The notes under the pieces were generated by a model. The model saw only the letters and a list, made by a program, of their open reading frames with translations, ran no database searches and had not been told where the DNA came from. The position numbers and the translations under genes were made by a program. Shown piece by piece: positions 1 through 64,000 of a stretch of DNA of 64,000 nt. Origin of the DNA: Brevundimonas sp. GTDB lineage: Bacteria > Pseudomonadota > Alphaproteobacteria > Caulobacterales > Caulobacteraceae. The number at the start of each line of letters is the position of its first letter. Position 1 is the stretch's first letter. Location: the NCBI RefSeq assembly GCF_965278935.1, contig NZ_OZ257124.1:1831302-1895301 (forward strand). Direction: 5' to 3'.

Positions 1-219
1 ATCGGCTTTCTAAACCTCCTGCCCATCCCGGTTCTGGATGGCGGACATCTGGTCTTCTACGCCTATGAGGCTGTGGCGAAGAAACCCGTTGCCGCCAACG
101 TTCAGGAGGCCGGGTACCGGGTCGGTCTTGCTTTGCTGGCGGGTTTGATGTTGTTCGCCACGTGGAACGACCTGCAGAAGTCGAACGTGTTCCAATTCCT
201 CGGCGGGCTCGTCAGTTGA
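1..219 (+). CDS. rseP: RIP metalloprotease RseP, C-terminal fragment (runs off window start)
   Basis: Frame 1 reads IGFLNLLPIPVLDGGHLVFY..., the NLLPxPxLDG motif of site-2 proteases; stop TGA 217-219; directly upstream of bamA. Confidence 0.93.
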   Translation: MGFLNLLPIPVLDGGHLVFYAYEAVAKKPVAANVQEAGYRVGLALLAGLMLFATWNDLQKSNVFQFLGGLVS

Positions 220-236
220 GCCGACGCCAGCCCCCG

Positions 237-2669
237 ATGGTTTCCCGCATGATCCTGAACGACCTCCGCGCCGCTTCCACTACGGGTGACCGCACCCTGC
301 GCAGGACCTGCGCAGCCACGGCCAGCCTTCTGGCGCTTGTCGCGGGCACGCCGGCACTCGCCCAGACCGCGCCCGCCGCAGCGGCTGAGCCGGCTCCGGC
401 CGCCCAGCAGGCCGCGCCATCCGAGACCGGCGTGGTCAACCGCATCATTGTCCAGGGCAATCAGCGGATCGACCAGACGACGGTCCTGTCCTACCTGCCG
501 ATCCAGCCGGGCGACACGATCGATCCGGTCATCCTGGACGTCGCGATCCGGACCCTGACGCGCACCCAGCTGTTTGCCGACGTTCAGATCGGCCTGCAGC
601 CCAACGGCGATCTGGTCGTTCGCATCGTCGAGAACCCGATCGTCAACCAGGTCGTGTTCGAGGGGAACGGCGCGATCAGCGAAGACAAGCTGCGCGAGGA
701 AGTCACCATCGCGCCGCGCGGCATCTACACCCGTGCCCGGGTCCAGGAGGACGTGGGCAAGATCATAGAGCTCTATCGACTGTCGGGCCGCATCTCGGCG
801 ACGGTGACTCCCAAGCTGGTGCAGCTCGAACAGAACCGCGTCGACCTGATCTTCGAGATCGACGAGGGTCCGGAGACCGGCGTCCAGTCGATCACCTTCC
901 TGGGCAACAGCGCCTTCTCCGACAGCGAACTGCGCGAGGTCATGGTGACCAAGCAGACGCAGTGGTGGCGGCTGTTCACCAAGAACGACAACTACGACCC
1001 GGGTCGTCTCGACTACGATCGGGAACAGCTGCGGAAATTCTATACGAACCGCGGCTACTACGATTTCCGCATCACCTCGGCCGTCGCCGAGCTGGCGCCG
1101 GACGACAGCGCCTTCGCCATGACCCTGACGGTCGATGAGGGCGACAAGTACAACTTCGGCGACATCCAGGTCGTCACCCAGAACGACCGCCTCAACGCGG
1201 ACTTCCTGGAACTGCTGCTACCGATCCGCACGGGCGACCTGTACGAGAGCGACAAGATCGAGAGCTCGGTCGATGCCCTGACCTTCGCGGCGGGCTCGGC
1301 GGGCTACGCCTTCGTCGACATCAATCCGACGTATCGGCCCAACCCCGACACCGACACCATCGACGTCACGTTCAACGTGTCGGAAGGCCAGCGTGTCTAT
1401 GTCGATCGCATCAACGTCATCGGCAACACCCGCACCATCGACCCGGTCATCCGCCGCGAGCTGATGCTGACCGAGGGCGACGCCTTCAACCGCACCCTGC
1501 TGGAGCGGTCGCGCAACAATCTGCGGGCTCTGGGCTTCTTCAAGGAAGTGACTGTCGATGAAACGCGCGGCGCCGCCCCGGACCGGTCGATCGTCAACGT
1601 CACCGTCGAGGAACAGCCGACCGGCGAACTGTCCGTCGGCGCCGGCTTCAGCTCGGTCGACAGTTTCGTGGTCAACCTGGGCATCTCGGAGCGGAACTTC
1701 CGCGGTCGGGGCCAGAACGTCGTCGCCCGCGTGGAATGGGGATCGCTGCGCCAGCAGATCGACTTCCGCTTCACCGAGCCGCGCTTCCTCGGCCGCGATA
1801 TCGGCGCGGGGTTCGACCTGTTCCATTCGCGCTACGACTTCCAGGAAGAGTCCTCGTTCGACTACCGGTCGACCGGCGCAGGCCTGCGTCTGACCTATCC
1901 GCTGAACGGCTACAGCCGCCTGTCGACGCGCTACTTCATCAAGGACGACGAGATCCTGGTGCCGGTCGGCTACTGCGGCGCCAACGGTTCCGGTTCGTCC
2001 GCCCTGTGTGAACAGGTCGGCGCTTCGTTGAACTCGTCAGTCGGCTATACCCTGCTGGTTGACCGCAGGAACGACCCGGTGCGCGCGACGCGCGGCTGGA
2101 CCGGCTCGCTGCGTCAGGACTTCGCCGGCCTCGGCGGTGACGTGAACTATGTGAAGACCGAAGTCGATGCGACCGTCTACTACGGCATCACGCCGAGCTG
2201 GATCGTCACCCTCGCGGGCTCCGCCGGCTATGTTTCGGGCTGGGCCGGAGACGCGGTTCGCATCAACGACCGTTTCTTCAAGGGCGGTAACAGCTTCCGG
2301 GGCTTCGAGAACGCCGGCATGGGGCCGCGCGACCTCACGACCAACGACGCCTTGGGCGGCAACTTCTACGCCGTGGGAACCATCGAGCTGACCCTGCCGA
2401 ACGTTCTGCCGGCCCAGTACGGCATCAAGACTTCGCTGTTCGCCGACGTGGGCACCTTGGGCGTGCTGGACAACCGTTACACTCTCGGTACCAACGGCCT
2501 GCCGGACACCTCCATCGCCGACGATCTGTCGCTGCGGGCCTCTGCCGGCCTCAGCGTTCACTGGAAGTCGCCGATGGGTCCGATCCGCTTCGACTTCAGC
2601 CAGATTCTGAGCAACGAAGAGTACGACCGGACCGAGACCTTCCGCTTCTCGACCTCAACCCAGTTCTAA
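237..2669 (+). CDS. bamA: Outer membrane protein assembly factor BamA
   Basis: POTRA repeats (IIVQGNQRID, INVIGNTRT), VRGF-like FRGF loop, C-terminal Phe; start likely ATG 237 or 249 rather than 162. Confidence 0.97.
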   Translation: MVSRMILNDLRAASTTGDRTLRRTCAATASLLALVAGTPALAQTAPAAAAEPAPAAQQAAPSETGVVNRIIVQGNQRIDQTTVLSYLPIQPGDTIDPVILDVAIRTLTRTQLFADVQIGLQPNGDLVVRIVENPIVNQVVFEGNGAISEDKLREEVTIAPRGIYTRARVQEDVGKIIELYRLSGRISATVTPKLVQLEQNRVDLIFEIDEGPETGVQSITFLGNSAFSDSELREVMVTKQTQWWRLFTKNDNYDPGRLDYDREQLRKFYTNRGYYDFRITSAVAELAPDDSAFAMTLTVDEGDKYNFGDIQVVTQNDRLNADFLELLLPIRTGDLYESDKIESSVDALTFAAGSAGYAFVDINPTYRPNPDTDTIDVTFNVSEGQRVYVDRINVIGNTRTIDPVIRRELMLTEGDAFNRTLLERSRNNLRALGFFKEVTVDETRGAAPDRSIVNVTVEEQPTGELSVGAGFSSVDSFVVNLGISERNFRGRGQNVVARVEWGSLRQQIDFRFTEPRFLGRDIGAGFDLFHSRYDFQEESSFDYRSTGAGLRLTYPLNGYSRLSTRYFIKDDEILVPVGYCGANGSGSSALCEQVGASLNSSVGYTLLVDRRNDPVRATRGWTGSLRQDFAGLGGDVNYVKTEVDATVYYGITPSWIVTLAGSAGYVSGWAGDAVRINDRFFKGGNSFRGFENAGMGPRDLTTNDALGGNFYAVGTIELTLPNVLPAQYGIKTSLFADVGTLGVLDNRYTLGTNGLPDTSIADDLSLRASAGLSVHWKSPMGPIRFDFSQILSNEEYDRTETFRFSTSTQF

Positions 2670-2700
2670 GCCCGGGCCCTTTGGCCCTAGAAGGTTACCT

Positions 2701-3279
2701 ATGAAAATCCTCGCTATCGGCGCTTTCGCCCTGGCCTCGCTCGTCGCCTCGACCGCTGTCGCCCAGACCCAAGGCCCACAGAACCCCGGCCCCGCGATTC
2801 CGGGCGTCTGCGTCTATTTCAACCAGCGCCTGCTGGCGACGTCGACCGCCGGTCAGGCCGTTCAGGCTCGCATGGAGCAGCTGGCGACCGAAGTTCAGGG
2901 CGAACTGGCCCCGTACGGCATGTCGATCCAGACCGAGATCAACTCGCTGCAACAGGGCGGCGCCGCCGCTGATCCGGACGGCGCTCGCCGCACGGCCCTG
3001 CAGGCCCGCATCACCGAAGCCCAGACCCTGGAACAGACCCGCCAGGACGAGCTGCGCTACACTCTGTCGGAACAGCGCCGCCTGATCTCGGCCGCCGTCG
3101 AGCCGATTCTGGTCGCCGTCTATCAGGAGCGCGGCTGCGGCATCCTGCTCGACCGGGAGAGCGTGTTCATCCTGAATCCGGCCATGGACGTTACCGACGT
3201 GGTCATCCAGCGCCTGAACACCAGCCTGCCGACGCTGAGCTTCAACCGCCTGCCGGTCCCGGCCCAAGCGGCCCAGTAA
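2701..3279 (+). CDS. skp: OmpH/Skp-family periplasmic chaperone
   Basis: Signal peptide, long helical body, C-terminal 'ILLDRESV...[11 protein letters not shown]'; position between bamA and lpxD. Confidence 0.85.
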
Positions 3280-3289
3280 GGCGCAGGGC

Positions 3290-4303
3290 ATGACGCCCGA
3301 CGCCCGCTTCTTCGATACGCTGAGCCCGCTCGGCGTTGACGACCTCGCGGCCCTGACGGGCGGCGAGGTCGTTCGCGCTTCGGATGTCCGCATCGCGCGG
3401 GTCGCGCCTCTGGCCACGGCCGACGGGCAGGCCGTGGCCTTCTTGGGTGACCGGAAATTCCTTCAGGCCCTGGGATCCACGGCCGCAGGCTGCGTGATCG
3501 TGCCTCGTGAAGCGGTGGAGGCCGCGCCGGCCGGTGCGGCCGTAATCGTATCTAGGACGCCCCAGGCCGCCTGGGCCGCCGCCGCGGTGGCCCTGCACCG
3601 GCCTGTCAGCCTGACCGCAACGGGTGCCGCCGAGGTTTGCGAAGACGACACTGTGGTGATCGAGCCCGGCGTGGTTCTGGGGCGGGGCGCACGGATCGGA
3701 CGCGGCAGCCGGATCGGCGCCAATACGGTGATCGGAACGGGCGTGCAGATCGGTCGCGACTGCGACATCGGCCCGAACGTCACCGTCCGCTTCGCCCTGA
3801 TCGGCGATCGGGTGAAAATCTATGCCGGCGCCCGCCTCGGCGAGGCCGGGTTCGGTGCAGCGGGCGGGGCGACCGGCCCCGTCGACGTGCCCCAACTGGG
3901 GCGTGTGATCATTCAGGACGGCGTGACCATCGGCGCCAATACCTGCATCGACCGCGGCGCTTTCGATGACACGGTGATCGGCGAGAACAGCAAGATCGAT
4001 AATCTGGTCATGATCGCCCACAACTGTGTCATCGGGCGGAACTGCCTGATCGCGGGTCAGACGGGGATTTCGGGGTCGGTGACGATCGGCGACGGCGTCA
4101 TGTTCGGTGGCCAGGCCGGAGTCGGCGACCACTTCAGCATCGGCGCAGGGGCGCGCGTTGCCGCCGGTGCGGGCGTGCTGGGCGATATTCCGTCGGGCGA
4201 GACCTGGTCCGGTTATCCGGCGAAACCGATCCGTCAGTTCTTGCGCGAGATCGTCTGGGTGTCCAAACAGGCGGGGCGCAAAAGAGAGCGGACGGATGAC
4301 TGA
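3290..4303 (+). CDS. lpxD: UDP-3-O-(3-hydroxyacyl)glucosamine N-acyltransferase
   Basis: Hexapeptide repeats, '[23 protein letters not shown]', '[11 protein letters not shown]', 'GYPAKP'. Confidence 0.97.
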
Positions 4304-4762
4304 GCCTGGGGTGACGATCGACTACGCCGAGGTCATGCGCCGGCTGCCCCACCGCTATCCGTTCCTGCTGGTGGACAAGGCCGAGGCCTTCGTGGCGAGC
4401 GCCTCGATCACGGGCATCAAGAACGTCACGCACAACGAGCCGTTCTTCCCGGGTCACTTCCCCATCGATCCGGTCATGCCGGGTGTGCTGATCGTCGAGG
4501 CCATGGCCCAGACGGGAGCCCTGCTGATGTCCAAGAGCCTGGACGTGGCGGTCGAGGGCAAGGTCATCATGTTCATGTCCATCGACGGCGTCCGCTTCCG
4601 GAAGCCTGCACGGCCGGTGATCAGTTGCGCATGAACGTCATTGTGACGAAGCAGCGCGGCGACATCTTCAAGTTCCGGGGCGAGACCTTCATCGACGGCA
4701 AACTGGCCGCCGAGGCCGATTTTGCGGCCATGGTGGTCACCGTCGACCAGCCGGCCACGTGA
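4296..4762 (+). pseudogene. fabZ: 3-hydroxyacyl-ACP dehydratase FabZ with a 1-nt deletion near 4616 (probably a sequencing error)
   Basis: 'LPHRYPFLLVD...FFPGHFP..PVMPGVLIVEAMAQ' in frame from ATG 4296 ends at TGA 4634. The FabZ C-terminus '(G)DQLRMNVIVTKQRGDIFKFRGETFIDGKLAAEADFAAMV' continues in another frame to TGA 4760-4762, overlapping the lpxA GTG. Confidence 0.92.
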
Positions 4763-5544
4763 GCGTTCATCCCACCGCCCTGGTGCACCCCGACGCCGTG
4801 ATCGGCGACGGCGTCGTCGTCGGGCCGTGGTCGACGGTCGGGCCGGGCGTCGTCCTGGGCGAGGGGGTCACCCTGGTCAGCCATGTGGTGGTGCAGCAGG
4901 ACACGACGGTCGGCGCCCGCACCGTCATCCATCCGTTCGCCGTGATCGGCGGCGACCCCCAGCACAACGGCTACAAGGGCGAGACCGTCCGGCTTGAGAT
5001 CGGATCGGACAACTCGATCCGTGAGCATGCGACCTTCAACCGGGGCACGCCGCAGGGTTCGGGCGTCACGCGCGTGGGCTCCAACGGCCTGTTCATGACG
5101 GGCGCCCACGTCGGCCACGATGCGATCGTCGGGGACAATGTGGTGATGGCCAACAGCGCGACCCTGGGCGGTCATGCGCGAATCGGTGACAAGGTCTTCC
5201 TGGGCGGCCTGTGCGCCGTGCACCAGAACGGCCGCGTGGGGCAGGGCGCCATCGTCGGCGGTCTGGCGGCGGTGACGCGCGACGTGATCCCCTACGGCTC
5301 GGCCTGGGGCAATCACGCAAAGCTGCACGGACTGAACCTGATCGGGCTGAAGCGGAAGGGCTACGGCAAGGACGCCGTGCGCCGTCTGCTGGCCGCCTTC
5401 CGCGATCTGTTCGAGGGCGAGGGCGTGTTTGCCGACCGGCTGCAGAAGGTAGAAACCGAATACGCCGATCTCGTCGAGATCATGGAGATCGTGACCTTCA
5501 TTCGGGAAGATTCGAAGCGTCCGCTCTGCCTGCCGGGCGACTGA
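4759..5544 (+). CDS. lpxA: Acyl-ACP--UDP-N-acetylglucosamine O-acyltransferase
   Basis: 'VHPTALVHP', hexapeptide repeats, 'IREHATFNRGT', 'AHVGHD', 'GLNLIGLKRKG'. Confidence 0.97.
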   Translation: MSVHPTALVHPDAVIGDGVVVGPWSTVGPGVVLGEGVTLVSHVVVQQDTTVGARTVIHPFAVIGGDPQHNGYKGETVRLEIGSDNSIREHATFNRGTPQGSGVTRVGSNGLFMTGAHVGHDAIVGDNVVMANSATLGGHARIGDKVFLGGLCAVHQNGRVGQGAIVGGLAAVTRDVIPYGSAWGNHAKLHGLNLIGLKRKGYGKDAVRRLLAAFRDLFEGEGVFADRLQKVETEYADLVEIMEIVTFIREDSKRPLCLPGD

Positions 5545-5545
5545 G

Positions 5546-6388
5546 ATGCCGACGCGCGGCCGGCTCGGCCTGATCGCGGGCGGCGGGGCCCTGCCGTTGG
5601 CCATCGCGGCCCGGTGCGAGGCCGAGGGCCGGCCGCTGCTCGTCGTGCGCCTGACCAGTTTCGCCGACCCCCATCTGATCCGCTATCCGGGGCTGGAGGC
5701 CGGCATCGCCGAGATCGGCAAGGTGCTTTCGGCGTTGAAGGCGGCGGGCTGCACGGCGGTCTGTTTCGCGGGGACGGTGAACCGCCCCGATTTCAAGGCG
5801 CTGAAGCCCGATCTGAAGGGGGCGATGGTGCTGCCCGGAATCATTGCGGCGGCGACGAAGGGCGATGACGCCCTGCTGCGCAAGATCCTGTCGGTGTTCG
5901 AGGCCGAGGGCTACGCCATCGAGGGCGCCGATGACATTCTCGGCGGCGAGACCCTGCCGGTCGGCGCTCTGGGACGGATGACGCCCGACGAGGATCAGTT
6001 GTTCGATCTCAGGAAGGCCCTGCATGTCGCGGAAAAAGCGGGCGAACTCGACATCGGTCAGGGTGCGGTCGTCTGTGACGGGCTCGTGCTGGCGGTGGAG
6101 GCGCAGGAGGGCACCGACGCCATGCTCGGGCGCGTCGCGGGTCTGCCCGCAGACCTGCGCGGCGCGGCCGGACACCGGAAGGGCGCTCTGGGCAAGGCGC
6201 CCAAGCCGATCCAGGATCTGCGTGTGGACATGCCGGTCATCGGGGCCCGGACTATCGAGATGGCCGCCGCCGCCGGTCTGGCGGGCGTCGGCGGGGTCGC
6301 GGGCAAGCTGATCCTGATCGACCGGGACGCGATCATCGCGGCGGCGGATCGGCTGGGCCTGTTCGTCTGGGGCGAGGACCGGCCGTGA
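5546..6388 (+). CDS. lpxI: UDP-2,3-diacylglucosamine pyrophosphatase LpxI
   Basis: 'LGLIAGGGALP', 'DIGQGAVV', 'AVEAQEGTDAML', 'KAPKPIQDLRVDMPVIG'; located between lpxA and lpxB. Confidence 0.93.
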   Translation: MPTRGRLGLIAGGGALPLAIAARCEAEGRPLLVVRLTSFADPHLIRYPGLEAGIAEIGKVLSALKAAGCTAVCFAGTVNRPDFKALKPDLKGAMVLPGIIAAATKGDDALLRKILSVFEAEGYAIEGADDILGGETLPVGALGRMTPDEDQLFDLRKALHVAEKAGELDIGQGAVVCDGLVLAVEAQEGTDAMLGRVAGLPADLRGAAGHRKGALGKAPKPIQDLRVDMPVIGARTIEMAAAAGLAGVGGVAGKLILIDRDAIIAAADRLGLFVWGEDRP

Positions 6389-7569
6389 AGATCATGCTGG
6401 TCGCCGCCGAGGCCTCGGGCGATGCGCTGGGCGCGGGTCTGGCGCAGGCGCTGCGGGCGCTGCGGCCGGATGCCGCCTTCGTCGGTGTCGGCGGACCGAA
6501 GATGGCGGCCGAGGGCGTCGATAGCCCCTTCGACATCGCCGAACTGTCGATCCTTGGCTGGCTTGAGGGTCTGCGCGCCTATGGCCGGGTCAAGGCGCGG
6601 GTCGCCGACACCGTGGCCCTGGCGGTGCGCGAGCGGCCCGATGCGGTCGTCCTGATCGACAGTTGGGGCTTCACCATCCGGGTGGCCAAGGCCCTGCGCG
6701 AGGTGCTGCCGGGCGTGCCCCTGATCAAATACGTCGGGCCGCAGGTCTGGGCGTCGCGGCCGGGACGAGCAAGGACGCTCGCGGGCGCCGTCGATCACCT
6801 GCTGGCCCTCTACGCCTTCGACGCACCGTGGTTCGAGCGCGAGGGGCTGGCGACGACCGTGGTCGGGTCGCAGGCTCTGCATGTCGACATGGGCGCGGCC
6901 AATCCGGCCGCCTTCCGCGCCGCGCGAGGCATCGCGCCCGACGCGCGCCTGCTGCTCGTCCTGCCCGGAAGCCGGCCGAGCGAGATTCGGCTCATGACGC
7001 CCGTCTATGAGGCGGCGATCAAGTCGCTCAAGGCCGCCGATCCAGGGCTTGAGGTCGCCGTGGTCGTCGCGGGCACCGTGGCCGACGACGTCACGGCCCG
7101 GATCGCCGCCTGGCCGTTCCGCACCCACGTGGTGACCGAGGCGGACAAGTACGCGGCGATGAAGGCCGCGACCGTGGCCCTGGCCACCAGCGGCACGGTC
7201 TCGACCGAGCTGGCGCTCGCGGGCGCGCCCATGGTCATCGGTTACCGGTTCGCGCCGCTCAGCTATGCGATCATGAAGCCCTTCTTCACGGGCAGGTACG
7301 CGACCCTGTTCAACCACGCGGCGGACGAGGAAATCGCGCGCGAACTGATCCAGACCGACGCGACGCCCGAGAAGGTCGCGGCCGAGGTCGGACGATTGCT
7401 GCGCAATCCGGACGCCCGCGCGGCCCAGACGCGGCGCCAGACGGAGGCGCTGGACTATATGGGTCGAGGCGGCGACGATCCGTCAGCCCTCGCCGCCGAG
7501 GCCGTGTTGAAGGTCATCGCGGGGGCCTCTGGATCAAACGGCGCATCCGCCCTAGATTCCGTCCGCTGA
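6385..7569 (+). CDS. lpxB: Lipid-A-disaccharide synthase
   Basis: 'AAEASGDALG', 'YVGPQVWASR', 'LPGSRPSE', 'ATSGTVSTELA'. Confidence 0.96.
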   Translation: MKIMLVAAEASGDALGAGLAQALRALRPDAAFVGVGGPKMAAEGVDSPFDIAELSILGWLEGLRAYGRVKARVADTVALAVRERPDAVVLIDSWGFTIRVAKALREVLPGVPLIKYVGPQVWASRPGRARTLAGAVDHLLALYAFDAPWFEREGLATTVVGSQALHVDMGAANPAAFRAARGIAPDARLLLVLPGSRPSEIRLMTPVYEAAIKSLKAADPGLEVAVVVAGTVADDVTARIAAWPFRTHVVTEADKYAAMKAATVALATSGTVSTELALAGAPMVIGYRFAPLSYAIMKPFFTGRYATLFNHAADEEIARELIQTDATPEKVAAEVGRLLRNPDARAAQTRRQTEALDYMGRGGDDPSALAAEAVLKVIAGASGSNGASALDSVR

Positions 7570-7590
7570 TCCTTGCTGGATGACCGTCGA

Positions 7591-7932
7591 ATGACTTCTC
7601 CCCGACCGCCAAAGAAGAGCGAGACCCTCGAAATCCGGCTGCCGCACGCCTCGAAGCTCGCCTTCATGGAACGCTGCCGGGCGGCCGGCCTGACCGCCAG
7701 TGAAGTCGTGCGCGGCATGATCGAGAATGAAGCTCCGACCGCCTACAGGGCGCGACGGACGATGAAGGGCTGGCAGGCCCTGGCGGCGGCGGTCGCAGGA
7801 ATCGTCATCGGTGCGGTCGCGGCCCCGTCGATCGCCCAGGCCTTGCCGGGATCGCGCGCGGCCTTCGACCGGATGGACGCCAACCACGACGGCGTCGTCT
7901 CCTTCGTCGAGTTCCAGGCCCTGGTGCGCTGA
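7591..7932 (+). CDS. Small protein: N-terminal ribbon-helix-helix-like segment, hydrophobic helix, C-terminal EF-hand
   Basis: 'KKSETLEIRLPHASKLAFMERCRAAGLTASEVVRGMIE' fits a beta-alpha-alpha pattern; 'ALAAAVAGIVIGAVAAPSIAQA' is hydrophobic; 'DANHDGVVSFVE' is a canonical 12-residue EF loop. Confidence 0.8.
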   Translation: MTSPRPPKKSETLEIRLPHASKLAFMERCRAAGLTASEVVRGMIENEAPTAYRARRTMKGWQALAAAVAGIVIGAVAAPSIAQALPGSRAAFDRMDANHDGVVSFVEFQALVR

Positions 7933-7945
7933 GCCTCGCGCCCTA

Positions 7946-8062
7946 CTAGTCCAAGGCGCAGTAGAGGACGGCCCCCCAGATCGCGACAGCGACGAGAGCA
8001 TATCCGACGCGGTCCCAGAGGGTGCGGCGGGGCGGGGGCGGAGTTTTGTCGAACAGGGGCAT
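7946..8062 (-). CDS. Putative 38-aa single-pass membrane peptide (not in ORF track)
   Basis: Reverse strand reads MPLFDKTPPPPRRTLWDRVGYALVAVAIWGAVLYCALD*; basic/proline N-terminus then a hydrophobic helix; fills the gap divergent from the LysR gene. Confidence 0.55.
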   Translation of the reverse strand: MPLFDKTPPPPRRTLWDRVGYALVAVAIWGAVLYCALD

Positions 8063-8109
8063 CGATCAGGTTCAACCCGAATTGCCTCCGTCCCGAAATC
8101 GATTAAACG

Positions 8110-8136
8110 GACCTCAGTCTGTGAGCTGAGGTCACA
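8110..8136. promoter_or_regulatory. Two overlapping dyads at the LysR start, including a T-N11-A LysR-type site
   Basis: TGTGA-GCTGAGG-TCACA (8120-8136) contains T-N11-A and ends on the A of the LysR ATG; GACCTCAG (8110-8117) and CTGAGGTC (8126-8133) form a second inverted repeat. Confidence 0.6.
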
Positions 8137-9053
8137 TGAAGCCCGCCGCCCCGCCGCCACTCAATGCGCTCCGCGCCTTCGAGGCCTTCGCGCGGCATGG
8201 CGGGATGACCGCTGCGGCGGCCGAGCTCTGCGTCACCCACGGCGCGGTCAGCCGTCAGGTCGCGGCGCTGCAGGACCAGCTTGGGGTCGCCCTCGTCGTC
8301 GGGCCGCGTCACCGCCTGACCTTGACCCCCGCCGGAGCCGAACTCGCCGGGCGGCTTACCGGGGCCTTCGCGACGATCAGCGACGCCGTCGATGCCGCGC
8401 GCCGCGACGAACGGCGCGAGATCGAGATTTCCTGCCTCGGCACCTTCGCGTTGAAATGGCTGATCCCGCGCCTGCCGGGATTCATGGCCCAGCACCCCGA
8501 GATCCGGGTGCGGGTTTCGGAGTCCTACGCCGCCGTCGATTTCGCCAGGACGCGGATCGACGGCGCGATCCGTATCTTCAACCCGGGCCAGGAGGCGAAG
8601 CGGCAGGAGGTCACGCCCTTTCTGCCCCAGTATCAGGGCCCCGTAGGCGCACCCGACGTGACGCCGGCGGGCATGTCTATCGAGACCCTCGGCCGATTGC
8701 CGCGCCTGCACGCCTCGACCTTCCGCGAGAGCTGGGACGTCTGGAGCGAACTGGTCGGGCTGCGCCTGCCGCCGGCGCCTCAGGAGCGAGAGTTCCAGCA
8801 CAACAACTCGATGATCGAGGCCGCCGCCGCCGGGCTGGGCGCAGCCATCGCGCCCTGGGCCTTCGTGGCGCCGGACATCGCTACGGGGCGGCTTGTCGCG
8901 CCTTTCGGCTTCGCCGAGCGGCCGTCGAAGTTCGTTTTCCTGCGACCCGAAGGCCATCCGGACGCCTCCGTCGACGCCTTCCGCGACTGGCTGGTCGCGG
9001 AAGGAGCCGTCAGTCCGGCACCGCCTATTCCTTCGACAGGTCCTGCCGATTGA
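8136..9053 (+). CDS. LysR-family transcriptional regulator (GcvA/AmpR-like)
   Basis: 'PPLNALRAFEAFARHG...AAAAELCVTHGAVSRQVAALQDQLG' HTH; 'KWLIPRLPGF'; 'AAAGLGAAIAP'. Confidence 0.95.
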   Translation: MKPAAPPPLNALRAFEAFARHGGMTAAAAELCVTHGAVSRQVAALQDQLGVALVVGPRHRLTLTPAGAELAGRLTGAFATISDAVDAARRDERREIEISCLGTFALKWLIPRLPGFMAQHPEIRVRVSESYAAVDFARTRIDGAIRIFNPGQEAKRQEVTPFLPQYQGPVGAPDVTPAGMSIETLGRLPRLHASTFRESWDVWSELVGLRLPPAPQEREFQHNNSMIEAAAAGLGAAIAPWAFVAPDIATGRLVAPFGFAERPSKFVFLRPEGHPDASVDAFRDWLVAEGAVSPAPPIPSTGPAD

Positions 9054-9888
9054 ACCAGGCGATGGCGCCCGCCAGTGGGACCAGCGTCCACAGGGCCAGG
9101 CTGACGATCGCCTTGAGCATCAGGCCTTCGGGCGCGGACGGGGCGCCGACGCCGGCCGTGATCATGGCCTTCAGGCCTTCGAAGGCGAGGCCCGGCAGCA
9201 GCAGCATGGACTGCCAACTCGTCGGATCCCACTGCAGGATCGCGAGGCCGGGGCCGCCCAGCAGGCTCTGGGCGAAGCCGAGCACGACCGGCACGAACAG
9301 GGCGGCCAGCAACGACCGGGTGAAGACCCCCGCAAGCAGGGCGATCATCGCGTACTGGACGATGCGGATATAGCCGAGAAGCAACAGCAGGCCGAAGTCG
9401 CCCGCATCTCCGCCGTCGATGCTGAAGGTGATGTCGTGGCCGTTGATCAGGGCCCCGCTGATCGAGAAGATCATGCCCCCGATCAGGAAGAGGACCATGG
9501 CCGCCAAGGTCAGGACCTTGAAGGCGCCGACCTTGCCGAGGATCAGGTTGAGGCGGCTGTTACGCGCGCTGATCAGCCGCCAGGTCTCCCAGCGGTAGTC
9601 GCCCGCGTAGAGGGTCGCCGCCCCGATCAGCATGAAGACCAGAATGGCGCCGTTGGCCGCGATGCCCGCGCACTGCACCAGGTCTTGACCCAGGTTGGTC
9701 ACGGCGATCAACGAGGCGGCGCCGGGCGCCATGTCGGCGGTCATTTCCGCTATCTTCGACCGGGTGATCACGTTGAAGGCGATGCCGCCGATGGCGAAGC
9801 CGATGGGCACGAACAGCGCCGACCAGAACACCGCCATGCGGTTGCGGGACAGGCGGTACAGTTCGGAGAGAACGGAATCAGCCAGCAT
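9025..9888 (-). CDS. ABC-2 type exporter permease
   Basis: About six TM segments; 'AGDYRWETWRLISAR..RLNLILGKV' EAA-like loop; overlaps the ATPase stop. Confidence 0.88.
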   Translation of the reverse strand: MLADSVLSELYRLSRNRMAVFWSALFVPIGFAIGGIAFNVITRSKIAEMTADMAPGAASLIAVTNLGQDLVQCAGIAANGAILVFMLIGAATLYAGDYRWETWRLISARNSRLNLILGKVGAFKVLTLAAMVLFLIGGMIFSISGALINGHDITFSIDGGDAGDFGLLLLLGYIRIVQYAMIALLAGVFTRSLLAALFVPVVLGFAQSLLGGPGLAILQWDPTSWQSMLLLPGLAFEGLKAMITAGVGAPSAPEGLMLKAIVSLALWTLVPLAGAIAWFNRQDLSKE

Positions 9889-10804
9889 GGATCGTCTCCG
9901 GAGTTTGCACGGAGCCGGTCTCGACCATGAAGACGCTCTCCAGATCGGCGCCGACCCATCGGGCCTCGTCGATGTCGACGCCGCCCTGAACCAGGGCGCG
10001 CAGCAGGGCAGGGACGTCGGCGCGGGGCAGGGTGGCCAGAACCGCGTCGCCTTCCAGCACGCCCGAGGCGCCCGGCAGGCTGGATACGATCTCCAGCGTC
10101 TTCGAGATCGGCGTCACCGACAGCCGCAGTCGCTCGCCCGAGGCGGTCAGTTCCGAGACGGCGCCTTCGCGGACCAGCTTGCCCCGGTTCAGGATGGCGA
10201 CGCGGTCGCAGACGCGCTGGACCTCCAGCAACTGGTGGCTGGCCAGGACCACGGTGATTCCGTCCTTCTCGGACAGCGACCGGATCAGGGCGCGCATCTC
10301 CTGAATGCCGGGCGGATCCATGCCGCTGGTCGGTTCATCGAGAATGACCAGCTCCGGCTCGGTGATCAGGGCGGCGGCGACGCCGAGCCGCTGCAGCATG
10401 CCGACGGAGAAGCCACGCACCTTGCGGTCGGCGGCCTCGGTCAGACCGACACGCTCCAGCCAGCCGGCGACCCGCGCCGCATCAGGCTTCAATCCGTGGG
10501 CGGCGGACAGCCAGACCAGAACCTGGCGCGCGCTCATGAAGGGCGGGAAGCGCGGCGTCTCGATCATCGAGCCCATGCGGCGCGAGGCCGCGACGTCGCC
10601 GATGCGCCCGCCCATGACCGAGGCCTCGCCGTCGGTCGGCCGGATCAGGCCCAGCAGGATGCGGAACAGGGTCGACTTGCCGGCCCCGTTCGGTCCCAGC
10701 ACGCCGTAGACCCCGCCGCGCGGAATGGTCAGGCTCAACCCGTCCAGTGCGCGAACCGCGCCATAGGTCTTGGTCAGGTTCCGGGTTTCGATCACTGCGG
10801 TCAT
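9878..10804 (-). CDS. ABC transporter ATP-binding protein (BcrA-like exporter)
   Basis: Walker A 'GPNGAGKST', signature 'FSVGMLQRLG', Walker B 'ILDEPTSGMDP'; start likely ATG 10804. Confidence 0.95.
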   Translation of the reverse strand: MTAVIETRNLTKTYGAVRALDGLSLTIPRGGVYGVLGPNGAGKSTLFRILLGLIRPTDGEASVMGGRIGDVAASRRMGSMIETPRFPPFMSARQVLVWLSAAHGLKPDAARVAGWLERVGLTEAADRKVRGFSVGMLQRLGVAAALITEPELVILDEPTSGMDPPGIQEMRALIRSLSEKDGITVVLASHQLLEVQRVCDRVAILNRGKLVREGAVSELTASGERLRLSVTPISKTLEIVSSLPGASGVLEGDAVLATLPRADVPALLRALVQGGVDIDEARWVGADLESVFMVETGSVQTPETIHAG

Positions 10805-11028
10805 TCCCGACCATCGCCCGGCCAATCCCGCACGGCAAGCGTGTGGAGGATTAAGCTTCCGACAGGTTCGACGGGCCGGATTCTGTTCCTTGTCGTCGCG
10901 ATATCGACGCCTGCCGATGCAAAACAGGCCCGCAGACGGTTACGAGAAACGCCATCCTCGTATAGGACCCCCTCCCAACGCGTCGATGTGACGGGTTTCA
11001 GGCGGTGCAGACTTCAGGAGTGCATGAG

Positions 11029-12234
11029 ATGAGCAGGGTTCTCGTAATCGGGGCGGGGGGCGTCGGCTCCGTCGCCGTCCACAAGATGGCGATGAACGCC
11101 GACATCTTTTCGCACATCACACTGGCCTCGCGGACGAAGTCCAAGTGCGACGCCATCGCCGTCTCGGTCAAGGAGCGCACCGGCGTAACCATCGACACGG
11201 CAGCCATCGACGCCGACGACGTCGCCGCGACCACGGCCCTGATCAATGCCGTGAAGCCCGAGCTCGTGGTCAATCTGGCCCTGCCGTACCAGGACCTGAA
11301 CATCATGGACGCCTGCCTGGCGGCCGGGGTCCACTATATGGACACCGCCAACTACGAGCCGCGCGACGAGGCGAAGTTCGAATACAAGTGGCAGTGGGCC
11401 TATCAGGATCGCTTCAAGGAAGCCGGTCTGATGGCTCTTCTCGGGTCGGGCTTCGATCCCGGCGTCACGTCCGTGTTCACGACGTACACGAAGAAGCACC
11501 TGCTGGATTCGATCGAGACGCTCGACATCCTCGACTGCAACGGCGGCGACACCGGCCTGCCGTTCGCGACCAACTTCAATCCCGAGATCAACCTGCGCGA
11601 AGTGACCGCGCCGTCGCGACACCTCGAGAACGGCGAGTGGATCGAGGGCCCGGCCCTGACCAACAAACAGGTGTTCGACTTCGAGGCCGTGGGGCCGAAG
11701 AACATGTACCTCATGTACCATGAGGAACTGGAGTCGCTGGCCAAGTTCTATCCGGAAATCAAACGCATCCGCTTCTGGATGACCTTCGGAGACTCCTATC
11801 TGAAGCACCTCGACGTGCTCGGGAACATCGGCATCCTCTCGATCGAGCCGATGACCTTCCAGGGCCGCGAGATCATCCCGATCGAATTCCTGAAGGCCCT
11901 GTTGCCCGAGCCGTCGTCGCTGGGCCCGCTGACCAGGGGCAAGACCAATATCGGCACCATCGCTACCGGCATGAAGGACGGCGTCCAGAAGACGGTCTAC
12001 GTCAAGAACATCTGCGACCACGAAGAGGCCTATGCCGAGACCGGCAACCAGGCCGTCAGCTACACCACGGGCGTGCCGGCCATGATCGGCGCCGCCATGA
12101 TCCTGACGAGCCAGTGGAAAGGCGCGGGCGTGTTCAACATGGAGCAAATGGACCCCGATCCCTTCATGGACATGCTGAACAAGCACGGCCTGCCCTGGAA
12201 GGTGCAGGAACTGGACGCCCCGCTGGCGTTCTGA
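11029..12234 (+). CDS. Carboxy(nor)spermidine dehydrogenase (saccharopine dehydrogenase family)
   Basis: 'VIGAGGVG' Rossmann motif, 'YMDTANYEP', 'GSGFDPGVT', 'TNFNPEINLRE', 'YHEELESL'; AGGAG RBS at 11016-11020; adjacent to nspC. Confidence 0.92.
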   Translation: MSRVLVIGAGGVGSVAVHKMAMNADIFSHITLASRTKSKCDAIAVSVKERTGVTIDTAAIDADDVAATTALINAVKPELVVNLALPYQDLNIMDACLAAGVHYMDTANYEPRDEAKFEYKWQWAYQDRFKEAGLMALLGSGFDPGVTSVFTTYTKKHLLDSIETLDILDCNGGDTGLPFATNFNPEINLREVTAPSRHLENGEWIEGPALTNKQVFDFEAVGPKNMYLMYHEELESLAKFYPEIKRIRFWMTFGDSYLKHLDVLGNIGILSIEPMTFQGREIIPIEFLKALLPEPSSLGPLTRGKTNIGTIATGMKDGVQKTVYVKNICDHEEAYAETGNQAVSYTTGVPAMIGAAMILTSQWKGAGVFNMEQMDPDPFMDMLNKHGLPWKVQELDAPLAF

Positions 12235-12237
12235 TCG

Positions 12238-13431
12238 ATGCACACCCCTTCCGGCGCCATGGAGACGAAGGCGGGCGGGCCCGGCGCGTTCGCCCGCTTC
12301 GACCTCGGCCGCGTGCCGTCGCCCTGTTTCGTGGTCGACGAGGCGGCGGTGCGTCGCAACCTCGGCATCCTCAGGGACGTCGGGGCGGCGGGCGGCGCGC
12401 GCGTCCTGCTGGCGCTCAAGGCCTTCTCGATGTGGTCGCTGGCCGATCTCGTCGAGGAATACCTGGACGGCGTCTGCGCCTCGGGCCTGTGGGAGGCGCG
12501 CCTGGCGCGGGAGTTCTACAAGGGCCACCTGACCACCTACTCGCCCGCTTACAAGGCGGGAGAACTGCCCGAGATCCTGCGCCTGTCGGACACGGTGATC
12601 TTCAACACCCCGGCCCAGATCGCGCGTTTCGCCGACCTGATCGCCGAAGCCCGCGCGGCCGGCGAGACCTTCGACATCGGCCTGCGTCTCAACCCTGAAC
12701 ATTCCGAGGCGGAGGTCGCCAAATACGATCCCTGCCAACTCGGATCCCGGCTGGGTTTCCCGGTGTCGCAGCTGAAGCCCGAGCACCTGCGGGGCGTCGA
12801 CGGCCTGCACCTTCACGCCCTCTGCGAACAGGGGTTCGAGCCGCTGCAGCGCATCTGGACCTCGCTGGAGCCCCGGATCGCGGACGCGCTCGTCGGGTTA
12901 AACTGGCTGAACCTCGGCGGCGGCCACCACATCACCCGCGCCGACTACGACCGCGAGGGCCTGAGCGCCTTCCTCAGGACCATCGCCGAACGCCACGCCA
13001 TCGAGGTCTATATCGAACCCGGCGAGGCCATCGCGCTCGACGCCGGCATCCTGGTCGGAGAGGTCCTCGACACCTTCGACAACGGCCTGCCGGTCGCCAT
13101 CACCGACATCTCTGCGACCTGCCACATGCCCGACGTTATCGAGGCGCCCTACCGCCCGGCGATGCTGGGCGAGGCTGAGGAAGGCCTCGCCTGGCGCCTG
13201 GGCGGCCCGTCATGCCTGGCCGGCGACATCATCGGCGACTATCGCTTCCCCACGCCGCCGGGCGTCGGAACCCGCATCGCCTTCCTCGACCAGGCCCACT
13301 ATTCGATGGTCAAGACCACGACCTTCAACGGCGTGCCCCTGCCGGCCATCGCCCTGTGGAACTCCGACACCGACGCCCTGCGGCTTGTCCGCGAGTTCGA
13401 CTGGACCGAATTCCGCGACCGGCTGTCCTGA
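12238..13431 (+). CDS. nspC: Carboxy(nor)spermidine decarboxylase
   Basis: 'PSPCFVVDE', 'LLALKAFS' PLP lysine, 'NLGGGHHIT', 'IEPGEA', 'SATCHMPD..E.PYRP', 'HYSMVKTTTFNGVPLP'. Confidence 0.93.
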   Translation: MHTPSGAMETKAGGPGAFARFDLGRVPSPCFVVDEAAVRRNLGILRDVGAAGGARVLLALKAFSMWSLADLVEEYLDGVCASGLWEARLAREFYKGHLTTYSPAYKAGELPEILRLSDTVIFNTPAQIARFADLIAEARAAGETFDIGLRLNPEHSEAEVAKYDPCQLGSRLGFPVSQLKPEHLRGVDGLHLHALCEQGFEPLQRIWTSLEPRIADALVGLNWLNLGGGHHITRADYDREGLSAFLRTIAERHAIEVYIEPGEAIALDAGILVGEVLDTFDNGLPVAITDISATCHMPDVIEAPYRPAMLGEAEEGLAWRLGGPSCLAGDIIGDYRFPTPPGVGTRIAFLDQAHYSMVKTTTFNGVPLPAIALWNSDTDALRLVREFDWTEFRDRLS

Positions 13432-13481
13432 GCGGCCCGCCCCGAGACATCGCGCCTCCGGTCGGCTAAATCCGCCGTCCC

Positions 13482-14729
13482 ATGTCGATCCTGCATCCCA
13501 AGGCGCGCAAGGCCGCCATCGCCTTCATCTTCGTGACGGCGGTGCTCGACATCCTGTCGATGGGCGTGATCATGCCGGTCCTGCCGTCGCTGATCGAGGA
13601 GTTCGCGGGCTCCAGCGCTTCGGCCGGCATCTGGAACGGCGCCTTCGTGGCCATGTGGGCCGCGATGCAGTTCCTGGCCTCGCCGGTGATCGGCTCTCTG
13701 TCGGATCGTTACGGACGCCGTCCGGTGATCCTGATTTCCTGCGCCGGTCTGGCGCTGGACTGGATGCTGATGGCCCTGGCGCCGAACCTGTGGTGGCTGG
13801 CGGTCGGGCGGATCCTCGGCGGCCTGACATCGTCCAGCTTTACGGCCATCTACGCCTACATGGCCGACATCACCGCGCCGGAGAACCGGGCCCGCGCCTA
13901 CGGTCTGATCGGCGCGGCCTTCTCGGGCGGCTTCGTCCTGGGACCCGTCGTCGGCGGCTTCCTTGGCGAGATCGGCCCGCGCGCGCCCTTCTGGTTCGCC
14001 GCCGTCCTGTCCGGGGTTGCCTTCCTGTATGGCCTCTTCATCCTGCCCGAGAGCCTGCCGGTCGAGAAGCGAATGGCCTTCAGCTGGCGGCGCGCCAATC
14101 CCATCGGCGCCATGAGCCTGCTGCTGCGGCATGTGGAGCTGACCGGCCTCGCGGCGGTGAACTTCCTGCTCTACTTCTCCCACCACGTGTTTTCGGCGAT
14201 CTTCGTCCTCTACGCCATGCACCGCTACGGCTGGGGGCCGCGCGAGGTCGGGCTGCTGCTGGCCGGCGTCGGGGTCATCGACATGGTCATGCAGGGCACG
14301 GTCGTCGGGCCGGTCACCAAACGGCTGGGCGACCGCAACACCATGCTGGTCGGCTTCGTCGGCGGGACCATCGGCATGGCCATGATGGGCTGGGCCCCGA
14401 ACGGCGTCTGGTTCGCGCTGGCCATGCTGCCCAACGCGCTGTGGGGTCTGGCCATGCCGACCATGCAGGCCCTGATGACGCGTCAGGTCGGCGACGACGA
14501 ACAGGGCCAGCTCCAGGGCGCGAACAACTCTGTCGCCTCCATCGCGGGCATCGCCTCGCCCCTGTTCTTCGGCTGGGTCTACGCCATGTCGGCCGGGTCC
14601 AATGCCTGGCTGCCGCATCCGGGCACGGCCTTCTTCATGGCCGCCGTCGTGCTGGCCGCGGCGGGTCTGCTGGGCTGGCGCGTGGGCGTGAAGGCCGAAC
14701 GCGCCGAGGCTGCAACGCGCGCGCCTTGA
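13482..14729 (+). CDS. TetA/TCR-family MFS efflux transporter
   Basis: Motif A 'GSLSDRYGRRPVIL', 'GRILGG', 'GFVLGPVVGG', 'LPESL', 'EQGQLQG'; 12 TM pattern. Confidence 0.9.
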   Translation: MSILHPKARKAAIAFIFVTAVLDILSMGVIMPVLPSLIEEFAGSSASAGIWNGAFVAMWAAMQFLASPVIGSLSDRYGRRPVILISCAGLALDWMLMALAPNLWWLAVGRILGGLTSSSFTAIYAYMADITAPENRARAYGLIGAAFSGGFVLGPVVGGFLGEIGPRAPFWFAAVLSGVAFLYGLFILPESLPVEKRMAFSWRRANPIGAMSLLLRHVELTGLAAVNFLLYFSHHVFSAIFVLYAMHRYGWGPREVGLLLAGVGVIDMVMQGTVVGPVTKRLGDRNTMLVGFVGGTIGMAMMGWAPNGVWFALAMLPNALWGLAMPTMQALMTRQVGDDEQGQLQGANNSVASIAGIASPLFFGWVYAMSAGSNAWLPHPGTAFFMAAVVLAAAGLLGWRVGVKAERAEAATRAP

Positions 14730-14766
14730 TCCAGCCCGAAAGCAGGACAGATATACAGGCCTCGAC

Positions 14767-16191
14767 ATGGCTCATTTCCGGACTGCAATGAAGACCTCGA
14801 TGATCGCCCTCGCGGCCTGCCTGACGCTGGCGGCTTGCGGCAACGCCAACTCCACCAGGGCCCAGGACGGCGTCTTCGCCGAACTGACCCAGCGCCAGAC
14901 CCCCACCGACTCCACCTCGATGAAGCAGAGCTTCGCCCCGGTGGTGCGCGAGGCGGCGCCCGCCGTGGTCAACATCTCGGCCCGCTCGATCCAGCGGGTC
15001 CAGGCCGACCCCTTCTTCCAGATGTTCGGCGGCGGCATGCCCCAGCAGCGGGTGGCGGAATCCGCCGGTTCCGGTGTCATCGTCCGCTCCGACGGCATCG
15101 TGGTCACCAACAACCACGTCATCGAGGGCGCCCAGCAGATCCGCGTCGTCCTCAACGACCGGCGCGAGTATCCGGCCGAGGTCATCCTCGCCGACGAACG
15201 CTCCGACATCGCCGTCCTCAAGCTTCAGGGCGTCACGGAGCAACTGCCCGTCCTGGCCATCGACGACCGCGAGCAACAGGAGGTCGGCGACCTCGTCCTG
15301 GCCATCGGCAATCCGTTCGGCGTCGGCCAGACCGTGACCAACGGCATCATCTCGGCCCTGAACCGGACGGAGACCGGAATCTCCGACAGCGGCTCCTTTA
15401 TCCAGACCGACGCGGCCATCAATCCGGGCAACTCCGGCGGGCCGCTGGTCGACATGGACGGTGACGTCATCGGCATCAACACGGCCATCTTCTCGCGCTC
15501 GGGCTCGTCCGCGGGCGTCGGTTTCGCGGTGCCCGCCTCGATGGTGCGGCGCGTGGTCGATTCGGCCCTGGGCGGCGAGACGGCCGTCGTTCGTCCCTGG
15601 CTGGGCGTGAAGGGCGACACCGTCTCGTCCGATATAGCCCGCTCGCTGGGCATGGCCCGGCCTCAGGGCCTGATCGTCACCGCCATCTATTCGGGTGGGC
15701 CGGGCGCACGCGCGGGCCTGCGCGAAGGCGATGTCATCACCGCGCTCGACGGCGCCGAGGTCCATGATCAGGCAGGCCTGAACTTCCGCGTCGGCACGAA
15801 GAGCCCCAACGAGGCCGTAGCCGTCACCGTCCTCCGCGACGGCCGCAGCCAGACCCTCAATGCCCGTGTCCAGCCTCTGCCCGGCGATGCCAAGGGCGAT
15901 GGTGAGGTCATCCAGCAGGGTCCCTTCGCGGGCGCCGAGATCGCGGTCCTGAATCCGGCGCTGGCCGACCGGCTGGGCGGTGATCCCTTCGCCAGCGGGG
16001 CCATCGTCACCAATGTCGGGGGCCGAACCGCCGCGCGCGCCAACGGCTTCCAGCCCGGTGACGTGGTGACCCAGATCGATGGCCGGCCTGTGCGCGATAT
16101 CGCCGCCGTCCGCCGGGGCTCGCGCGGATCCGAGGTGACCATCCAGCGTCAGGGCCGGGTCATGACCGGCCGGGTCGGCTACGCTGGCTAA
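14767..16191 (+). CDS. HtrA/DegQ (Do) serine endoprotease with PDZ domains, lipoprotein-type signal
   Basis: 'SAGSGVIV', 'VTNNHV', 'IQTDAAINPGNSGGPL'; 'LTLAAC' lipobox; start 14767 or 14788. Confidence 0.95.
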   Translation: MAHFRTAMKTSMIALAACLTLAACGNANSTRAQDGVFAELTQRQTPTDSTSMKQSFAPVVREAAPAVVNISARSIQRVQADPFFQMFGGGMPQQRVAESAGSGVIVRSDGIVVTNNHVIEGAQQIRVVLNDRREYPAEVILADERSDIAVLKLQGVTEQLPVLAIDDREQQEVGDLVLAIGNPFGVGQTVTNGIISALNRTETGISDSGSFIQTDAAINPGNSGGPLVDMDGDVIGINTAIFSRSGSSAGVGFAVPASMVRRVVDSALGGETAVVRPWLGVKGDTVSSDIARSLGMARPQGLIVTAIYSGGPGARAGLREGDVITALDGAEVHDQAGLNFRVGTKSPNEAVAVTVLRDGRSQTLNARVQPLPGDAKGDGEVIQQGPFAGAEIAVLNPALADRLGGDPFASGAIVTNVGGRTAARANGFQPGDVVTQIDGRPVRDIAAVRRGSRGSEVTIQRQGRVMTGRVGYAG

Positions 16192-16604
16192 ATCCCCGTC
16201 TTCGGTCCCATGAAGGACCAGACGTGGCCATACGGGTCGGTCATCTTGCCGTGGCGGCCATAGAAGTCGTCCTCGGCCGGACGGATCGTGATCGCGCCCC
16301 TGGCCGAGGCCCGCGCCATCCAGGCGTCCACGTCGTCGACAGCCAGGGCGATCGAGACGGTCGTGCTGCCCAAGGTCCGCGGGGCCTGCGCGCCGATGCG
16401 GTCCTGCACCTCGGGGAACTCGTCGGCGAGGTAGATGACCCCGCCGTTGACCGACAGGCTGGCGTGTCCCACCCGACCGTCGTCCTGATCGTAGCGGGCG
16501 GTGACCTCGGCCCCCAGGGCGGCGCAGTACCACTCCACCGCCGCCGGACCGTCGTGCACCATCAGATAGGGCGTGACTGGCGGATCGGGCGGGACATGGG
16601 TCAT
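16188..16604 (-). CDS. VOC/glyoxalase family protein (PhnB-like)
   Basis: 'VTPYLMVHDGPAAVEWYCAALGA', 'HASLSVNG', 'DDFYG.RHGKMTDPYGHVWSF'. Confidence 0.9.
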   Translation of the reverse strand: MTHVPPDPPVTPYLMVHDGPAAVEWYCAALGAEVTARYDQDDGRVGHASLSVNGGVIYLADEFPEVQDRIGAQAPRTLGSTTVSIALAVDDVDAWMARASARGAITIRPAEDDFYGRHGKMTDPYGHVWSFMGPKTGI

Positions 16605-16605
16605 C

Positions 16606-17019
16606 TCAACCTGCCTTCACGGGGCCGGACACGGACCAGCAATGGCCGAACGGGTCCTTTACCTGGCCGTAGCGTGCGCCCCAGAACTGGTCCGAAAGCG
16701 GAAACACCGGCACAGCCCCGGCCGCCAGCGCCCGATCCCACCAGGCGTCGGCGTCATCGACCTCCAGATGCAGTGTTACGCCCACGGGGGTGATGTCGAT
16801 CTTGCCATCGTGTTCCGGAAACTCGTCGTGCAGCAACAGACCGCCGCCGTTGATGATCAGGTGGGCGTGCATCAGCCGCTCACCGTCCTCGGCCAGCATC
16901 TTCGACTGGACGACCGCTCCGAACGCCCGGCCATAGAATTCCAGCGCCGCTTCGCCGCCGCGCGACGGGATGGTGATATGCGGGGTCACGCCCGGCATGG
17001 GGGTCGGCGCATCGGTCAT
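16606..17019 (-). CDS. VOC/glyoxalase family protein (PhnB-like), tandem paralog
   Basis: 'VTPHITI..AALEFYGRAFGA', 'DQFWGARYGQVKDPFGHCWSV'. Confidence 0.9.
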   Translation of the reverse strand: MTDAPTPMPGVTPHITIPSRGGEAALEFYGRAFGAVVQSKMLAEDGERLMHAHLIINGGGLLLHDEFPEHDGKIDITPVGVTLHLEVDDADAWWDRALAAGAVPVFPLSDQFWGARYGQVKDPFGHCWSVSGPVKAG

Positions 17020-17086
17020 GGCGTTCTCCTTCGTAGCCAGACTAACGCGTGAAATCGGCGTTGCGAACGCCTACATCCGAGAGTTC

Positions 17087-18397
17087 ATGACCGACCTGTT
17101 CGAAGCCTCCGGCATCCATCCCCCCGACGCGCCGCTGGCCGACCGCCTGCGTCCCGCGACGCTCGACGAGGTGGTGGGGCAGGATCATCTGCTGGGCGAA
17201 GGCGGGCCGATCCGGCGCATGATCGAGGCCGGCCGTCTGGGCTCGATGATCCTGTGGGGGCCGCCCGGCACCGGCAAGACCACCATCGCCCGCCTGCTCG
17301 CCAGGGCCGCGGGGTACCAGTACCAGCAGATCTCGGCCGTCTTCTCCGGCGTCGCCGACCTGAAGAAGGCGTTCGAACAGGCCCGCATGCGCCGCGCCGC
17401 CGGCCAGTCCACCCTGCTGTTCGTCGACGAAATCCACCGCTTCAACCGCGCCCAGCAGGACGGCTTCCTGCCGTTCGTGGAGGAGGGGGTCGTCACCCTC
17501 GTCGGGGCCACGACCGAGAACCCGTCGTTCGAGCTCAACGGCGCCCTTCTGTCGCGCAGCCAGGTCTTCGTGCTCAAGCGGCTGGACGATGTGGCGCTGG
17601 ATCTGCTGCTCTCTCGCGCCGAGGCGCAGGAGGGGCAGGACCTGCCGCTGACGCCCGAGGCGCGTCACGCCCTGACGGCCCTGGCCGACGGCGACGGCCG
17701 CTACCTGCTGACCATGGCCGAGACCCTGTTCGCCCTGCCGCCCGAGCCCGTGCTGGACGTCCAGGCCCTTGCGGGCACCCTGCAACGCCGCGCGCCCGCC
17801 TACGACAAGTCGAGGGAGGAGCACTACAACCTCATATCCGCGCTGCATAAATCGGTGCGCGGTTCTGACCCCGACGCGGCCCTCTACTGGCTGGCGCGGA
17901 TGCTGAACGGCGGCGAGGATCCTCTGTATCTGGCCCGCCGCATCGTTCGCATGGCGGTCGAGGACATCGGCGAGGCGGACCCCCTGTCCATCATGGTCGC
18001 CAATGCGGCCAAGGACACCTACGACTTCCTGGGCAGTCCCGAGGGCGAATTGGCCCTGGCCCAGGCGGTGGTCCATCTGGCGACGGCGCCCAAGTCCGTC
18101 GCCGTCTACGAGGCCTTCAAGGCCGCGAAACGTGCGGCCTCCGAAACCGGCTCCCTGATGCCGCCGGCCCACATCCGCAACGCCCCGACGAAGCTCATGA
18201 AGTCGCTCGGCTACGGCAAGGGCTACCAGTACGACCCGGACACGGAGGAGGGCTTCTCCGGCGCGAACTTCTTCCCCGACGAGATGGAGCGAAGGACCTT
18301 CTACAAGCCGAAGGGCGAGGGCCACGAAGAGAAGATCAAGGCGCGGCTGGAGCGCTGGGCCCGAAAGCGGGCGGATATCCGGTCAAAGGCTGAGTGA
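17087..18397 (+). CDS. rarA: Replication-associated recombination protein A
   Basis: 'PLADRLRP', 'WGPPGTGKTT', 'FVDEIHRFNRAQQD', 'GATTENPSFE', 'ISALHKSVRGSDPDAA'; start ATG 17087. Confidence 0.96.
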   Translation: MTDLFEASGIHPPDAPLADRLRPATLDEVVGQDHLLGEGGPIRRMIEAGRLGSMILWGPPGTGKTTIARLLARAAGYQYQQISAVFSGVADLKKAFEQARMRRAAGQSTLLFVDEIHRFNRAQQDGFLPFVEEGVVTLVGATTENPSFELNGALLSRSQVFVLKRLDDVALDLLLSRAEAQEGQDLPLTPEARHALTALADGDGRYLLTMAETLFALPPEPVLDVQALAGTLQRRAPAYDKSREEHYNLISALHKSVRGSDPDAALYWLARMLNGGEDPLYLARRIVRMAVEDIGEADPLSIMVANAAKDTYDFLGSPEGELALAQAVVHLATAPKSVAVYEAFKAAKRAASETGSLMPPAHIRNAPTKLMKSLGYGKGYQYDPDTEEGFSGANFFPDEMERRTFYKPKGEGHEEKIKARLERWARKRADIRSKAE

Positions 18398-18466
18398 TCG
18401 CTGTTCATTGTCGAACGCCCGCGACCGGCATAGCTTCGCCGTTCAAGGGATCCTTGGGAGGGGACG

Positions 18467-18907
18467 ATGGCTGACGGAATGAAGACGCCCTGGCATCTGT
18501 GGCTGGTGGGCGTGCTGAGCCTGCTGTGGAATGCGTTCGGCGGATACGACTTCATCATGACCAATACCCAGGGCGAGACCTATATGCGCGCCTCGGGCAT
18601 GACCCAGCCGATGATCGACTATTTCAACGCCATGCCGACGTGGATGTATGTGCCTTGGACGCTCGGGGTCTGGGGCGCGATCACCGGCTCGGTTCTGCTG
18701 CTGTTGCGGATGAAATGGGCGGTCCACGCCTTCGCCCTGTCCGTGATCGGCGCCGTCACCAGCCTGATCTTCGGCTTGATGAACCCCATGCCCGGCCTTC
18801 CGCCTGAACTGGCCGTCATGGCGTATATGCCGTGGATCATCGCCGTGATCGCTGCCCTTCTGCTTTGGTACGCCTGGGCCATGGGCAAGCGCGGCGTTCT
18901 CCGCTAA
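18467..18907 (+). CDS. Conserved four-TM membrane protein, function unknown
   Basis: GGGAGGG RBS; 'KTPWHLWLVGVLSLLWNAFG..D' followed by four hydrophobic segments. Confidence 0.75.
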   Translation: MADGMKTPWHLWLVGVLSLLWNAFGGYDFIMTNTQGETYMRASGMTQPMIDYFNAMPTWMYVPWTLGVWGAITGSVLLLLRMKWAVHAFALSVIGAVTSLIFGLMNPMPGLPPELAVMAYMPWIIAVIAALLLWYAWAMGKRGVLR

Positions 18908-18916
18908 CCGGCGGGG

Positions 18917-19648
18917 GTGTCCGACCGCACCCCCGTCACCCTGTCGCCCGAAGAAATCGCCGCCGTCCGCTCGTGGGTCATCCACGAGGACGCCTCGACG
19001 ATCGCCTTCGCAAAGCCCGCAGGCCTTTCCAGCCAGGGCGGCCGCATCCAGGTGCACACCCTGGACGATCTGCTCTGGGCCTTCGCGCGCTCGAACGGCA
19101 AGCGGCCGGATCTCGTGCACCGGCTCGATCGCGACACTTCCGGTGTGATCCTCGCCGCCAAGACCAAACCCGCCGCCGGCTTCCTCGGCAAGGCGATCCA
19201 GGCCCACAAACTGACCAAGACCTATCTGGCCTTGGTCTCGGCCGCGCCCGAACCCGCGAGCGGCGACATCAACCTCCCCCTGGTCCGTCAGGAAATCGGC
19301 CGTGAAAGCTATATGCGCGTCGCCGCCTTCGACGCGAAGGGCGCGCAGGGGTCGCGCAGCAAGTATCGCACCCTGTCGTCGAGCGAGGACGGCGCCCTGG
19401 TCGAGTTGCAACCGTTCACCGGCCGGATGCATCAGTTGCGCGTCCACATGGCCCACGTCGGCCGCCCCCTGGTCGGAGATGTCCGCTATGGCGGCGCCCT
19501 GACGGCGGCGGGTCGAGGCGCGCCCCGACTGATGCTGCACGCTGCATCGCTGAGGTTCCCGCACCCCGACGGCGGCGAACGCACGGTCACCGCAGAACCA
19601 CCTGAAGACTTCCGGACCTTGGCCGAAGCGATGGGGCTGAAAATCTGA
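18917..19648 (+). CDS. RluA-family pseudouridine synthase (no S4 domain)
   Basis: 'KPAGLSSQGG', 'LVHRLDRDTSG' catalytic Asp, 'TGRMHQLRVHMA..G.PLVGD..YG', 'LMLHA'. Confidence 0.93.
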   Translation: MSDRTPVTLSPEEIAAVRSWVIHEDASTIAFAKPAGLSSQGGRIQVHTLDDLLWAFARSNGKRPDLVHRLDRDTSGVILAAKTKPAAGFLGKAIQAHKLTKTYLALVSAAPEPASGDINLPLVRQEIGRESYMRVAAFDAKGAQGSRSKYRTLSSSEDGALVELQPFTGRMHQLRVHMAHVGRPLVGDVRYGGALTAAGRGAPRLMLHAASLRFPHPDGGERTVTAEPPEDFRTLAEAMGLKI

Positions 19649-19650
19649 AC

Positions 19651-19673
19651 CCTTCTCCCGCAAGGGGAGAAGG
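19651..19673. repeat. Short REP/terminator-like hairpin
   Basis: CCTTCTCCC-GCAAG-GGGAGAAGG, immediately after the RluA-family stop. Confidence 0.55.
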
Positions 19674-19924
19674 AAGCCAAGCGGTACCCATCAACGGACG
19701 CGTCGATTTGCTCAATCAAATCAAGGCTCGGCCCTGACGAGAGCTCTTTTACCCATCACACCCTGAAACGCCCCCATACTGATCCCTTTCGTGCGGAGAG
19801 GATCACCATGGGCGTTTTCGGGTTCGGCCAACCGGACTCTGTGGACTATCTGGACTCGAATTTCCGGAGTCTCGTTCGTCGGGAACGCCTCTACCGCCCG
19901 CAGCGCTTAGCTGGAGAAAGGACT

Positions 19925-20431
19925 ATGCCCATGATCCGCACCCTCGTCATCGCCACGGCCGCCCTCAGCCTCGCCGCCTGCGCCAGCCTAGCCCCCTACG
20001 GACCCCAGCGCGGGCCGAACGGGCAGGGATACTCGGAACAGCGGATCGAGAGCGACCGCTACCGGGTCAGCTACAACGGCGTCGGCGCGCCCGGTCCGGT
20101 CGCCGACATGGCCCTGCTGCGCGCCGCCGACCTGACCATCGAACAGGGCTATGACTGGTTCGAGGTGACCCAGCGCTATGTCGACGGCCGCCCCGACAGC
20201 GCCGGCGGCTTCCGGCCCAGCGTCTCGGTCGGCTATGGCGGCGGTTCGGGCCGTTACGGCGGTTACCGCTATTCGTCGTCCGGCGTGGGCGTCGGCGTGG
20301 GTCTGAATTTCGAAGGCCCGTCCGCGACCTCGACCGTGCTGGAAATCAGACTCGGTCGCGGCGCTCGCCCGGACCGGGGCGAGGCCTATGAAGCGCGGGA
20401 GGTGCGCTACTCGCTCAGCGGCCGCGAGTGA
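19925..20431 (+). CDS. Lipoprotein (CC0125/CC1285-like family)
   Basis: GGAG RBS; lipobox 'LSLAAC'; 'GYSEQRIESDRYRVSY.G...DMALLRAADLTIEQGYDWF'. Confidence 0.8.
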   Translation: MPMIRTLVIATAALSLAACASLAPYGPQRGPNGQGYSEQRIESDRYRVSYNGVGAPGPVADMALLRAADLTIEQGYDWFEVTQRYVDGRPDSAGGFRPSVSVGYGGGSGRYGGYRYSSSGVGVGVGLNFEGPSATSTVLEIRLGRGARPDRGEAYEAREVRYSLSGRE

Positions 20432-21578
20432 GGGCGCGGTATTCGACGAGGCGCTCCTTGTCGCGCCGGACCTGGTCGCCGATCGTGTTGTCGACGTCCA
20501 GCGAGGCGTAACGGACCCAGCCGTCGACGCCGAGCTTGTCCTTCACCGCCGCCGTCGGCGTCTGCCAGTTGAAGTAGGAGAGCCAGGAGACCAGCAGCCC
20601 CATCGCCAGTGCGACCAGTTGCAGGATCCGGAAGCCGACCTCGTTGGCGGCGGGGGCGGGCCAGAAGGCGAAGACGGCAAGCCAGACCAGCAGCACGAAC
20701 GGCGTCGTGATCCGCCCGACCCAACGCATCCAGTAGCGTTCCCGGCGGGTCCGCCACAGGGTCATCTGGGCGAATTTCTCAAGATATTCCATGCGTGCGC
20801 CGATCCACATGACAAGGCGCGTGAGGAACAGGGCACGCTGGCCCCAGCCCTTGCCGTCGGTGGCGAACTGGGTCTCGGCCTGATCGGACAGCGCCCGCGC
20901 GTTGGTGAACAGGTTCTGCAGCTCCCGGGTCCGCTGAACCACCTCGCGGGACAGTTCGTAGGAATCGTTCTCCAGCCGGAACCGGTACTGGACGAACAGG
21001 ATGGAGGAGACGCCGAAGAAGATGCCGACCGTGATCAGCATGCCCAGAACCGCCAGGCCCAGCCCCTGCGGTTGACCGCCGGTCCATTCGGCGAAGAGGC
21101 CTGGCCCGAGGATCGCCATCGCCGCAAAGGCGACCAGCGACAGCCCCTGGGTCAGACGCTTGGTGATCACATGCACCCGCAAGGCATTGAAAACGCGACG
21201 GCCATATCCGTAAATCCGGCCGCGAATGTCGGCGTCGGCGGGGAAGCGTTCCTCGATCTGGCGATTGAACAGGACGTGGAACCGGTCCGGCTTGTTCTCG
21301 GTCTCCCAGAACGGAAAGATATCCAGCGGCTGGTTGAAATACTGGTCGATATTGGCCGAGATCACCGCGATCGCGGCGGGATCCAGTGTGAAATAGTCGC
21401 TTTCCTGAATGGGTCTCAGGATTCCGTCGTCCGAGATCGTCGGGTTCGGCTGGGGCGGCGGCGTGGCGGGCGGAGCGGTGCGCGGAATGGTGTCGGCGGG
21501 CGCAGCGAGGGGCGCTTCCGGCAAGTGCGGGATCGGCTCCACTGTCGGATGCGGCGCGTTATGATCGTCGTGCGACAT
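20415..21578 (-). CDS. Hypothetical membrane protein (Pro-rich N-terminus, two TM hairpins)
   Basis: 387-aa ORF filling the gap, four hydrophobic segments, no recognisable family motif. Confidence 0.75.
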   Translation of the reverse strand: MSHDDHNAPHPTVEPIPHLPEAPLAAPADTIPRTAPPATPPPQPNPTISDDGILRPIQESDYFTLDPAAIAVISANIDQYFNQPLDIFPFWETENKPDRFHVLFNRQIEERFPADADIRGRIYGYGRRVFNALRVHVITKRLTQGLSLVAFAAMAILGPGLFAEWTGGQPQGLGLAVLGMLITVGIFFGVSSILFVQYRFRLENDSYELSREVVQRTRELQNLFTNARALSDQAETQFATDGKGWGQRALFLTRLVMWIGARMEYLEKFAQMTLWRTRRERYWMRWVGRITTPFVLLVWLAVFAFWPAPAANEVGFRILQLVALAMGLLVSWLSYFNWQTPTAAVKDKLGVDGWVRYASLDVDNTIGDQVRRDKERLVEYRALTRGR

Positions 21579-21751
21579 GACGGACGGTGTGACCCTTGCG
21601 AACTACGGCGCGACTTTGATGCCAACGACAGCGCGGGGCGAGAGGCTTCCCTCCCAACGCGAAGCTTGGGTATCGCCGTTAACCCTGTAACGCGGCAAGT
21701 GAAGTTTCGGTCAGGTGACGCGAGGCTGCGTCGCGCTATAAGGCCCCGATT

Positions 21752-22147
21752 ATGACAAGACTTCTTCTGGTCGCCCTCGGCGGAGCGCTGGGCTCCATGG
21801 CGCGCTACGGCGTGGGACTGGGCGCCGCTCGCCTGTTTCCCGCGTCTAGCTGGCCTTGGGGCACGCTGACGGTCAATGTCGTCGGCGGTCTGGCCATGGG
21901 CCTGCTGGTCGGCTGGATGGGCCTCAGGGCCGGGGCAGGGCAGGAGGCGGCGCGCGTCTTCGCCGCCGTGGGCGTGCTCGGCGGCTTCACCACCTTCTCG
22001 GCCTTCTCGCTCGAGACGGCTCTGATGATCGAGCGGCGTGAATACGGTCTGGCGGGCGCCTATGTCCTGCTGTCGGTGGTGCTGGCCGTCGCGGCCCTGA
22101 TGGCCGGACTGATGCTGGCCCGCCGCGAATTCGGAGACGCCTTGTGA
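21752..22147 (+). CDS. crcB: Fluoride channel CrcB/Fluc
   Basis: 'GGALGSMARY', 'PWGTLTVNVVG', 'GVLGGFTTFSAFSLE'. Confidence 0.96.
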   Translation: MTRLLLVALGGALGSMARYGVGLGAARLFPASSWPWGTLTVNVVGGLAMGLLVGWMGLRAGAGQEAARVFAAVGVLGGFTTFSAFSLETALMIERREYGLAGAYVLLSVVLAVAALMAGLMLARREFGDAL

Positions 22148-23196
22148 GCTATGACCCCAACGACACCGCGCCCGAGGCCCCTGCGCCCAAGGGCCCGGTC
22201 GGCGCCCGCGAGGCCCAGATCCTCTATGTCGCCGAGGCCGAGGACGGCATCCGGCTGGATCGCTGGTTCCGCCGACGCTGGCCGCATCTGTCCAACATCC
22301 AGGTTCAGAAGATGGCGCGCGGCGGCCAGATCCGCGTCGACGGCGCCCGCATCAAGCCCGAAGGCCGACTGACCGCCGGCGCCGCCGTGCGCGTGCCGCC
22401 GATCCCCGAGCCGATCGTCCGGGCGCCCGGCGAGCATATGGCGCTTACCCCCGCCGACATCACCTTCGCCAAGTCGATGGTCATTTATGAGGACGACCTG
22501 GTCATCGCCCTGAACAAGCCTTGGGGTCTCGCGGTCCAGGGCGGGACCAAGACGACGCGCCACGTCGATCGGCTGCTGTCGGCCTGGGGCGAGGGCATGG
22601 ACCGGCCGCGTCTGGTGCACCGGCTGGACCGCGACACCTCGGGCGTTCTGCTGCTTGGAAAGGGACCCGAGGCGGCCAAGCGACTGGCGGGCGCCTTCGC
22701 ACGGCGTCAGGCCAAGAAGACCTACTGGGCCATCGTCATGGGGATGCCCAAGCCGAACGCGGGCCAGATCGACCTGCATCTGAAGAAGTCCGGCATCAAC
22801 GACTACGAGATCATGCGCCCGGCCGAGCCCAAGGAGAACGGCGCCGAGCCTGCCGAGACCGCTTTCGCCCTCATCAGTCATGCGGGCCAGCGGGCCTCGT
22901 GGATGGCGCTGCGGCCCTTCACCGGGCGGACGCACCAGTTGCGGGCCCACATGAAGGCAATCGGCCACCCCATTCTGGGAGATCCCAAATACGGCGACGA
23001 GAAATCCACCGAACTCAGCGGCCCGCTGAAGCTGCAACTGCATGCGCGGCGGATCGAGCTGGATCACCCGTCCGGCGGCAAGCTGATCGTCGAGGCGCCG
23101 ATCAGCGCCGAACTGCGCGCCGGATTCCAGCATTTCGGCTTCGACGAGAGCGAGGCCGACTACGACCCCTTCGAGGGCGTGAAGCGTCAGCGATGA
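22144..23196 (+). CDS. rluC: RluC-like 23S rRNA pseudouridine synthase (S4 domain)
   Basis: S4 'RLDRWFRRRWP..QKMARGGQIRVDG', 'LVHRLDRDTSG', 'TGRTHQLRAHM'. Confidence 0.88.
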   Translation: MSYDPNDTAPEAPAPKGPVGAREAQILYVAEAEDGIRLDRWFRRRWPHLSNIQVQKMARGGQIRVDGARIKPEGRLTAGAAVRVPPIPEPIVRAPGEHMALTPADITFAKSMVIYEDDLVIALNKPWGLAVQGGTKTTRHVDRLLSAWGEGMDRPRLVHRLDRDTSGVLLLGKGPEAAKRLAGAFARRQAKKTYWAIVMGMPKPNAGQIDLHLKKSGINDYEIMRPAEPKENGAEPAETAFALISHAGQRASWMALRPFTGRTHQLRAHMKAIGHPILGDPKYGDEKSTELSGPLKLQLHARRIELDHPSGGKLIVEAPISAELRAGFQHFGFDESEADYDPFEGVKRQR

Positions 23197-23867
23197 CCCG
23201 GCCGCTCGCAGTCTTCGACATCGACGGCACCCTCGTCGACAGCCGCGCCTCCATCCTTCAGGCGGCGACGGATGCCGCGCGCGAGCTGGGTCTGCCCGAC
23301 CCCGAGTATGATCGGGTGCGTCAGATCGTAGGTCTTAGCCTTCCGCACGCCCTGGCGGTGCTGGAGCCGGGCCTGACGCCGGAGGAACTGGAGCGGTTCA
23401 CCGAGGGGTTCCGGGCGAGCTTCAACCGGCTCTACGCCTCCGGTCACGAGGAGCCGCTGTATCCGGGCGCCATGGAGACCCTGCGCCGCCTGCATAAAGA
23501 CGGCTGGCGGCTGTCGCTGGCGACGGGTCAGAACCGGCGCGGCGTGGCGCGGAACCTGGCGCGGGCAGGGTGGGCGGAGATCTTCGTCTCGTCCCACTGC
23601 GCCGAGGACGGGCCGGGCAAGCCGGATCCGGCCATGCTGCATGCGGCGATGACGGCTTGTGGCGCGGACGCGGCCTCGACAGTCATGATCGGCGACACGG
23701 CGCACGATATCTCGATGGCCGTCGCGGCCGGGGTCCTGCCTCAGGGCGTGGCCTGGGGCTTTCATACGCCTCAGGAACAGTTCGCCGCCGGCGCCCTTCA
23801 TGTCGCCACCGACTTCGACGATCTCGAAGCCGCTTTGGACCGATTTGCCGCACGAGCCTTCGCATGA
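23193..23867 (+). CDS. HAD-IA family hydrolase (Gph-like)
   Basis: 'VFDIDGTLVDS', 'GKPDP', 'MIGDTAHDISMA'; ATG 23193 overlaps the rluC stop. Confidence 0.92.
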   Translation: MTRPLAVFDIDGTLVDSRASILQAATDAARELGLPDPEYDRVRQIVGLSLPHALAVLEPGLTPEELERFTEGFRASFNRLYASGHEEPLYPGAMETLRRLHKDGWRLSLATGQNRRGVARNLARAGWAEIFVSSHCAEDGPGKPDPAMLHAAMTACGADAASTVMIGDTAHDISMAVAAGVLPQGVAWGFHTPQEQFAAGALHVATDFDDLEAALDRFAARAFA

Positions 23868-24628
23868 GCCATATCCCGCCGCTCGACCCCATGGTCGCCG
23901 CCAAAAAAGGATTCCGCGAATCCGAGGAGCGGCTGAAGCGCTTCTGGAAGGAGGCTTCCGCAGCCGCGGAAGAGGCGGGCGGCTGGGTCGTTCTGCTTGA
24001 CGGGCGCGCGCCCAAGACGCCGGCACACAACCGCTTCCTGCTGCCGACCGAGGCCGCCGCGCGGATGGTCGCCGACGAGTGGGGCGCGCAGGGGGAGTTC
24101 ATCGAGCCGGGGACCATGCCGGCGACGCGGATCGCGGCCACGGCCATCGACCGGGTCGCCGTCACGCGCGAGCCGGTGGCCGAGGAGATCGCCGCCTATG
24201 TCGGGTCGGACCTGCTCTGCTACCTCGCCGAACACCCGACGCCGCTGGTGGCGGAACAGGCGAAGGCCTGGGCGCCGTGGCGCGAGTGGGCGGAGCGCGA
24301 ACTGGGCGTCGTGGTCCAGCCGACCTCGGGGATCGTCCATGTCGAGCAGCCGCCGGAGAGCATCGCCACCGTGCGGGAGCTGGCGCTGGAACTCGACGAC
24401 TTCCGCCTGACCGCCCTGGCCATGGCTGTGCCGCTGCTGGGGAGCGCGATCCTCGGACTGGCGATGCAGCGCAGGGCGCTGTCGGGGGAGGATGCCTTCG
24501 AAATCAGCCGGATCGACGAAGCCTTCCAGGAGCGTCAGTGGGGCGTCGATGCCGAGGCCGGGGAACGGACCGCCGCACGCCGGGCGGAGGCGGTGCTGAT
24601 CGACCGCTGGTTCCGCGCTCTCGGCTGA
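23864..24628 (+). CDS. ATP12-family chaperone
   Basis: 'KRFWKEA', 'LDGRAPKTP', 'EWGAQ...MPATRIA.TAID', 'EAFQERQWGVD.EA'. Confidence 0.92.
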   Translation: MSHIPPLDPMVAAKKGFRESEERLKRFWKEASAAAEEAGGWVVLLDGRAPKTPAHNRFLLPTEAAARMVADEWGAQGEFIEPGTMPATRIAATAIDRVAVTREPVAEEIAAYVGSDLLCYLAEHPTPLVAEQAKAWAPWREWAERELGVVVQPTSGIVHVEQPPESIATVRELALELDDFRLTALAMAVPLLGSAILGLAMQRRALSGEDAFEISRIDEAFQERQWGVDAEAGERTAARRAEAVLIDRWFRALG

Positions 24629-24673
24629 GGAAGTGACTAGACTTGGGCCTTCGCCTGAGTGATTCGACCGCCC

Positions 24674-26875
24674 ATGACCATCCACACCCCTCCGCCCGAA
24701 GGCGGCCGCATCGTCGACGAGCCGATGGGCGACGCCCTGTCGCGGCGTTATCTGGCCTACGCCCTGTCGACGATCACCAATCGGGCGCTGCCGGACGTGC
24801 GCGACGGGTTCAAGCCTGTGCACCGGCGGATCATGTACGCCATGCACCAGATGCGGCTGAACCCGCAGGCGGCGGCGCGGAAGTGCGCCAAGGTCGTCGG
24901 CGAAGTGATGGGCACCTATCACCCGCACGGCGACGCCTCTATCTACGACGCCCTGGTCCGCCTGGCCCAAGACTTCGCCCAGCGCTATCCGCTGGTCGAC
25001 GGACAGGGGAACTTCGGCAATATCGACGGCGATAACGCCGCGGCCATGCGCTACACCGAGTGCAAGCTGACGGCGGCGGCGGTGTTGCTGATGGACGGAA
25101 TCGATCAGGATTGCGTGGACTTCCGGCCCACCTATGACGATCAGGACGAGGAGCCGATCGTCCTGCCGGCCGGGTTCCCGAACCTTTTGGCCAACGGATC
25201 GTCGGGCATCGCCGTGGGCATGGCGACCTCGATCCCGCCGCACAACGTGGGGGAACTGATCGACGCCTGTCTCCTGCTGCTGGAGAAGCCCGAGGCGACG
25301 ACCTCAGAGCTGGCCGAGATCGTGCCGGGGCCGGACTTCCCGACCGGGGGCGTGGCGGTCGAGGGGCACGCCTCGATCCTGGAGGCCTATGAGACGGGGC
25401 GGGGCGGGGTCCGTCTGCGGGCACGCTGGGAGCGGGAGCCGCTGGAGCGGGGCGGCTATCAGATCGTCATCACCGAGGTCCCGTATCAGGTCCAGAAGGG
25501 CAAGCTGATCGAAGCCTTGGCCGAGCTGATCGAGCAGAAGAAGGCTCCGCTGCTGGGCGACGTGCGCGACGAGTCGGCCGAGGACATCCGCGTCGTCATC
25601 GAGCCCAAGAGCCGCAACATCGACGCCGACAGCCTGATGGAGAGCCTGTTCCGGTTGTCGGATCTGGAAATCCGCTTCCCGGTCAACATGAACGTGCTGG
25701 ACGCGACAGGCACGCCTCGGGTGATGGGGCTGAAGGCCTGTCTGCAGGCCTTCCTCGATCACCGGCGCGAGGTGCTGAACCGGCGGTCGCAATGGCGGAT
25801 CGAACGGGTCGAGAAGCGGCTGCACCTGCTGGAGGGGCTCAGGATCGTCTTCCTGAACCTCGACGAGGTCATCCGCATCGTTCGCGAGGAGGAGACGCCC
25901 AAGGCCGTGCTGATCGCGCGGTTCGGCCTGACCGAAGTCCAGGCCGATTACATTCTCGACACCCGTCTGCGTCAGCTGGCGCGAATCGAGGAGATGGCGA
26001 TCGAGAATGAATACAAGGCGCTGGCTGAGGAACTTGCGAACCTGCAGGCGCTGTCGTCCTCGCCCGCCAAACAGTGGAAGAAGATCGGCCAGGAACTGGC
26101 GGCGACGCGCAAGGCCCTGGTCTCGCCGCGGCGTACGACGATCGCCGAGGCGGTGGACGCCTCCGCCTTCGTGCCCGCCGAGGCCTTCATTCCGCGCGAG
26201 GCGATCACCGTGATCCTGTCCGAGCGCGGCTGGATCCGGGCGGTGAAGGGCAAGGTCGAGGACCCGTCGGAGCTGAAATTCAAGGAGGGCGACTCGCTCG
26301 GCTTCCTCGTGCCGGCCTTCACGACCGACAAGCTGCTGGTGGCTGCGTCCGATGGGCGTGTCTTCACGGTAGGGGCTGACAAGCTGGCCTCCGGACGCGG
26401 GCACGGCGAGCCGCTGAGGCTGATGATCGACCTGGAGGAGAGCGCGGGGATCGTCGCGGTTCTGGCGCATCAGCCGGGGTCGAAGCTGCTGATGGCGTCG
26501 AAGGCCGGCTACGGCTTCATCGCCCCGGAGGATGAGCTGCTGGCCCAGAAGCGGGGCGGAAAACAGGTCCTGAACGGCGACCTGCTGGCCGTGATCCGGA
26601 TCACAGGCGATCACATCGTGACCATCGGCGAGAACCTGAAGACCCTGATCTTCCGCGCCGAGGAACTGCCCGAGATGGGCCGCGGCAAGGGGGTGAAGCT
26701 GCAGTCGTTCAAACAGGGCGGACTGACTGACATCGCGGTCTTCATCGGCGAGGCCGGACCGGAGTGGGTCGACGGCGGCGGGCGTCGCCGGAACTGGCCG
26801 GACTGGAAGGACTGGCTGGGCAAGCGCGCCGGGGCCGGCCGGATGGGGCCGCGAGGCCTGAGGAAGTTCCGGTGA
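24674..26875 (+). CDS. parC: DNA topoisomerase IV subunit A
   Basis: '[16 protein letters not shown]', '[18 protein letters not shown]', 'AAMRYTE' catalytic Tyr; C-terminal beta-pinwheel '[10 protein letters not shown]'. Confidence 0.96.
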
Positions 26876-27222
26876 CTCCGACCCTCTACGGCATCCCCAA
26901 CTGCGACACGGTCAAAAAGGCGCGGGTCTGGCTGGACCAGCACGGCCGGGCCTTCGCCTTCCACGACTACAAGAAGGCGGGGATCGACCGGGCCTCGCTG
27001 GAGGGCTGGGTCGCCGAGCATGGCTGGGAGATCGTGCTCAACAGGAACGGCACGACGTTCAAGGCGCTGGATGCGGCGAACAAGGCGGACCTGAACGCCG
27101 ACAAGGCCATCGCTCTGATGCTGGCCCACCCATCGATGATCAAGCGGCCGGTGCTGGACCTGCGCGACCGGACGATCGTCGGATTCAAGCCGGAGATCTA
27201 TGAGGCGACGTTCGCGGGCTGA
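26872..27222 (+). CDS. ArsC/Spx/MgsR (YffB-like) family protein
   Basis: 'LYGIPNCDTVKKARVWL', 'FHDYKK', 'PSMIKRPVL'; GTG overlaps the parC stop. Confidence 0.92.
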   Translation: MTPTLYGIPNCDTVKKARVWLDQHGRAFAFHDYKKAGIDRASLEGWVAEHGWEIVLNRNGTTFKALDAANKADLNADKAIALMLAHPSMIKRPVLDLRDRTIVGFKPEIYEATFAG

Positions 27223-27223
27223 G

Positions 27224-27281
27224 CTTCGTCCGTTTCGTCATGACGAGCGCAACGTGACGAAACGCGACGAAACGGACGAAG
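27224..27281. repeat. Perfect 16-bp inverted repeat with nested palindrome and GACGAA(AC) direct repeats
   Basis: CTTCGTCCGTTTCGTC (27224-27239) and GACGAAACGGACGAAG (27266-27281); TCGTCATGACGA palindrome at 27235-27246; extra GACGAAAC at 27256-27263. Confidence 0.85.
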
Positions 27282-27512
27282 TCGGAAAAATCACCAACGA
27301 AGTCAGCGATGGCGTCCTGGCGTGCCGATCAGATTCGGACGAACGGCGTCGAGGCATGTTGACGTGTCAAAGACCTGATCGATGACATGGTGCGGTGGTG
27401 TCGCTACCGCAAGGGAGATTTAGGAAATAAATCCTGAATCCGCAGCTCCGCCCATCCCCGCCCTGGCCCGTTTGCGCCGCTCTTCAGGTGGGGAATGAGC
27501 GAAAGACAGTGA

Positions 27513-27752
27513 TCAGCCCTCGACGTCGGTTTCCGGGCGGTCGTGGCCGTCGGCGCGTTCGGTGACCCAGTCGCCGTTGATGTCGGCGTACTCGATCATC
27601 GCATTGTCGTCCGACACCTTCTGCTCGCGCGCGGCGCGGACGGCGGCGGCCTTGGCGGCGTCGTGGTCGGGGAAGGTCTCGGAGAAGGTGTCGCCGACCT
27701 TGTAGGCCCAGCCGCCGTCGTGTTCGACGATGCGATAGGTGACGTGGCTCAT
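27513..27752 (-). CDS. DUF2188-like small protein
   Basis: 'YRIVEHDGGWAYKV...SETFPDHDAAKAAA..AA.EQ'; GGAG RBS upstream. Confidence 0.8.
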   Translation of the reverse strand: MSHVTYRIVEHDGGWAYKVGDTFSETFPDHDAAKAAAVRAAREQKVSDDNAMIEYADINGDWVTERADGHDRPETDVEG

Positions 27753-27804
27753 GGCGGTTCTCCGGTTGGACCTTGGACCTCAATGACATTTTCTTCGCCG
27801 CCGT

Positions 27805-27832
27805 GCATCCATTCGTGGAGGCGGCGCCGACT
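27805..27832 (+). promoter_or_regulatory. Putative ECF-sigma promoter of module 1 (-35 GCATCC, 17 nt, -10 CGACT)
   Basis: GCATCC-attcgtggaggcggcgc-CGACT about 50 nt upstream of the module's first gene; same geometry as the motif before module 2. Confidence 0.5.
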
Positions 27833-27881
27833 ACCCTGTGAAAGCGCGGGCGACGGGCCGGCGCACAGGGGGTGAAGGACG

Positions 27882-28283
27882 ATGGTCGAACTGTTCCAAG
27901 GTTATTGGTGGCTTCTGTTCCCGCTCGGGTGGTTCATCTTCGGCGGCTTCAACGCGATGGTGAACTACTACCGCCAGAAGAACGTGCTGAAGATCATCAA
28001 GACCTATGCCGACCGGGGCGAGCAGCCGCCGGAGAGCCTGCTGAAGATCGTCGAACAGCCGCTCGACGATCGCCACGAGTACACGCCCTCCACGCGGATG
28101 GACGACGGCAACTGGTTCTCCGTCGTGCTGTTCGGGATTATGGCCGTGGGCTTCGGCTACGCCAGCTGGTCGAACATTTACGGGGCGGGGGACGCCTTCC
28201 TGATCGTGGCCTTCGTGATGGGCGCCCTGGCCGCGGCCTCGCTGGTCTCGAGCCTGCTCGGCCGTCGACGCCGCCGGGACTGA
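27882..28283 (+). CDS. DUF6249-like membrane protein (ECF module 1, gene 1)
   Basis: TM, then 'KTYADRGEQPPESLL', then two TM; same layout as 29864..30259 ('AAIEKGQPLPPE'). Confidence 0.7.
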   Translation: MVELFQGYWWLLFPLGWFIFGGFNAMVNYYRQKNVLKIIKTYADRGEQPPESLLKIVEQPLDDRHEYTPSTRMDDGNWFSVVLFGIMAVGFGYASWSNIYGAGDAFLIVAFVMGALAAASLVSSLLGRRRRRD

Positions 28284-28304
28284 TGTCGGTCCGTGGGGGA
28301 CAGG

Positions 28305-28850
28305 ATGATGCAAGGCTCCTTGGGGGATGCCGAGCTGGTTCGCGCGGCGCGCGCCGGCTCGGACGCCGCCTTTGCGCGGCTGGTCGAGCGGCATCAGGCG
28401 CCGGTGCGCGCCTTTCTGAGACGGCTTCTTGGGCGCAACTGGGACGAGGCGGACGACCTGGCTCAGGACGTGTTCGTGACGGCCTGGGCCTCTCTGGGGC
28501 GGCTGAAGAATCCGGCCGGGCTGCGGTCCTGGCTGTTCGGCATCGCCTGGCGCAAGGGGCAGGACCGGATACGGTCGGGGCTGAGGTCGCAGGCGCGCGA
28601 CCGGTCGTGGCTGGACGAGACGGCGCCGTCCGGGGGGATTTCGGAAGAGGACCGGCTGGCGCTGGCCGATGCGATGGCCGGTCTACCGGCCGATCAGAGG
28701 GCCTGCGTCGCCCTGTGTATGGCCGACGGCTGGTCGCATGCGGAAGCGGCCGAGGCGCTGGGCCTGCCGCTGGGGACCGTGAAGTCCCATGTCACGCGGG
28801 GCAGGGCGCGGTTGCTGGCCGTGCTGACGGGAGGTTCCGATGACGCCTGA
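28305..28850 (+). CDS. ECF RNA polymerase sigma factor (module 1)
   Basis: 'DAELVRAARAGSDAAFARLVERHQ', 'ADDLAQDVF', region 4 'SHAEAAEALGLPLGTVKSHVTRG'. Confidence 0.95.
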   Translation: MMQGSLGDAELVRAARAGSDAAFARLVERHQAPVRAFLRRLLGRNWDEADDLAQDVFVTAWASLGRLKNPAGLRSWLFGIAWRKGQDRIRSGLRSQARDRSWLDETAPSGGISEEDRLALADAMAGLPADQRACVALCMADGWSHAEAAEALGLPLGTVKSHVTRGRARLLAVLTGGSDDA

Positions 28851-29139
28851 GGACCGGCTGAACGCATTCTTCGCCGAGGCGACGCCGCCCGCGCGCGACT
28901 TCGCTTTTCAGGCCGGGGTGGCCGAGCGCGTCGCTCGCCGGCGGGCTTTCGCCACCGTGGGCGCCCTGATCCCCTCGACCATCGCGGCCATCGTCCTGTG
29001 CTGGGCGGTGGGGCCGATGATGGGGCCGGTGGTCGAGGGGCTGGGCCAGACCCTGGCGCCGGCTGCCGCCATCCTGGGCCTGACGGGTCTGGGTGTTGTC
29101 GTGCTGCTGGCTTCGGCGCGGCGGCTGCGGCGGGCCTAG
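28840..29139 (+). CDS. Small two-TM protein, putative anti-sigma factor (module 1, gene 3)
   Basis: Overlaps the sigma stop; soluble 'EDRLNAFFAEATPPARDFAF' N-terminus then two hydrophobic helices. Confidence 0.7.
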   Translation: MTPEDRLNAFFAEATPPARDFAFQAGVAERVARRRAFATVGALIPSTIAAIVLCWAVGPMMGPVVEGLGQTLAPAAAILGLTGLGVVVLLASARRLRRA

Positions 29140-29657
29140 CCTTCGATGGGGCCGCTCAGATAGCCGAGGCACTCCTGCTTCACCTCGGCGAGCGCCGGAT
29201 CTGTGACGGCGGTGACGGCCGCGACGGCTGTGGCGTTCTCAGTTCCGCTCTCGCAGGTCAGTTCGCTGGCGCCGCCCGTGGCCTTCAGGACGGCCAGGAC
29301 GCCCGGCGCGTTCTTCGTCAGGGCCTGGTAGAGCGCGTCGGACAGGCCTTCACCGTACAGTCCGTCGGCGAGGGGCCGGAAGGCCTGGGCCACCTGGAGC
29401 CACTGGCCGTCGCCGGTCGCGACGCCGGCGGTCACCTTGTCGTAGCCTGAAGGATCGGCCGGGCCGGTCAGGACGGCCAGGGTGTGGCCCGCGCCGTCGG
29501 CGGCGATCAGGTTCAGGACGTGGTCGGCGGTCAGGACCTGGGGCCGGGTCTCGGCTGGAACGACTTCGGTCCCGGTCTCGTCGATCGTGTCCGTTCGGGG
29601 CGAACACCCGGTCGCGAGGACGGCGCACAGGGCGAGCGGCAGAAGGCGGATCGACAT
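29136..29657 (-). CDS. Predicted lipoprotein of unknown function
   Basis: ATG 29657 'MSIRLLPLALCAVLATGC' lipobox; helical mature domain with two Cys. Confidence 0.75.
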   Translation of the reverse strand: MSIRLLPLALCAVLATGCSPRTDTIDETGTEVVPAETRPQVLTADHVLNLIAADGAGHTLAVLTGPADPSGYDKVTAGVATGDGQWLQVAQAFRPLADGLYGEGLSDALYQALTKNAPGVLAVLKATGGASELTCESGTENATAVAAVTAVTDPALAEVKQECLGYLSGPIEG

Positions 29658-29780
29658 AACAAACTCCGGGAGCGCAGGGGCGGACGGGAGGCTAGGAGGG
29701 TCTTCGTCGGTGCGCCAGTGGGCCGGGCAGGGGCCCATCGGGGTCAGACGCCGGGTTACGAAGATTTCATGTCGGAAATC

Positions 29781-29808
29781 GCATCTGTTCAGGCTCGCCG
29801 CAGCCTCT
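29781..29808 (+). promoter_or_regulatory. Putative ECF-sigma promoter of module 2 (-35 GCATCT, 17 nt, -10 CCTCT)
   Basis: GCATCT-gttcaggctcgccgcag-CCTCT about 55 nt upstream of ATG 29864. Confidence 0.5.
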
Positions 29809-29863
29809 TGTGATCAGAAGGCTCGGGCATCAGGCTCGGCCGAGATATTCAAAGGACTGAATA

Positions 29864-30259
29864 ATGGACGGCATGGAAGTACTGATCCCCTTGGCTCCCT
29901 TCATCATGGTCATCGCGATCGTGGTCGTTCCCGCCATCCTCAAGAGCAGGGAACGCAAGGAGATGCAGGCGACGTTGCGCGCGGCCATCGAGAAGGGGCA
30001 GCCCCTGCCGCCCGAGGTCATCGAAGCCCTGTCGAAGGACAACATCAAGGCGCCTGCCACTGCCGCCAAGGACATGCGCGTCGGTGTGATCCTGTTGGCT
30101 GTCAGCATCGGCATCGCCCTGTTCGGATCGGCCTTCAACTTCATTGGTGGTTTCGAGGAAACCAAGGCCGTAGCGCCGATCGTCGGCATCGCTGCGATCC
30201 CCGGCATGATCGGTCTGGCCTTCATCGTCCTGAGCTTCTTCAACAAGAACAAGGACTGA
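29864..30259 (+). CDS. DUF6249-family membrane protein (ECF module 2, gene 1)
   Basis: 'SRERKEMQATLRAAIEKGQPLPPE' between an N-terminal TM and two C-terminal TMs. Confidence 0.8.
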   Translation: MDGMEVLIPLAPFIMVIAIVVVPAILKSRERKEMQATLRAAIEKGQPLPPEVIEALSKDNIKAPATAAKDMRVGVILLAVSIGIALFGSAFNFIGGFEETKAVAPIVGIAAIPGMIGLAFIVLSFFNKNKD

Positions 30260-30284
30260 GTCCGGTACGACAGGGGGAACTGTC

Positions 30285-30848
30285 ATGCCCAAGGCCCTGA
30301 TGGACCATCACGACGTCGAACTCGCCGCCCTTGCGGCGGCGGGTGGACGGCGCGAGTTCGGCGAACTGGTCCGCCGCCACGGCTCGGCCGTGCGGTCCCT
30401 GCTGCGACGCATGGGAGCGCAGGGGTCGGAGGCCGACGATGTCGCGCAGGACGCTTTCCTGCAGGCGTTCGAGAAATGCGCAGAGTTCAGAGGCGAAGGC
30501 ACCTTCGCCGCCTGGGTCAAGCGGATCGCCGCGCGCCTCTATCTGAAGCGCAAGGCGAGGGACGCCCGTTACGTCGCCGAGATCGAGCCGGGGGAGGAAG
30601 AGTCCGCTCCCGCACCCGATCAGGCCGGCCTGATCGACCTGGACGAAGCGCTGAAATCGCTCAGCGAAACGGAACGTCTCTGCGTGTCCCTGTGCCATGG
30701 CGCGGGGCTGTCTCATCCCGAGATCGCCGCCGCCATGAATCTGCCGCTTGGAACGGTGAAGTCTCATGTCAAACGTGGTCTGGATAAACTCCGCGCCCGG
30801 CTTTCGCCGGATGTCGGACAGTCGGGGAGGTCGACCCATGTCGGCTGA
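30285..30848 (+). CDS. ECF RNA polymerase sigma factor (module 2)
   Basis: 'EFGELVRRHG', 'ADDVAQDAFL', 'F.GEGTFAAWV.RIA', region 4 'SHPEIAAAMNLPLGTVKSHVKRG'. Confidence 0.95.
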   Translation: MPKALMDHHDVELAALAAAGGRREFGELVRRHGSAVRSLLRRMGAQGSEADDVAQDAFLQAFEKCAEFRGEGTFAAWVKRIAARLYLKRKARDARYVAEIEPGEEESAPAPDQAGLIDLDEALKSLSETERLCVSLCHGAGLSHPEIAAAMNLPLGTVKSHVKRGLDKLRARLSPDVGQSGRSTHVG

Positions 30849-31257
30849 TGAATTCGATCCGATGATCGAGCGGCTGTTCGCCCGCTCGCCCCAGATGGCC
30901 GACGCGAGCCTGTTCGCCGCCGACGTCGAGACGAAACTGCATTCCTCCAGCCGCGTGCGCACCTTGGCCCTGACGGTCGCCGGCCTGATCGGCGGGGTGA
31001 TCGCGGTGAAGGAATCGATGAACTTGAACCTGCATCTGTCAGACGACCGCGCGCCTGTCGCCGGGCGGGTCATCGGCCAGGGTCTTCAGAACGTCAGCCT
31101 GAACGTCCAGGACGCGGTGGGCTCCGGCCTGTCGCAGCTCGGGCTGGCGAACATGACGATCGGGTCGATGGGAGCGATGCAGATGTTCTGGATCGCCGCC
31201 GGAGCCCTGATCGCGGTGGCCGCCGCAGGCGTGGTCCGGCTGTCGCAGGACGTCTGA
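30838..31257 (+). CDS. Small two-TM protein, putative anti-sigma factor (module 2, gene 3)
   Basis: GGGAGG RBS within the sigma end; 'DEFDPMIERLFARSPQMADASLF' then two TM; parallels 28840..29139. Confidence 0.72.
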   Translation: MSADEFDPMIERLFARSPQMADASLFAADVETKLHSSSRVRTLALTVAGLIGGVIAVKESMNLNLHLSDDRAPVAGRVIGQGLQNVSLNVQDAVGSGLSQLGLANMTIGSMGAMQMFWIAAGALIAVAAAGVVRLSQDV

Positions 31258-31325
31258 GTCAGAGCGTCCGGGTCGACGGGATCGATCCGGACGCCTATCT
31301 CTCCGCCGCTGCCAGCGGAGAGCCT

Positions 31326-32162
31326 ATGTCGAGCCAGAAACAGGACGTCGTGAAACGGATCACGGTTCCGGAGATCACCGCACGCAAGGGCGGGGAGCCG
31401 ATCGTCGTCCTGACCGCCTATGACGCGCCGACGGCCGAGATTCTGGATCCGCACTGCGACGTCCTGCTGGTCGGCGACAGCGTCGGGATGGCGGTGCACG
31501 GCATGTCCTCGACGGTCGGGGTCACGATCGAGATGATGATCCTGCACGGTCAGGCGGTGATGCGGGGCGCGAAACGGGCCCTGGTGGTCATCGACATGCC
31601 GTTCGGAAGCTATGAAGCCGGGGTCGAGCAGGCTTACGCCAACGCCGTCCGGATCCTGAAAGAGACCGGCGCGCAGGCGGTGAAGGTCGAGAGCGGGCCG
31701 GACGTGCCTGCCACCATCGAATATCTGGTCCGACGCGGCGTGCCGGTGATGGGCCACGTCGGCCTGTTGCCGCAGTCCATCAACATCGACGGTTCGTTCA
31801 AGGCCAAGGGGCGGGAGGCGGCGGAGCATGCGCGCATCCTGCAGTCGGCGCATGACACGGCGAACGCCGGCGCCTTCGCGGTGGTCATCGAAGGGACGGC
31901 CGAAGGGCTGGCGCGCGAGATCACCGAAGCGATTGCCAAGCCCACCATCGGCATCGGGGCTTCGGCGGCCTGCGACGGGCAGGTGCTGGTCACGCCGGAC
32001 ATGCTGGGCCTGTTCGACTGGACCCCGAAGTTCGTCCGGAAATACGCCGATCTGCGCGGCGAGATAGGCCGGGCGGTCGAAACCTATGCGGCCGATGTGA
32101 GGGCCCGCCGTTTTCCTGCCGAAGTCGAGACCTACTTCTCGAAAAAGCCGGCTCTGCCGTAG
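31326..32162 (+). CDS. panB: 3-methyl-2-oxobutanoate hydroxymethyltransferase
   Basis: 'LTAYDAP', 'LLVGDS', 'DMPFGSYE', 'PVMGHVGLLPQS', 'IGIGA...DGQVLV'. Confidence 0.97.
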   Translation: MSSQKQDVVKRITVPEITARKGGEPIVVLTAYDAPTAEILDPHCDVLLVGDSVGMAVHGMSSTVGVTIEMMILHGQAVMRGAKRALVVIDMPFGSYEAGVEQAYANAVRILKETGAQAVKVESGPDVPATIEYLVRRGVPVMGHVGLLPQSINIDGSFKAKGREAAEHARILQSAHDTANAGAFAVVIEGTAEGLAREITEAIAKPTIGIGASAACDGQVLVTPDMLGLFDWTPKFVRKYADLRGEIGRAVETYAADVRARRFPAEVETYFSKKPALP

Positions 32163-32259
32163 TCCCCGTCTTGTCTTCAAGAGGCGTTGCGAGGGCGAGG
32201 GCGACCCTCTAGGGTCCGCGCCGATTGGCTTTTCAGCGTTTTTTGGGGCGGCTCCGCTA

Positions 32260-33018
32260 GTGACTGATGTCTTTGAAGAGGTCGAGGAGGACATCCGCTC
32301 CGAACGCCTCAAGCGCCTGGCGCGCAATTGGCTGCCCATCGTGGGCGGGATTCTGCTGGTGGCCCTGGTCGCCGCACTGGCCTGGTGGGGCTGGCAGAGC
32401 TTCCAGACGAGCCGCGCGAACGCAGGCTCCATCGCCTATCAGCGCGGCCTCGAGGCCCTGCAGACCGGCAACTCGGCCGGCGCCGAGACCGCCTTCGCCG
32501 AGGCCGAGAAGTCCGGCAACGGCGCCTACAAGGCTCTGGCCCTGCAGCAGCGCGCCGGCCTGGCCGTCGCCGCCAACCGCATTCCGGACGCCATCCAGCT
32601 GTTCGACGAGGCCGCCAAGGCTTCGGGCGATCCGCTCCTGCACGACACCGCCGTCTACAAGTCGGCCCTGCTGATGATGGACAACGGCGGGACCCTCGAA
32701 GCGCTGGAAGCGAAGCTGGAGCCCCTGACCAAGGAAGGCCGGCCGATGCTGCCCTTCGCCCAGGAAGCCCTCGGCATGACCCGCCTGCAGTTCAACAAGC
32801 CCGCCGAGGCGCGCGAAATGTTCGTGCTGCTGACGCTCGGCCAGGACGTGCCTGATTCGGTCCGTCAGCGTGCCCAGGCCGCCATTGGCATGATCGACAC
32901 GGGCGTCGCCGCAGGCCTGCCGGCCATCGTCGCGGCCCAGTCGGTCACCCCGCCGGCCGCTCCGCCGGCCCCGAGCCCTGAACAACTCGCTCAGGCCGCC
33001 CAGGCCGCCCAACAGTGA
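32260..33018 (+). CDS. YfgM-like / TPR-like membrane-anchored ancillary protein
   Basis: 'DVFEEVEEDIRSERL' then one TM and a helical periplasmic domain; upstream of bamB-der. Confidence 0.85.
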   Translation: MTDVFEEVEEDIRSERLKRLARNWLPIVGGILLVALVAALAWWGWQSFQTSRANAGSIAYQRGLEALQTGNSAGAETAFAEAEKSGNGAYKALALQQRAGLAVAANRIPDAIQLFDEAAKASGDPLLHDTAVYKSALLMMDNGGTLEALEAKLEPLTKEGRPMLPFAQEALGMTRLQFNKPAEAREMFVLLTLGQDVPDSVRQRAQAAIGMIDTGVAAGLPAIVAAQSVTPPAAPPAPSPEQLAQAAQAAQQ

Positions 33019-33047
33019 AGACCCGCCTGATGACGACCGGAGTTCGG

Positions 33048-34499
33048 ATGACGACCGTGACGCGCGTACTGAAGACCGCCATCGTCCTGGGGCTGGCCGC
33101 CTCTCTGGCGTCCTGCGCCTCGGCCCGGCGCATCCTGCCGTTCGGTCTGGGCGAGGACAAGGAACCCCAGGCCACGGCGAGCGAGGGGCAGCGGATCTCG
33201 ATCCTGTCGTTCGAGCAGCAACTGGCTCCCTCGGCCGGTCTGGCCGGGCGCGACTTCTTCATCCCGGGCCCCGTGGCCGCGACCTCCTGGCCGATGCCGG
33301 GCGGAAACGCCGAGGCCTCGATCGAGCATGTGATTGCCGCGCCGCAGTTCACCATCGGCTGGCGTCGCCGCATCGGCGAAGGCTCCGCCCGCACGCGTCA
33401 GGTGATGGCGCCGGTCGTGGCCGACGCGGGCAAGGTCTTCGTCATGGACGGCGAATCGACCGTCACGGCCGTGGATGCCGCGACGGGCGATGTGGTCTGG
33501 AAGGCCGATGTGAAGCCGACCGGTCGGGAAGCGGCCGGCGGGGTTTCCGCCTTCGGTCTGCCGATCCCCTTCGTCACCCAGGGCGGCGGCTCGCTGAGCG
33601 GGGGATTCGGCGGCGGCGTGGCCGTCGGCGGGGGCAAGGTCTTCGTCGCCTCGGGCTACCGTACCATGACGGCGCTGGACGCCGCGACGGGCGCCGTCGT
33701 CTGGACACAGCCGGTCGATGTGCCGATCCACGGCGCGCCGACGGTCGCGGGCAACCGCGTCTACGTCGTCGACGTCGACAACCAGATCATTGCCTTCAAC
33801 ACCACGACCGGCCTGCAGGACTGGTCGTATCGCGGCATCGTCGAGCCGGCCCGCGTCCTGCGCGCGTCGAGCCCCTCGGTGAGCGGCGACACGGTCATCG
33901 CGCCCTTCTCTTCGGGTGAGGTCGTCGCCCTGCGCGCCTCCAACGGCCAGCCCGTCTGGAACCAGGTGCTCTCGCGCACCAGCCGCACCAGCGCCCTGTC
34001 GGAGATCCGCGACATCGCCGGTCGTCCGGTGATCTCGCGCGGCTTCGTCTATGCCGTCAGCCACTCCGGCGTGCTGCAGGCCATGGACATCCGCACTGGC
34101 CAGCCGAAGTGGACCCTGCCGGTCGCGGGCGTTAACGCGCCCTTGCCGGCCGGCGACGTCGTCTATGTCGTGTCCAAGGCGGGGGAACTGACCCTGGTCA
34201 ACCGCGACTCGGGCGCCGTCTACTGGACGCGCGACCTGAACGAGGGGCGGGTGCGTCAGGTGGGCGGCTTCCTGGGCTTCTTCGACCGCACCGTGCGGCC
34301 GGAATGGTCGGGTCCGATCCTGGCGTCGAACCGGCTGGTTCTGGTCAATTCGGATGGCGAGGCCGTGGCCTTCGATCCGAAGACCGGCGCCTTGCAGCAG
34401 ACCCTGAACCTCGGCGCCCCGGTCTATATCGCGCCGGCGGCTTATAACGGCGCCCTGCTGGTGCTGACCAACAACGGCGAACTGATCAGCATTCGCTGA
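33048..34499 (+). CDS. bamB: BamB-like PQQ-repeat beta-propeller lipoprotein
   Basis: Lipobox 'LAASLASC', repeated 'A.DA.TG..VW' blades; yfgM-bamB-der synteny. Confidence 0.85.
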   Translation: MTTVTRVLKTAIVLGLAASLASCASARRILPFGLGEDKEPQATASEGQRISILSFEQQLAPSAGLAGRDFFIPGPVAATSWPMPGGNAEASIEHVIAAPQFTIGWRRRIGEGSARTRQVMAPVVADAGKVFVMDGESTVTAVDAATGDVVWKADVKPTGREAAGGVSAFGLPIPFVTQGGGSLSGGFGGGVAVGGGKVFVASGYRTMTALDAATGAVVWTQPVDVPIHGAPTVAGNRVYVVDVDNQIIAFNTTTGLQDWSYRGIVEPARVLRASSPSVSGDTVIAPFSSGEVVALRASNGQPVWNQVLSRTSRTSALSEIRDIAGRPVISRGFVYAVSHSGVLQAMDIRTGQPKWTLPVAGVNAPLPAGDVVYVVSKAGELTLVNRDSGAVYWTRDLNEGRVRQVGGFLGFFDRTVRPEWSGPILASNRLVLVNSDGEAVAFDPKTGALQQTLNLGAPVYIAPAAYNGALLVLTNNGELISIR

Positions 34500-34531
34500 G
34501 CAGAATCCACGAATTGCGTTAGAAGGCCGAC

Positions 34532-36145
34532 ATGGCACTGAAGCTCGCCATCGTCGGCCGCCCCAATGTGGGCAAGTCGACACTGTTTAACAGGCTGGTC
34601 GGCAAGCGCCTCGCGCTCGTCGACGATCGCCCGGGCGTGACCCGTGACCGTCGTTATGCCGACGGCAATCTCGGCGATATGGACCTGACGCTGATCGACA
34701 CGGCGGGCTACGAGGACGTCACCGACGACAGCCTGGAAAGCCGGATGCGCGAGCAGACCGAGCTGGCGATCGAGGACGGCGACGTCATCCTGTTCATGAT
34801 GGACGCCCGCGAAGGCGTGACCTCGCTTGACGAGATCTTCGCCGAACGCCTGCGTCATCAGTCCAAGCCGGTCATCCTGCTGGCCAACAAGTCCGAGAGC
34901 CGCGAAAGCGGCGGCGGCGTGGGCGAGGCCTACTCCCTGGGCTTCGGCGAGCCGGTGGCCATCTCCGCCGAGCACGGCGAGGGAATGGCGGACCTTTACG
35001 CCGCCCTGGTCACGGCCAGCGCCGACATCTTCATCGAAGAGATCGACGAACCCGACAAGCCGATCCGTATCGCCATCATCGGTCGTCCGAACGCCGGAAA
35101 GTCGACCCTGATCAACCGCCTGATCGGCGAGGATCGTCTCCTGACCGGTCCCGAGGCGGGGATCACGCGGGACTCTATCTCGGTCGACTGGGAATACGAG
35201 CGCCAGAACATCCGTCTGGTCGACACGGCCGGGATGCGTCGCAAGGCCCGCGTGCAGGAGAAGCTGGAGAAGCTGTCGGTCGCCGACACCATTCGCGCCA
35301 TCACCTTCGCCGAGGTCGTGGTCCTGGTCATGGACAAGGACAACGCCTTCGACGTGCAGGACCTGCAGTTGGCCGACCTGGTCGAGCGCGAGGGCAGAGC
35401 CCTGGTCTATGTCGCGGCCAAGTGGGACCTCGAGGAGGAACCGCAGGCCAAGATGGCCGAGCTCAAGCGGCTGGCCGAGGACAAGCTGCCGCAACTGAAG
35501 GGTTCGCCGTTCGTGGCCCTGTCGGCCCACTCGGGGCGCGGCGTCGAGCGGCTGATGCCGGCCGTGCTGAAGGCGCACGAGACCTGGTCGGTAAAGGTCA
35601 AGACCAAGGACCTGAACGACTGGCTGTCCCTGGCGACCCAGAGGCACCCGCCGCCCGCCGTCGACGGCAAGCGGATCAAGACCAAATACATGGCCCAGAC
35701 CAAGGCCCGTCCGCCCACCTTCGTGCTGTTCGCCAGCCGGGGCGGCAACCTGCCGGACCACTACATCCGCTATCTGACCAACTCGATCCGCGAGAGCTTC
35801 GACCTGCCCGGCGTGCCGATCCGGCTCACGGTCAAGGGCGGGTCGGAGAACCCCTATGCGACCGGCGGCGCCAAGTCGGGGCCGGAACGCTACAAGGGCG
35901 ACGCCAAGACCGCGCCGCGTGCGGTCCGCAAGAAGGCCGAGGAAGAAAGCCACCTGCCCGGAAAGGCGCTGGAGCAGAAGAAGACCCGCGTCGCCAAGCC
36001 GCGGATCATCGGCGCAGTGAAGAACAGCGCGTCGAAGAAGGCCGGTTCATCCGTGGCGATCCAGAAGGGCGCGCGCGGCGGGGCGAGGCAGGTGTCGCGG
36101 TCGGGTCGGGTGCGGACCGGGCAGAAGCACGCGCCGAAAAAGTAG
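34532..36145 (+). CDS. der: Ribosome biogenesis GTPase Der (EngA) with long basic C-terminal tail
   Basis: Two G domains ('GRPNVGKST', 'GRPNAGKST', DTAG twice) plus KH-like 'RPPTF' domain. Confidence 0.97.
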
Positions 36146-36155
36146 GGAGACGACG

Positions 36156-36806
36156 ATGACGCGGGGTATGGCGATGCTGCTGACCCTGCTGGTTCTCGCA
36201 TCAGCCCTGTTCGCCGGTTGGTACAGCACTCGGCAGACTGACTATTTTCCGGAGAGGCTTATGGGCCTCCAAAACGATTGCCGATTTTATAACGGCCAGG
36301 TCGAACGACAGACCGTGCAAGACGAATTCTATGGCGAGTGGTTTGGAGGCGAGCTGGCTGATTTCCAGGAACCTTCCCTCTACCACCGTCCGATTACGGC
36401 GCTGCGTTCCGTGCGGTTCCTTTGGTTGAGGAGTTTTCATGACCCGATCGTGGTTAGGATCGATGACTTACCGGACGGTAGCAAACAACTGACGGCCAAG
36501 AGACGGCCGGGCGGGGCAGGTTTCACGGAGGATGGCACGCCGAGCATCGCCGCCGAGCGGGTTCGGCGGATGGGCACCCTTGAAATCGATCAGTTCGAGA
36601 CCGCCTTTCGGGAGGCTGCTCTGCTAGATCAGCCCGATGCCGGTTGTTCCTGCTGCGTCGACGGCGCTCAATGGATCATCGAAGTTAGCGATCCAGAGCG
36701 AGGGTATCGCTACCGAAGATACCAGTCTCCTGAAGAGGGGATTGAACGCGAGGTTGGTCTGGCAATGCTGAAGCTGACCAGTTGGGATGTCGAACCTATC
36801 TATTGA
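36156..36806 (+). CDS. Hypothetical exported/membrane-anchored protein with atypical, lower-GC codon usage
   Basis: GGGAG RBS; N-terminal hydrophobic segment; 'EPSL...RFLWLRSFHDPIVVRID...DGAQWIIE'; many A/T-ending codons. Confidence 0.75.
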   Translation: MTRGMAMLLTLLVLASALFAGWYSTRQTDYFPERLMGLQNDCRFYNGQVERQTVQDEFYGEWFGGELADFQEPSLYHRPITALRSVRFLWLRSFHDPIVVRIDDLPDGSKQLTAKRRPGGAGFTEDGTPSIAAERVRRMGTLEIDQFETAFREAALLDQPDAGCSCCVDGAQWIIEVSDPERGYRYRRYQSPEEGIEREVGLAMLKLTSWDVEPIY

Positions 36807-36904
36807 TCCACGCTCTCGCATGAAACCAAAGGTGACGAGATTGGTCAGGCCGCTTTTGCGAGAGCGATGATAGGGTGAGGCTTCCCTCAGTCAGGAGCTT
36901 CCCC

Positions 36905-37729
36905 ATGCCGATGATCACCACCGCCGAAAACGTCGAGATCTTCTACAAGGACTGGGGGACGGGACAGCCGATCGTCTTCTCCCACGGCTGGCCGCTGTCG
37001 GCGGACGACTGGGACACGCAGATGCTGTTCTTCCTGCACAAGGGGTTCCGCGTCATCGCCCATGACCGGCGCGGGCACGGCCGCTCGACCCAGACGGCGG
37101 CCGGCAACGAGATGGACACCTATGCCGACGACCTGAAGGTGCTGTTCGAGGCGCTGGACCTCAAGGACGCGGTGATGATCGGCCACTCGACCGGCGGCGG
37201 CGAGGTCGCCCGCTTCCTGGGGCGTCATGGCACGTCGCGGGTGTCGAAGGCCGTGCTGATGGGGGCGGTGCCGCCGATCATGGTCAAGTCCGACGCCAAT
37301 CCGGGCGGCCTGCCGATCGAGGTGTTCGACGGCTTCCGCGCGGCCTTGGCCGCCAATCGGGCCCAGTTTTACGTCGATGTGCCAACGGGTCCGTTCTACG
37401 GCTTCAACCGGCCGGGCGCGAAGGTGGATCAGGGCGTGATCGACAACTGGTGGCGTCAGGGGATGATGGGCGGGACCAAGGCCCACTGGGACTGCATCAA
37501 GGCCTTCTCGGAGACGGACTTCACCGAGGACCTGAAGTCGATCGACATCCCGGTGTTGGTCCTGCACGGCGACGACGACCAGATCGTGCCGATCGCCGAC
37601 TCGGCGATGATCTCGTCCACTTTGTTGCCCAAGGGCGTGCTGAAGGTGCTGCCGGGTCTGCCGCACGGGATGGCGACGACGCATGCCGATCAGGTCAACG
37701 CCGAACTGCTGGCCTTCATCGAAGGCTGA
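36905..37729 (+). CDS. Non-heme haloperoxidase-like alpha/beta hydrolase
   Basis: '[12 protein letters not shown]', '[10 protein letters not shown]', 'GHSTGGGE' nucleophile elbow, 'HGDDDQIVP', 'PHG'. Confidence 0.92.
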
Positions 37730-37748
37730 CGACCGTGGCCGCCGGCGC

Positions 37749-38504
37749 CTAGATCAGGGCGTCGGCGGGCAGGTCCGCCTTCCACTCCTTGAACGACACC
37801 TTCGACGGCGGCGTCAGGTCGCCGCGCGCGAGTTCGACGATCAGGGGGCCGAGCTCGGAGGGGGCGGGCAGGGTCATGGGGTCTTCGCCGGGGAAGGCCT
37901 GGGCGCGCATCTGGGTGCGCATGCGGCCCGGGTCGAGGACGCTGATGCGGACGCTGGTGTTCTCGATCTCGTCGCCCCAGGCCAGCATCAGGGCCTCCGC
38001 GCCCGCCTTGGTCGCGGCATAGAGGCCCCAGAAGGCCTTGGGCTCGCGGGCGAGGCTGGTGGTCAGGTGGATGACGCGTCCGGCGTCGGAGGCGCGCAGC
38101 AGGGGCTCCAGCGAACGGATCAGGCGATAGGTGGCGGTGAAGTTGGTCTTCTCGATCTTGGCGAAGCCGCGCGGGTCGATATGGCTGACCGGGGTCAGGC
38201 CCTGCGCGCCCAAAGTGGCGGCGGCGTTGACCCAGATGTCGAGCTTGCCGAACCGGCCGAAGATAGCCCCGCCCAGACGATCGATGCCGCCGCCGTCGAT
38301 CAGGTCGAAGGGCACGAGCGTCGCGTGGCGGCCGGTGGCGGCGTAGATGGCGTCATCGAGCTCCTCGAGCGCGCCTTGGGTGCGGGCGGTGGCGACGACG
38401 TGGGCACCGGCGACGGCGAGGGCGAGGGCGGCCTCGTAGCCGATGCCGCGCGAGGCGCCGACGACGAGGGCGATACGATCATTCAGGGGGAGGTCGGAAG
38501 TCAT
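37749..38504 (-). CDS. SDR oxidoreductase (YciK-like)
   Basis: 'VGASRGIG', 'YAATKAG' catalytic YxxxK, 'PGRMRTQMRAQAFPGED'. Confidence 0.9.
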   Translation of the reverse strand: MTSDLPLNDRIALVVGASRGIGYEAALALAVAGAHVVATARTQGALEELDDAIYAATGRHATLVPFDLIDGGGIDRLGGAIFGRFGKLDIWVNAAATLGAQGLTPVSHIDPRGFAKIEKTNFTATYRLIRSLEPLLRASDAGRVIHLTTSLAREPKAFWGLYAATKAGAEALMLAWGDEIENTSVRISVLDPGRMRTQMRAQAFPGEDPMTLPAPSELGPLIVELARGDLTPPSKVSFKEWKADLPADALI

Positions 38505-38543
38505 CGCGCCTGATAGCGCGGCGACCGGACGGGCGGAAGCCGC

Positions 38544-38888
38544 CTAGTAGCCTTCGCCGGCCTGCCACAGGCTGAAGCAGACACCCTGATCGTCGCTGAC
38601 GGCGCAGCTGAGGCCCGTGGGGCTTTCCGCCGGGATGGCCGCCTTGCCGCCGAGCTGGGTCACCCGGGCGCAGGTCGCCGCGATGTCATCGACGCGGAAA
38701 TACAGATTGGGATGGTCGCGCGGACGCTCGACCTTGGTGAAGCCGAACGGGGGATTGCTGTCGGCGACGTGGGCGTAGGTGGATTTCGACACATCGTCAT
38801 CGAAGGTCCAGCCGAACAGGGCGCCGTAGAAGGCCTTGGCCCTGGCGATGTCGAGGGTGTCGAGAGTGAAATAGCCGAGGTTCGTCAT
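38544..38888 (-). CDS. VOC/glyoxalase family protein
   Basis: 'DIARAKAFYGALFGW', 'YFRVDDI......V..LGG', 'DDQGVCFSLW'. Confidence 0.85.
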   Translation of the reverse strand: MTNLGYFTLDTLDIARAKAFYGALFGWTFDDDVSKSTYAHVADSNPPFGFTKVERPRDHPNLYFRVDDIAATCARVTQLGGKAAIPAESPTGLSCAVSDDQGVCFSLWQAGEGY

Positions 38889-38894
38889 GGAAGC

Positions 38895-40409
38895 TTAAGC
38901 GCTGACGAGCAGCGAAAGTTGCCGTCCGATGACGTCGCGGCCGCCTTCCTCGATCTCCCGGTCCACCAGACGGGTCGGATAGTCGCCGGTGAAATAGTGG
39001 TCGGTGAACTGGGGCGCAGCGTCGTTGCGGCCCGTCTCGCCCATGGCCTTGTAGAGGCCATCGACGGACAGGAAGCCGAGCGAATCGACCTCCAGCATCT
39101 GGCGCATCTCTTCCATGGTCTTGTTGGCGGCGATCAGCTGGTCCCGTTCGGGCATGTCGATGCCGTAGAAGTCGGGCCAGAGGATCGGCGGCGAGGCCGA
39201 GCGCAGGTGGACCTCGGTCGCGCCGGCGTCGCGGACGGCGCGGACCAGTTTCACCGAGGTGGTGCCGCGCACGATGGAGTCGTCGATCAGGACGACCCGC
39301 TTGCCCTCGATCACCGCGCGGTTGGGGCTGTGCTTCATCGCCACGCCCTTCTGGCGGGCGCCCTGGCTGGGCTGGATGAAGGTCCGGCCCAGATAGTGGC
39401 TGCGGATGATGCCCATCTCGTAGGGAATGCCGCTAGCCTGGGCGTAGCCGAGCGCGGCGGGGACGCCGGAGTCGGGCACGGGCACGACGACGTCGGCCTC
39501 GATCGGGAACTCGCGGGCCAGGCCTTCGCCCATGCGCTTGCGCACGCCGTAGACCGAGCGACCGTTCACGACGCTGTCGGGTCGCGAGAAGTAGACGTAT
39601 TCGAACAGGCAGGGCCGGGCCGCGCGGGCCGGGAACGGCTTCAGCGAGCGCAGGCCCTCGTGATCGATGACGACCACCTCGCCGTGCTCGACATCGCGGA
39701 CGAAGGTCGCGCCGATGGTGTCCAGAGCGCAGGTCTCCGACGCCATGACCCAGGCCTCGCCGATCTTGCCGAGAACCAGAGGGCGGATGCCGAGCGGGTC
39801 ACGGGCGCCGATCATCTTGGTGCGGGTCTGGGCGACCAGGGCGTAGCCGCCCTCGATCCGGGCCAAGGCGTCGATGAAGCGATCGACGATCTTGGCTTTC
39901 CGTGAGCGGGCGATCAGGTGGAGGATGACTTCGGAGTCCGAGGTGGACTGGAAGATCGAGCCCTCGCCGACCAGCTGGTTCCGCAGGTAGTGGAAGTTGG
40001 TCAGGTTGCCGTTGTGAGCGATGGCGATGCCGCCCTGGTCCAGGTCGGCGAACATCGGCTGGATGTTGCGCAGGAAGCTGCCGCCGGCGGTGGAATAGCG
40101 GGTGTGGCCCACGGCCGCCGGGCCGGGCATGCGTTTGGCCAGATCGGTGCCGCCGAAGGCCTCACCGACATGGCCCATGTGACGTTCGGTGTGGAAGCGC
40201 TCGGCGTTGACCGAGGCGATGCCGCAGGCCTCCTGACCGCGATGCTGAAGGGCATGGAGGCCGAGGGCGACGATGCCCGAGGCCTCGTCCTTTTCGGCGC
40301 CCCAGACGCCGCAGACGCCGCATTCCAGGCGCGGAAGGTCGTCATCCGCGTCTCGATAGTGCTCCCGGTGAACGACCGGGGGCTGGATGTCGTGAGGCAA
40401 GCTGCGCAT
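38895..40409 (-). CDS. purF: Amidophosphoribosyltransferase
   Basis: 'ECGVCG' N-terminal nucleophile Cys, 'LQHRGQEACG', 'GHTRYST', 'AHNGNL', 'VLIDDSIVRGTT'; start likely ATG 40409. Confidence 0.96.
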   Translation of the reverse strand: MRSLPHDIQPPVVHREHYRDADDDLPRLECGVCGVWGAEKDEASGIVALGLHALQHRGQEACGIASVNAERFHTERHMGHVGEAFGGTDLAKRMPGPAAVGHTRYSTAGGSFLRNIQPMFADLDQGGIAIAHNGNLTNFHYLRNQLVGEGSIFQSTSDSEVILHLIARSRKAKIVDRFIDALARIEGGYALVAQTRTKMIGARDPLGIRPLVLGKIGEAWVMASETCALDTIGATFVRDVEHGEVVVIDHEGLRSLKPFPARAARPCLFEYVYFSRPDSVVNGRSVYGVRKRMGEGLAREFPIEADVVVPVPDSGVPAALGYAQASGIPYEMGIIRSHYLGRTFIQPSQGARQKGVAMKHSPNRAVIEGKRVVLIDDSIVRGTTSVKLVRAVRDAGATEVHLRSASPPILWPDFYGIDMPERDQLIAANKTMEEMRQMLEVDSLGFLSVDGLYKAMGETGRNDAAPQFTDHYFTGDYPTRLVDREIEEGGRDVIGRQLSLLVSA

Positions 40410-40437
40410 CGTGGGGGCTCCGATGACAGGCGAAATT

Positions 40438-41034
40438 CTACTGGGGGGCGGACGGGCGCGAGTTAGGGCTGGTTTGGGGCGAGGGCAAGGCTTGATCGTT
40501 CGAAAAGCCTCTGCGGACGGACGAATCAACAACGGGGCTGATCGCGTCCGCCCCGCGACCGATGCCGGGCAGGATGATCTGGATCGCGCGGGCGGCGCCG
40601 GCGCTGACGGGACGCAGGGTCGCCTCCGACAGCCAGCGGGGCGTGCGCTCGCCCGGCATGGCGGCGACGATGACCAGATGGATAGCGCCCAGCAGCACCA
40701 GTGACCGGCCCGCGCCGACGAAGACGCCGACCAGTCGGTCGATACCGCCGAGGGTCGGGTGGGCCTGCGCCCGCTTCGACAGGATCGAGCCGAAGATGCG
40801 GATGCCGAAATAGACCAGCAGGAAGGACGCGACGGCGGCGGCGATGGAGCCAGCCCAGTCGGGGTTTACCAGAGCACGCCCCAAGGGCGCCGTCAGGGGC
40901 AGGGCGACGAGGGCGATGAAGGCCGCCAAAACGAAGCTGAGCAGGGTGATCAGCTCGCGCGTGCCGCCGCGAACCCAGCCGGCGGCGGCTGAGGCGAGGA
41001 TGACGATAATGGCGAAGGCGTCGAAGCCGGTCAT
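40438..41034 (-). CDS. cvpA: CvpA family protein
   Basis: 'D...IIVILASAAAGWVRGGTRELITL', 'DRLVGVFVGAGR'; upstream of purF. Confidence 0.88.
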   Translation of the reverse strand: MTGFDAFAIIVILASAAAGWVRGGTRELITLLSFVLAAFIALVALPLTAPLGRALVNPDWAGSIAAAVASFLLVYFGIRIFGSILSKRAQAHPTLGGIDRLVGVFVGAGRSLVLLGAIHLVIVAAMPGERTPRWLSEATLRPVSAGAARAIQIILPGIGRGADAISPVVDSSVRRGFSNDQALPSPQTSPNSRPSAPQ

Positions 41035-41059
41035 TCGGTTCCCGTGCGGACCACCGACA

Positions 41060-42427
41060 TCAATACCTGTTCTGCGAGATTCGTTCGACGGCTTCCGTCA
41101 ATCGGCTGACGCCCGTGACCAGAACGCCACCGCCCTTGACGGTCAGGGGCGGCGACAGGGCCTGGTCGAAGCCGAGTTTCTGGGCCTCGCGGAGGCGGGC
41201 CTCGGCGCGGCCGACGGCGCGGACCTCTCCCGACAGGCTGATCTCGCCGAAGACGATACAGCCCTGGGGCAGGGGCATGCCGGTGGCCGAGGAGATCAGG
41301 GCGGCTGCGGCGGCGAGGTCGGCGGCGGGCTCGTTGATGCGCAGGCCCCCTGCGACGTTCAGATAGACGTCCTGATCCCCGAACCCGAAGCCGCAGCGGG
41401 CCTCGAGCACCGCCAGGATCATGGCCAAGCGGCCGGTTTCCCAGCCGATGACCGCCCGGCGTGGCGTGCCGTAGGCGGATTTGGACACCAGGGCCTGGAT
41501 TTCGACCAGCACCGGGCGGCTGCCCTCAATGCCGGCGAAGACGGCGGCGCCCGGCGCGCGGTCCTTGCCCTCGCCGAGGAAGAGCGCGGAGGGGTTGGAG
41601 ACTTCGCGAAGCCCTGCGTCGCCCATTTCGAAGACGCCGATCTCGTCGGTGGCGCCGAACCGGTTCTTGCCAGCGCGCAGAATGCGGAACGGATAGCCGC
41701 GCTCGCCCTCGAAGCTGAGGACCGCATCGACCATGTGTTCGACCACCCGGGGGCCGGCGACCTGTCCGTCCTTGGTGACGTGGCCGACGAGAACCACGGC
41801 GGGGCCGCCGGCCTTGGCCAGGCGCACCAGTTCGCCGGCGCAGGCGCGGACCTGGGTCACCGAGCCCGGGCCGGCCTCATGGGCGTCGGACCACAGGGTC
41901 TGGATCGAATCGACGATGACGATGTCGAACTTCTCGCGCTTCAACGTACCGAGGATGTCGCGCAGGGCCGTGGCGGAGGCGAGCTGGACCGGGGCCTCGG
42001 ACAAACCCATTCGCTTGGCGCGGGCGCGGATCTGCTCGATCGCCTCCTCGCCGGAGATGTAGGCGACGCGAGCGCCGGACAGGGCGGCGCGGCCGGCGAC
42101 GTCGAGCAGCAGGGTCGACTTGCCGACGCCGGGGTCGCCGGAGAGCAGGATGGCCGAGCCCGGAACGACGCCGCCGCCGCAGACGCGGTCGAACTCGGTC
42201 ACGCCGGTGACGATACGCGGCGGCTCAGGCGTTTCCGACAGCAGGGATTCGAACTGCAGCCCGCGCGCCTTTGCCGTCGTGGCGGGTTTCAGCGCGCCGG
42301 GGGGCGACGCGGAGCGGCCTTCCTCGACGATGGTGTTCCACTGACCGCAGGACCCGCACTGGCCCGACCACTTGCCGTGGACGCCCCCGCAGGACTGACA
42401 AACATAGATCGCACCGTCTCTGGCCAT
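41060..42427 (-). CDS. radA: DNA repair protein RadA/Sms
   Basis: Zn finger 'CQSCG...W.GQC..CGQW', 'GDPGVGKSTLL', 'KNRFG', Lon-like C-terminus. Confidence 0.97.
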   Translation of the reverse strand: MARDGAIYVCQSCGGVHGKWSGQCGSCGQWNTIVEEGRSASPPGALKPATTAKARGLQFESLLSETPEPPRIVTGVTEFDRVCGGGVVPGSAILLSGDPGVGKSTLLLDVAGRAALSGARVAYISGEEAIEQIRARAKRMGLSEAPVQLASATALRDILGTLKREKFDIVIVDSIQTLWSDAHEAGPGSVTQVRACAGELVRLAKAGGPAVVLVGHVTKDGQVAGPRVVEHMVDAVLSFEGERGYPFRILRAGKNRFGATDEIGVFEMGDAGLREVSNPSALFLGEGKDRAPGAAVFAGIEGSRPVLVEIQALVSKSAYGTPRRAVIGWETGRLAMILAVLEARCGFGFGDQDVYLNVAGGLRINEPAADLAAAAALISSATGMPLPQGCIVFGEISLSGEVRAVGRAEARLREAQKLGFDQALSPPLTVKGGGVLVTGVSRLTEAVERISQNRY

Positions 42428-42502
42428 GGGCGACGGCTTACAGGAAGAGCGGGCGGCGGGGCAGAGGGCGTCTTGGTGGGTGCGACCGAAACTGTCGTGC
42501 CC

Positions 42503-43549
42503 TCAGTCCGCCCGGCCGATGTATGCCCGCTCGCAGCGGTTCCCGATCGAGGTCAGCAGTTCGTAGCTGATCGTCCCGGCGGCCGCGGCGGCGTCATCGA
42601 CCGGACGGTTGGCGCCGAAGAGTTCGACGTGATCGCCGAGGCTGACGTCGGCGTCGGTGACGTCGACGGCGATGACGTCCATCGAGACCCGGCCGAGGAT
42701 GGGGCGCAGGGCTCCGGCGGCCCAGACCCGGCCGCCGGGGGAGTTGCTGCGGAAGACGCCGTCGGCATAACCCGCGCCGCAGGTGGCGATCCGGCGTGGA
42801 CGGTCGGCGATGAAGCCACGCGAATAGCCGACGCTCTCGCCGGCGGGGAGGTCGCGAATCTGCAGGATTTCGGCGGTCAGGGTGGCGACGGCCTTCAGGC
42901 GGCCATCGGGTCGACCCTCAGGGCCGCCGCCGTAGAGGCAGATGCCGGGGCGAACGACGTCAAAGGCATAGTCTGGGCCGAGAAAGCAGCCGCCGGAGTT
43001 GGAGAACGACTTCAGAGCGTCGGGGTAGCGTGCTGATGCGGCGGCGAACGCATCGCGCTGACGCCGGTTCATCGGCTCGGCGGGATCGTCGGAGCAGGCG
43101 AGGTGGCTCATCACCATTTCGAGCCCGCCGAACGGCCCGGGCGCGTCCTCGGGCCGGAAGCCGAGGCGGTTCATGCCCGTGTCGATCTGCAGCCCGCACG
43201 CGCCGCCGCCGATCGAATTCCACGCGATGATCTGGTCGGCGTGGTTGAGGATGGGGCGCAGGTTGGCGGCCTTCAGCGCCCCTGCCGCACCGCCCACGCA
43301 CCCGTCCAGCACATAGATGGTCGGGTCCGGACCGACAGCTTCGCGCAGGGCGACTCCCTCGTTCAGCCGCGCCACGAAGAAGGTCCGTGCGCCTTCGGTC
43401 AGCAGGCGTTTCGCCACCGGAACGGCGCCGAGGCCATAGGCATTGGCCTTCACCACCGGATGCACAGGCACGCCGGACACAGCCTCCAGCGCATGGAAGT
43501 TGTGCGAAAGGGCGTTCAGATCGACGGTCAGGGAGGCAGGCGCGGTCAT
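42503..43549 (-). CDS. alr: Alanine racemase
   Basis: 'PVVKANAYG' PLP Lys, 'IDTGMNRLG', 'VVRPGICLYG', 'GYADG', 'GRVSMD'; start ATG 43549. Confidence 0.95.
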   Translation of the reverse strand: MTAPASLTVDLNALSHNFHALEAVSGVPVHPVVKANAYGLGAVPVAKRLLTEGARTFFVARLNEGVALREAVGPDPTIYVLDGCVGGAAGALKAANLRPILNHADQIIAWNSIGGGACGLQIDTGMNRLGFRPEDAPGPFGGLEMVMSHLACSDDPAEPMNRRQRDAFAAASARYPDALKSFSNSGGCFLGPDYAFDVVRPGICLYGGGPEGRPDGRLKAVATLTAEILQIRDLPAGESVGYSRGFIADRPRRIATCGAGYADGVFRSNSPGGRVWAAGALRPILGRVSMDVIAVDVTDADVSLGDHVELFGANRPVDDAAAAAGTISYELLTSIGNRCERAYIGRAD

Positions 43550-43678
43550 CGTCGCCTTATGCCGCAAGATCGTTGCGGGAAAAGCCGAAAAGCGCACCGT
43601 CGGGGCAAACGGGCTCATCCTTGACTTGGGGGCTTGCGTGACCGACCTACGCGCCTCGTTTTCAAGGTCACGCCTCCC

Positions 43679-45028
43679 ATGTCCGTCAAGGTCCGTTTCG
43701 CCCCGTCTCCTACCGGCAAGCTGCATGTCGGCAACGTCCGGACCGCTCTGGTCAACTGGATGTTCGCCAAGGGGCAAGGAGGCTCGTTCGTCCTGCGCAT
43801 CGACGACACCGATCTGGCCCGTTCGACGCCCGAGTTCGAACAGGGGATCGAGGACGACCTGACCTGGCTCGGCCTCCTCTGGGACGAGCGCTACAATCAG
43901 TCCAAGCGGTTCGATCGCTATCATGACGCCGCCGAGCGCCTGAAGGCCGCCGGGCGTCTGTATCCCGCCTACGATACGTCAGAAGAGCTGGATCGCCGCC
44001 GCAAGGTGCAACTGTCGCGCGGCCTGCCGCCGATCTACGACCGGGCCGCGCTGGCCCTGAGCGACGAGCAGAAGGCCGCGTTCGAGGCCGAAGGCCGCAA
44101 GCCGCACTGGCGCTTCAAGCTGGACGGTCGCCGGGTCGCCTGGGAGGACCTGTCGCGCGGGCATGCCGAGGTGGACACGGCCTCGATGTCTGACCCGGTG
44201 CTGATCCGCGAGGACGGCCTCTATCTCTACACCCTGCCTTCGGTCGTCGACGATATCGACATGGGCATCACCCACGTCATCCGGGGCGAGGACCACACGA
44301 CCAACACCGGCGCCCAGATCGAGATCTTCGAGGCGCTGATCGCGGCTGGGCTGGGGACGGAGGTCCCGAAGTTCGCGCACATGCCGCTGCTGGTCGGAGC
44401 GGACGGCGCGGCCCTGTCCAAGCGACTGGGGTCGCTGTCGGTCGCCGAGATGCGGGACCAGGGCTATGAGCCGATCGCCATCACCAGCCATCTGGGCCGG
44501 ATCGGCACGTCCGATGCGCTCGAGGTCGCCGACAGCATCGAGGCGTTGGGTGCGGGCTTCAGCTTCGACAAGATGGGCCGGTCGCCAGCGCGCTATGACA
44601 CCGAGGACCTGGACCGGCTGAACGCCCAGGCGCTGCACGCCATGCCCTATGCGACCGCGAAAGCGCGACTGGAGGCGCTGGACTGCGATCTCGGGGAAAC
44701 CTTCTGGGATGCGGTGCGGGGCAACCTGACGAAATTTGCCGACGTCATCGATCTGGCGCGGATGGTGCGTGGGCCGGTCACGCCGGTGATCGAGGATCCG
44801 GCCTTCGCGGCGGCGGCCCTGGCCGTGCTGCCGGACGTCATCGACGCGGGCGCCTGGTCGGCCTGGACCAATGCGGTCAAGGAAAGCACGGGCGCCAAGG
44901 GGAAAGCCCTGTTCATGCCGCTGCGCCACATCCTGACGGGCCAGCCGCACGGGCCGGACATGGCGACGATCGTGCCACTGATCGGGCGCGAACGGATCGA
45001 GAAGCGGCTGAAGGGCGAAGTCGCCTAG
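43679..45028 (+). CDS. gltX: Glutamate--tRNA ligase
   Basis: 'VRFAPSPTG.LHVGN', 'RIDDTD', 'IRGEDH', 'LSKR'; anticodon-binding domain 'LFMPLR..LTG..HGP'. Confidence 0.93.
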   Translation: MSVKVRFAPSPTGKLHVGNVRTALVNWMFAKGQGGSFVLRIDDTDLARSTPEFEQGIEDDLTWLGLLWDERYNQSKRFDRYHDAAERLKAAGRLYPAYDTSEELDRRRKVQLSRGLPPIYDRAALALSDEQKAAFEAEGRKPHWRFKLDGRRVAWEDLSRGHAEVDTASMSDPVLIREDGLYLYTLPSVVDDIDMGITHVIRGEDHTTNTGAQIEIFEALIAAGLGTEVPKFAHMPLLVGADGAALSKRLGSLSVAEMRDQGYEPIAITSHLGRIGTSDALEVADSIEALGAGFSFDKMGRSPARYDTEDLDRLNAQALHAMPYATAKARLEALDCDLGETFWDAVRGNLTKFADVIDLARMVRGPVTPVIEDPAFAAAALAVLPDVIDAGAWSAWTNAVKESTGAKGKALFMPLRHILTGQPHGPDMATIVPLIGRERIEKRLKGEVA

Positions 45029-45038
45029 GTAGAAATGG

Positions 45039-45068
45039 AAAGGGGCGGCTCGGTGAGCCGCCCCTTTT
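45039..45068. terminator. Bidirectional intrinsic terminator
   Basis: AAAGGGGCGGCTC-GGT-GAGCCGCCCCTTTT between convergent genes. Confidence 0.85.
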
Positions 45069-45073
45069 GAATT

Positions 45074-45376
45074 CTAGGCGTTGCAGACGGCCAGTTCTTC
45101 GGCCGTCAGGGCGGTGCCGCGGTACGAGAACTCGGTCACCGCGCCGAAGCGGGCGGCGACGCGGCGGCAGGCGCGCGGAGCGGGCTGGTTGGCGCCGCCC
45201 GTGGCGGTGCAGGTCTGGCCTTCACAGCGCCAGCTGGCGCCGTCGATGATCGTGGCGCGAGCCGGGACGCGCGAGGCGTCGGCCAGGACCACGCGGGTCG
45301 GGGCGGTCGACTGGGCGCTGGCGGGAGCCGCGGCGAAGGCGGCGCAGAGGGCGAGCAGGGGGAGGACGGCGCGCAT
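45074..45376 (-). CDS. Small secreted four-Cys protein (CC_3452-like)
   Basis: Signal peptide 'MRAVLPLLALCAAFAAAPASAQ'; 'WRCEGQTC', 'ACRRVA..FG.VT.F', terminal 'CNA'. Confidence 0.75.
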   Translation of the reverse strand: MRAVLPLLALCAAFAAAPASAQSTAPTRVVLADASRVPARATIIDGASWRCEGQTCTATGGANQPAPRACRRVAARFGAVTEFSYRGTALTAEELAVCNA

Positions 45377-45506
45377 GGGAAACTCCGGTGCAGAGAACGG
45401 ACCGACACGGTCCAGCGTCAACACCGGCATAGTGCGTTGTTATTAGAAACTGTCAATCCGAGTTTTCAAAAAGAACGGACCGAGGCGCTGACTTAGCGAT
45501 GATTAC

Positions 45507-46112
45507 TTATCGCTGATCATGTTTCAAGGCCGGAGAAGCGTCAGCATGTCGCATCGCCGCGATCGCCTCCTCGACCGTGTCGCAGACGGTCCAGGCCTGA
45601 AGGAAGGACGGCGGGGTGAAACCCGTCTCCACGCTCTGGCGCATCAGGGCGAAGAAGGTCTCCCAAAAGCCGCCGATGTTGAGGAAGATCACCGGCTTGC
45701 CGTGCAGGTCCAGCCGCTTCCACGACAGGAGTTCGACGACCTCTTCGAGGGTGCCGATGCCGCCGGGCGCGACCACGAAGGCGTCCGACTGGTCGTACAT
45801 CAACTGCTTTCGCTCGTGCATCGAGGTGACGACGATGGTCTCGACCTCGTCGAACAGGCGTTCGCGGCTGCGCAGGAAGGCCGGCATGATGCCGACGACC
45901 CGGCCGCCGGCCTCGTGCGCCGCCCGGGCCGAGGCGCCCATCAGGCCCACGCCGCCGCCGCCATAGACGAGGCGCCAGCCCTCACGCGCCGTCGCCGCGC
46001 CGAACTCGGCGGCGGCGCGGGTGTAGACGGGATCGGCTGCGTCGGAAGAGCCGCAGAACAGGCAGACCGACTGGCCTTCAAATGGAGCGATGGTGGGGGT
46101 GGACGCCGACAT
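45507..46112 (-). CDS. LOG family (TIGR00730-like) nucleotide phosphoribohydrolase
   Basis: 'CLFCGSS', 'LVYGGG.VGLMG', 'MHERK', 'PGGIGTLEE'. Confidence 0.93.
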   Translation of the reverse strand: MSASTPTIAPFEGQSVCLFCGSSDAADPVYTRAAAEFGAATAREGWRLVYGGGGVGLMGASARAAHEAGGRVVGIMPAFLRSRERLFDEVETIVVTSMHERKQLMYDQSDAFVVAPGGIGTLEEVVELLSWKRLDLHGKPVIFLNIGGFWETFFALMRQSVETGFTPPSFLQAWTVCDTVEEAIAAMRHADASPALKHDQR

Positions 46113-46199
46113 GAACCCTCGAAACGAGACGCAAGATTGGAGACAGGCCGGTCGCGCCGGTCTATCTGGGCGAACAGTCCTACAGACCCGGCGGACAGG

Positions 46200-46937
46200 A
46201 TGAAACGACCGATCGCATCGACATTGGCCGTGCTTGCCGCGCTGACCGCTTCGGCCTGCGGCGAGCGGGTCCAGCCGGCCGCCGAGACGGCGCAGGAATC
46301 GGGCTGGGTCATGCCGCCAGAGATCGACGCGGTCGCCGCATCAGGGCGGGAGCTGATCGTGCGGGGGCAGGCGTCTCCTCTGGGGCGGGTCGTGGTCAGC
46401 GGAGCCGGCGACCTGGCCTATGCGGTCGGCGCCGATGCCGAGGGGCGGTTCGAGCTGCGGGTGCCGCGCCCGGCGCAGGACACCCTGTTTCTGGTTGAGG
46501 CCCGGGTGGGTCAGGCCGGGTTCCCTGCGCCCTATCGCCTGTTGATCGGGGCGGACCCCTCGGCCCCGATCGCTCTCCTGGCCATCGGGGCGCCGACGCA
46601 GCGGTTGGACGCCGGCGCCGGTCTGGACGCCGTGGACACCGACGGGCGGGCGGCCTTCGTCTCCGGACGGGCGGCGCCGCGCAGCGCGGTCGTTGTCGAG
46701 GGTAGCGCCCAGCGCACGGTGACGGCGGACGAGGCGGGACGCTGGCGGCTGGCGGGGTCGGGCGACGGCTCGACACCCATCACCATCGACGGAAGGGCCT
46801 ATGCGCCGGCTCCGGGCGGGGCGACGACGCCCGAGACGCTGCAACGGTCCGGAGCGGGCTGGAGCATCGCCTGGTCGAGCCCCGGAGGCGGCCGCCAGTC
46901 GACCTGGTTCCCCGACAGGTCGGCAACGATCCGTTAA
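46200..46937 (+). CDS. Predicted lipoprotein with beta-rich (Ig-like) domains
   Basis: AGGA before ATG 46200; lipobox 'LTASAC'; repeated 'A...GRF/W.L' motifs. Confidence 0.72.
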   Translation: MKRPIASTLAVLAALTASACGERVQPAAETAQESGWVMPPEIDAVAASGRELIVRGQASPLGRVVVSGAGDLAYAVGADAEGRFELRVPRPAQDTLFLVEARVGQAGFPAPYRLLIGADPSAPIALLAIGAPTQRLDAGAGLDAVDTDGRAAFVSGRAAPRSAVVVEGSAQRTVTADEAGRWRLAGSGDGSTPITIDGRAYAPAPGGATTPETLQRSGAGWSIAWSSPGGGRQSTWFPDRSATIR

Positions 46938-46998
46938 CCAATTCGGCTCAACCGTTAGGCGTTCTCTTCGAGGACACCCACCATCACCGAACTTTTTC

Positions 46999-47025
46999 AG
47001 CCCGGCGTCCGCGTCGGGCTTTTTC
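46999..47025 (+). terminator. Intrinsic terminator
   Basis: AGCCCGGCG-TCCG-CGTCGGGCT followed by TTTT. Confidence 0.7.
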
Positions 47026-47032
47026 TTTGCCT

Positions 47033-48232
47033 TCAGCCGGGCAGGGCGGCGAGAAGGTCTTCGGCGAGGGCGCCCCGCGGCTTGACCTCGACCCGCTGCA
47101 GACCCAGCCAGCCCGCCATCCGGACCAGTTCACCCGCCAGCCGCGAGGCGGTCTCCGGCGTCGCCAGCGGCTCGCGCCAGGCGGCCTGGACCAGCAGGAC
47201 GCCGGCCTGACGGTCGGCCTTGAGATCGACCCGCGCGGTGATCGACTCGTCCTCGAGGAAGGGCAGGACGTAGTAGCCGTGGGCCCGCTTGTGCGCCGGG
47301 GTGTAGATCTCCAGCCGGATGCGGACGTCGAACAGCCTTTCGGTCCGGTCGCGGAACCAGATCAGGTTGTCGAAGGGGGAGAGCAGGGCGGCGCCCTCGA
47401 TCTTTCGCGGACGGCGGGCGTCCGGGGCGACATAGGCCGTGTTGCGCCAGCCGGGAACCGAGACCGGCGTCAGGATGCCCTCCTCGACAAGTTCGGCGAC
47501 GCGGTCCTTGAAGCCTTCGACCGGCAGGCGGAAATAGTCGCGCAGATCGGCGGCCGTGGCGACGCCCATGGCTCCGGCAGCGATGCGGATCAGGTCGCGC
47601 TGGGCGTCGGCCTCGGACGGTGTGGGCAGGTTCTGGATCGCGGACGGAATGACCCGCTCGGTCAGGTCATAGACCCGCTCGAAGCCGCGCCGGGTCTTCG
47701 TCGTGATCAGCCCGGCCCAGAACAGCCATTCCAGCGCCCGCTTGCCGTCGGACCATTCCCACCAGCCGGGCTTGCCGCGTGGACCGGTGGCGAAGTCGGC
47801 GCCGGTGACAGGGCCGCGCCGTTCGATCTCGGCCAGGACGCCGTCAATATAGTCGCGCCGCTCTCGGCCGAAGCGGTTGAGGCCGGTCCAGATGCCGTGA
47901 CCGTCGCGCGCCCGCTCCATTCGCCATCGCACCAGTGGTTGGGTTTCGATGGGCATCAGCGAGGCCTCATGGCCCCAGTATTCGAACAGGGACGGCTTTT
48001 TGCCCCAGGCCTCGGCCTCCAGCATCTCGCGCGGATAGGCGCCGAGGCGAGAAAAGGCGGGCAGGTAGTGGGTGCGGCTGACGACGTTGACGCTATCGAT
48101 CTGGATCACGCCCAGACGCCGGGCCGTGTCGCGGAACTGGCGCGTTCCGGCGGTCGGAGGACGGGCTTTGCCAAACCCTTGGGCGGCCAGGGCCATGCGT
48201 CGAGCGAGGGCGGGCGAGATCTGTTCGGTCAT
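47033..48232 (-). CDS. YcaQ-like winged-helix DNA glycosylase family protein
   Basis: 'IQIDSVNVV.R.HY....SRLG', 'EYWGHEAS', 'LLSPFDNL', 'EIYTPAHKR..GYYVLPFL'. Confidence 0.9.
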   Translation of the reverse strand: MTEQISPALARRMALAAQGFGKARPPTAGTRQFRDTARRLGVIQIDSVNVVSRTHYLPAFSRLGAYPREMLEAEAWGKKPSLFEYWGHEASLMPIETQPLVRWRMERARDGHGIWTGLNRFGRERRDYIDGVLAEIERRGPVTGADFATGPRGKPGWWEWSDGKRALEWLFWAGLITTKTRRGFERVYDLTERVIPSAIQNLPTPSEADAQRDLIRIAAGAMGVATAADLRDYFRLPVEGFKDRVAELVEEGILTPVSVPGWRNTAYVAPDARRPRKIEGAALLSPFDNLIWFRDRTERLFDVRIRLEIYTPAHKRAHGYYVLPFLEDESITARVDLKADRQAGVLLVQAAWREPLATPETASRLAGELVRMAGWLGLQRVEVKPRGALAEDLLAALPG

Positions 48233-48245
48233 GGTCGGGCCGACC

Positions 48246-49586
48246 CTATCCGGTGACCTCTGCGATGTCCCGTCGGCGCGTCTCGGTCCAGAGATCGAGG
48301 TCCGTTTCCCGCCCGATCAGAGCCAGACCCGAGGCGATCGATTCGAACTCGCCGCCGGTCTCGATCTTCGCCGGGTCGAATCGGCGGTGGAAGATGTCGC
48401 GCACCGCCGGGACGAAGGAGGTGCCGCCGGTCAGGAAGACGCGGTCGATCCGGTCAGGGGTCAGACCGGCCTGATCGATGGCCTGGTCGACCGCGCCCTC
48501 GATGGCCGCCAGTTCCGGGGCGATCCAGGCTTCGAACTCCGAACGGGCGACCGGGGCTTCGAGGCGAATGGACCCGGCGTCGAAGACGAAGGTCGCGGCC
48601 TCATCGCGCGACAGGTCCATCTTCAGGCGCGAGATGGCCTGGTAGAGGGCATAGCCGTGGTTGTCGTCGAGCACCTCGATCAGCCGTTCGACCTTGTCGG
48701 GCTCCACAGCGGTGCGGGCGAGGCTGCGGATGTCCTTCATGTCGCGCGAGGCCCGCAGCAGGGCCAACTGATCCCAGCGGGCAAAGGCGGCGTAGTAGCG
48801 CTGGGGGATGGGCAGGACCTTGCCGACGCTCCGGTACGAACCACCCTTGCCCAGGGCCGGCGACACAAGCTGGTCGATGATGCGGTAGTCGAAGGCGTCC
48901 CCGGCCACGCCCACGCCGGACCGGGCCAGCGGCGTCGACCGCAGCCCGTCGGGAGACGGTTCGAAACGGACGATAGAAAAGTCACTGGTGCCGCCGCCGA
49001 AGTCGGCGACGAGGACGGTCGCAGCCTGGGTCAGGTTGCGGGCGAAGAAGAAGGCCGCGCCGACGGGCTCATAGGCATAGCGGATGTCGGTGAAGCCCAG
49101 TCGCTCGAACGCCTTTTGATAGCGTTCAAGGGCGAGGTCCGCGTTGGGCGAGCCGCCCGCGAAGGTCACCGGACGGCCGACGATCACGCGAGGCGGAAGG
49201 TCGTCCATCGCTGCGCCGGCATGGTGGCGGACCCGCAGCAGGAAGGCGGACAGCAGGTCCTCGAACCCGTAGCGGCGGTTGTCGATCACCGTCTCGGTGA
49301 AGGCGGCGCTGGCGGCGAAGGTCTTGAACGACTGGATGAAGCGGGTGTCGAGCGGATCCTCGACATAGGCCTCGATGGCCCAGGGACCGGCCTCGACCAC
49401 GCGCTCGGGCGTCGCGCCGTCGGCGCCCTGATGAAGCTGGAAGCTCAGCGTCGAGCGGAAGGTGGCCAGATCGCCGCCGGGCGCCTCGAAGCGAATGACG
49501 ACCGCGTCGCCGTCGCCCGAGGTCAGGGCCACGACCGTGTTGGTAGTGCCGAAATCGATGCCGATCGTCGCGGGGCGCGGAATCAT
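48246..49586 (-). CDS. Hsp70-family protein lacking the substrate-binding domain (YegD-like)
   Basis: 'IGIDFGTTN', 'YEPVGAA', 'ADFGGGTSDFS', 'FLTGGTS.VP'. Confidence 0.9.
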   Translation of the reverse strand: MIPRPATIGIDFGTTNTVVALTSGDGDAVVIRFEAPGGDLATFRSTLSFQLHQGADGATPERVVEAGPWAIEAYVEDPLDTRFIQSFKTFAASAAFTETVIDNRRYGFEDLLSAFLLRVRHHAGAAMDDLPPRVIVGRPVTFAGGSPNADLALERYQKAFERLGFTDIRYAYEPVGAAFFFARNLTQAATVLVADFGGGTSDFSIVRFEPSPDGLRSTPLARSGVGVAGDAFDYRIIDQLVSPALGKGGSYRSVGKVLPIPQRYYAAFARWDQLALLRASRDMKDIRSLARTAVEPDKVERLIEVLDDNHGYALYQAISRLKMDLSRDEAATFVFDAGSIRLEAPVARSEFEAWIAPELAAIEGAVDQAIDQAGLTPDRIDRVFLTGGTSFVPAVRDIFHRRFDPAKIETGGEFESIASGLALIGRETDLDLWTETRRRDIAEVTG

Positions 49587-49692
49587 GAGCGAAGCCTCGG
49601 AAAGCGACCGGACGGCGCTGGTGGGTCTGTCGTGCCTGTATGTCCGCCAGAAAGGCGGTAGCGCCGTATCGAAATCGGGCTAAAGCGCCGAG

Positions 49693-49767
49693 TGGCTCCG
49701 CGGGTAGGATTCGAACCTACGACCAGCCGATTAACAGTCGGCTGCTCTACCACTGAGCTACCGCGGA
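49693..49767 (-). tRNA. tRNA-Asn (GTT)
   Basis: Reverse strand TCCGCGGTAGCTCAGTGGTAGAGCAGCCGACT-GTT-AATCGGCTGGTCGTAGGTTCGAATCCTACCCGCGGAGCCA; cloverleaf with encoded CCA. Confidence 0.97.
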
Positions 49768-49823
49768 ACAGGGGCTCGGGAGGCGGGCCTATAGCAGCGG
49801 CCTTCTTGATTGTGCAACGGGAA

Positions 49824-50639
49824 ATGTCAGCCAACAGCGTTCAGTTCATCGACGATCCCGCCGATCCCCGCGTGGCGGCCTATCGAGACATCCGCGAGCG
49901 CGACCTGACGGGGCGCGAAGGGCTGTTCGTGGCGGAGGGGGAGGTGGTGATCCGCACCCTGCTGTCGCCCGCGTCCCTGTGCCGGGCGCGGTCGCTGCTG
50001 ATCGCGGCGAATCGCGTTGAGGCGCAGGGCGAACTGATCGCGGCAGCCGGCGAGACGCCGGTCTATGCGGCGTCGCAGGCGGTCATGGATGCGATCGCCG
50101 GCTTTCCCCTGCATCGCGGCCTGCTGGCGCTCGGGGAGAAGCCGGTCGAGCGGACGGTCGAGGATGTTCTGGCGACCCTGCCCGAGGACTGCGTGGTCCT
50201 GGCCTGCGCCGGGATCGGCAATCACGACAACATGGGCGGCCTGTTCCGGAACGCGGCGGCGTTCGGGGCGGCGGCGGTGCTGAGGGACGAGCGCTGCTGC
50301 GATCCCTTCTATCGCAAGGCGATCCGCGTCTCCGTGGGGGCGGTGCTGAGGACGCCGGGCGCCAGCGCGTCGTCGCTGGAAAGCCTGATCGGCGCCCTGC
50401 AGTCGGCGCGGTTCGAGGTGATCGCCCTGTCGCCGGGCGCGACGGAGCCACTGGCCGGGCTGGCGGGCGGCGGCCGGAAGGCCGTTCTGGTCGGTTCTGA
50501 GGGACCGGGCCTGCCGTCGGAGATCATGGCGCGGGTCAGGACCGTCGGCATCCCGATGGCGGGCGGTTTCGACTCCCTCAATGTCGCCGTGACCAGCGCA
50601 CTCGCCCTCTACCAGATGACCACCGTGTCGATTCGCTGA
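49824..50639 (+). CDS. TrmH/SpoU-family RNA methyltransferase
   Basis: 'FVAEG', 'HRGLLA', 'NHDNMGGLFRNAAAFG', 'VGSEGPGL', 'FDSLNVA'; start ATG 49824. Confidence 0.93.
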   Translation: MSANSVQFIDDPADPRVAAYRDIRERDLTGREGLFVAEGEVVIRTLLSPASLCRARSLLIAANRVEAQGELIAAAGETPVYAASQAVMDAIAGFPLHRGLLALGEKPVERTVEDVLATLPEDCVVLACAGIGNHDNMGGLFRNAAAFGAAAVLRDERCCDPFYRKAIRVSVGAVLRTPGASASSLESLIGALQSARFEVIALSPGATEPLAGLAGGGRKAVLVGSEGPGLPSEIMARVRTVGIPMAGGFDSLNVAVTSALALYQMTTVSIR

Positions 50640-50726
50640 CAGTCGCGTGATTTCAGCGCGTTAACGCTTCATACACCTTGATGAACGTTGATTTCCATGC
50701 CGCTATGGACGTCCGGGGAGGACGAC

Positions 50727-50843
50727 ATGGCTGGTATTCTGGGGTTCATGAGCCGCAATGTGCGGATCGCAGTGGCGATCGGCGTCGTGGCAGCGGCTGT
50801 CGGCGGCGCCGGCGCGATCGGCTGGCTGACCGCGCCGATCTGA
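50727..50843 (+). CDS. Putative 38-aa single-pass membrane peptide (not in ORF track)
   Basis: GGGGAGG RBS then ATG; MAGILGFMSRNVRIAVAIGVVAAAVGGAGAIGWLTAPI*. Confidence 0.65.
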   Translation: MAGILGFMSRNVRIAVAIGVVAAAVGGAGAIGWLTAPI

Positions 50844-50873
50844 AAATCATCATCGATCTCAACGAGATCGCGA

Positions 50874-50947
50874 TGGAGGCCTGACCGGGAATCGAACCCG
50901 GGTGCAAGGATTTGCAGTCCTCTGCGTCACCACTCCGCCATCAGGCC
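50874..50947 (-). tRNA. tRNA-Cys (GCA)
   Basis: Reverse strand GGCCTGATGGCGGAGTGGTGACGCAGAGGACT-GCA-AATCCTTGCACCCGGGTTCGATTCCCGGTCAGGCCTCCA. Confidence 0.97.
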
Positions 50948-51103
50948 ATAGGGCTTTTTGAAAGGCCCCCAGATCGCGAGGGGCGTTCGCTATCAGATCG
51001 CCTCTGTTGCTGCAACGCGATTGTCGCATGCGGCGCACGGACCTATAAGCGCGCCAGATTTCCGGCCGGGCCGGTCGCTTTCGCTTCAGGGATTCCACGT
51101 CAC

Positions 51104-51733
51104 ATGGATTACGCCGCCGCTCGCAAGGTCATGGTGGACTCCCAGGTCCGGGTGAACGACGTCACCGACCGCACCCTTCAGGCCGCTCTGATGACCGTGC
51201 CGCGCGAGCGGTTCTGCGCCCCGGACCAGGCCTTCGCCGCCTATGGCGAGGTCGAGGTCGAGATCGCCGCCGGTCGCCGCCTGATGCAGGTCCGCGAGGT
51301 CTCCAAACTGATCCAAGCGCTGGACGCCCGCGAAGGCGAGACGGCGCTCGCCATCGCGGGCCCCTACGCCGCCGCCGTGCTGGCGGCCATGAAGGTTTCG
51401 GTCACGGCCCAGGAAGCGGACCAGTCCGTTCTCGACGTCGTCGGACCGGCCCTCGCCGATGCCGGTGTCGCCGGGGTCGTGGCGCCCCTGGGCCAGCCGA
51501 CCGGCGGCGAATGGGACATCATCGTCTCCGAAGGCGCTGTGACGGTTCGGCCGACGGCCTGGCTGGCGGCGCTGCGTGTCGGCGGCCGTCTGGCGGTCGT
51601 CGAGCGTCCGGGCCCGAATGGCCGGGCGGTTCTGTATGTGAAGGGGCGTGAAGGCGTCTCGCGTCGCGAACTGTTCGACGCCGCCCCGCCGGTGCTGGCT
51701 GAAATGACACCGGCCCCCGCATTCGCCCTCTGA
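51104..51733 (+). CDS. pcm: Protein-L-isoaspartate O-methyltransferase family protein
   Basis: 'ARKVMVDSQVR.NDV', 'VPRERF', 'WDIIVSEGAV', 'GGRLAVV'; pcm-tolC-popZ-valS synteny. The SAM-binding GxGxG loop looks degenerate. Confidence 0.8.
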   Translation: MDYAAARKVMVDSQVRVNDVTDRTLQAALMTVPRERFCAPDQAFAAYGEVEVEIAAGRRLMQVREVSKLIQALDAREGETALAIAGPYAAAVLAAMKVSVTAQEADQSVLDVVGPALADAGVAGVVAPLGQPTGGEWDIIVSEGAVTVRPTAWLAALRVGGRLAVVERPGPNGRAVLYVKGREGVSRRELFDAAPPVLAEMTPAPAFAL

Positions 51734-51863
51734 TTGACGCGATTTCGACGGAGTGCGGTGGCGGTCGCGTGAAAAAAACTTAACTGGCGTAGCTGTAGGC
51801 GGTCACGCACTAGGCCTGCGAAGAGATATCGGCGCCGTCTGCGACGCCCATCGGGATACTGTC

Positions 51864-53408
51864 ATGTTCAAACGCTCGCGCGCACTTGCTTCCGTCGCCC
51901 TGATCGCCGTCACGGCGGGTGTGGCCGCCCCCGCGTGGGCCGAGACCCTGCAGGAGGCCATCGCCCTGGCCTACCGCACCAATCCGACGCTTCAGGGCCA
52001 GCGCGCCCAACAGCGCGCCCTGGACGAGGCGGTGCCCCAGGCCCGCGCCGGTCTGCGCCCGACCGTGTCGGTCAGCGGTTCGAGCCGCTACACGCGCACC
52101 GACTCGCCGAACTCGCCGGGAGTCGATCTGAACGGCGACGGCCTCTTCACCGGCCCCTTTGACACCCCGCCCAGCAACAACATCAACGAGACGGATTCGG
52201 TTGGCGCCAGCATCGGCGTGGATCAAACCCTCTATTCGGGCGGCCGTATCGCCCGCGGGATCGACGCCGCCGAAGCCTCCGTCCTGAGCGGTCGCGAATC
52301 CCTCCGCAGCATCGAACAACAGGTCCTGGGCGCCGTAATCCAGGCCTATGTCGACGTGCAGCGTGACGTCGAAATCCTGCGCATCCGCGAAGCCAATCTG
52401 TCGGTCCTGCGCCGCCAGCTGGACGAGTCCAACGCCCGGTTCGAAGTCGGCGAAATCACCCGCACCGACGTCTCGCAGTCGGAGGCCCGTCTGGCCCAGT
52501 CGGAAGCCGACCTCGCCGGCGCCCAGGCCCAGTTGTCCGTCTCGCGCGCCTCCTATGCCGCCGTCGTCGGCCAGGCCCCGACCAATCTGGAAACGCCGCC
52601 GGCCCTGCCGGGCGTTCCGACGGACTTCGAAGTCGCCCTGGACATCGGCCTGGCCGAGAACCCCAGCCTGCTGGCCGCCGAGTACCAGTTGCAGGAGGCC
52701 GAGGCCCGTCACGCCCAGGCCCGTTCCGCCTATCTGCCGTCCGTGGGCCTCTCCAGCTCCTATGGCGGCTCGACGCCCATCAGCGGCTTCGACCTGTCGG
52801 ATCGCACGACCACCTTCCAGGCCGGCGTCAGCCTCTCGGTGCCGCTCTTCACCGGCGGGCTGAACAGCTCGCGCGTGGCCCAGGCTCTGGAACAGGCCAA
52901 TGCCGCCAAGATTGAGATCGATCGCCAGAAGCGCTCCGTGCTGCAGGGCGTCTCCAGCGCCTATGCCCAGGTCGTCTCGAACCGGTCTCAGCTCGAGGCC
53001 GGCGTCGCCGGCGTCAGCGCCGCCCGGGTGGCCGCCGAGGGCGTCCGTCAGGAGCAGCAGGTCGGCCTGCGCACCACCCTCGACGTGCTGAACGGCGAGC
53101 TGGAGCTGCGCAACGCCGAGATCAACCTCGCCGTGGCCAAGCGCAATCTCTATGTCGCCCAGGCGTCGCTGCTGACCTCGATGGGGCGGCTGAGCGGCGA
53201 GGACCTGAACCCGGCCATCGAAATCTACGATCCGGCCGCAAATGCCCAACGCGTCCGCCTTCGCGGCGCCGTGCCGTGGGACGTCCTGGTCGAGACCCTG
53301 GACCGCATCGCCGCTCCGCCGATCACCCCGGCGAACGACACCGAGAACGCGCCGATCGACACCCAGCTTGACGGCGAGATCGTCCGGACCGCGCCGAACT
53401 CGAACTGA
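51864..53408 (+). CDS. tolC: TolC-family outer membrane efflux protein
   Basis: 'AETLQEAIALAY.TNP', 'YLPSV', 'VPLFTGG', 'GLRTTLDVLN.E.EL'. Confidence 0.93.
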   Translation: MFKRSRALASVALIAVTAGVAAPAWAETLQEAIALAYRTNPTLQGQRAQQRALDEAVPQARAGLRPTVSVSGSSRYTRTDSPNSPGVDLNGDGLFTGPFDTPPSNNINETDSVGASIGVDQTLYSGGRIARGIDAAEASVLSGRESLRSIEQQVLGAVIQAYVDVQRDVEILRIREANLSVLRRQLDESNARFEVGEITRTDVSQSEARLAQSEADLAGAQAQLSVSRASYAAVVGQAPTNLETPPALPGVPTDFEVALDIGLAENPSLLAAEYQLQEAEARHAQARSAYLPSVGLSSSYGGSTPISGFDLSDRTTTFQAGVSLSVPLFTGGLNSSRVAQALEQANAAKIEIDRQKRSVLQGVSSAYAQVVSNRSQLEAGVAGVSAARVAAEGVRQEQQVGLRTTLDVLNGELELRNAEINLAVAKRNLYVAQASLLTSMGRLSGEDLNPAIEIYDPAANAQRVRLRGAVPWDVLVETLDRIAAPPITPANDTENAPIDTQLDGEIVRTAPNSN

Positions 53409-53567
53409 CGCCTGCGGATTAACCAGCAAGGCGAAAAACGGCCGTTGATTCCCACGGGCGTTGATGCGACGAAATGAATGGGGCAGGGCTGAACGTCGGC
53501 TCCGATCCACTTTGTTCGTCACGCGTGGGCCCGGAACGGTCGGCGCAGGTTCTTCGAAGGCCCGATC

Positions 53568-54161
53568 ATGACCGACACCACCGCCCAGGAACCGACGATG
53601 GAGGAGATCCTGGCGTCGATCCGCCGGATCATCTCCGAAGACGACGCGCCCGCCGCCGAAGCGGCCCCGACGCCGCAACCGGAGCCCGTCGAAGAGGCTT
53701 CGCCCGCCCTGATGGACGAGACTCCGTCGATCCAGGAGCCCGAACCCGAAGAAGAGATTCTCGACCTGACCGACCGCTATGAGGCCCCGGCCGCCCAGAC
53801 GATCGGCGATCTGGATGTGACCGCCCCGGCCGACCCGGAACCCGAGCCCTTCCCGACCTCCTTCGCAGAGCCGGAACGTCCGGCGGCCCGCGAGTCCGAG
53901 CCCAGCACCTCGTCCGTGCCCTACGACTCCCTCGTCGGCGAAAGCGCTGCCGCGGCGTCCGCCAGCGCCTTCGCCGGCCTGTCCGCCGCCTTCCGTCAAC
54001 CCGAGCCGGTTCCGACCGGCGGGGTCGGCCCGACCATCGACGACCTCGCCCGCAGCCTGCTGCGCCCGATGCTGAAGGACTGGCTCGACGCCAACCTGCC
54101 CGGCATCGTCGAGGCGGCGGTAAAGAAGGAAGTCGAACGCATCTCCCGCAGCGCGGGCTAG
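53568..54161 (+). CDS. popZ: Polar organizing protein PopZ
   Basis: N-terminal 'EPTMEEILASIRRIISED', acidic Pro-rich linker, C-terminal 'LLRPMLKDWLDANLP.IVE..V..EVERI'. Confidence 0.96.
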   Translation: MTDTTAQEPTMEEILASIRRIISEDDAPAAEAAPTPQPEPVEEASPALMDETPSIQEPEPEEEILDLTDRYEAPAAQTIGDLDVTAPADPEPEPFPTSFAEPERPAARESEPSTSSVPYDSLVGESAAAASASAFAGLSAAFRQPEPVPTGGVGPTIDDLARSLLRPMLKDWLDANLPGIVEAAVKKEVERISRSAG

Positions 54162-54190
54162 CCCCGCTCGCCACCGGCGACTAAGACCAG

Positions 54191-54219
54191 AAGGGGCGGC
54201 TCTCACGGGCCGCCCCTTC
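54191..54219 (+). terminator. Terminator-like hairpin after popZ
   Basis: AAGGGGCGGC-TCTCACGG-GCCGCCCCTT. Confidence 0.7.
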
Positions 54220-54278
54220 GCATTTGAGGCCTCCCTTATCCAGCGACGCGCCGCGCGCGGAGCGATAGGGAAAAAGAG

Positions 54279-57089
54279 ATGACCATGCTCGACAAGTCCT
54301 TCGACCCCACCGCCGCCGAACCGCGCCTCTACGCCCAGTGGGAGGCCTCCGGCGCCTTCTCGCCGAAGACGGATGGAGCGGCTGAGGCCTATTCGATCGT
54401 CATCCCGCCGCCGAACGTGACGGGGTCGCTGCACATCGGCCACGCGCTGAATAACACCCTGCAGGACATCTTGGCTCGCTATCACCGGATGCGCGGCAAG
54501 TCGGTCCTGTGGCTGCCGGGCACGGACCATGCGGGCATCGCCACCCAGATGGTGGTCGAGCGGCAGCTGGCCGCCGCTGGCAGTGTCGGACGCCGGGAGA
54601 TGGGTCGCGAGGCCTTCGTCGAGAAGATCTGGGAGTGGAAGGCCGAGAGCGGCGGGACCATCGTCCAGCAACTGCGTCGCCTGGGCGCGTCGTGCGACTG
54701 GTCGCGCGAGCGGTTCACGCTCGACGAGGGGCTGAACGCCGCCGTCCGCAAGGTCTTCGTCAAGCTGCATCAGGACGGACTGATCTATCGCGACAAGCGA
54801 CTGGTGAACTGGGACCCGCAGTTCCAGACAGCCATCTCGGACCTGGAGGTCGAGCAGCGCGAGGTCGAGGGCGCCTACTGGCATTTCGCCTATCCGCTGG
54901 CCGACGGCGTGACCTACGAACACCCGATCGCGTTCGACGAGGACGGGAAGGCGACAGAGTTCGAGACGCGCGACTTCATCGTCGTGGCCACGACCCGGCC
55001 GGAGACCATGCTGGGCGACACCGGCGTGGCCGTGCACCCGGATGACGAGCGCTATGCCTCAATCGTCGGCGCCAAGGTCGTGCTGCCGATTACGGGCCGC
55101 CATATCCCCATCGTGGCCGATGAGTATGCTGATCCGACCAAGGGATCCGGCGCGGTCAAGATCACCCCGGCCCACGACTTCAACGACTTCCAAGTCGGCA
55201 AGCGTGCCGGGCTTCCATCGATCAACGTCTTGGACGCCTTCGCCCGGATCGTGGGCACCCACCTCGTTGACTCGAAATTCGAGCAGGCCGAGGGCGAGTA
55301 CAATGATTCCGGCGAGGAGAGTGCTTGGTCCCGTGAGCAGCAGGACGAAATCCACTATATCCCCGTAGAGCTTCAAGGCTTGGACCGGTTTGCTGCCCGG
55401 AAGGCGATTGTCGCCCGCGCCGAGCACGAAGGCTGGCTGCGCGAGATCGAGAAGACCCGGCACGTCGTGCCGCACGGCGACCGTTCCGGCGTGGTCATCG
55501 AGCCGTGGCTGACGGACCAGTGGTACGTCGACGCCCATACCCTGGCCCAGCCGGCGCTGAAGGCGGTCGAGACTGGCGACACGGTGTTCGAGCCGAAGTC
55601 CTACGAGAAGATCTATTTCGAGTGGCTGCGCAACATCGAGCCCTGGTGCATCTCGCGCCAGCTCTGGTGGGGGCACCGCATCCCCGCCTGGTACGACGCC
55701 GACGGCAAGATCTACGTCGCCGAGACCGAGGCCGAGGCTGTCGCCCAATCCGGCGGCAAGGCCCTGACGCAGGACGAGGACGTTCTCGACACCTGGTTCT
55801 CCTCGGCACTGTGGCCGTTCTCGACCATGGGCTGGCCGGGGAAGACCGACGATCTGGAGCGGTTCTATCCGACCAGCGACCTCGTCACGGCGGCGGACAT
55901 CATCTTCTTCTGGGTCGCCCGGATGATGATGATGGGCCTGCACTTCATGGACGAGGTCCCGTTCAGGCGGGTCATCATCAACGGCCTCGTCCGCGACGAG
56001 AAGGGCCAGAAGATGAGCAAATCCAAGGGGAACGTCATCGACCCCCTGGTCATCATCGACGAGCTGGGCGCCGATCCCCTGCGCTTCACCATGGCCATCC
56101 TGTCGGGCACGCGCGATATCAAGCTGTCGAAGCAGCGGATCGAGGGCTATCGCAACTTCGGCACCAAGCTGTGGAACGCCGCCCGGTTCTCCGAGATGAA
56201 CGAGGCGGTCCGCGTCACCGGCTTCGACCCGGCGACCGTCGAGCAGACGATCAACCGCTGGGTTCGCGGCGAGCTGACCAAGGCCGAGCGCGCCGTGTCG
56301 GAAGCGGTCGAGGGCGGGCGTTTCGACGACGCAGCCTCGGCGCTCTACAGGTTCGTCTGGAACGTCTTCTGCGACTGGTATCTGGAGCTGGCCAAGCCGG
56401 TGTTCCAGGGCGCCGATGAGGCGGCGAAGGCCGAGACGCGGGCGATGACGGCCTGGACCCTGGACCAGACGCTGAAGCTGCTGCATCCGGTCATGCCGTT
56501 CATCACCGAGGAGTTGTGGGCCGAACTCGGCAAGGAGGGTGCGCCACGCGACGAGGCGACCCTGATCGGCGCCGCCTGGCCCGTGCTGCCGGACGCCTTC
56601 ATCGACGCTGAAGCCGAGGCGGAGATCGGCTGGCTGGTCGATCTGGTCGGGGAGGTGCGCGGCCTGCGCGCCGAGATGAACGTGCCGCCGGGGGCCAAGC
56701 CGCCGCTGACCTTCGTCGCTCCGGACGCGCCCACGTCGGACAGGGCCACGCGGCACCGCGACCTGATCCTGACGCTCGCGCGGGTGTCCGAAGTGGCGTC
56801 GGCGGATGCGGCGCCGGCCGGGGCTGTGACCTTCGTGTCGGGCGGCTCGGCGGCGGCTCTGTCGCTGGCCGGGATCATCGATCTGACGGCCGAACGCGCC
56901 CGCCTGACCAAGGAGATCGCCGCCTTCGAGAGCGACGTGGGCCATGTGATGAAGAAGCTGGGCAACCCGAACTTCGTCGAACGCGCGGCCCCGGCCGTGA
57001 TCGACGAACAGCGCGCCAAGCTGGCCGAGGCCGAGGCGGGCAAGGCGCGGCTGGAAGCGGCTCTGTCCCGGCTGGCCGATCTTGGCTGA
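54279..57089 (+). CDS. valS: Valine--tRNA ligase
   Basis: '[14 protein letters not shown]' HIGH, '[10 protein letters not shown]', '[11 protein letters not shown]', 'KMSKS', C-terminal coiled coil. Confidence 0.98.
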
Positions 57090-57831
57090 CTTCGGACCCC
57101 GGACCCGGCTGGATCATCTGATGGTCTCCCGTGGTCTGGTCGAAAGCCGGTCGCGGGCCAAGGCGGCGATCGAGGCCGGCGGCGTGACCGTCGACGGCCA
57201 GCCCGCGCGCGCCGCCTCGCAGGGGGTGGGCGAGGATGCGGTCGTTACCGTCGTGGAAGCGCACGGCTGGGTTGGGCGCGCGGCACTGAAGCTGGATCAC
57301 GCCCTGACCCTGTGGCCTGTGCAGGTCAAAGGTCGGGTGGTGCTGGACGTCGGCGCCTCGACCGGCGGGTTCACCGAGGTCTGTCTGGCGCGCGGGGCGA
57401 CGAAGGTGTTCGCCGTCGACGTCGGTCAGGGCCAGATGCATCCGAAGGTCTCGGGCGATCCTCTCGTGGTCAATCTGGAGAAGACCGACGCCCGGATTCT
57501 GGACAGTGATCTGATCCCGGAAATGCCTGGCCTGATCGTCTGCGACGCCAGCTTCATCGGTCTGGCCAAGGTGCTGCCCGCCGCTCTGAAACTCGCGGCC
57601 GAAGACGCCGACCTGATCGCCCTGGTCAAACCCCAGTTCGAGGGCGACGGACCCAAGGACGCCGGCAAGAAAGGCGTGGTCAAGGATCCGCAGGCGCATC
57701 TCGACGCCGTCCGTCGTGTCTCGGACTGGCTCAAGATGGTCGGCTGGACCGTTAGGGCCACAGCCGAAAGTCCGATCACCGGTGGCGACGGCAATATCGA
57801 ATTCCTGCTCTGGGCCCGCCGGGCCGCCTAG
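57082..57831 (+). CDS. tlyA: TlyA-family rRNA methyltransferase
   Basis: S4 'RLD..MV.RGL..SR..A', '[11 protein letters not shown]', 'DASFI', 'ALVKPQFE', '[11 protein letters not shown]'. Confidence 0.93.
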
Positions 57832-57894
57832 AGACCCGACCCGTCGCTCAAGCAGTGAGCGACCGCGTCGCGAGCGTTAGCAACCATTCAACAC

Positions 57895-57929
57895 AAAGAG
57901 AAACCGCCGGTGGATTGCTCCACCGGCGG
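57895..57929 (-). terminator. Intrinsic terminator for the glycine-zipper gene
   Basis: CCGCCGGTGGA / TCCACCGGCGG stem with a T-rich tail on the minus strand (AAAGAGAAA on +). Confidence 0.8.
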
Positions 57930-57989
57930 CCCGTCACGACGTCGATCGACAGGGGGGCTGAAAAATATCGACGCCGCGAACCTGGTCGA

Positions 57990-58547
57990 TCAGCGCGGCA
58001 GCCAGCCGCGGCGCGGATCGAAATAGTAGTGTCCGTCAGCCGAGACCTCGTAGCCGTTCTCGTAGCGGCGGCTGTCCCGACGGTCGTCGCGACGGTAGTC
58101 CTGACGGTCGTCGCGGTAGCCACGATCGTCATAGCGGTTCGAGGCGTAGGCCCGATCGTTGTAGCGATCGTTCGAGCTGTAATAGGTCGGGGCCTGCGAA
58201 TAGCGGCTGTCCGAACGGCAGTTGTCGTTCGAGGAGCGGCCGACCTGGGCGCCGACGATGGCGCCGAGAACGCCACCGATGATCGAGCCTTCGGTGCGGT
58301 TGCCGCGACCCGAAACCTGCGAGCCGGCGACGGCGCCGACGCCTGCGCCGATCAGGGCGCCCGCACCGGTCCGGCCCTGGCCGTAGGTCTGGCAACGGTC
58401 CTGATAGCGGTCGTTGTAGGACTGGCTGTAGCCCTGGTTGTAGTTGCTGCCGTATCCGTAGGACTGGGCCGAGGCGGCGGCGGGAACGAGGGTCGCGGCG
58501 GCGGCGAGGGCGGCAGCGACGACGGCGGACTTCACGAAGGCGGTCAT
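57990..58547 (-). CDS. Secreted glycine-zipper 2TM protein with D/R/Y-rich tail
   Basis: Signal peptide, 'GALIGAGVGAVAGSQV..EGSIIGGVLGAIVG.QVG' zipper, low-complexity C-terminus. Confidence 0.88.
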   Translation of the reverse strand: MTAFVKSAVVAAALAAAATLVPAAASAQSYGYGSNYNQGYSQSYNDRYQDRCQTYGQGRTGAGALIGAGVGAVAGSQVSGRGNRTEGSIIGGVLGAIVGAQVGRSSNDNCRSDSRYSQAPTYYSSNDRYNDRAYASNRYDDRGYRDDRQDYRRDDRRDSRRYENGYEVSADGHYYFDPRRGWLPR

Positions 58548-58684
58548 TTGAGAGAACCCCTGTTCGGCGCCGGGGAGGTCCGGCGTCTTGTTGGATCCAC
58601 GTATGGGCCACCGAACCTGAACGCGTTTTGAGCGGGTCGTTCATCTTCGTTCAGGTTTCGGATTGCCTTGAGACCTCTTTCGCT

Positions 58685-58735
58685 GGGCCTGATCTGATCG
58701 GAAAACCGCTCACACTTTTCCGGATCAGGCCCTAG
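58685..58735. repeat. Palindromic intergenic element resembling one arm of the alphaproteobacterial CIR/BruRS-type repeats
   Basis: GGGCCTGATC..CGGAAAA-ccgctcacac-TTTTCCG-GATCAGGCCC-TAG; the GAAAACCG...CACTTTTCCGGATC...CTAG core matches my recollection of these repeats. Confidence 0.6.
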
Positions 58736-58744
58736 AAGCCGCCG

Positions 58745-59989
58745 ATGACCATGACGCTGAAGATCGCCCATGTGGCCGGGCAGGGGGACGGCGTGGCCCA
58801 TACGCCCGCCGGGCCGGTGTTCGCGCCCCTGACCCTGCCGGGCGAGACGGTGCGCGGCGAGGTCGTCGACGGGCGGATGGAGACGCCCGAGATCCTCGAG
58901 GCCAGCCCCGCCAGGATCGCGCCGGTGTCGCCGCAGTATGGCGACTGCGGCGGGTGTTCGCTGCAGCACTGGGCCAGCGGGCCCTATCTGGACTGGAAGC
59001 GGGATCTCGTCGTGTCGACCCTGGCGCGCGAGCGGATCGAGACGGAGGTCGAGGCGACGGTGGCGGTGCCGCCGGGAACGCGGCGGCGACTGGCCCTGCA
59101 TGCGCGGCGGCTGGAGGACGGGCGGGTCGTGCTCGGGTTCAAGGCGCGGAAGTCGTGGCGGCTGGTGGAGGTGTCGAGCTGTCCGGTGGCCGATCCCCGG
59201 CTGGTGGCGATGTTTCCGGCGCTGGCCAAGGTGGCGGCGGCGTTTCTTGAGCATCCGAAGTCGGCGCCGACCCTGCATGTGACCTGGACTCTGGATGGGC
59301 TGGACATCGACGTGACCGGCGTGGAGCGGAAGTCGGGAGGACTGTCGGCGGACCGGCAGATGCAGGCGATCCGGGCGGCGCGGGAGGCGGACGTCGCGCG
59401 GCTCAGCATGGCCGGCGAGACCCTGATGATGGCGCGTCAGCCCCGGGTTCAGTTCGGGCCGGCGACCGTGCCCCTGCCGGCGGGCGGTTTCCTGCAGGCG
59501 GTGCCGGAGGCGGAGGCGGCGATGGTGCAGCGGGCCGTGGCCGCGGTGAAGGGGGCGAAGAAGGTGGCGGACCTGTTCTGCGGGACCGGGACCTTCACCT
59601 TCCCGCTGGCGACGGTGGCCAGTGTCATCGCGGCGGACGCCTCGGCGGCGGGGATCGCGGCGCTGAAACAGGGAATCGGCTCGGCGAAGGGGATGAAGCA
59701 GATCACGGCCGAGGCGCGCGACCTGTTCCGGCGGCCGCTGTCGCCCTACGATCTCAAGGGCTGCGAGGCCATCGTGTTCGACCCCCCGCGTGCCGGGGCC
59801 ATCGATCAGACGGCCCAGATCAAGGATACGAAGGCGTCGGTCGTGGTGGGGGTGTCGTGCAATCCCCAGACATTCGCCCGGGACGCCCGGGTCCTGATCG
59901 ACGCCGGGTTTCGGCTCGAGACGGTGACGCCGGTGGACCAGTTCCTGTGGTCGGCCCACGTCGAGCTGGTCGGCGTGTTCCGGCGCTAG
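58745..59989 (+). CDS. RlmD/RumA-like 23S rRNA (uracil-5)-methyltransferase
   Basis: TRAM-like N-terminus, 'CGGCSLQH', 'FLQA', 'ADLFCGTGTF', 'DPPRAG', 'VSCNPQTFARD'. Confidence 0.9.
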   Translation: MTMTLKIAHVAGQGDGVAHTPAGPVFAPLTLPGETVRGEVVDGRMETPEILEASPARIAPVSPQYGDCGGCSLQHWASGPYLDWKRDLVVSTLARERIETEVEATVAVPPGTRRRLALHARRLEDGRVVLGFKARKSWRLVEVSSCPVADPRLVAMFPALAKVAAAFLEHPKSAPTLHVTWTLDGLDIDVTGVERKSGGLSADRQMQAIRAAREADVARLSMAGETLMMARQPRVQFGPATVPLPAGGFLQAVPEAEAAMVQRAVAAVKGAKKVADLFCGTGTFTFPLATVASVIAADASAAGIAALKQGIGSAKGMKQITAEARDLFRRPLSPYDLKGCEAIVFDPPRAGAIDQTAQIKDTKASVVVGVSCNPQTFARDARVLIDAGFRLETVTPVDQFLWSAHVELVGVFRR

Positions 59990-61131
59990 GCGGCTTTCGC
60001 AGAGGCGGCGGCGGTTCCGACCAGCGGCTCGAACAGGTAGCGGGCCAGGTGGCGGGCGACGGGGACGACCACGCCGTCGCCGGTCAGGTGGTAGGCGTCG
60101 GTGTAGCTGCGGGGCAGGACATAGGTGTCGGGCAGGCCCATCAGGCGGGCGGTCTCGCGGGCCGAGATCAGGCGCGAGCGGATTCGGGGACCGTCGATGA
60201 CCAGGATGGTCTGGCGGCTGGAGCCTCCCGACGGGGTGCGCAGGCAGCCGGCGACGTCGTCGAAGCGGACCTCGGCGCGCTGGGCTTTCTGGCCAGCTGA
60301 GTCGGTGCGGGTGCGGCGGTAGACGCCGCCGACCATCCGGCGACCGGCGCGCTGAGCGGCCTGGACCTTGGCGCGGTTGACCGGGGACATCAGCGACAGG
60401 AGGCGGTCGGTTTCGGCAGGGGTATGCCAGGCGACGCTGTCGGGGGCATCCTCGATCAGGTCGGCGAAGGTCGAGGCGCGGCGCTCGGGCGAGGGCAGGT
60501 TCCACCACAGAGCAGAGGCGCGCAGGTCGTCGGGCAGACGGTCCGTGGCGCGGACGACGGCCGGCGTGTGGAAGGGAGCGATCGGGCCGGGCGAGGTCAG
60601 GCCCTCGGGGATGTCGGCGGCGGTCTGGATGCCGACGACGAAAAGGCGCGGGCGGGACTGGGGCACGAACCGATCGGCGTTGATGACCAGGGCGCCGAAG
60701 CGATAGCCGGCCTCAGCGAAGGTCCGGCACATGGCCTCTAAGTCGGCGCCGCCGCGCGAAGTCAGGGCGCCGCAGACGTTCTCGACGGCGACGAGGCGGG
60801 GCGCGCGGCCCTCGGCGGCGAGGCCGCGAACGAGATCCCAGAAGGCGTAGAAGGTCCCGGAGCGCTCTCCGGCGAGGCCCGCGCCGTGGCCGGCGAGGGA
60901 CAGGTCCTGGCAGGGAAAGCTGCCCCAGACGAGGTCGGGGCGGCCGGGGAGGGCTGCTGCGTCGAGGGCGCGGATGTCGCCGACGGTCAGTTCCCCGCCC
61001 GTGCCCCAATTGGCCTGATAGGTCAGGCCCTTGCGGGCGTCGAAATCGTTGGCGAACAGGCAGTCCCACCCCGCGCCGAGGCCGGCGCGGACCATGCCGC
61101 CGCCGGCGAAGAACTCGTAGAAGCCGGGCAT
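59986..61131 (-). CDS. Solitary DNA (cytosine-5) methyltransferase
   Basis: Motif I 'FFAGGG', IV 'GSFPCQDLS', VI 'ENV', VIII 'QSRPRLF', X 'GDGV'; no adjacent endonuclease. Confidence 0.93.
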   Translation of the reverse strand: MPGFYEFFAGGGMVRAGLGAGWDCLFANDFDARKGLTYQANWGTGGELTVGDIRALDAAALPGRPDLVWGSFPCQDLSLAGHGAGLAGERSGTFYAFWDLVRGLAAEGRAPRLVAVENVCGALTSRGGADLEAMCRTFAEAGYRFGALVINADRFVPQSRPRLFVVGIQTAADIPEGLTSPGPIAPFHTPAVVRATDRLPDDLRASALWWNLPSPERRASTFADLIEDAPDSVAWHTPAETDRLLSLMSPVNRAKVQAAQRAGRRMVGGVYRRTRTDSAGQKAQRAEVRFDDVAGCLRTPSGGSSRQTILVIDGPRIRSRLISARETARLMGLPDTYVLPRSYTDAYHLTGDGVVVPVARHLARYLFEPLVGTAAASAKAA

Positions 61132-61155
61132 GGCGGTCAGGATCGACGGAAGAGG

Positions 61156-61231
61156 GAATCGCGCATGGGGTCAGGGTGCCGGTGCGGGCGAGTCGGGTCC
61201 ATTGGACCTTGGACTCGGAAAAACCGAGTCC
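61156..61231. promoter_or_regulatory. GANTC (CcrM-type) site cluster and dyad upstream of the C5 methyltransferase
   Basis: GAATC 61156, GAGTC 61190, GACTC 61212, GAGTC 61226; the last two lie in GGACTCGG-AAAAA-CCGAGTCC. Confidence 0.55.
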
Positions 61232-61404
61232 ACTGAGTGCAATTCAGAGGATGTCGTTCTGATACAGGTCGTTGAGACGATCTTTTGTGGAGAAGCCTGA
61301 TGTCCTGCCGGCGGGAGAGTCCATTTTGGCGTGCTGGTGTGCAGCGCGCCGCCGGGTCCCCCGGTCTGCGGCGCGAAGAGCGCCTTGTCGGGGGATGACG
61401 AAAG

Positions 61405-62481
61405 TCAGCCGAACAGCTCCAGCTGCGCGCGCGCGTCCGCCGGGACCCGGAACTTCGTCACATCGAGATCGTGCCTGGGCCCGTCGAGCCCGTAGCGCTT
61501 CACAGCCGCCTTGAAGCGGGCGGAGATCAGGTCGGCGACGGGGCCGGTCCCCTTCATGCGCTGGGACCAGTCGGCGTCGTAGTCCTTGCCGCCGCGGGTC
61601 TGGCGGACGAGGGACATGACACGGGCGGCGCGATCCGGGCGGGCGTCGGCCAGCCACTCGGCGAAGAGGGTCTTGATCTCCAGCGGCAGGCGCAAGGTGA
61701 CGTACATGGCCGTGGTGGCGCCGGCCTTCGCGGCGGCTTCGAGCACGGCCTCCAGCTCATGATCGTTGAGGCCGGGGATGACGGGAGCGAACCCGACGCC
61801 GACGGGGACGCCCGCATCGGCCAGGCGCTTCACCGCATCGAGGCGGCGCGCGGGCGTCGCGGCGCGAGGCTCCATGGTGCGGGCGAGATCGCGATCCAGC
61901 GTCGTGATCGAGACGAAGGCGCTGGCCAGACCGTCGCGGCCCATCGGGCCCAGGATATCCACATCGCGGGTGATCAGATTCGATTTGGTGATGATGGAAA
62001 AGGGCTGGTTGAACCGTTGCAGGACCTCCAGCAGGCCGCGCGTGATCTTCTGCGTGCGCTCGACCGGTTGATAGGGATCGGTGTTGCCGCCTATGTGGAT
62101 GCGTTTGCAGACGTACCGGCGCGCGGCGAGTTCCTGTTCCAGGAGACGCGGCCCTTCTGGCTTGAAGAAGAGCCGGCTCTCGAAATCCAGGCCCGGGGAT
62201 AGGCCCATCCAGGCATGGGATGGACGGGCGTAGCAGTAGATGCAGCCATGTTCGCAGCCTTTGTAGGGGTTGATCGAGCGGTCGAAACCGATGTCGGGAC
62301 TGGTGTTGGTGGTGATGATCTTGCGGGCGTGTTCGGGCGTCAGGGTGGTCCGGAGCGGCTCCGGCGCCGCGTCATCCGCGGTCCAGCCGTCGTCGAAATC
62401 CTCGTGCACGACGGGTTCGAACCGACCGGAAGCGTTGGTGCGTGCGCCGCGTCCTTTCTTCAGCTGGGGAGCGGGAGACAT
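61405..62481 (-). CDS. PA0069/SplB-like radical SAM DNA-repair protein
   Basis: 'GRGA..N.SGRF', 'SINPYKGCEHGCIYCYAR' CxxxCxxC, 'NTDPYQP', 'RTMEPRA.TP..RL'. Confidence 0.93.
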   Translation of the reverse strand: MSPAPQLKKGRGARTNASGRFEPVVHEDFDDGWTADDAAPEPLRTTLTPEHARKIITTNTSPDIGFDRSINPYKGCEHGCIYCYARPSHAWMGLSPGLDFESRLFFKPEGPRLLEQELAARRYVCKRIHIGGNTDPYQPVERTQKITRGLLEVLQRFNQPFSIITKSNLITRDVDILGPMGRDGLASAFVSITTLDRDLARTMEPRAATPARRLDAVKRLADAGVPVGVGFAPVIPGLNDHELEAVLEAAAKAGATTAMYVTLRLPLEIKTLFAEWLADARPDRAARVMSLVRQTRGGKDYDADWSQRMKGTGPVADLISARFKAAVKRYGLDGPRHDLDVTKFRVPADARAQLELFG

Positions 62482-62494
62482 GAGAGGAAGTTAT

Positions 62495-62520
62495 GTTCCG
62501 CGTTGGAACAAAGCAAGAAC
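62495..62520 (-). promoter_or_regulatory. Alphaproteobacterial LexA (SOS) box
   Basis: GAAC-AAAGCAA-GAAC (62506-62520), i.e. GTTC-N7-GTTC on the coding strand, preceded by GTTC-N7 (62495-62505); 14-39 nt upstream of the radical SAM ATG. Confidence 0.85.
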
Positions 62521-62559
62521 AAAAGAGCGGGATGGGACCCGCAAGACAGGCCGTCCGGA

Positions 62560-63609
62560 TCAGGCGGCCTGCATCTCTTCGAGCAGGGTTGCGACAAGTT
62601 CGGACGCAGGACGGACGCGGGCCAAGGGCGCCCCCTGTCCGGCCCATTGGGCGGAGAAGCCCATTTCTCCGGCCGCCCGGGCGGCGGCGTTAAGCGCCTT
62701 TCCGGCGTCGTAGGCGACGGGGTAATCCGGGACGGTCGCGGTCAGGGTCCGGCCAAGGGCAGTGAAGCGGTTGGGCAGGGAGCGGGCGACACGGCCGGAA
62801 ATGGCGGCGGTCATTTCGGTGTGGGCGGCCGCGTCGCTGAGGAACAGGGCGCGATAGTCGGCGTCGGCGGCGCTCTCGGGGCAGGCGATGAAGGCGGTGC
62901 CGAGCTGGGCCGCCACGGCGCCCAGATCGAGGACCGCACGGATGCTGCGTCCGTCCATGATGCCGCCCGCTGCGATGACAGGCAGGCCGGCGTTGCGGAC
63001 GAGCACGCGGGTGAGGGCGGCCATGCCAAGCCTCCTGTCCTCGGCTTGGGGGCCGAAAGCGCCGCGATGGCCGCCGGCCTCCCAGCCCTGAGCCACAACG
63101 GCGTCCATGCCCGCCGCCAAACAAGCGCGGGCCTCCTTGAGAGTGGTGGCTGTGGCGAGAAGGATGGACCCAGCCTGTCTCAGGGCGACGACCTGATCCG
63201 GGCGGGGCAGGCCGAAGTGGAAGCTGACCACCGGCGGGGCGGCGACGAGGAGGGCGGCGAACATCGCCTCGTCGTCGAGGAAGCTGGCGTAGGCGGGCTT
63301 CAGGGCTGTCGGCGGCTCGCAGCCGAAGGATCGGAAGGTCGGGGCCAGGGCATCGAGCCAGCCCGCCTCGATCGCAGCGTCGCGTCGGGGCGTGGCGTGG
63401 ACGAACATGTTCACATTGAAGGGGCGGTCGGTAAGGGACCGAACCTCGCGGATCATGGCGGTCGCGCCTGCCGCGTCGACGGCGCCGACGGCGATCGAGC
63501 CGAGCGCACCGGCCTGGGAGACGCGGGCGGCCAGCAACGGGGTCGAGGTTCCGGCCATCGGGGCCTGGATGATGGGCGTCGCGACGCCGAGGCGCTCGAG
63601 GAAGGTCAT
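62560..63609 (-). CDS. Nitronate monooxygenase family flavoprotein
   Basis: 'PIIQAPMAG', 'RPFNVN', 'VSFHFG', 'AQGWEAGGHRG', 'IAAGGIMDG', 'WAGQG'. Confidence 0.92.
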   Translation of the reverse strand: MTFLERLGVATPIIQAPMAGTSTPLLAARVSQAGALGSIAVGAVDAAGATAMIREVRSLTDRPFNVNMFVHATPRRDAAIEAGWLDALAPTFRSFGCEPPTALKPAYASFLDDEAMFAALLVAAPPVVSFHFGLPRPDQVVALRQAGSILLATATTLKEARACLAAGMDAVVAQGWEAGGHRGAFGPQAEDRRLGMAALTRVLVRNAGLPVIAAGGIMDGRSIRAVLDLGAVAAQLGTAFIACPESAADADYRALFLSDAAAHTEMTAAISGRVARSLPNRFTALGRTLTATVPDYPVAYDAGKALNAAARAAGEMGFSAQWAGQGAPLARVRPASELVATLLEEMQAA

Positions 63610-63697
63610 CAGGTTCAGTTGGGGGTGCAGCCGTCCGATTTCACTATCCGGCGTTCGCCCTTCGCGCGATAATCGCCGTCATCGCAGGGGACCCATC

Positions 63698-64000
63698 ATG
63701 ACCGCACTCATCGTCATCGGCGTTATCGTCGTCATCCTGATCTTCGTGGTCATGGGGAGCTACAACAAGCTGGTCGCTCTGGACCAGAAGGCGGACCAGT
63801 CGTTCGCCGACATCGACGTGCAGCTGAAGCAGCGCAACGACCTGATCCCCAACCTGGTCGAGACGGTGAAGGGCTATGCCACCCACGAGCAGGAAACCCT
63901 GAACGCCGTGACCCAGGCGCGCGCCGCCGCCGCCGGGGCCACCACGGTCGACGACAAGGTGACCGCCGACAACATGCTGACCGGCGCCCTGGGCAAGTTG
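63698..64000 (+). CDS. lemA: LemA family protein, 5' part (runs off window end)
   Basis: MTALIVIGVIVVILIFVVMGSYNKLV..., 'DIDVQLKQRNDLIPNLVETVKGYATHE'. Confidence 0.93.
   Translation, partial: MTALIVIGVIVVILIFVVMGSYNKLVALDQKADQSFADIDVQLKQRNDLIPNLVETVKGYATHEQETLNAVTQARAAAAGATTVDDKVTADNMLTGALGKL

Follow-up and report, generated by a model that had tools for sequence, protein, structure and literature searches.

A ribbon-helix-helix protein with a membrane helix and an EF-hand, co-inherited with a signal peptidase I paralogue, as a candidate transmembrane regulator in alphaproteobacteria

A family of alphaproteobacterial proteins, in which a ribbon-helix-helix (RHH) domain is followed by a transmembrane (TM) helix and one or more EF-hands, has a paralogous signal peptidase I, LepB2, as its constant genomic partner. 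By sequence comparison, the smallest member of this wide and uncharacterized family is a protein of 113 amino acids encoded in the stretch of Brevundimonas sp. DNA analyzed here (the window; 64,000 nucleotides of contig NZ_OZ257124.1, positions 1,831,302 to 1,895,301). Considering its conservation, its gene neighborhood and a palindromic candidate operator upstream of lepB2, we regard it as fairly probable that the protein is a transmembrane one-component RHH regulator of lepB2, which would bind DNA on one side of the membrane and sense Ca2+ on the other.

If this is true, the family would represent an undescribed class of bacterial transmembrane regulators, with RHH replacing the helix-turn-helix and an EF-hand serving as the outer part, and the 113 amino acids of the window protein would place it among the smallest conceivable signal-transduction proteins. 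For alphaproteobacteria, it would also be the first case in which a signal peptidase I paralogue has a transcriptional control dedicated to it, as well as a concrete candidate for periplasmic Ca2+ sensing, for which we know of few bacterial sensors. Together, the RHH gene, lepB2 and the palindrome TGTCCGGACA point to a circuit, not described before, that would control protein export. This circuit is directly testable because the predicted operator is so specific, with two genomic copies that both lie on one promoter.

Domain architecture of the protein

The gene occupies positions 7591..7932 of the window, stop codon included, and lies on the + strand, as do all of the elements described in this section. 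It is under purifying selection, with a dN/dS of ~0.1-0.3 in each of three segments when compared to 11 orthologues. From the letters of the window, the first-pass annotation had read an RHH-like N-terminus, a membrane helix and an EF-hand into these 113 amino acids, and each of the elements it described was present in the open reading frame.

The predicted cytoplasmic RHH domain, of the DinJ/RelB type, covers residues 1-50 (7591..7740), as judged from profile comparisons to PDB and Pfam and from an AF2 model. A profile of 60 family N-terminal domains, searched against the PDB, matched the DinJ structure 9lew at an E-value of 9.7e-6, as well as VapB26 (1.3e-3), ORF56 (0.015) and RelB (0.025), which bears out the proposed RHH N-terminus. 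Of the same 60 N-termini, 41 matched the Pfam model RelB and 31 the model RHH_1, at a best E-value of 1.3e-7; the window protein alone reached only an E-value of 0.026, against RelB. By sequence profile, the N-terminal domain can be assigned to the RHH superfamily (MetJ/Arc/CopG) and therein to the DinJ/RelB branch.

Residues 12-17 (TLEIRL; 7624..7641), which follow the invariant KK and align with the strands of DinJ, RelB and ORF56, are predicted to form the DNA-reading β-strand. The turn G-L-T-A-S at the N-terminus of helix B (residues 33-37; 7687..7701) aligns with GLSTS of DinJ, and the G-x-S/T turn is the phosphate-contact motif of RHH proteins. Across 100 sequences, K8, K9, E11, E14, R16, K22, F25, C29, S37 and R41 were invariant, and G33 and T35 of the turn nearly so. 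The AF2 monomer model, computed from a 100-sequence alignment, contained helices at residues 19-31, 36-47, 59-76, 88-95 and 105-112, with pLDDT values of 86-97 over residues 11-40 and of 83-85 for the EF-hand. The TLEIRL strand was absent from this monomer, as expected for an obligate dimer. A Foldseek search with the model returned nearly exclusively RHH proteins as top matches, each individually non-significant (every E>0.7), including CopG with an rmsd of 2.4-2.6 Å over 37-38 residues.

Between the two terminal domains, a basic linker RARRTMK (residues 52-58; 7744..7764) precedes a single transmembrane or signal-anchor helix at residues 59-78 (7765..7824), predicted by Kyte-Doolittle hydropathy and AF2. 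The hydropathy peak is the 19-residue stretch 63-81, with a mean of 2.16. The net charge amounts to +4 on the N-terminal flank of the helix and to 0 on the C-terminal flank and therefore fits an N-in topology, for which the linker would be the positive-inside determinant. The same values agree with the earlier placement of the EF-hand outside by the positive-inside rule. By prediction, one protein thus combines a cytoplasmic DNA-binding domain with a TM segment. We also considered a Tat signal in the linker, and rejected it because the RR pair is unconserved among homologues; orthologues carry, e.g., PRPAMR or PARLRG in place of RARRTMK.

A single EF-hand, predicted to be periplasmic, spans residues 88-113 (7852..7929) and matched the Pfam models EF-hand_5 and EF-hand_1 (E 2.5e-5) with scores of 24.0 and 23.9 bits, just under the gathering cut-offs of 25.9 and 25.4. 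Its loop DANHDGVVSFVE (residues 96-107; 7876-7911) presents D1, N3, D5 and E12 at the ligand positions, together with G6, the hydrophobic V8 and S9, and D96 and E107 were invariant and D100 and G101 nearly invariant in 100 sequences. That this loop is a canonical one, as noticed before, is supported by the family profile, which matched EF-hands in the PDB at an E-value of 4.8e-8. By these features, the C-terminal segment has both the loop and the flanking helices of an EF-hand. The affinity for Ca2+ may be low in a single EF-hand of 30 residues whose exiting helix is short, and its real ligand could be another cation.

Directly after the membrane helix, the sequence P-S-I-A-Q-A (residues 79-84; 7825..7842) fits the -3/-1 rule, with small residues at both positions, and is a predicted recognition site for signal peptidase I. 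In 100 sequences, P79 and A82 never varied and S80 hardly did, and the pattern P-[ST]-hydrophobic-A after the helix was also present in members with two or four EF-hands. Signal peptidase had been mentioned as an aside in the first-pass annotation, as one option for release at the A-x-A site; it became the main point in another way, with a signal peptidase I paralogue as conserved partner and probable target of the protein.

Distribution and layout of the family

Homologue searches yielded 323 full-length homologues, and 212 cluster representatives at E<=1e-10. The layout among these 212 was an RHH domain, a TM segment and then 1, 2 or 4 EF-hands, and one hydrophobic segment at the same position was found in ~140 of 150 representatives. 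When residues 1-108 of a member with four EF-hands were used as query, almost only EF-hand proteins were retrieved and the RHH front end was not seen on other exported domains; the few proteins without an EF-hand match look frameshifted or truncated. In agreement with the earlier assessment, the literature searched yielded no characterized protein of the RHH-TM-EF-hand architecture.

Because the N-terminal domain lies below the gathering level in every Pfam model, domain-based censuses would miss the family. Our own class-wide census with a 52-residue profile detected the gene in 3 of 401 genomes, missed known carriers and scored only part of the first-look candidates, and was for these reasons not used to state a prevalence.

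A signal peptidase I paralogue adjoins the gene

Of 80 related loci, 75 have a peptidase S26 gene, lepB2, next to the RHH gene. In Caulobacterales, lepB2 is convergent and follows a few nucleotides past the stop of the RHH gene, and in close relatives the two stop codons overlap (GCTAGC); in Sphingomonadales, lepB2 lies on the same strand directly downstream. While the upstream neighbors of the RHH gene change between lineages, the peptidase remains, and the related loci have no further regulator gene that is conserved nearby. No peptidase adjoins the gene in the relatives P0145 and P0138, both with four EF-hands, and P0128 with two.

The gene lepB2 is a paralogue of the housekeeping lepB, which sits in the cluster pdxJ-lepB-rnc-era. 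LepB2 carries the motifs SMEP, KRVIGLPGD and GDNRDNSLDSR and is, as judged from these, a catalytically intact signal peptidase I. In a phylogenetic tree, the RHH-linked peptidases of Caulobacterales formed a separate clade (support 99/97), and the linked copies of Caulobacterales and Sphingomonadales were divided by order first. With regard to a common origin of the linked peptidases in the two orders, this grouping suggests either independent duplications or gene conversion.

For co-occurrence, we compared 26 genomes from the same taxonomic family, including 16 of the same genus. Two LepB-type genes were present in all ten genomes with the RHH gene vs one of the 16 genomes without it (Fisher p = 2e-6, uncorrected for phylogeny).

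A palindromic candidate operator upstream of lepB2

With at most one mismatch, the sequence TGTCCGGACA, a perfect 10-bp palindrome, stands before lepB2 in 74 of 76 loci; 52 of those loci held two copies spaced 21-22 bp apart. The source genome contains exactly two perfect copies in 3.41 Mb, both before lepB2 and outside the window (C1:1906328-1906337 and C1:1906350-1906359). They lie 45 and 67 nt before the lepB2 ATG, i.e., 22 bp apart, in the 124-bp intergenic region between gltA and lepB2 (C1:1906284-1906407), and form the sole tandem pair of this genome. In nine related genomes, TGTCCGGACA occurred 2-7 times per genome vs 0-4 times for a control word, and the peptidase-linked copies were always among those counted. 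A strict tandem pattern, applied to 31 genomes, recovered no more than 4 of the 10 carriers, since a single site or a deviation by one base is common.

In 17 of 80 loci, the palindrome also precedes the RHH gene itself, at a distance of 54-95 nt, and four of these 17 loci have no adjacent peptidase. It is likewise present before relatives with two and four EF-hands that are without an adjacent peptidase. No copy was present upstream of the gene for P0145 or upstream of the RHH gene of the window. This conserved palindrome accompanying the family lends comparative support to the earlier idea of a membrane-tethered transcription regulator, and TGTCCGGACA is probably the DNA site of the RHH domain. 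What links the two is co-location and co-inheritance, neither of which is independent of shared ancestry, and another protein could be the one that binds TGTCCGGACA.

Genomic context of the gene in the source genome

In the window, the RHH gene follows lpxB (6385..7569, + strand; Pfam LpxB, E 4e-71), the last gene of lpxD-fabZ-lpxA-lpxI-lpxB, which ends 21 nt before it. The first-pass annotation had suggested a link to the lipid A operon; as a conserved feature, this did not hold up, as only 13 of the 80 related loci have lpxB at a distance of up to 5 kb and the upstream position is taken in other lineages by lptCAB, a DPP-IV peptidase, a phytochrome kinase or DUF5996. Lipid A genes as the conserved functional context were rejected accordingly, and adjacency to lpxB is clade-specific. 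In a second lineage the RHH-lepB2 pair sits after lptC-lptA-lptB, again genes for LPS, possibly by chance. A scan of positions 7200-8300 revealed neither promoter-like nor terminator-like sites. Because the gene lacks its own operator and starts 21 nt after lpxB, it is probably co-transcribed with the lipid A genes in the source genome.

Another word, TTCACTGGCG, was ~40-fold enriched upstream of the RHH gene in 24 loci and was not found before lepB2; probably, one lineage uses it as a promoter element. In the window, TTCACTGGCG equals the codons for A-S-E read as their reverse complement. Long-range RNA pairing through this word was considered and dismissed, the complementarity being a coincidence because most loci encode A-S-E as GCCAGCGAG.

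The source genome differs from its relatives in that the pair has been split. Similarity to the orthologous loci stops in the last codons of the RHH gene, at a rearrangement junction between positions 7921 and 7922 of the window. When loci L001-L005 were compared to the genome by blastn, the left block ended at C1:1839220-1839222 and similarity resumed at C1:1905498, with lepB2 (C1:1905498-1906283, - strand), which lies outside the window. The intervening block measures 66,276 bp in all; it fills the window from 7922 to 64000 and runs 10.2 kb beyond its end. A foreign genomic island was rejected in favor of a relocation of native Brevundimonas DNA, because the GC content of the block is ordinary and the same DNA is present elsewhere in related chromosomes, namely in two related complete genomes where it lies upstream of the lpx cluster. 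RHH gene and lepB2, split at their stop codons, are now parted by 66 kb. The C-terminus of the RHH protein was altered at the junction from ...FQAR* to ...FQALVR*, and the relocation moved lepB2 off without damage to either gene. If the proposed reading holds, the source genome hence offers a natural experiment, in which both genes work while non-adjacent.

Discussion

RHH domains act as dimers and EF-hands act in pairs. For this reason, a homodimer of the protein would possess one DNA-reading β-ribbon inside the cell and one EF-hand pair outside. The conserved TGTCCGGACA accompanying the family lends indirect support to a DNA-binding dimer of this type. The mechanism we propose is that of a single-pass inner-membrane regulator, with 50 residues of RHH domain in the cytoplasm, one helix, and a tail of 30 residues forming the EF-hand in the periplasm. 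The ribbon would bind the two copies of TGTCCGGACA over the likely promoter of the non-housekeeping lepB2. Ca2+ in the periplasmic EF-hands would alter the stability or geometry of the dimer and, in turn, binding at the lepB2 operators. The effect on lepB2 would most likely be repression, because the operators overlap the promoter region. With P-S-x-A-x-A following the helix, signal peptidase perhaps also acts on the protein itself, in which case a feedback loop would be closed.

That last step could be the primary one. The protein might foremost be a substrate of signal peptidase I, from which cleavage after P-S-I-A or A-Q-A would release an EF-hand peptide of 29-31 residues into the periplasm, leaving a stub of RHH domain plus signal peptide that is degraded or that an RseP-type protease sets free. 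Through its state, the RHH domain would then report signal-peptidase capacity and feed back on lepB2, and Ca2+ may gate the site. The family-wide P-[ST]-hydrophobic-A pattern directly after the helix, with its invariant P79 and A82, is consistent with such processing, as are a dedicated partner that is by its motifs an intact signal peptidase I, a candidate operator on that very peptidase gene, and the precedent of the reported site-1 cleavage of RsiV and RsiP by signal peptidase (PMC4183432, PMC8844934). However, the hydrophobic stretch of ~19-20 residues is longer than that of typical cleaved signal peptides and more anchor-like, and the P-S-x-A motif is perhaps a structural helix cap. We consider processing as the foremost function unlikely; it would extend the proposed regulator of lepB2 and does not exclude it. 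A bolder version, which we hold to be decidedly unlikely, is a transcription factor residing in the N-terminal extension of a cleavable signal peptide, cut at P-S-x-A by LepB2 or by the total signal-peptidase capacity, with the EF-hand, situated just a few residues beyond the cut site, gating the cut in response to Ca2+ and the change in the RHH domain feeding back on lepB2. Such a regulator, if real, would act as a homeostat that gauges protein-export capacity by way of a substrate and is tuned by envelope calcium.

The two genes could also be co-inherited neighbors with no regulatory link, another regulator binding TGTCCGGACA and the RHH-TM-EF-hand protein having another role at the membrane, e.g., that of binding Ca2+ in the envelope while its RHH domain engages a cytoplasmic protein in the way that RHH antitoxins hold toxins. 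The nearest relatives of the N-terminal domain are indeed the antitoxins DinJ, RelB and VapB, the support for DNA binding is wholly comparative, and the window gene lacks an upstream TGTCCGGACA. Nevertheless, no toxin-like gene stood beside the RHH gene in any of the contexts examined, where the neighbors are lpxB and, ancestrally, lepB2. The DNA-reading positions K8, K9, E14, R16 and S37 are invariant throughout the family, and so is the palindrome, which accompanies the family even where the peptidase is not adjacent; nor does the neighborhood contain another conserved regulator gene. An absence of any regulatory link therefore appears very unlikely to us. Hardly credible, finally, is a short secreted EF-hand peptide initiated at M57, with the upstream RHH part untranslated or fortuitous. 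M57-K58 does stand before a segment resembling a signal peptide, but M57 is not conserved in homologues, and residues 1-50 evolve at a dN/dS of 0.1-0.3, hold the most invariant positions of the protein and match RHH profiles. This conservation pattern refutes the internal start.

Among known systems, the closest sequence relatives of residues 9-49 are the antitoxins DinJ and RelB (9lew, 2k29, 4fxe), with which they share the E-x-L-x-x-R-[IL] strand, the Cys of helix A and the G-x-S/T-x-S turn. Unlike these, the protein has neither a toxin gene nor a toxin-binding C-terminal arm and carries a membrane helix and an EF-hand instead, and its membership in the type II antitoxins was rejected for these reasons. 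The candidate operator differs as well, being a 10-bp palindrome on a peptidase promoter, whereas DinJ and RelB act on a toxin-antitoxin operon. With CopG, Arc and MetJ the protein would share the fold class and also the mode of DNA recognition, in which dimers contact short palindromes or repeats through the major groove and more than one dimer occupies an operator. Those proteins are soluble and place adjacent dimers about one helical turn apart, whereas the sites described here are two turns apart (21-22 bp).

As to the outer part, EfhP of Pseudomonas aeruginosa is a bacterial periplasmic or membrane EF-hand protein. In Caulobacter vibrioides, CaBP (CCNA_02838) comprises 133 amino acids with three EF-hands and a signal peptide at residues 1-21, and is genetically coupled to the regulator sigV; other EF-hand proteins of this species are named in the same work, one as 'probable transmembrane', none being studied there (PMC13171946). 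The window protein resembles EfhP and CaBP in having a canonical EF-hand that is, by prediction, exported to a proteobacterial periplasm. In contrast, both of them use an ordinary N-terminal signal peptide or anchor and have no DNA-binding domain, and CaBP is a different protein.

A role for signal peptidase in regulation is known from the anti-sigma factors RsiV of Bacillus subtilis and Clostridioides difficile and RsiP of B. thuringiensis, in which it is reported to make the site-1 cut (PMC4183432, PMC6066255, PMC8844934). As is predicted for the window protein, these regulators cross the membrane once with the N-terminus inside, have a signal-peptidase site immediately beyond the membrane, and carry a ligand-binding outer domain that possibly gates cleavage. 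RsiV and RsiP hold a sigma factor, use housekeeping peptidases and are not known to regulate a peptidase gene, whereas the protein described here is a predicted DNA binder.

The overall plan is that of the transmembrane one-component transcription regulators ToxR, TcpP and CadC, surveyed in PMC10269533. As predicted for the window protein, one polypeptide in each case has its DNA-binding domain in the cytoplasm, spans the membrane with a single helix and exposes a sensor part to the periplasm. Presumably, the window protein would further share with them the binding of DNA at the membrane and dimerization as a switch. In contrast to the winged helix-turn-helix of ToxR, TcpP and CadC, it would rely on an RHH domain and on one EF-hand as sensor, within only 113 amino acids and with a signal peptidase paralogue as its candidate target.

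The RHH-EF gene encodes a predicted membrane-spanning EF-hand protein

The open reading frame at window 7591-7932(+) is intact, codes for 113 amino acids and starts 21 nt past the end of lpxB (6385-7569), the last gene in the row lpxD-fabZ-lpxA-lpxI-lpxB. All elements named in the first-pass annotation were found again in the protein, i.e., a strand-like TLEIRL (residues 12-17), two helices (residues 19-31 and 36-47), the basic RARRTMK (residues 52-58), a hydrophobic helix (residues ~59-78) followed by PSIAQA and the EF loop DANHDGVVSFVE (residues 96-107). A large protein collection contained 323 full-length homologues, with 212 cluster representatives at E<=1e-10, and dN/dS against 11 orthologues was 0.1-0.3 in all three segments. 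By these sequence measures, this is a real gene.

The assignment of both domains is based on sequence-profile evidence. The window protein alone matched Pfam EF-hand_5 and EF-hand_1 at E 2.5e-5, slightly under the gathering scores, and a profile built from 18 orthologues matched solved EF-hand proteins at E 4.8e-8. In the EF loop, canonical ligands occupy positions 1, 3, 5 and 12, with Gly in position 6 and Val in position 8. For the N-terminus, the window protein alone gave nothing stronger in Pfam than RelB at E 0.026. When 60 diverse N-terminal domains were combined in a profile, its best solved match was DinJ (9lew, E 9.7e-6), followed by VapB26, ORF56 and RelB; among these 60 members, Pfam RelB was matched by 41 and RHH_1 by 31 (best E 1.3e-7). 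An AF2 model calculated with a 100-sequence alignment reached pLDDT values of 86-97 across residues 11-40 and, in the EF-hand, of 83-85. Foldseek matches of the model were nearly all RHH or EF-hand structures (DinJ, CopG, AmrZ, Arc, VapB, TacA, EhCaBP1), none with E<0.7, so that the fold search is consistent with the RHH assignment and not decisive. Since the single hydrophobic stretch is flanked by a net charge of +4 N-terminally and 0 C-terminally, the RHH domain is predicted to lie on the inner side of the membrane and the EF-hand on the outer side.

Some genomes of the order carry two to five copies of the gene, at times in tandem. In other families of the same order, two RHH-TM-EF genes stand in tandem ~150-250 nt apart, e.g., at G423:C1:1526454-1527583, G448:C1:35563-36824, G513:C2:136035-137284 and G528:C25:324056-325245 (genome, contig and position), with up to five copies per genome. 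The named carriers belong to the Caulobacterales (Brevundimonas, Caulobacter and Phenylobacterium, with Hyphomonadaceae for forms with four EF loops) and the Sphingomonadales. A K-K-S-E-T-L-E-V-R-L-P N-terminus, one hydrophobic segment at ~60-100 and EF loops are common to almost all of the best 150 representatives; the number of EF loops is one in ~40 proteins, two in ~30 and four in ~57. Judged by this layout, the protein of the window represents the family in its minimal form.

A second signal peptidase gene is the constant partner

The 5' neighbour of the gene is variable. The window's clade has lpxB in this place and another Brevundimonas lineage has lptC-lptA-lptB; elsewhere it is a DPP-IV with a GDSL lipase, a phytochrome kinase or DUF5996. 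With lpxB within 5 kb of the gene in just 13 of the 80 loci compared, the lipid A link proposed earlier turned out to be incidental. The RHH-EF/lepB2 pair does lie 3' of LPS genes in two independent settings, lptC-lptA-lptB (L011 2958-4917 and eleven similar loci) and lpxB (window lineage), which could be chance or a connection to the Ca2+-stabilised outer membrane.

The sole constant neighbour, with 75/80 loci, is a gene for a peptidase of family S26. In Caulobacterales it is convergent and begins a few nt past the stop of the RHH gene; the closest relatives have the stop codons of both genes overlapping within GCTAGC. This hexamer, near position 5330 in loci L001-L005, reads TAG on both strands with an overlap of 2-4 nt, and a relative with two EF loops (L123 4492-4495) is likewise convergent with a 4-nt stop overlap. 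In Sphingomonadales, the peptidase gene follows operon-like on the same strand 50-100 nt downstream. In Sphingomonas oligophenolica (L020 5391-5675), a 94-aa HigA-like HTH reading frame lies between the two genes.

The conserved partner differs from the housekeeping lepB, which in the window's own genome is located in pdxJ-lepB-rnc-era at C1:2.335 Mb. The second copy, lepB2 (C1:1905498-1906283(-), 261 aa), has intact Ser/Lys-dyad motifs. When 23 LepB-type sequences of ten genomes were placed in a tree, the linked Caulobacterales copies formed one clade (99/97), separate from the rnc-linked copies. Sequences in this tree cluster by order first, which implies either separate origins or homogenisation for the paralogues of the two orders.

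The RHH gene and the second LepB are present or absent together. Across 26 genomes from the same family (16 from the same genus), each of the 10 carriers of the RHH gene has two LepB-type genes, and 15 of the 16 non-carriers have one (Fisher p = 2e-6, not corrected for phylogeny). The exception is G494, a genome with two LepB-type genes in which the RHH-EF gene was not detected. The second copy adjoins the RHH gene in all 10 carriers except the window's own genome. The earlier interpretation as a membrane-tethered Ca2+ sensor and regulator is supported in part, with the signal peptidase link rather than the lipid A link at its centre.

A rearrangement separates the two genes in the window's genome

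Similarity to orthologous loci ends at window 7921 and restarts at C1:1905498, the lepB2 stop codon. The intervening block of 66,276 bp extends from window 7922 to the window end (64000) and a further 10.2 kb, to C1:1905497. One breakpoint lies exactly between the overlapping stop codons of the two convergent genes and leaves both intact, changing the C-terminus from FQAR* to FQALVR*. Because the block has an ordinary GC content and two related complete genomes carry the same DNA upstream of the lpx cluster, it represents relocated native DNA, and a foreign island was rejected. The signal peptidase link is hidden in the window by this rearrangement. At the left end of the block, a 38-aa hydrophobic reading frame (MPLFDKTPPPPRRTLWDRVGYALVAVAIWGAVLYCALD, window 7946-8062(-)) is divergent from a LysR gene (8136-9053).

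A palindrome precedes the linked peptidase genes

Upstream of the linked peptidase, the word TCCGGACA was enriched, occurring in 73/76 loci. The complete site is the perfect palindrome TGTCCGGACA, found with at most one mismatch in 74/76 loci, and 52 of these 74 have two copies 21-22 bp apart, with the surrounding intergenic DNA otherwise diverged. The own genome contains two exact palindromes in all 3.41 Mb, both within the 124 bp that separate the gltA terminator from the lepB2 ATG, at 45 and 67 nt upstream of this ATG; no further tandem pair was found in this genome with one mismatch allowed. Nine related genomes have 2-7 palindromes each vs 0-4 for a control word, always including the peptidase-linked copies. 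In G479 (L129), a tandem palindrome-like pair adjoins neither a peptidase nor an RHH-EF gene.

In 17/80 loci, four of them without an adjacent peptidase, the RHH gene itself is preceded by the palindrome at a distance of 54-95 nt. The palindrome likewise precedes relatives with two or four EF loops whose genes do not adjoin a peptidase: it stands at -83 before P0128, as two sites 21 bp apart before P0150, and with one mismatch before P0138. From its occurrence before such genes, the palindrome tracks the RHH family and not merely the peptidase. In locus L085, 3' of the four-EF member P0145, a one-mismatch palindrome (TGTCCCGACA) at 6175 lies 100 nt before the first of two tandem 149-aa genes without Pfam match (6275-7267), which may be another target of the family.

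Immediately 3' of the proximal palindrome is a conserved TTCGCTGG, which may be a -10 region; the proximal site would then lie just before it, a position that suits repression. Upstream of the window's RHH gene, no palindrome was present at up to one mismatch (one unrelated two-mismatch word at 6000-8200), and a scan of 7200-8300 found no promoter-like or terminator-like site around the gene, which is probably transcribed from the lpx operon. A second conserved element, TTGCCGATTA-TTCACTGGCG, is located 50-62 nt before the gene start in ~22/80 loci with differing upstream genes (L011, L013, L016, L018, L019, L027, L036, L042, L044, L047 and others), followed ~20 nt on by TTCATC or TGAGATG. This element, of which the window has a degenerate form (CTCTGGAT, ~7527, within lpxB), probably serves as a lineage-specific promoter.

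A model for the RHH-TM-EF protein

To the observed architecture, conservation, co-inheritance, and palindrome location and specificity we add a model that we favour by a modest measure: the protein would be a transmembrane one-component regulator whose homodimer presents a single RHH ribbon on the inside and a pair of EF-hands on the outside. It would bind both palindromes of the lepB2 promoter, presumably as a repressor, and occupancy of the EF-hands, putatively by Ca2+, would alter this binding. Because folding of a lone EF-hand requires pairing and DNA binding by an RHH domain requires a dimer, coupling through one helix is mechanically plausible.

The RHH DNA-reading positions K8, K9, E14, R16 and S37 are invariant, which parallels the invariance of the palindrome; that another factor binds the palindrome and the RHH domain is a protein-binding module appears improbable. 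Far less credible still is a short secreted peptide translated from an internal start at M57: this residue is not conserved and residues 1-50 contain the most invariant positions of the protein, a pattern that refutes such a start. The membrane-bound regulator might itself be a substrate of the signal peptidase whose gene it would control, as a family-wide P-[ST]-hydrophobic-A motif directly past the helix agrees with the -3/-1 rule of signal peptidase I. Signal peptidase cuts RsiV and RsiP (PMC4183432, PMC8844934). However, a cleaved signal peptide would usually have a shorter hydrophobic stretch, and we regard this extension as rather unlikely.

Comparison with known systems

Within the RHH superfamily, DinJ and RelB are the nearest relatives of the N-terminal domain. 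The sources hold no functional name past 'EF-hand domain-containing protein', to which one JGI name adds 'antitoxin component of RelBE/YafQ-DinJ'. Since the RHH-TM-EF protein has neither a toxin gene nor a toxin-binding arm, identity as an antitoxin was rejected. Its C-terminal part has a canonical EF-hand as in the exported proteins EfhP and C. vibrioides CaBP (PMC13171946), which are distinct from it in lacking a DNA-binding domain; other C. vibrioides EF-hand proteins are simply listed in that study, one as 'probable transmembrane'. Within an incomplete journal coverage, no full-text account of the RHH-TM-EF family, the palindrome or the lepB2 link was found. The proposed mode of working resembles that of the ToxR, CadC and TcpP-type membrane regulators, from which the protein differs in both DNA-binding fold and sensor. 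It would belong to the transmembrane one-component regulators.

Follow-up and report, generated by a model that had tools for sequence, protein, structure and literature searches.

Analysis of the window, a 64,000-nucleotide stretch of a Brevundimonas genome, revealed between positions 27882 and 31257 two co-directional operons (modules A and B), each encoding a three-transmembrane (3-TM) protein (gene 1), an ECF sigma factor, and a two-transmembrane (2-TM) protein (gene 3), in that order (Table 1). We propose, with a probability of about 0.7, that these are two paralogous, self-activating ECF operons that would have arisen by tandem duplication of a whole operon in an ancestor within the Caulobacterales. 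That the same three-gene order occurs twice within this segment had been noticed in the original prediction, and open reading frames, TM profiles, and sigma domains all agreed with it, Kyte-Doolittle profiles giving three TM segments each for g1A and g1B and two each for g3A and g3B.

Table 1. Coordinates of the genes and predicted elements of modules A and B, counted from the first nucleotide of the window
Feature	Position	Strand	Description
Predicted sigma-A promoter, GCATCC-N17-CGACTA	27805..27833	+	~48 nt upstream of the g1A start codon
g1A	27882..28283	+	133-aa 3-TM protein, divergent DUF6249-like paralogue; opens module A
sigA	28293..28850	+	ECF sigma factor, module A
g3A	28840..29139	+	99-aa 2-TM protein, DUF5056-like, putative minimal anti-sigma
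Lipoprotein gene, inverted	29136..29657	-	Signal peptide with lipobox (LATGC)
Conserved element TTACGAAGATTTCA	29756..29769	+	25 nt ahead of the module B promoter's -35
Predicted sigma-B promoter, GCATCT-N16-GCCTCT	29781..29808	+	~55 nt upstream of the g1B start codon
g1B	29864..30259	+	131-aa DUF6249 protein; opens module B
sigB	30285..30848	+	ECF sigma factor, module B
g3B	30838..31257	+	139-aa 2-TM protein, putative anti-sigma, module B
GC-rich hairpin	31264..31294	+	Directly 3' of g3B, without U tract; possible operon end

The junction between the sigma gene and gene 3 has the same geometry in both modules, namely, GGAGG followed by an ATG and an 11-nt overlap with the sigma stop codon. 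Judged from its relatives, the true start of sigA may lie a few codons downstream, near 28305. The length of g3B is counted from MSADEF in a frame that is open from 30766, and the lipoprotein open reading frame reaches 29738, with the signal peptide MSIRLL...ATGC starting at 29657. Folding of positions 31255 to 31310 with RNAfold gave -30.1 kcal/mol for the hairpin 3' of g3B, which was not called by a consensus terminator scan; scanning the region for consensus sigma-70 promoters and terminators found none.

Both sigma factors are ECF (group 4) sigma-70 factors, a group defined by the presence of sigma-2 and sigma-4 domains only, within approximately 170 to 200 aa. SigA matched Sigma70_r2 with 52.6 bits and Sigma70_r4_2 with 61.1 bits, SigB matched Sigma70_r2 with 52.5 bits and Sigma70_r4 with 52.2 bits, and TIGR02937 (cut-off, 42.9 bits) recognized the two proteins with 75.9 and 78.3 bits, respectively, while no NCBIfam equivalog model reached its cut-off for either of them. 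Autoregulation is usual for sigma factors of this kind, as is restraint by a co-encoded anti-sigma factor (PMC7826278, PMC8103513). ECF18/19, weighed for a GCATCC-like -35, was set aside because the anti-sigma factors there are of the RskA type, which gene 3 does not fit; Rhodius et al. contained no matching motif text for ECF grouping, and Caulobacter sigV/cabp is a different ECF locus.

SigA and SigB are 39% identical. Neither the two gene 1 proteins nor the two gene 3 proteins showed similarity in pairwise BLASTP, and family profiles had to be compared for these pairs. With hhalign, the two gene 1 families matched at 94 to 96% probability (E of ~1e-8) over 115 columns, and the two gene 3 families matched at 63 to 84% (E of 7e-5 to 7.5e-6) over about 50 columns, the N-terminal 51 columns of g3B giving 84% against the g3A family, with negative cross-controls at or below 3.4%. 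On the strength of these profiles, all three gene pairs are homologous between the modules, and the ancient duplication postulated in the original prediction thus withstood the HMM-HMM comparison of genes 1 and 3. Given the profile homology of all three pairs and the recurrence of the six-gene order among relatives, the arrangement is not due to chance. That two unrelated ECF operons became neighbors accidentally or through independent insertions is an explanation to which we attach a next to negligible probability; it could invoke the blank BLASTP results and the intermodule gap, a hot spot for insertions, but it is already contradicted by the profile homology of all three pairs with its clean controls, and A and B agree in gene order, in the geometry of the overlap, and in the -35 element, with g1A lying at most ~2.5 kb from g1B in 13 of 13 relatives that have a full-length g1A match. 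In a tree of the sigma factors, SigA fell within a clade of DUF6249-linked ECF sigmas and the B clade had an SH-aLRT support of 99; the tree left A and B in a polytomy with two further long-branch ECFs of the same genome, so that a sister status of SigA and SigB is not established. Overall, these comparisons supported the view that modules A and B are paralogues derived from an old duplication in Caulobacter-type bacteria.

The six-gene order was present in 72 of the 80 Brevundimonas and Caulobacter loci fetched, that is, in every locus long enough to show it (72/72), the remaining 8 being broken off at contig ends. In C. vibrioides, the modules occupy the same arsC-panB position. Module B, traced by g1B, was found in 37 of 41 relatives, and g1A orthologues were found in 14, being full-length in 13. 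Half of the Brevundimonas genomes do not carry module A, and sigA is interrupted by a stop codon in one close relative, showing that module A is dispensable. An inverted lipoprotein gene had been described as separating the modules, which is the case here, but only 3 of 74 fetched loci (the window's genome and its closest relatives) have a homologue of this gene at that place; some loci carry a different inverted gene instead, and in 43 of the 74, the gap is only 95 to 153 nt. From this distribution, the lipoprotein gene is a lineage-specific insert and stands outside the module.

The upstream regions pointed to a conserved ECF-type promoter ahead of each module. GCATCC-N17-CGACTA was conserved strictly, with fixed 17-nt spacing, in 61 of 81 distinct regions upstream of g1A orthologues, and with this spacing it occurs only once without mismatch in the window's genome. 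The module B pattern was likewise strict, with fixed 16-nt spacing, in 66 of 72 distinct g1B upstream regions. The conserved promoters of the two modules have the -35 GCATCC in common and differ in their -10, CGACTA in A versus GCCTCT in B. Upstream of the DUF6249 genes of distant Pseudomonadota, whose modules are single copy, we found GCATCC-N16-GCATCT, the -10 of which is one base off that of module B. Recognition of the -35 lies with sigma-4 and that of the -10 with sigma-2 (PMC7776599). Comparing the family-conserved positions of A and B, 22 were the same and 5 were different in sigma-4, while 20 were the same and 11 were different in sigma-2. Region 4 is thus better conserved than region 2 between the sigma families, in agreement with the shared region 4.2 and divergent region 2 of the original prediction, and this matches the shared -35 and the differing -10. 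Upstream of the module B promoter, TTACGAAGATTTCA is found at a fixed distance in 62 of the 72 g1B regions; the genome has one further copy of this element, upstream of an unrelated membrane-protein gene.

We had also considered that the regulons might be confined to their own operons, an idea that was dropped when pattern searches in relatives gave a conserved second sigma-A target. In 5 genomes, a sigma-A-type promoter lies 42 to 49 nt upstream of an orthologous gene encoding an exported His-rich alpha/beta hydrolase. This promoter pattern predicts at least one conserved sigma-A target elsewhere in the genome, and DUF6249 is not the sole output of sigma A.

We then examined the product of gene 3, whose family shares the N-terminal motif P..D..F...V......R followed by a TM segment. 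A class I anti-sigma domain comprises approximately 80 to 90 aa, often with HxxxCxxC, while the cytoplasmic part of gene 3 is only ~35 to 40 aa long and has no Cys/His motif; in line with this, no zf-HC2/ZAS, RskA, RseA, or FecR domain was detected in g3A, g3B, or 57 family members with Pfam and NCBIfam at E<=1. Neither g3A nor g3B matched DUF5056 (PF16479; gathering threshold, 28 bits). Within the g3A family, 6 of 35 members did so, all below threshold (best, 18.3 bits), and among the gene 3 proteins of distant modules 6 of 10 matched, one of them above the 28-bit cut-off with 28.9 bits; most of the latter matches are colinear and span the N-terminal motif and TM1. The AF2 model of g3B (pLDDT of 69) predicted a helix at residues 8 to 15, a loop, a long helix running from residue 23 into TM1, and, after a loop of low confidence, TM2. 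The original prediction that gene 3 has almost no periplasmic domain held for g3A, whose inter-TM loop measures between a few and ~17 residues according to the TM boundaries chosen, but not for g3B, with a loop of ~50 residues modeled at low confidence.

Searches with both gene 3 profiles of PDB sequences, among them CnrY and NepR, returned chance matches only, and Foldseek gave no fold match for the g3B model. In the class II anti-sigmas CnrY (of cnrYXH) and NepR, the sigma-binding region consists of about two helices, very short beside the class I domain with its four (PMC8103513). In CnrY, the membrane anchor directly follows the binding region, and the helix-loop-helix of ~35 to 40 residues predicted before TM1 in gene 3 appears comparable; gene 3 differs in its two TM segments and had no sequence match to either protein. 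Taken together, gene 3 looks like a DUF5056-like protein resembling a minimal anti-sigma factor.

Gene 1 could be placed more directly in module B, where g1B matched Pfam DUF6249 (PF19762) with 47.1 bits (gathering threshold, 33). G1A itself had no Pfam match, and 5 of the 9 members of its family matched DUF6249 weakly (best E value, 8e-4). These scores and the 94 to 96% hhalign probability place g1B within DUF6249 and make g1A a divergent homologue that falls short of the Pfam threshold. In the AF2 model of g1B (pLDDT of 84), TM1 runs on into a cytoplasmic helix, which is followed by the QPLPPE turn, another, short helix, and a hairpin of TM2 and TM3; conservation within the protein peaks in the cytoplasmic helix and the turn. 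With Foldseek, this model had no significant match (best E value, 0.34) and resembled the 3-TM topology of TolQ/ExbB only at a TM-score of ~0.35.

The DUF6249 profile matched 3,522 clusters at 50% identity in a search of 1.84 billion representatives, and the best 150 of these 3,522 showed no informative domain fusions; a homologue search with the DUF6249 alignment returned close Caulobacterales relatives only. In the Pseudomonadota samples, an ECF sigma gene directly follows the DUF6249 gene in 31 of 35 annotated hit loci. Distant Pseudomonadota carry the triad as a single copy, in which the next gene starts where the sigma gene stops, its product being a 2-TM protein with P..D.GF...VM..RR, and in Bacteroides the DUF6249, ECF sigma, and DUF5056 families are also neighbors. 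The triad being this widespread, the claim that the window contains a "new system" could not be upheld: the locus is a duplicated, specificity-diverged member of a widespread, uncharacterized ECF module and not a new class of system, and the duplicated switch, though real, is a regulatory unit of a fairly ordinary kind.

On the basis of these data, we propose that each operon comprises a promoter followed by the genes for a DUF6249-type 3-TM protein, an ECF sigma factor, and a DUF5056-like 2-TM protein, the last being presumably synthesized in step with the sigma factor by means of the overlapping stop and start codons. The short N-terminal helix-loop-helix of gene 3 would keep the sigma factor at the inner membrane until its release upon a signal perceived within or at the membrane, whereupon the free sigma factor would transcribe its own operon from the promoter preceding the DUF6249 gene, as well as a few other genes; sigma A would additionally drive the hydrolase gene. 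The paralogues would have retained the -35 GCATCC and a similar sigma domain 4, whereas sigma domain 2 and the -10 would have diverged, the latter from an ancestral GCATCT to CGACTA in A and to GCCTCT in B. Given this divergence, A and B should act as two separate channels. DUF6249, which appears to be an almost obligatory partner of these sigma factors, is most likely part of the membrane complex as a co-inhibitor or a sensor, this being the least certain step.

The place of DUF6249 allows other readings. It could be only an output of the sigma factor, a small membrane protein made under stress that protects or remodels the membrane, with gene 3 as the sole regulator. We consider this possible but rather unlikely. 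It would account for the location of gene 1 directly behind the predicted sigma-dependent promoter, for the small number of other promoter copies in the genome, and for the fact that DUF6249 has neither a recognizable sigma-binding domain nor a significant fold match. However, outputs of a regulon rarely stay beside the sigma gene across classes and phyla, whereas DUF6249 directly precedes the sigma gene in most of the annotated Pseudomonadota loci and the families cluster in Bacteroides; in addition, gene 1 was duplicated and kept along with the module, and conservation is highest in its cytoplasmic helix and turn.

This cytoplasmic hairpin, ~35 residues long with a conserved R..T.R...G.(Q)..P and placed in the cytoplasm by the positive-inside rule and by the AF2 model, could also make DUF6249 the real anti-sigma factor, gene 3 being an accessory or stabilizing subunit. 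The near-obligate association with the sigma factor would agree with such a role, but anti-sigma genes are typically found at position +1 and translationally coupled (PMC7826278), which describes gene 3 and not gene 1, and locus numbering in P. gingivalis puts a hypothetical protein between the sigma factor and DUF6249, making this reading very improbable in our judgment. A more speculative arrangement, which we hold to be unlikely though less so than the preceding one, is a split anti-sigma factor and sensor in which the DUF6249 hairpin and the gene 3 helix pair would form a joint sigma-binding surface and the condition of the membrane itself would be sensed by five TM helices that carry hardly any periplasmic domain; the duplication would then have produced two orthogonal three-protein switches, with cognate pairs that do not cross-react.

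DUF6249 is a large family, nearly always encoded beside an ECF sigma factor in the sampled genomes, and as anticipated for the upstream partner, no role is described for it in the searchable literature, where it is mentioned only in passing. The Caulobacteraceae have two diverged adjacent copies, both present in a C. vibrioides strain, and cognate and noncognate partners can therefore be compared in one tractable organism. The pair may serve as a natural example of duplicated ECF sigma factors becoming insulated, the -35 and sigma-4 being kept and the -10 and sigma-2 being changed, and if DUF6249 is a co-regulator, the module would represent a three-component type of ECF signaling occurring across several phyla.

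Among known systems, E. coli rpoE-rseABC and B. subtilis sigW-rsiW share with the window modules a self-activating bipartite promoter (predicted here) and a co-transcribed membrane inhibitor at position +1 (putative here). The window modules differ from them by the absence of a ZAS or RseA-type domain, by an extra conserved gene at position -1, and by a GCATCC -35 instead of the AAC type of canonical ECF operons. In B. subtilis, the membrane proteins YhdL and YhdK together make up a complex restraining sigma-M (PMC6827917), and there, as in the window modules, an ECF sigma factor is co-encoded with a membrane anti-sigma factor (putative here) and a second small membrane protein. However, the genes run sigM-yhdL-yhdK, YhdL has been described as a conventional anti-sigma factor, and no sequence relationship exists, so that the analogy concerns the working mode only and not family membership.

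The same three families as here occur together in the B. fragilis clsB neighborhood and in P. gingivalis, where PG1660 is found with PG1661-PG1662, and DUF6249 is named in the papers on both clusters. By locus numbering, the order in these Bacteroidota clusters is sigma factor, small protein, and DUF6249, whereas DUF6249 comes first in the window modules, and the unit in the window is duplicated with a diverged -10 specificity. In P. gingivalis, an ABC/efflux operon follows the cluster. PG1660 (RpoE/SigE) has been assigned to ECF251 (PMC12596196), a group that is also given for BT1817.

The region holds two copies, diverged in specificity, of a three-gene ECF module that is widespread and uncharacterised. 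Six genes of one orientation and a single inverted gene lie between an arsC-family gene and panB, and the closest loci are those of Brevundimonas sp. DC300-4 and TWP2-3-2. As the original prediction had proposed, the same gene order occurs twice, in module A (g1A-sigA-g3A) and module B (g1B-sigB-g3B), with pairwise homologous genes; by hydropathy, three transmembrane (TM) segments were found in g1A and g1B and two in g3A and g3B. Also as predicted, both gene 3 reading frames overlap the sigma stop, in each case by 11 nt, and their start codons are preceded by GGAGG. SigA and SigB consist of sigma-2 and sigma-4 domains only; each scored above the cut-off of the ECF superfamily model and reached that of no specific equivalog model. 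Pfam DUF6249 (PF19762) includes g1B (47.1 bits versus a cut-off of 33), and g1A, g3A and g3B had no Pfam match of their own. Next to the modules, an ORF of 79 aa ahead of module A (27513-27752, minus strand) matched DUF2188 at threshold (22.3 bits versus a cut-off of 22), and g3B is followed by a hairpin (31264-31294) with a perfect 8-bp GC stem and no U tract (extended structure, -30 kcal/mol), 30 nt before panB.

Coordinates of the genes of both modules, the intervening gene and a further predicted sigma-A target
Feature	Position	Strand	Description
g1A	27882-28283	co-directional	gene 1 of module A
sigA	28293-28850	co-directional	ECF sigma of module A
g3A	28840-29139	co-directional	gene 3 of module A
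lipoprotein gene	29136-29657	inverted (-)	between the modules
g1B	29864-30259	co-directional	gene 1 of module B
sigB	30285-30848	co-directional	ECF sigma of module B
g3B	30838-31257	co-directional	gene 3 of module B
hydrolase (locus L158), this genome	gene 137720-138691, promoter 138740-138768 (genome C1)	minus	Abhydrolase_1, 67.5 bits

The two sigma factors share 39% identity (E 3e-28). BLASTP detected no similarity between g1A and g1B or between g3A and g3B, and we therefore gathered orthologues from relatives and compared the resulting family profiles. Between the g1A and g1B families, the match spanned 115 of about 130 columns and had a probability of 94 to 96% (E about 1e-8). For the g3A and g3B families, the probability was 63% with our alignments and rose to 84% (E 7.5e-6) when broader alignments were used; here the N-terminal cytoplasmic segment and TM1 were matched. 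Four control comparisons of gene 1 with gene 3 gave 0.1 to 3.4%. DUF6249 itself was weakly matched by five of nine g1A-family members. Lack of homology in HMM-HMM comparison, named in advance as the outcome speaking against an ancient duplication, was thus not what we found; at the level of sequence, modules A and B are paralogues.

Such modules are not confined to this lineage. The DUF6249 profile matched 3,522 clusters at 50% identity, the best 150 of which were nearly all stand-alone proteins of about 120 to 140 aa. In random samples, a DUF6249 gene was directly followed by a same-strand ECF sigma gene at 11 of 13 annotated matched loci in Alphaproteobacteria and at 20 of 22 in Pseudomonadota. 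At most of the distant loci, the start of the next gene coincides with the stop of the sigma gene, as a rule in an ATGA overlap, and the gene 3 proteins encoded there are about 100 to 130 aa long, with two TM segments behind the motif P..D.GF...VM...RR. One of them scored above the threshold of Pfam DUF5056 (PF16479; 28.9 versus 28 bits) and several below it, most matches spanning the same N-terminal part. A paper on B. fragilis reports DUF5056 and DUF6249 proteins and a sigma factor from a single conserved neighbourhood. The DUF6249 protein of P. gingivalis is PG1662; by locus number it lies two away from PG1660, an ECF sigma reportedly assigned to ECF251, a poorly characterised group (PMC12596196). 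Given this spread, the suggestion of a new kind of system did not hold, the region being a variant within a familiar class; the part of the earlier interpretation that stood is that of paralogous modules arisen by duplication.

Alignments of upstream regions revealed a bipartite, strongly conserved motif of invariant spacing before each module, GCATCC-N17-CGACTA for g1A (27805-27833; strict pattern in 61 of 81 aligned sequences) and GCATC[CT]-N16-GCCTCT for g1B (29781-29808; 66 of 72). Distant single-copy DUF6249-sigma modules of other Pseudomonadota carry GCATCC(AAA)-N16-GCATCT at the equivalent place. GCATCT would thus be the apparent ancestral -10 element, from which that of module B differs by one base, while that of module A would be new. 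Among positions conserved within each sigma family, 22 were the same and 5 different between A and B in sigma-4, compared with 20 and 11 in sigma-2, which bears out the expectation that the sigmas are alike in region 4 and diverged in region 2. Since the -35 element is read by sigma-4 and the -10 element by sigma-2 (PMC7776599), this pattern suggests that the modules may form two insulated channels. Upstream of module B, we also found a 14-nt element, TTACGAAGATTTCA (consensus CCTTACGAAnnTTTCA; 29756-29769), in 62 of 72 g1B orthologous upstream regions, exactly 25 nt before the -35 element in 56 of the 58 regions where both motifs were located. Only one other copy exists in the genome (at 3208500), ahead of an unrelated gene for a 194-aa membrane protein. 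The element might serve as a second promoter or as a site for a regulator.

In this genome, the strict A motif with N17 spacing occurs nowhere else, and the one further match of the strict B motif overlaps an ORF start codon and is unlike a promoter. In 40 relatives, motif matches exceeded the reversed control. In five genomes, a sigma-A-type promoter was found 42 to 49 nt upstream of orthologous genes whose product is an exported alpha/beta hydrolase, His-rich at its N-terminus: in this genome the promoter has one mismatch and lies 48 nt from the gene, and the other four that keep the promoter-gene pair are Brevundimonas genomes as well. The His-rich stretch, HAQHADHGHHHADFE, hints at possible metal binding. 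Sigma-B-type promoters (GCATCC-N16-GCCTCT) were located 22 to 36 nt before genes for exported PF00144 serine hydrolases of the beta-lactamase family in three relatives (L148, L150 and L152) and before AraC-family regulator genes in three others (L149, L154 and L156); this genome yielded no convincing extra sigma-B target and no equivalent of the relatives' sites. The hydrolase and, in relatives, the beta-lactamase-family genes would point to compounds acting on the envelope as inducers.

The DUF6249 protein, whose gene directly follows the predicted promoter in each module, might be merely an output of the sigma, which we consider the less likely reading; with a second predicted sigma-A target, it is in any case not the sole product under predicted sigma control. 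Near-obligate adjacency across phyla and co-duplication with the module argue instead for a co-regulator or sensor, functionally analogous to YhdK of the B. subtilis sigma-M system (PMC6827917). In the AF2 model of g1B (pLDDT 84), TM1 is prolonged into the cytoplasm as a long helix, followed by a QPLPPE turn, a short helix leading back and a hairpin of TM2 and TM3; the most conserved gene 1 residues are found in the hairpin on the cytoplasmic side and where TM2 begins. In the g3B model (pLDDT 69), a short helix and a loop precede a long helix that runs into the membrane; TM2 follows after an ill-defined loop of about 40 to 50 residues. Neither model had a significant match in the PDB. Its +1 position, translational coupling and short conserved cytoplasmic helix pair on a TM anchor point to gene 3 as the putative anti-sigma; its cytoplasmic part is closest in size to class II anti-sigma domains (PMC8103513), but no sequence similarity to them was found.

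Scanning one genome per species, we retrieved 80 loci with a g1A relative; the genomes that carry them belong to Brevundimonas, Caulobacter or unnamed Caulobacterales. The six-gene order was identical in 72, the remaining 8 being cut by contig ends, and the cluster has the same arsC-panB position in Caulobacter vibrioides DSM 9893. Module B was present in 36 of 40 relatives, and g1A was matched (E<=0.001) in 13. In all 12 relatives with a full-length match, one of them a member of a different family of the order, no more than about 2.5 kb separate g1A from g1B; the thirteenth match is weak, partial and inside a long unrelated frame. Module A, absent from half of the genus Brevundimonas, is the dispensable copy. 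In DC300-4, whose g1A is 92% identical to that of the window, sigA (L025:4412-4972) contains an in-frame stop (DRS*LDE versus DRSWLDE in relatives), which may reflect the onset of module A decay or a sequencing error.

The spacer between the modules (equivalent gap in L025-L104) is an insertion hot spot: it measures 95 to 153 nt and holds no gene in 43 of 74 loci, and at the others an inverted gene has entered it, of a type that varies between lineages and without relation among the types. That for the lipoprotein occurs in three loci only and is therefore not part of the system. Other occupants encode a signal-peptide protein of about 270 to 300 aa (24 loci), judged by eye to be perhaps endonuclease/exonuclease/phosphatase-like, and a small secreted protein (3 loci). 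Directly 5' of g1A, some Caulobacter and related MAGs (L077, L079, L082, L088, L090, L097, L101 and L103) carry an extra short g1A-like ORF (about 60 to 170 aa; 70 to 85 bits), which suggests that the DUF6249-like gene was partially duplicated once more.
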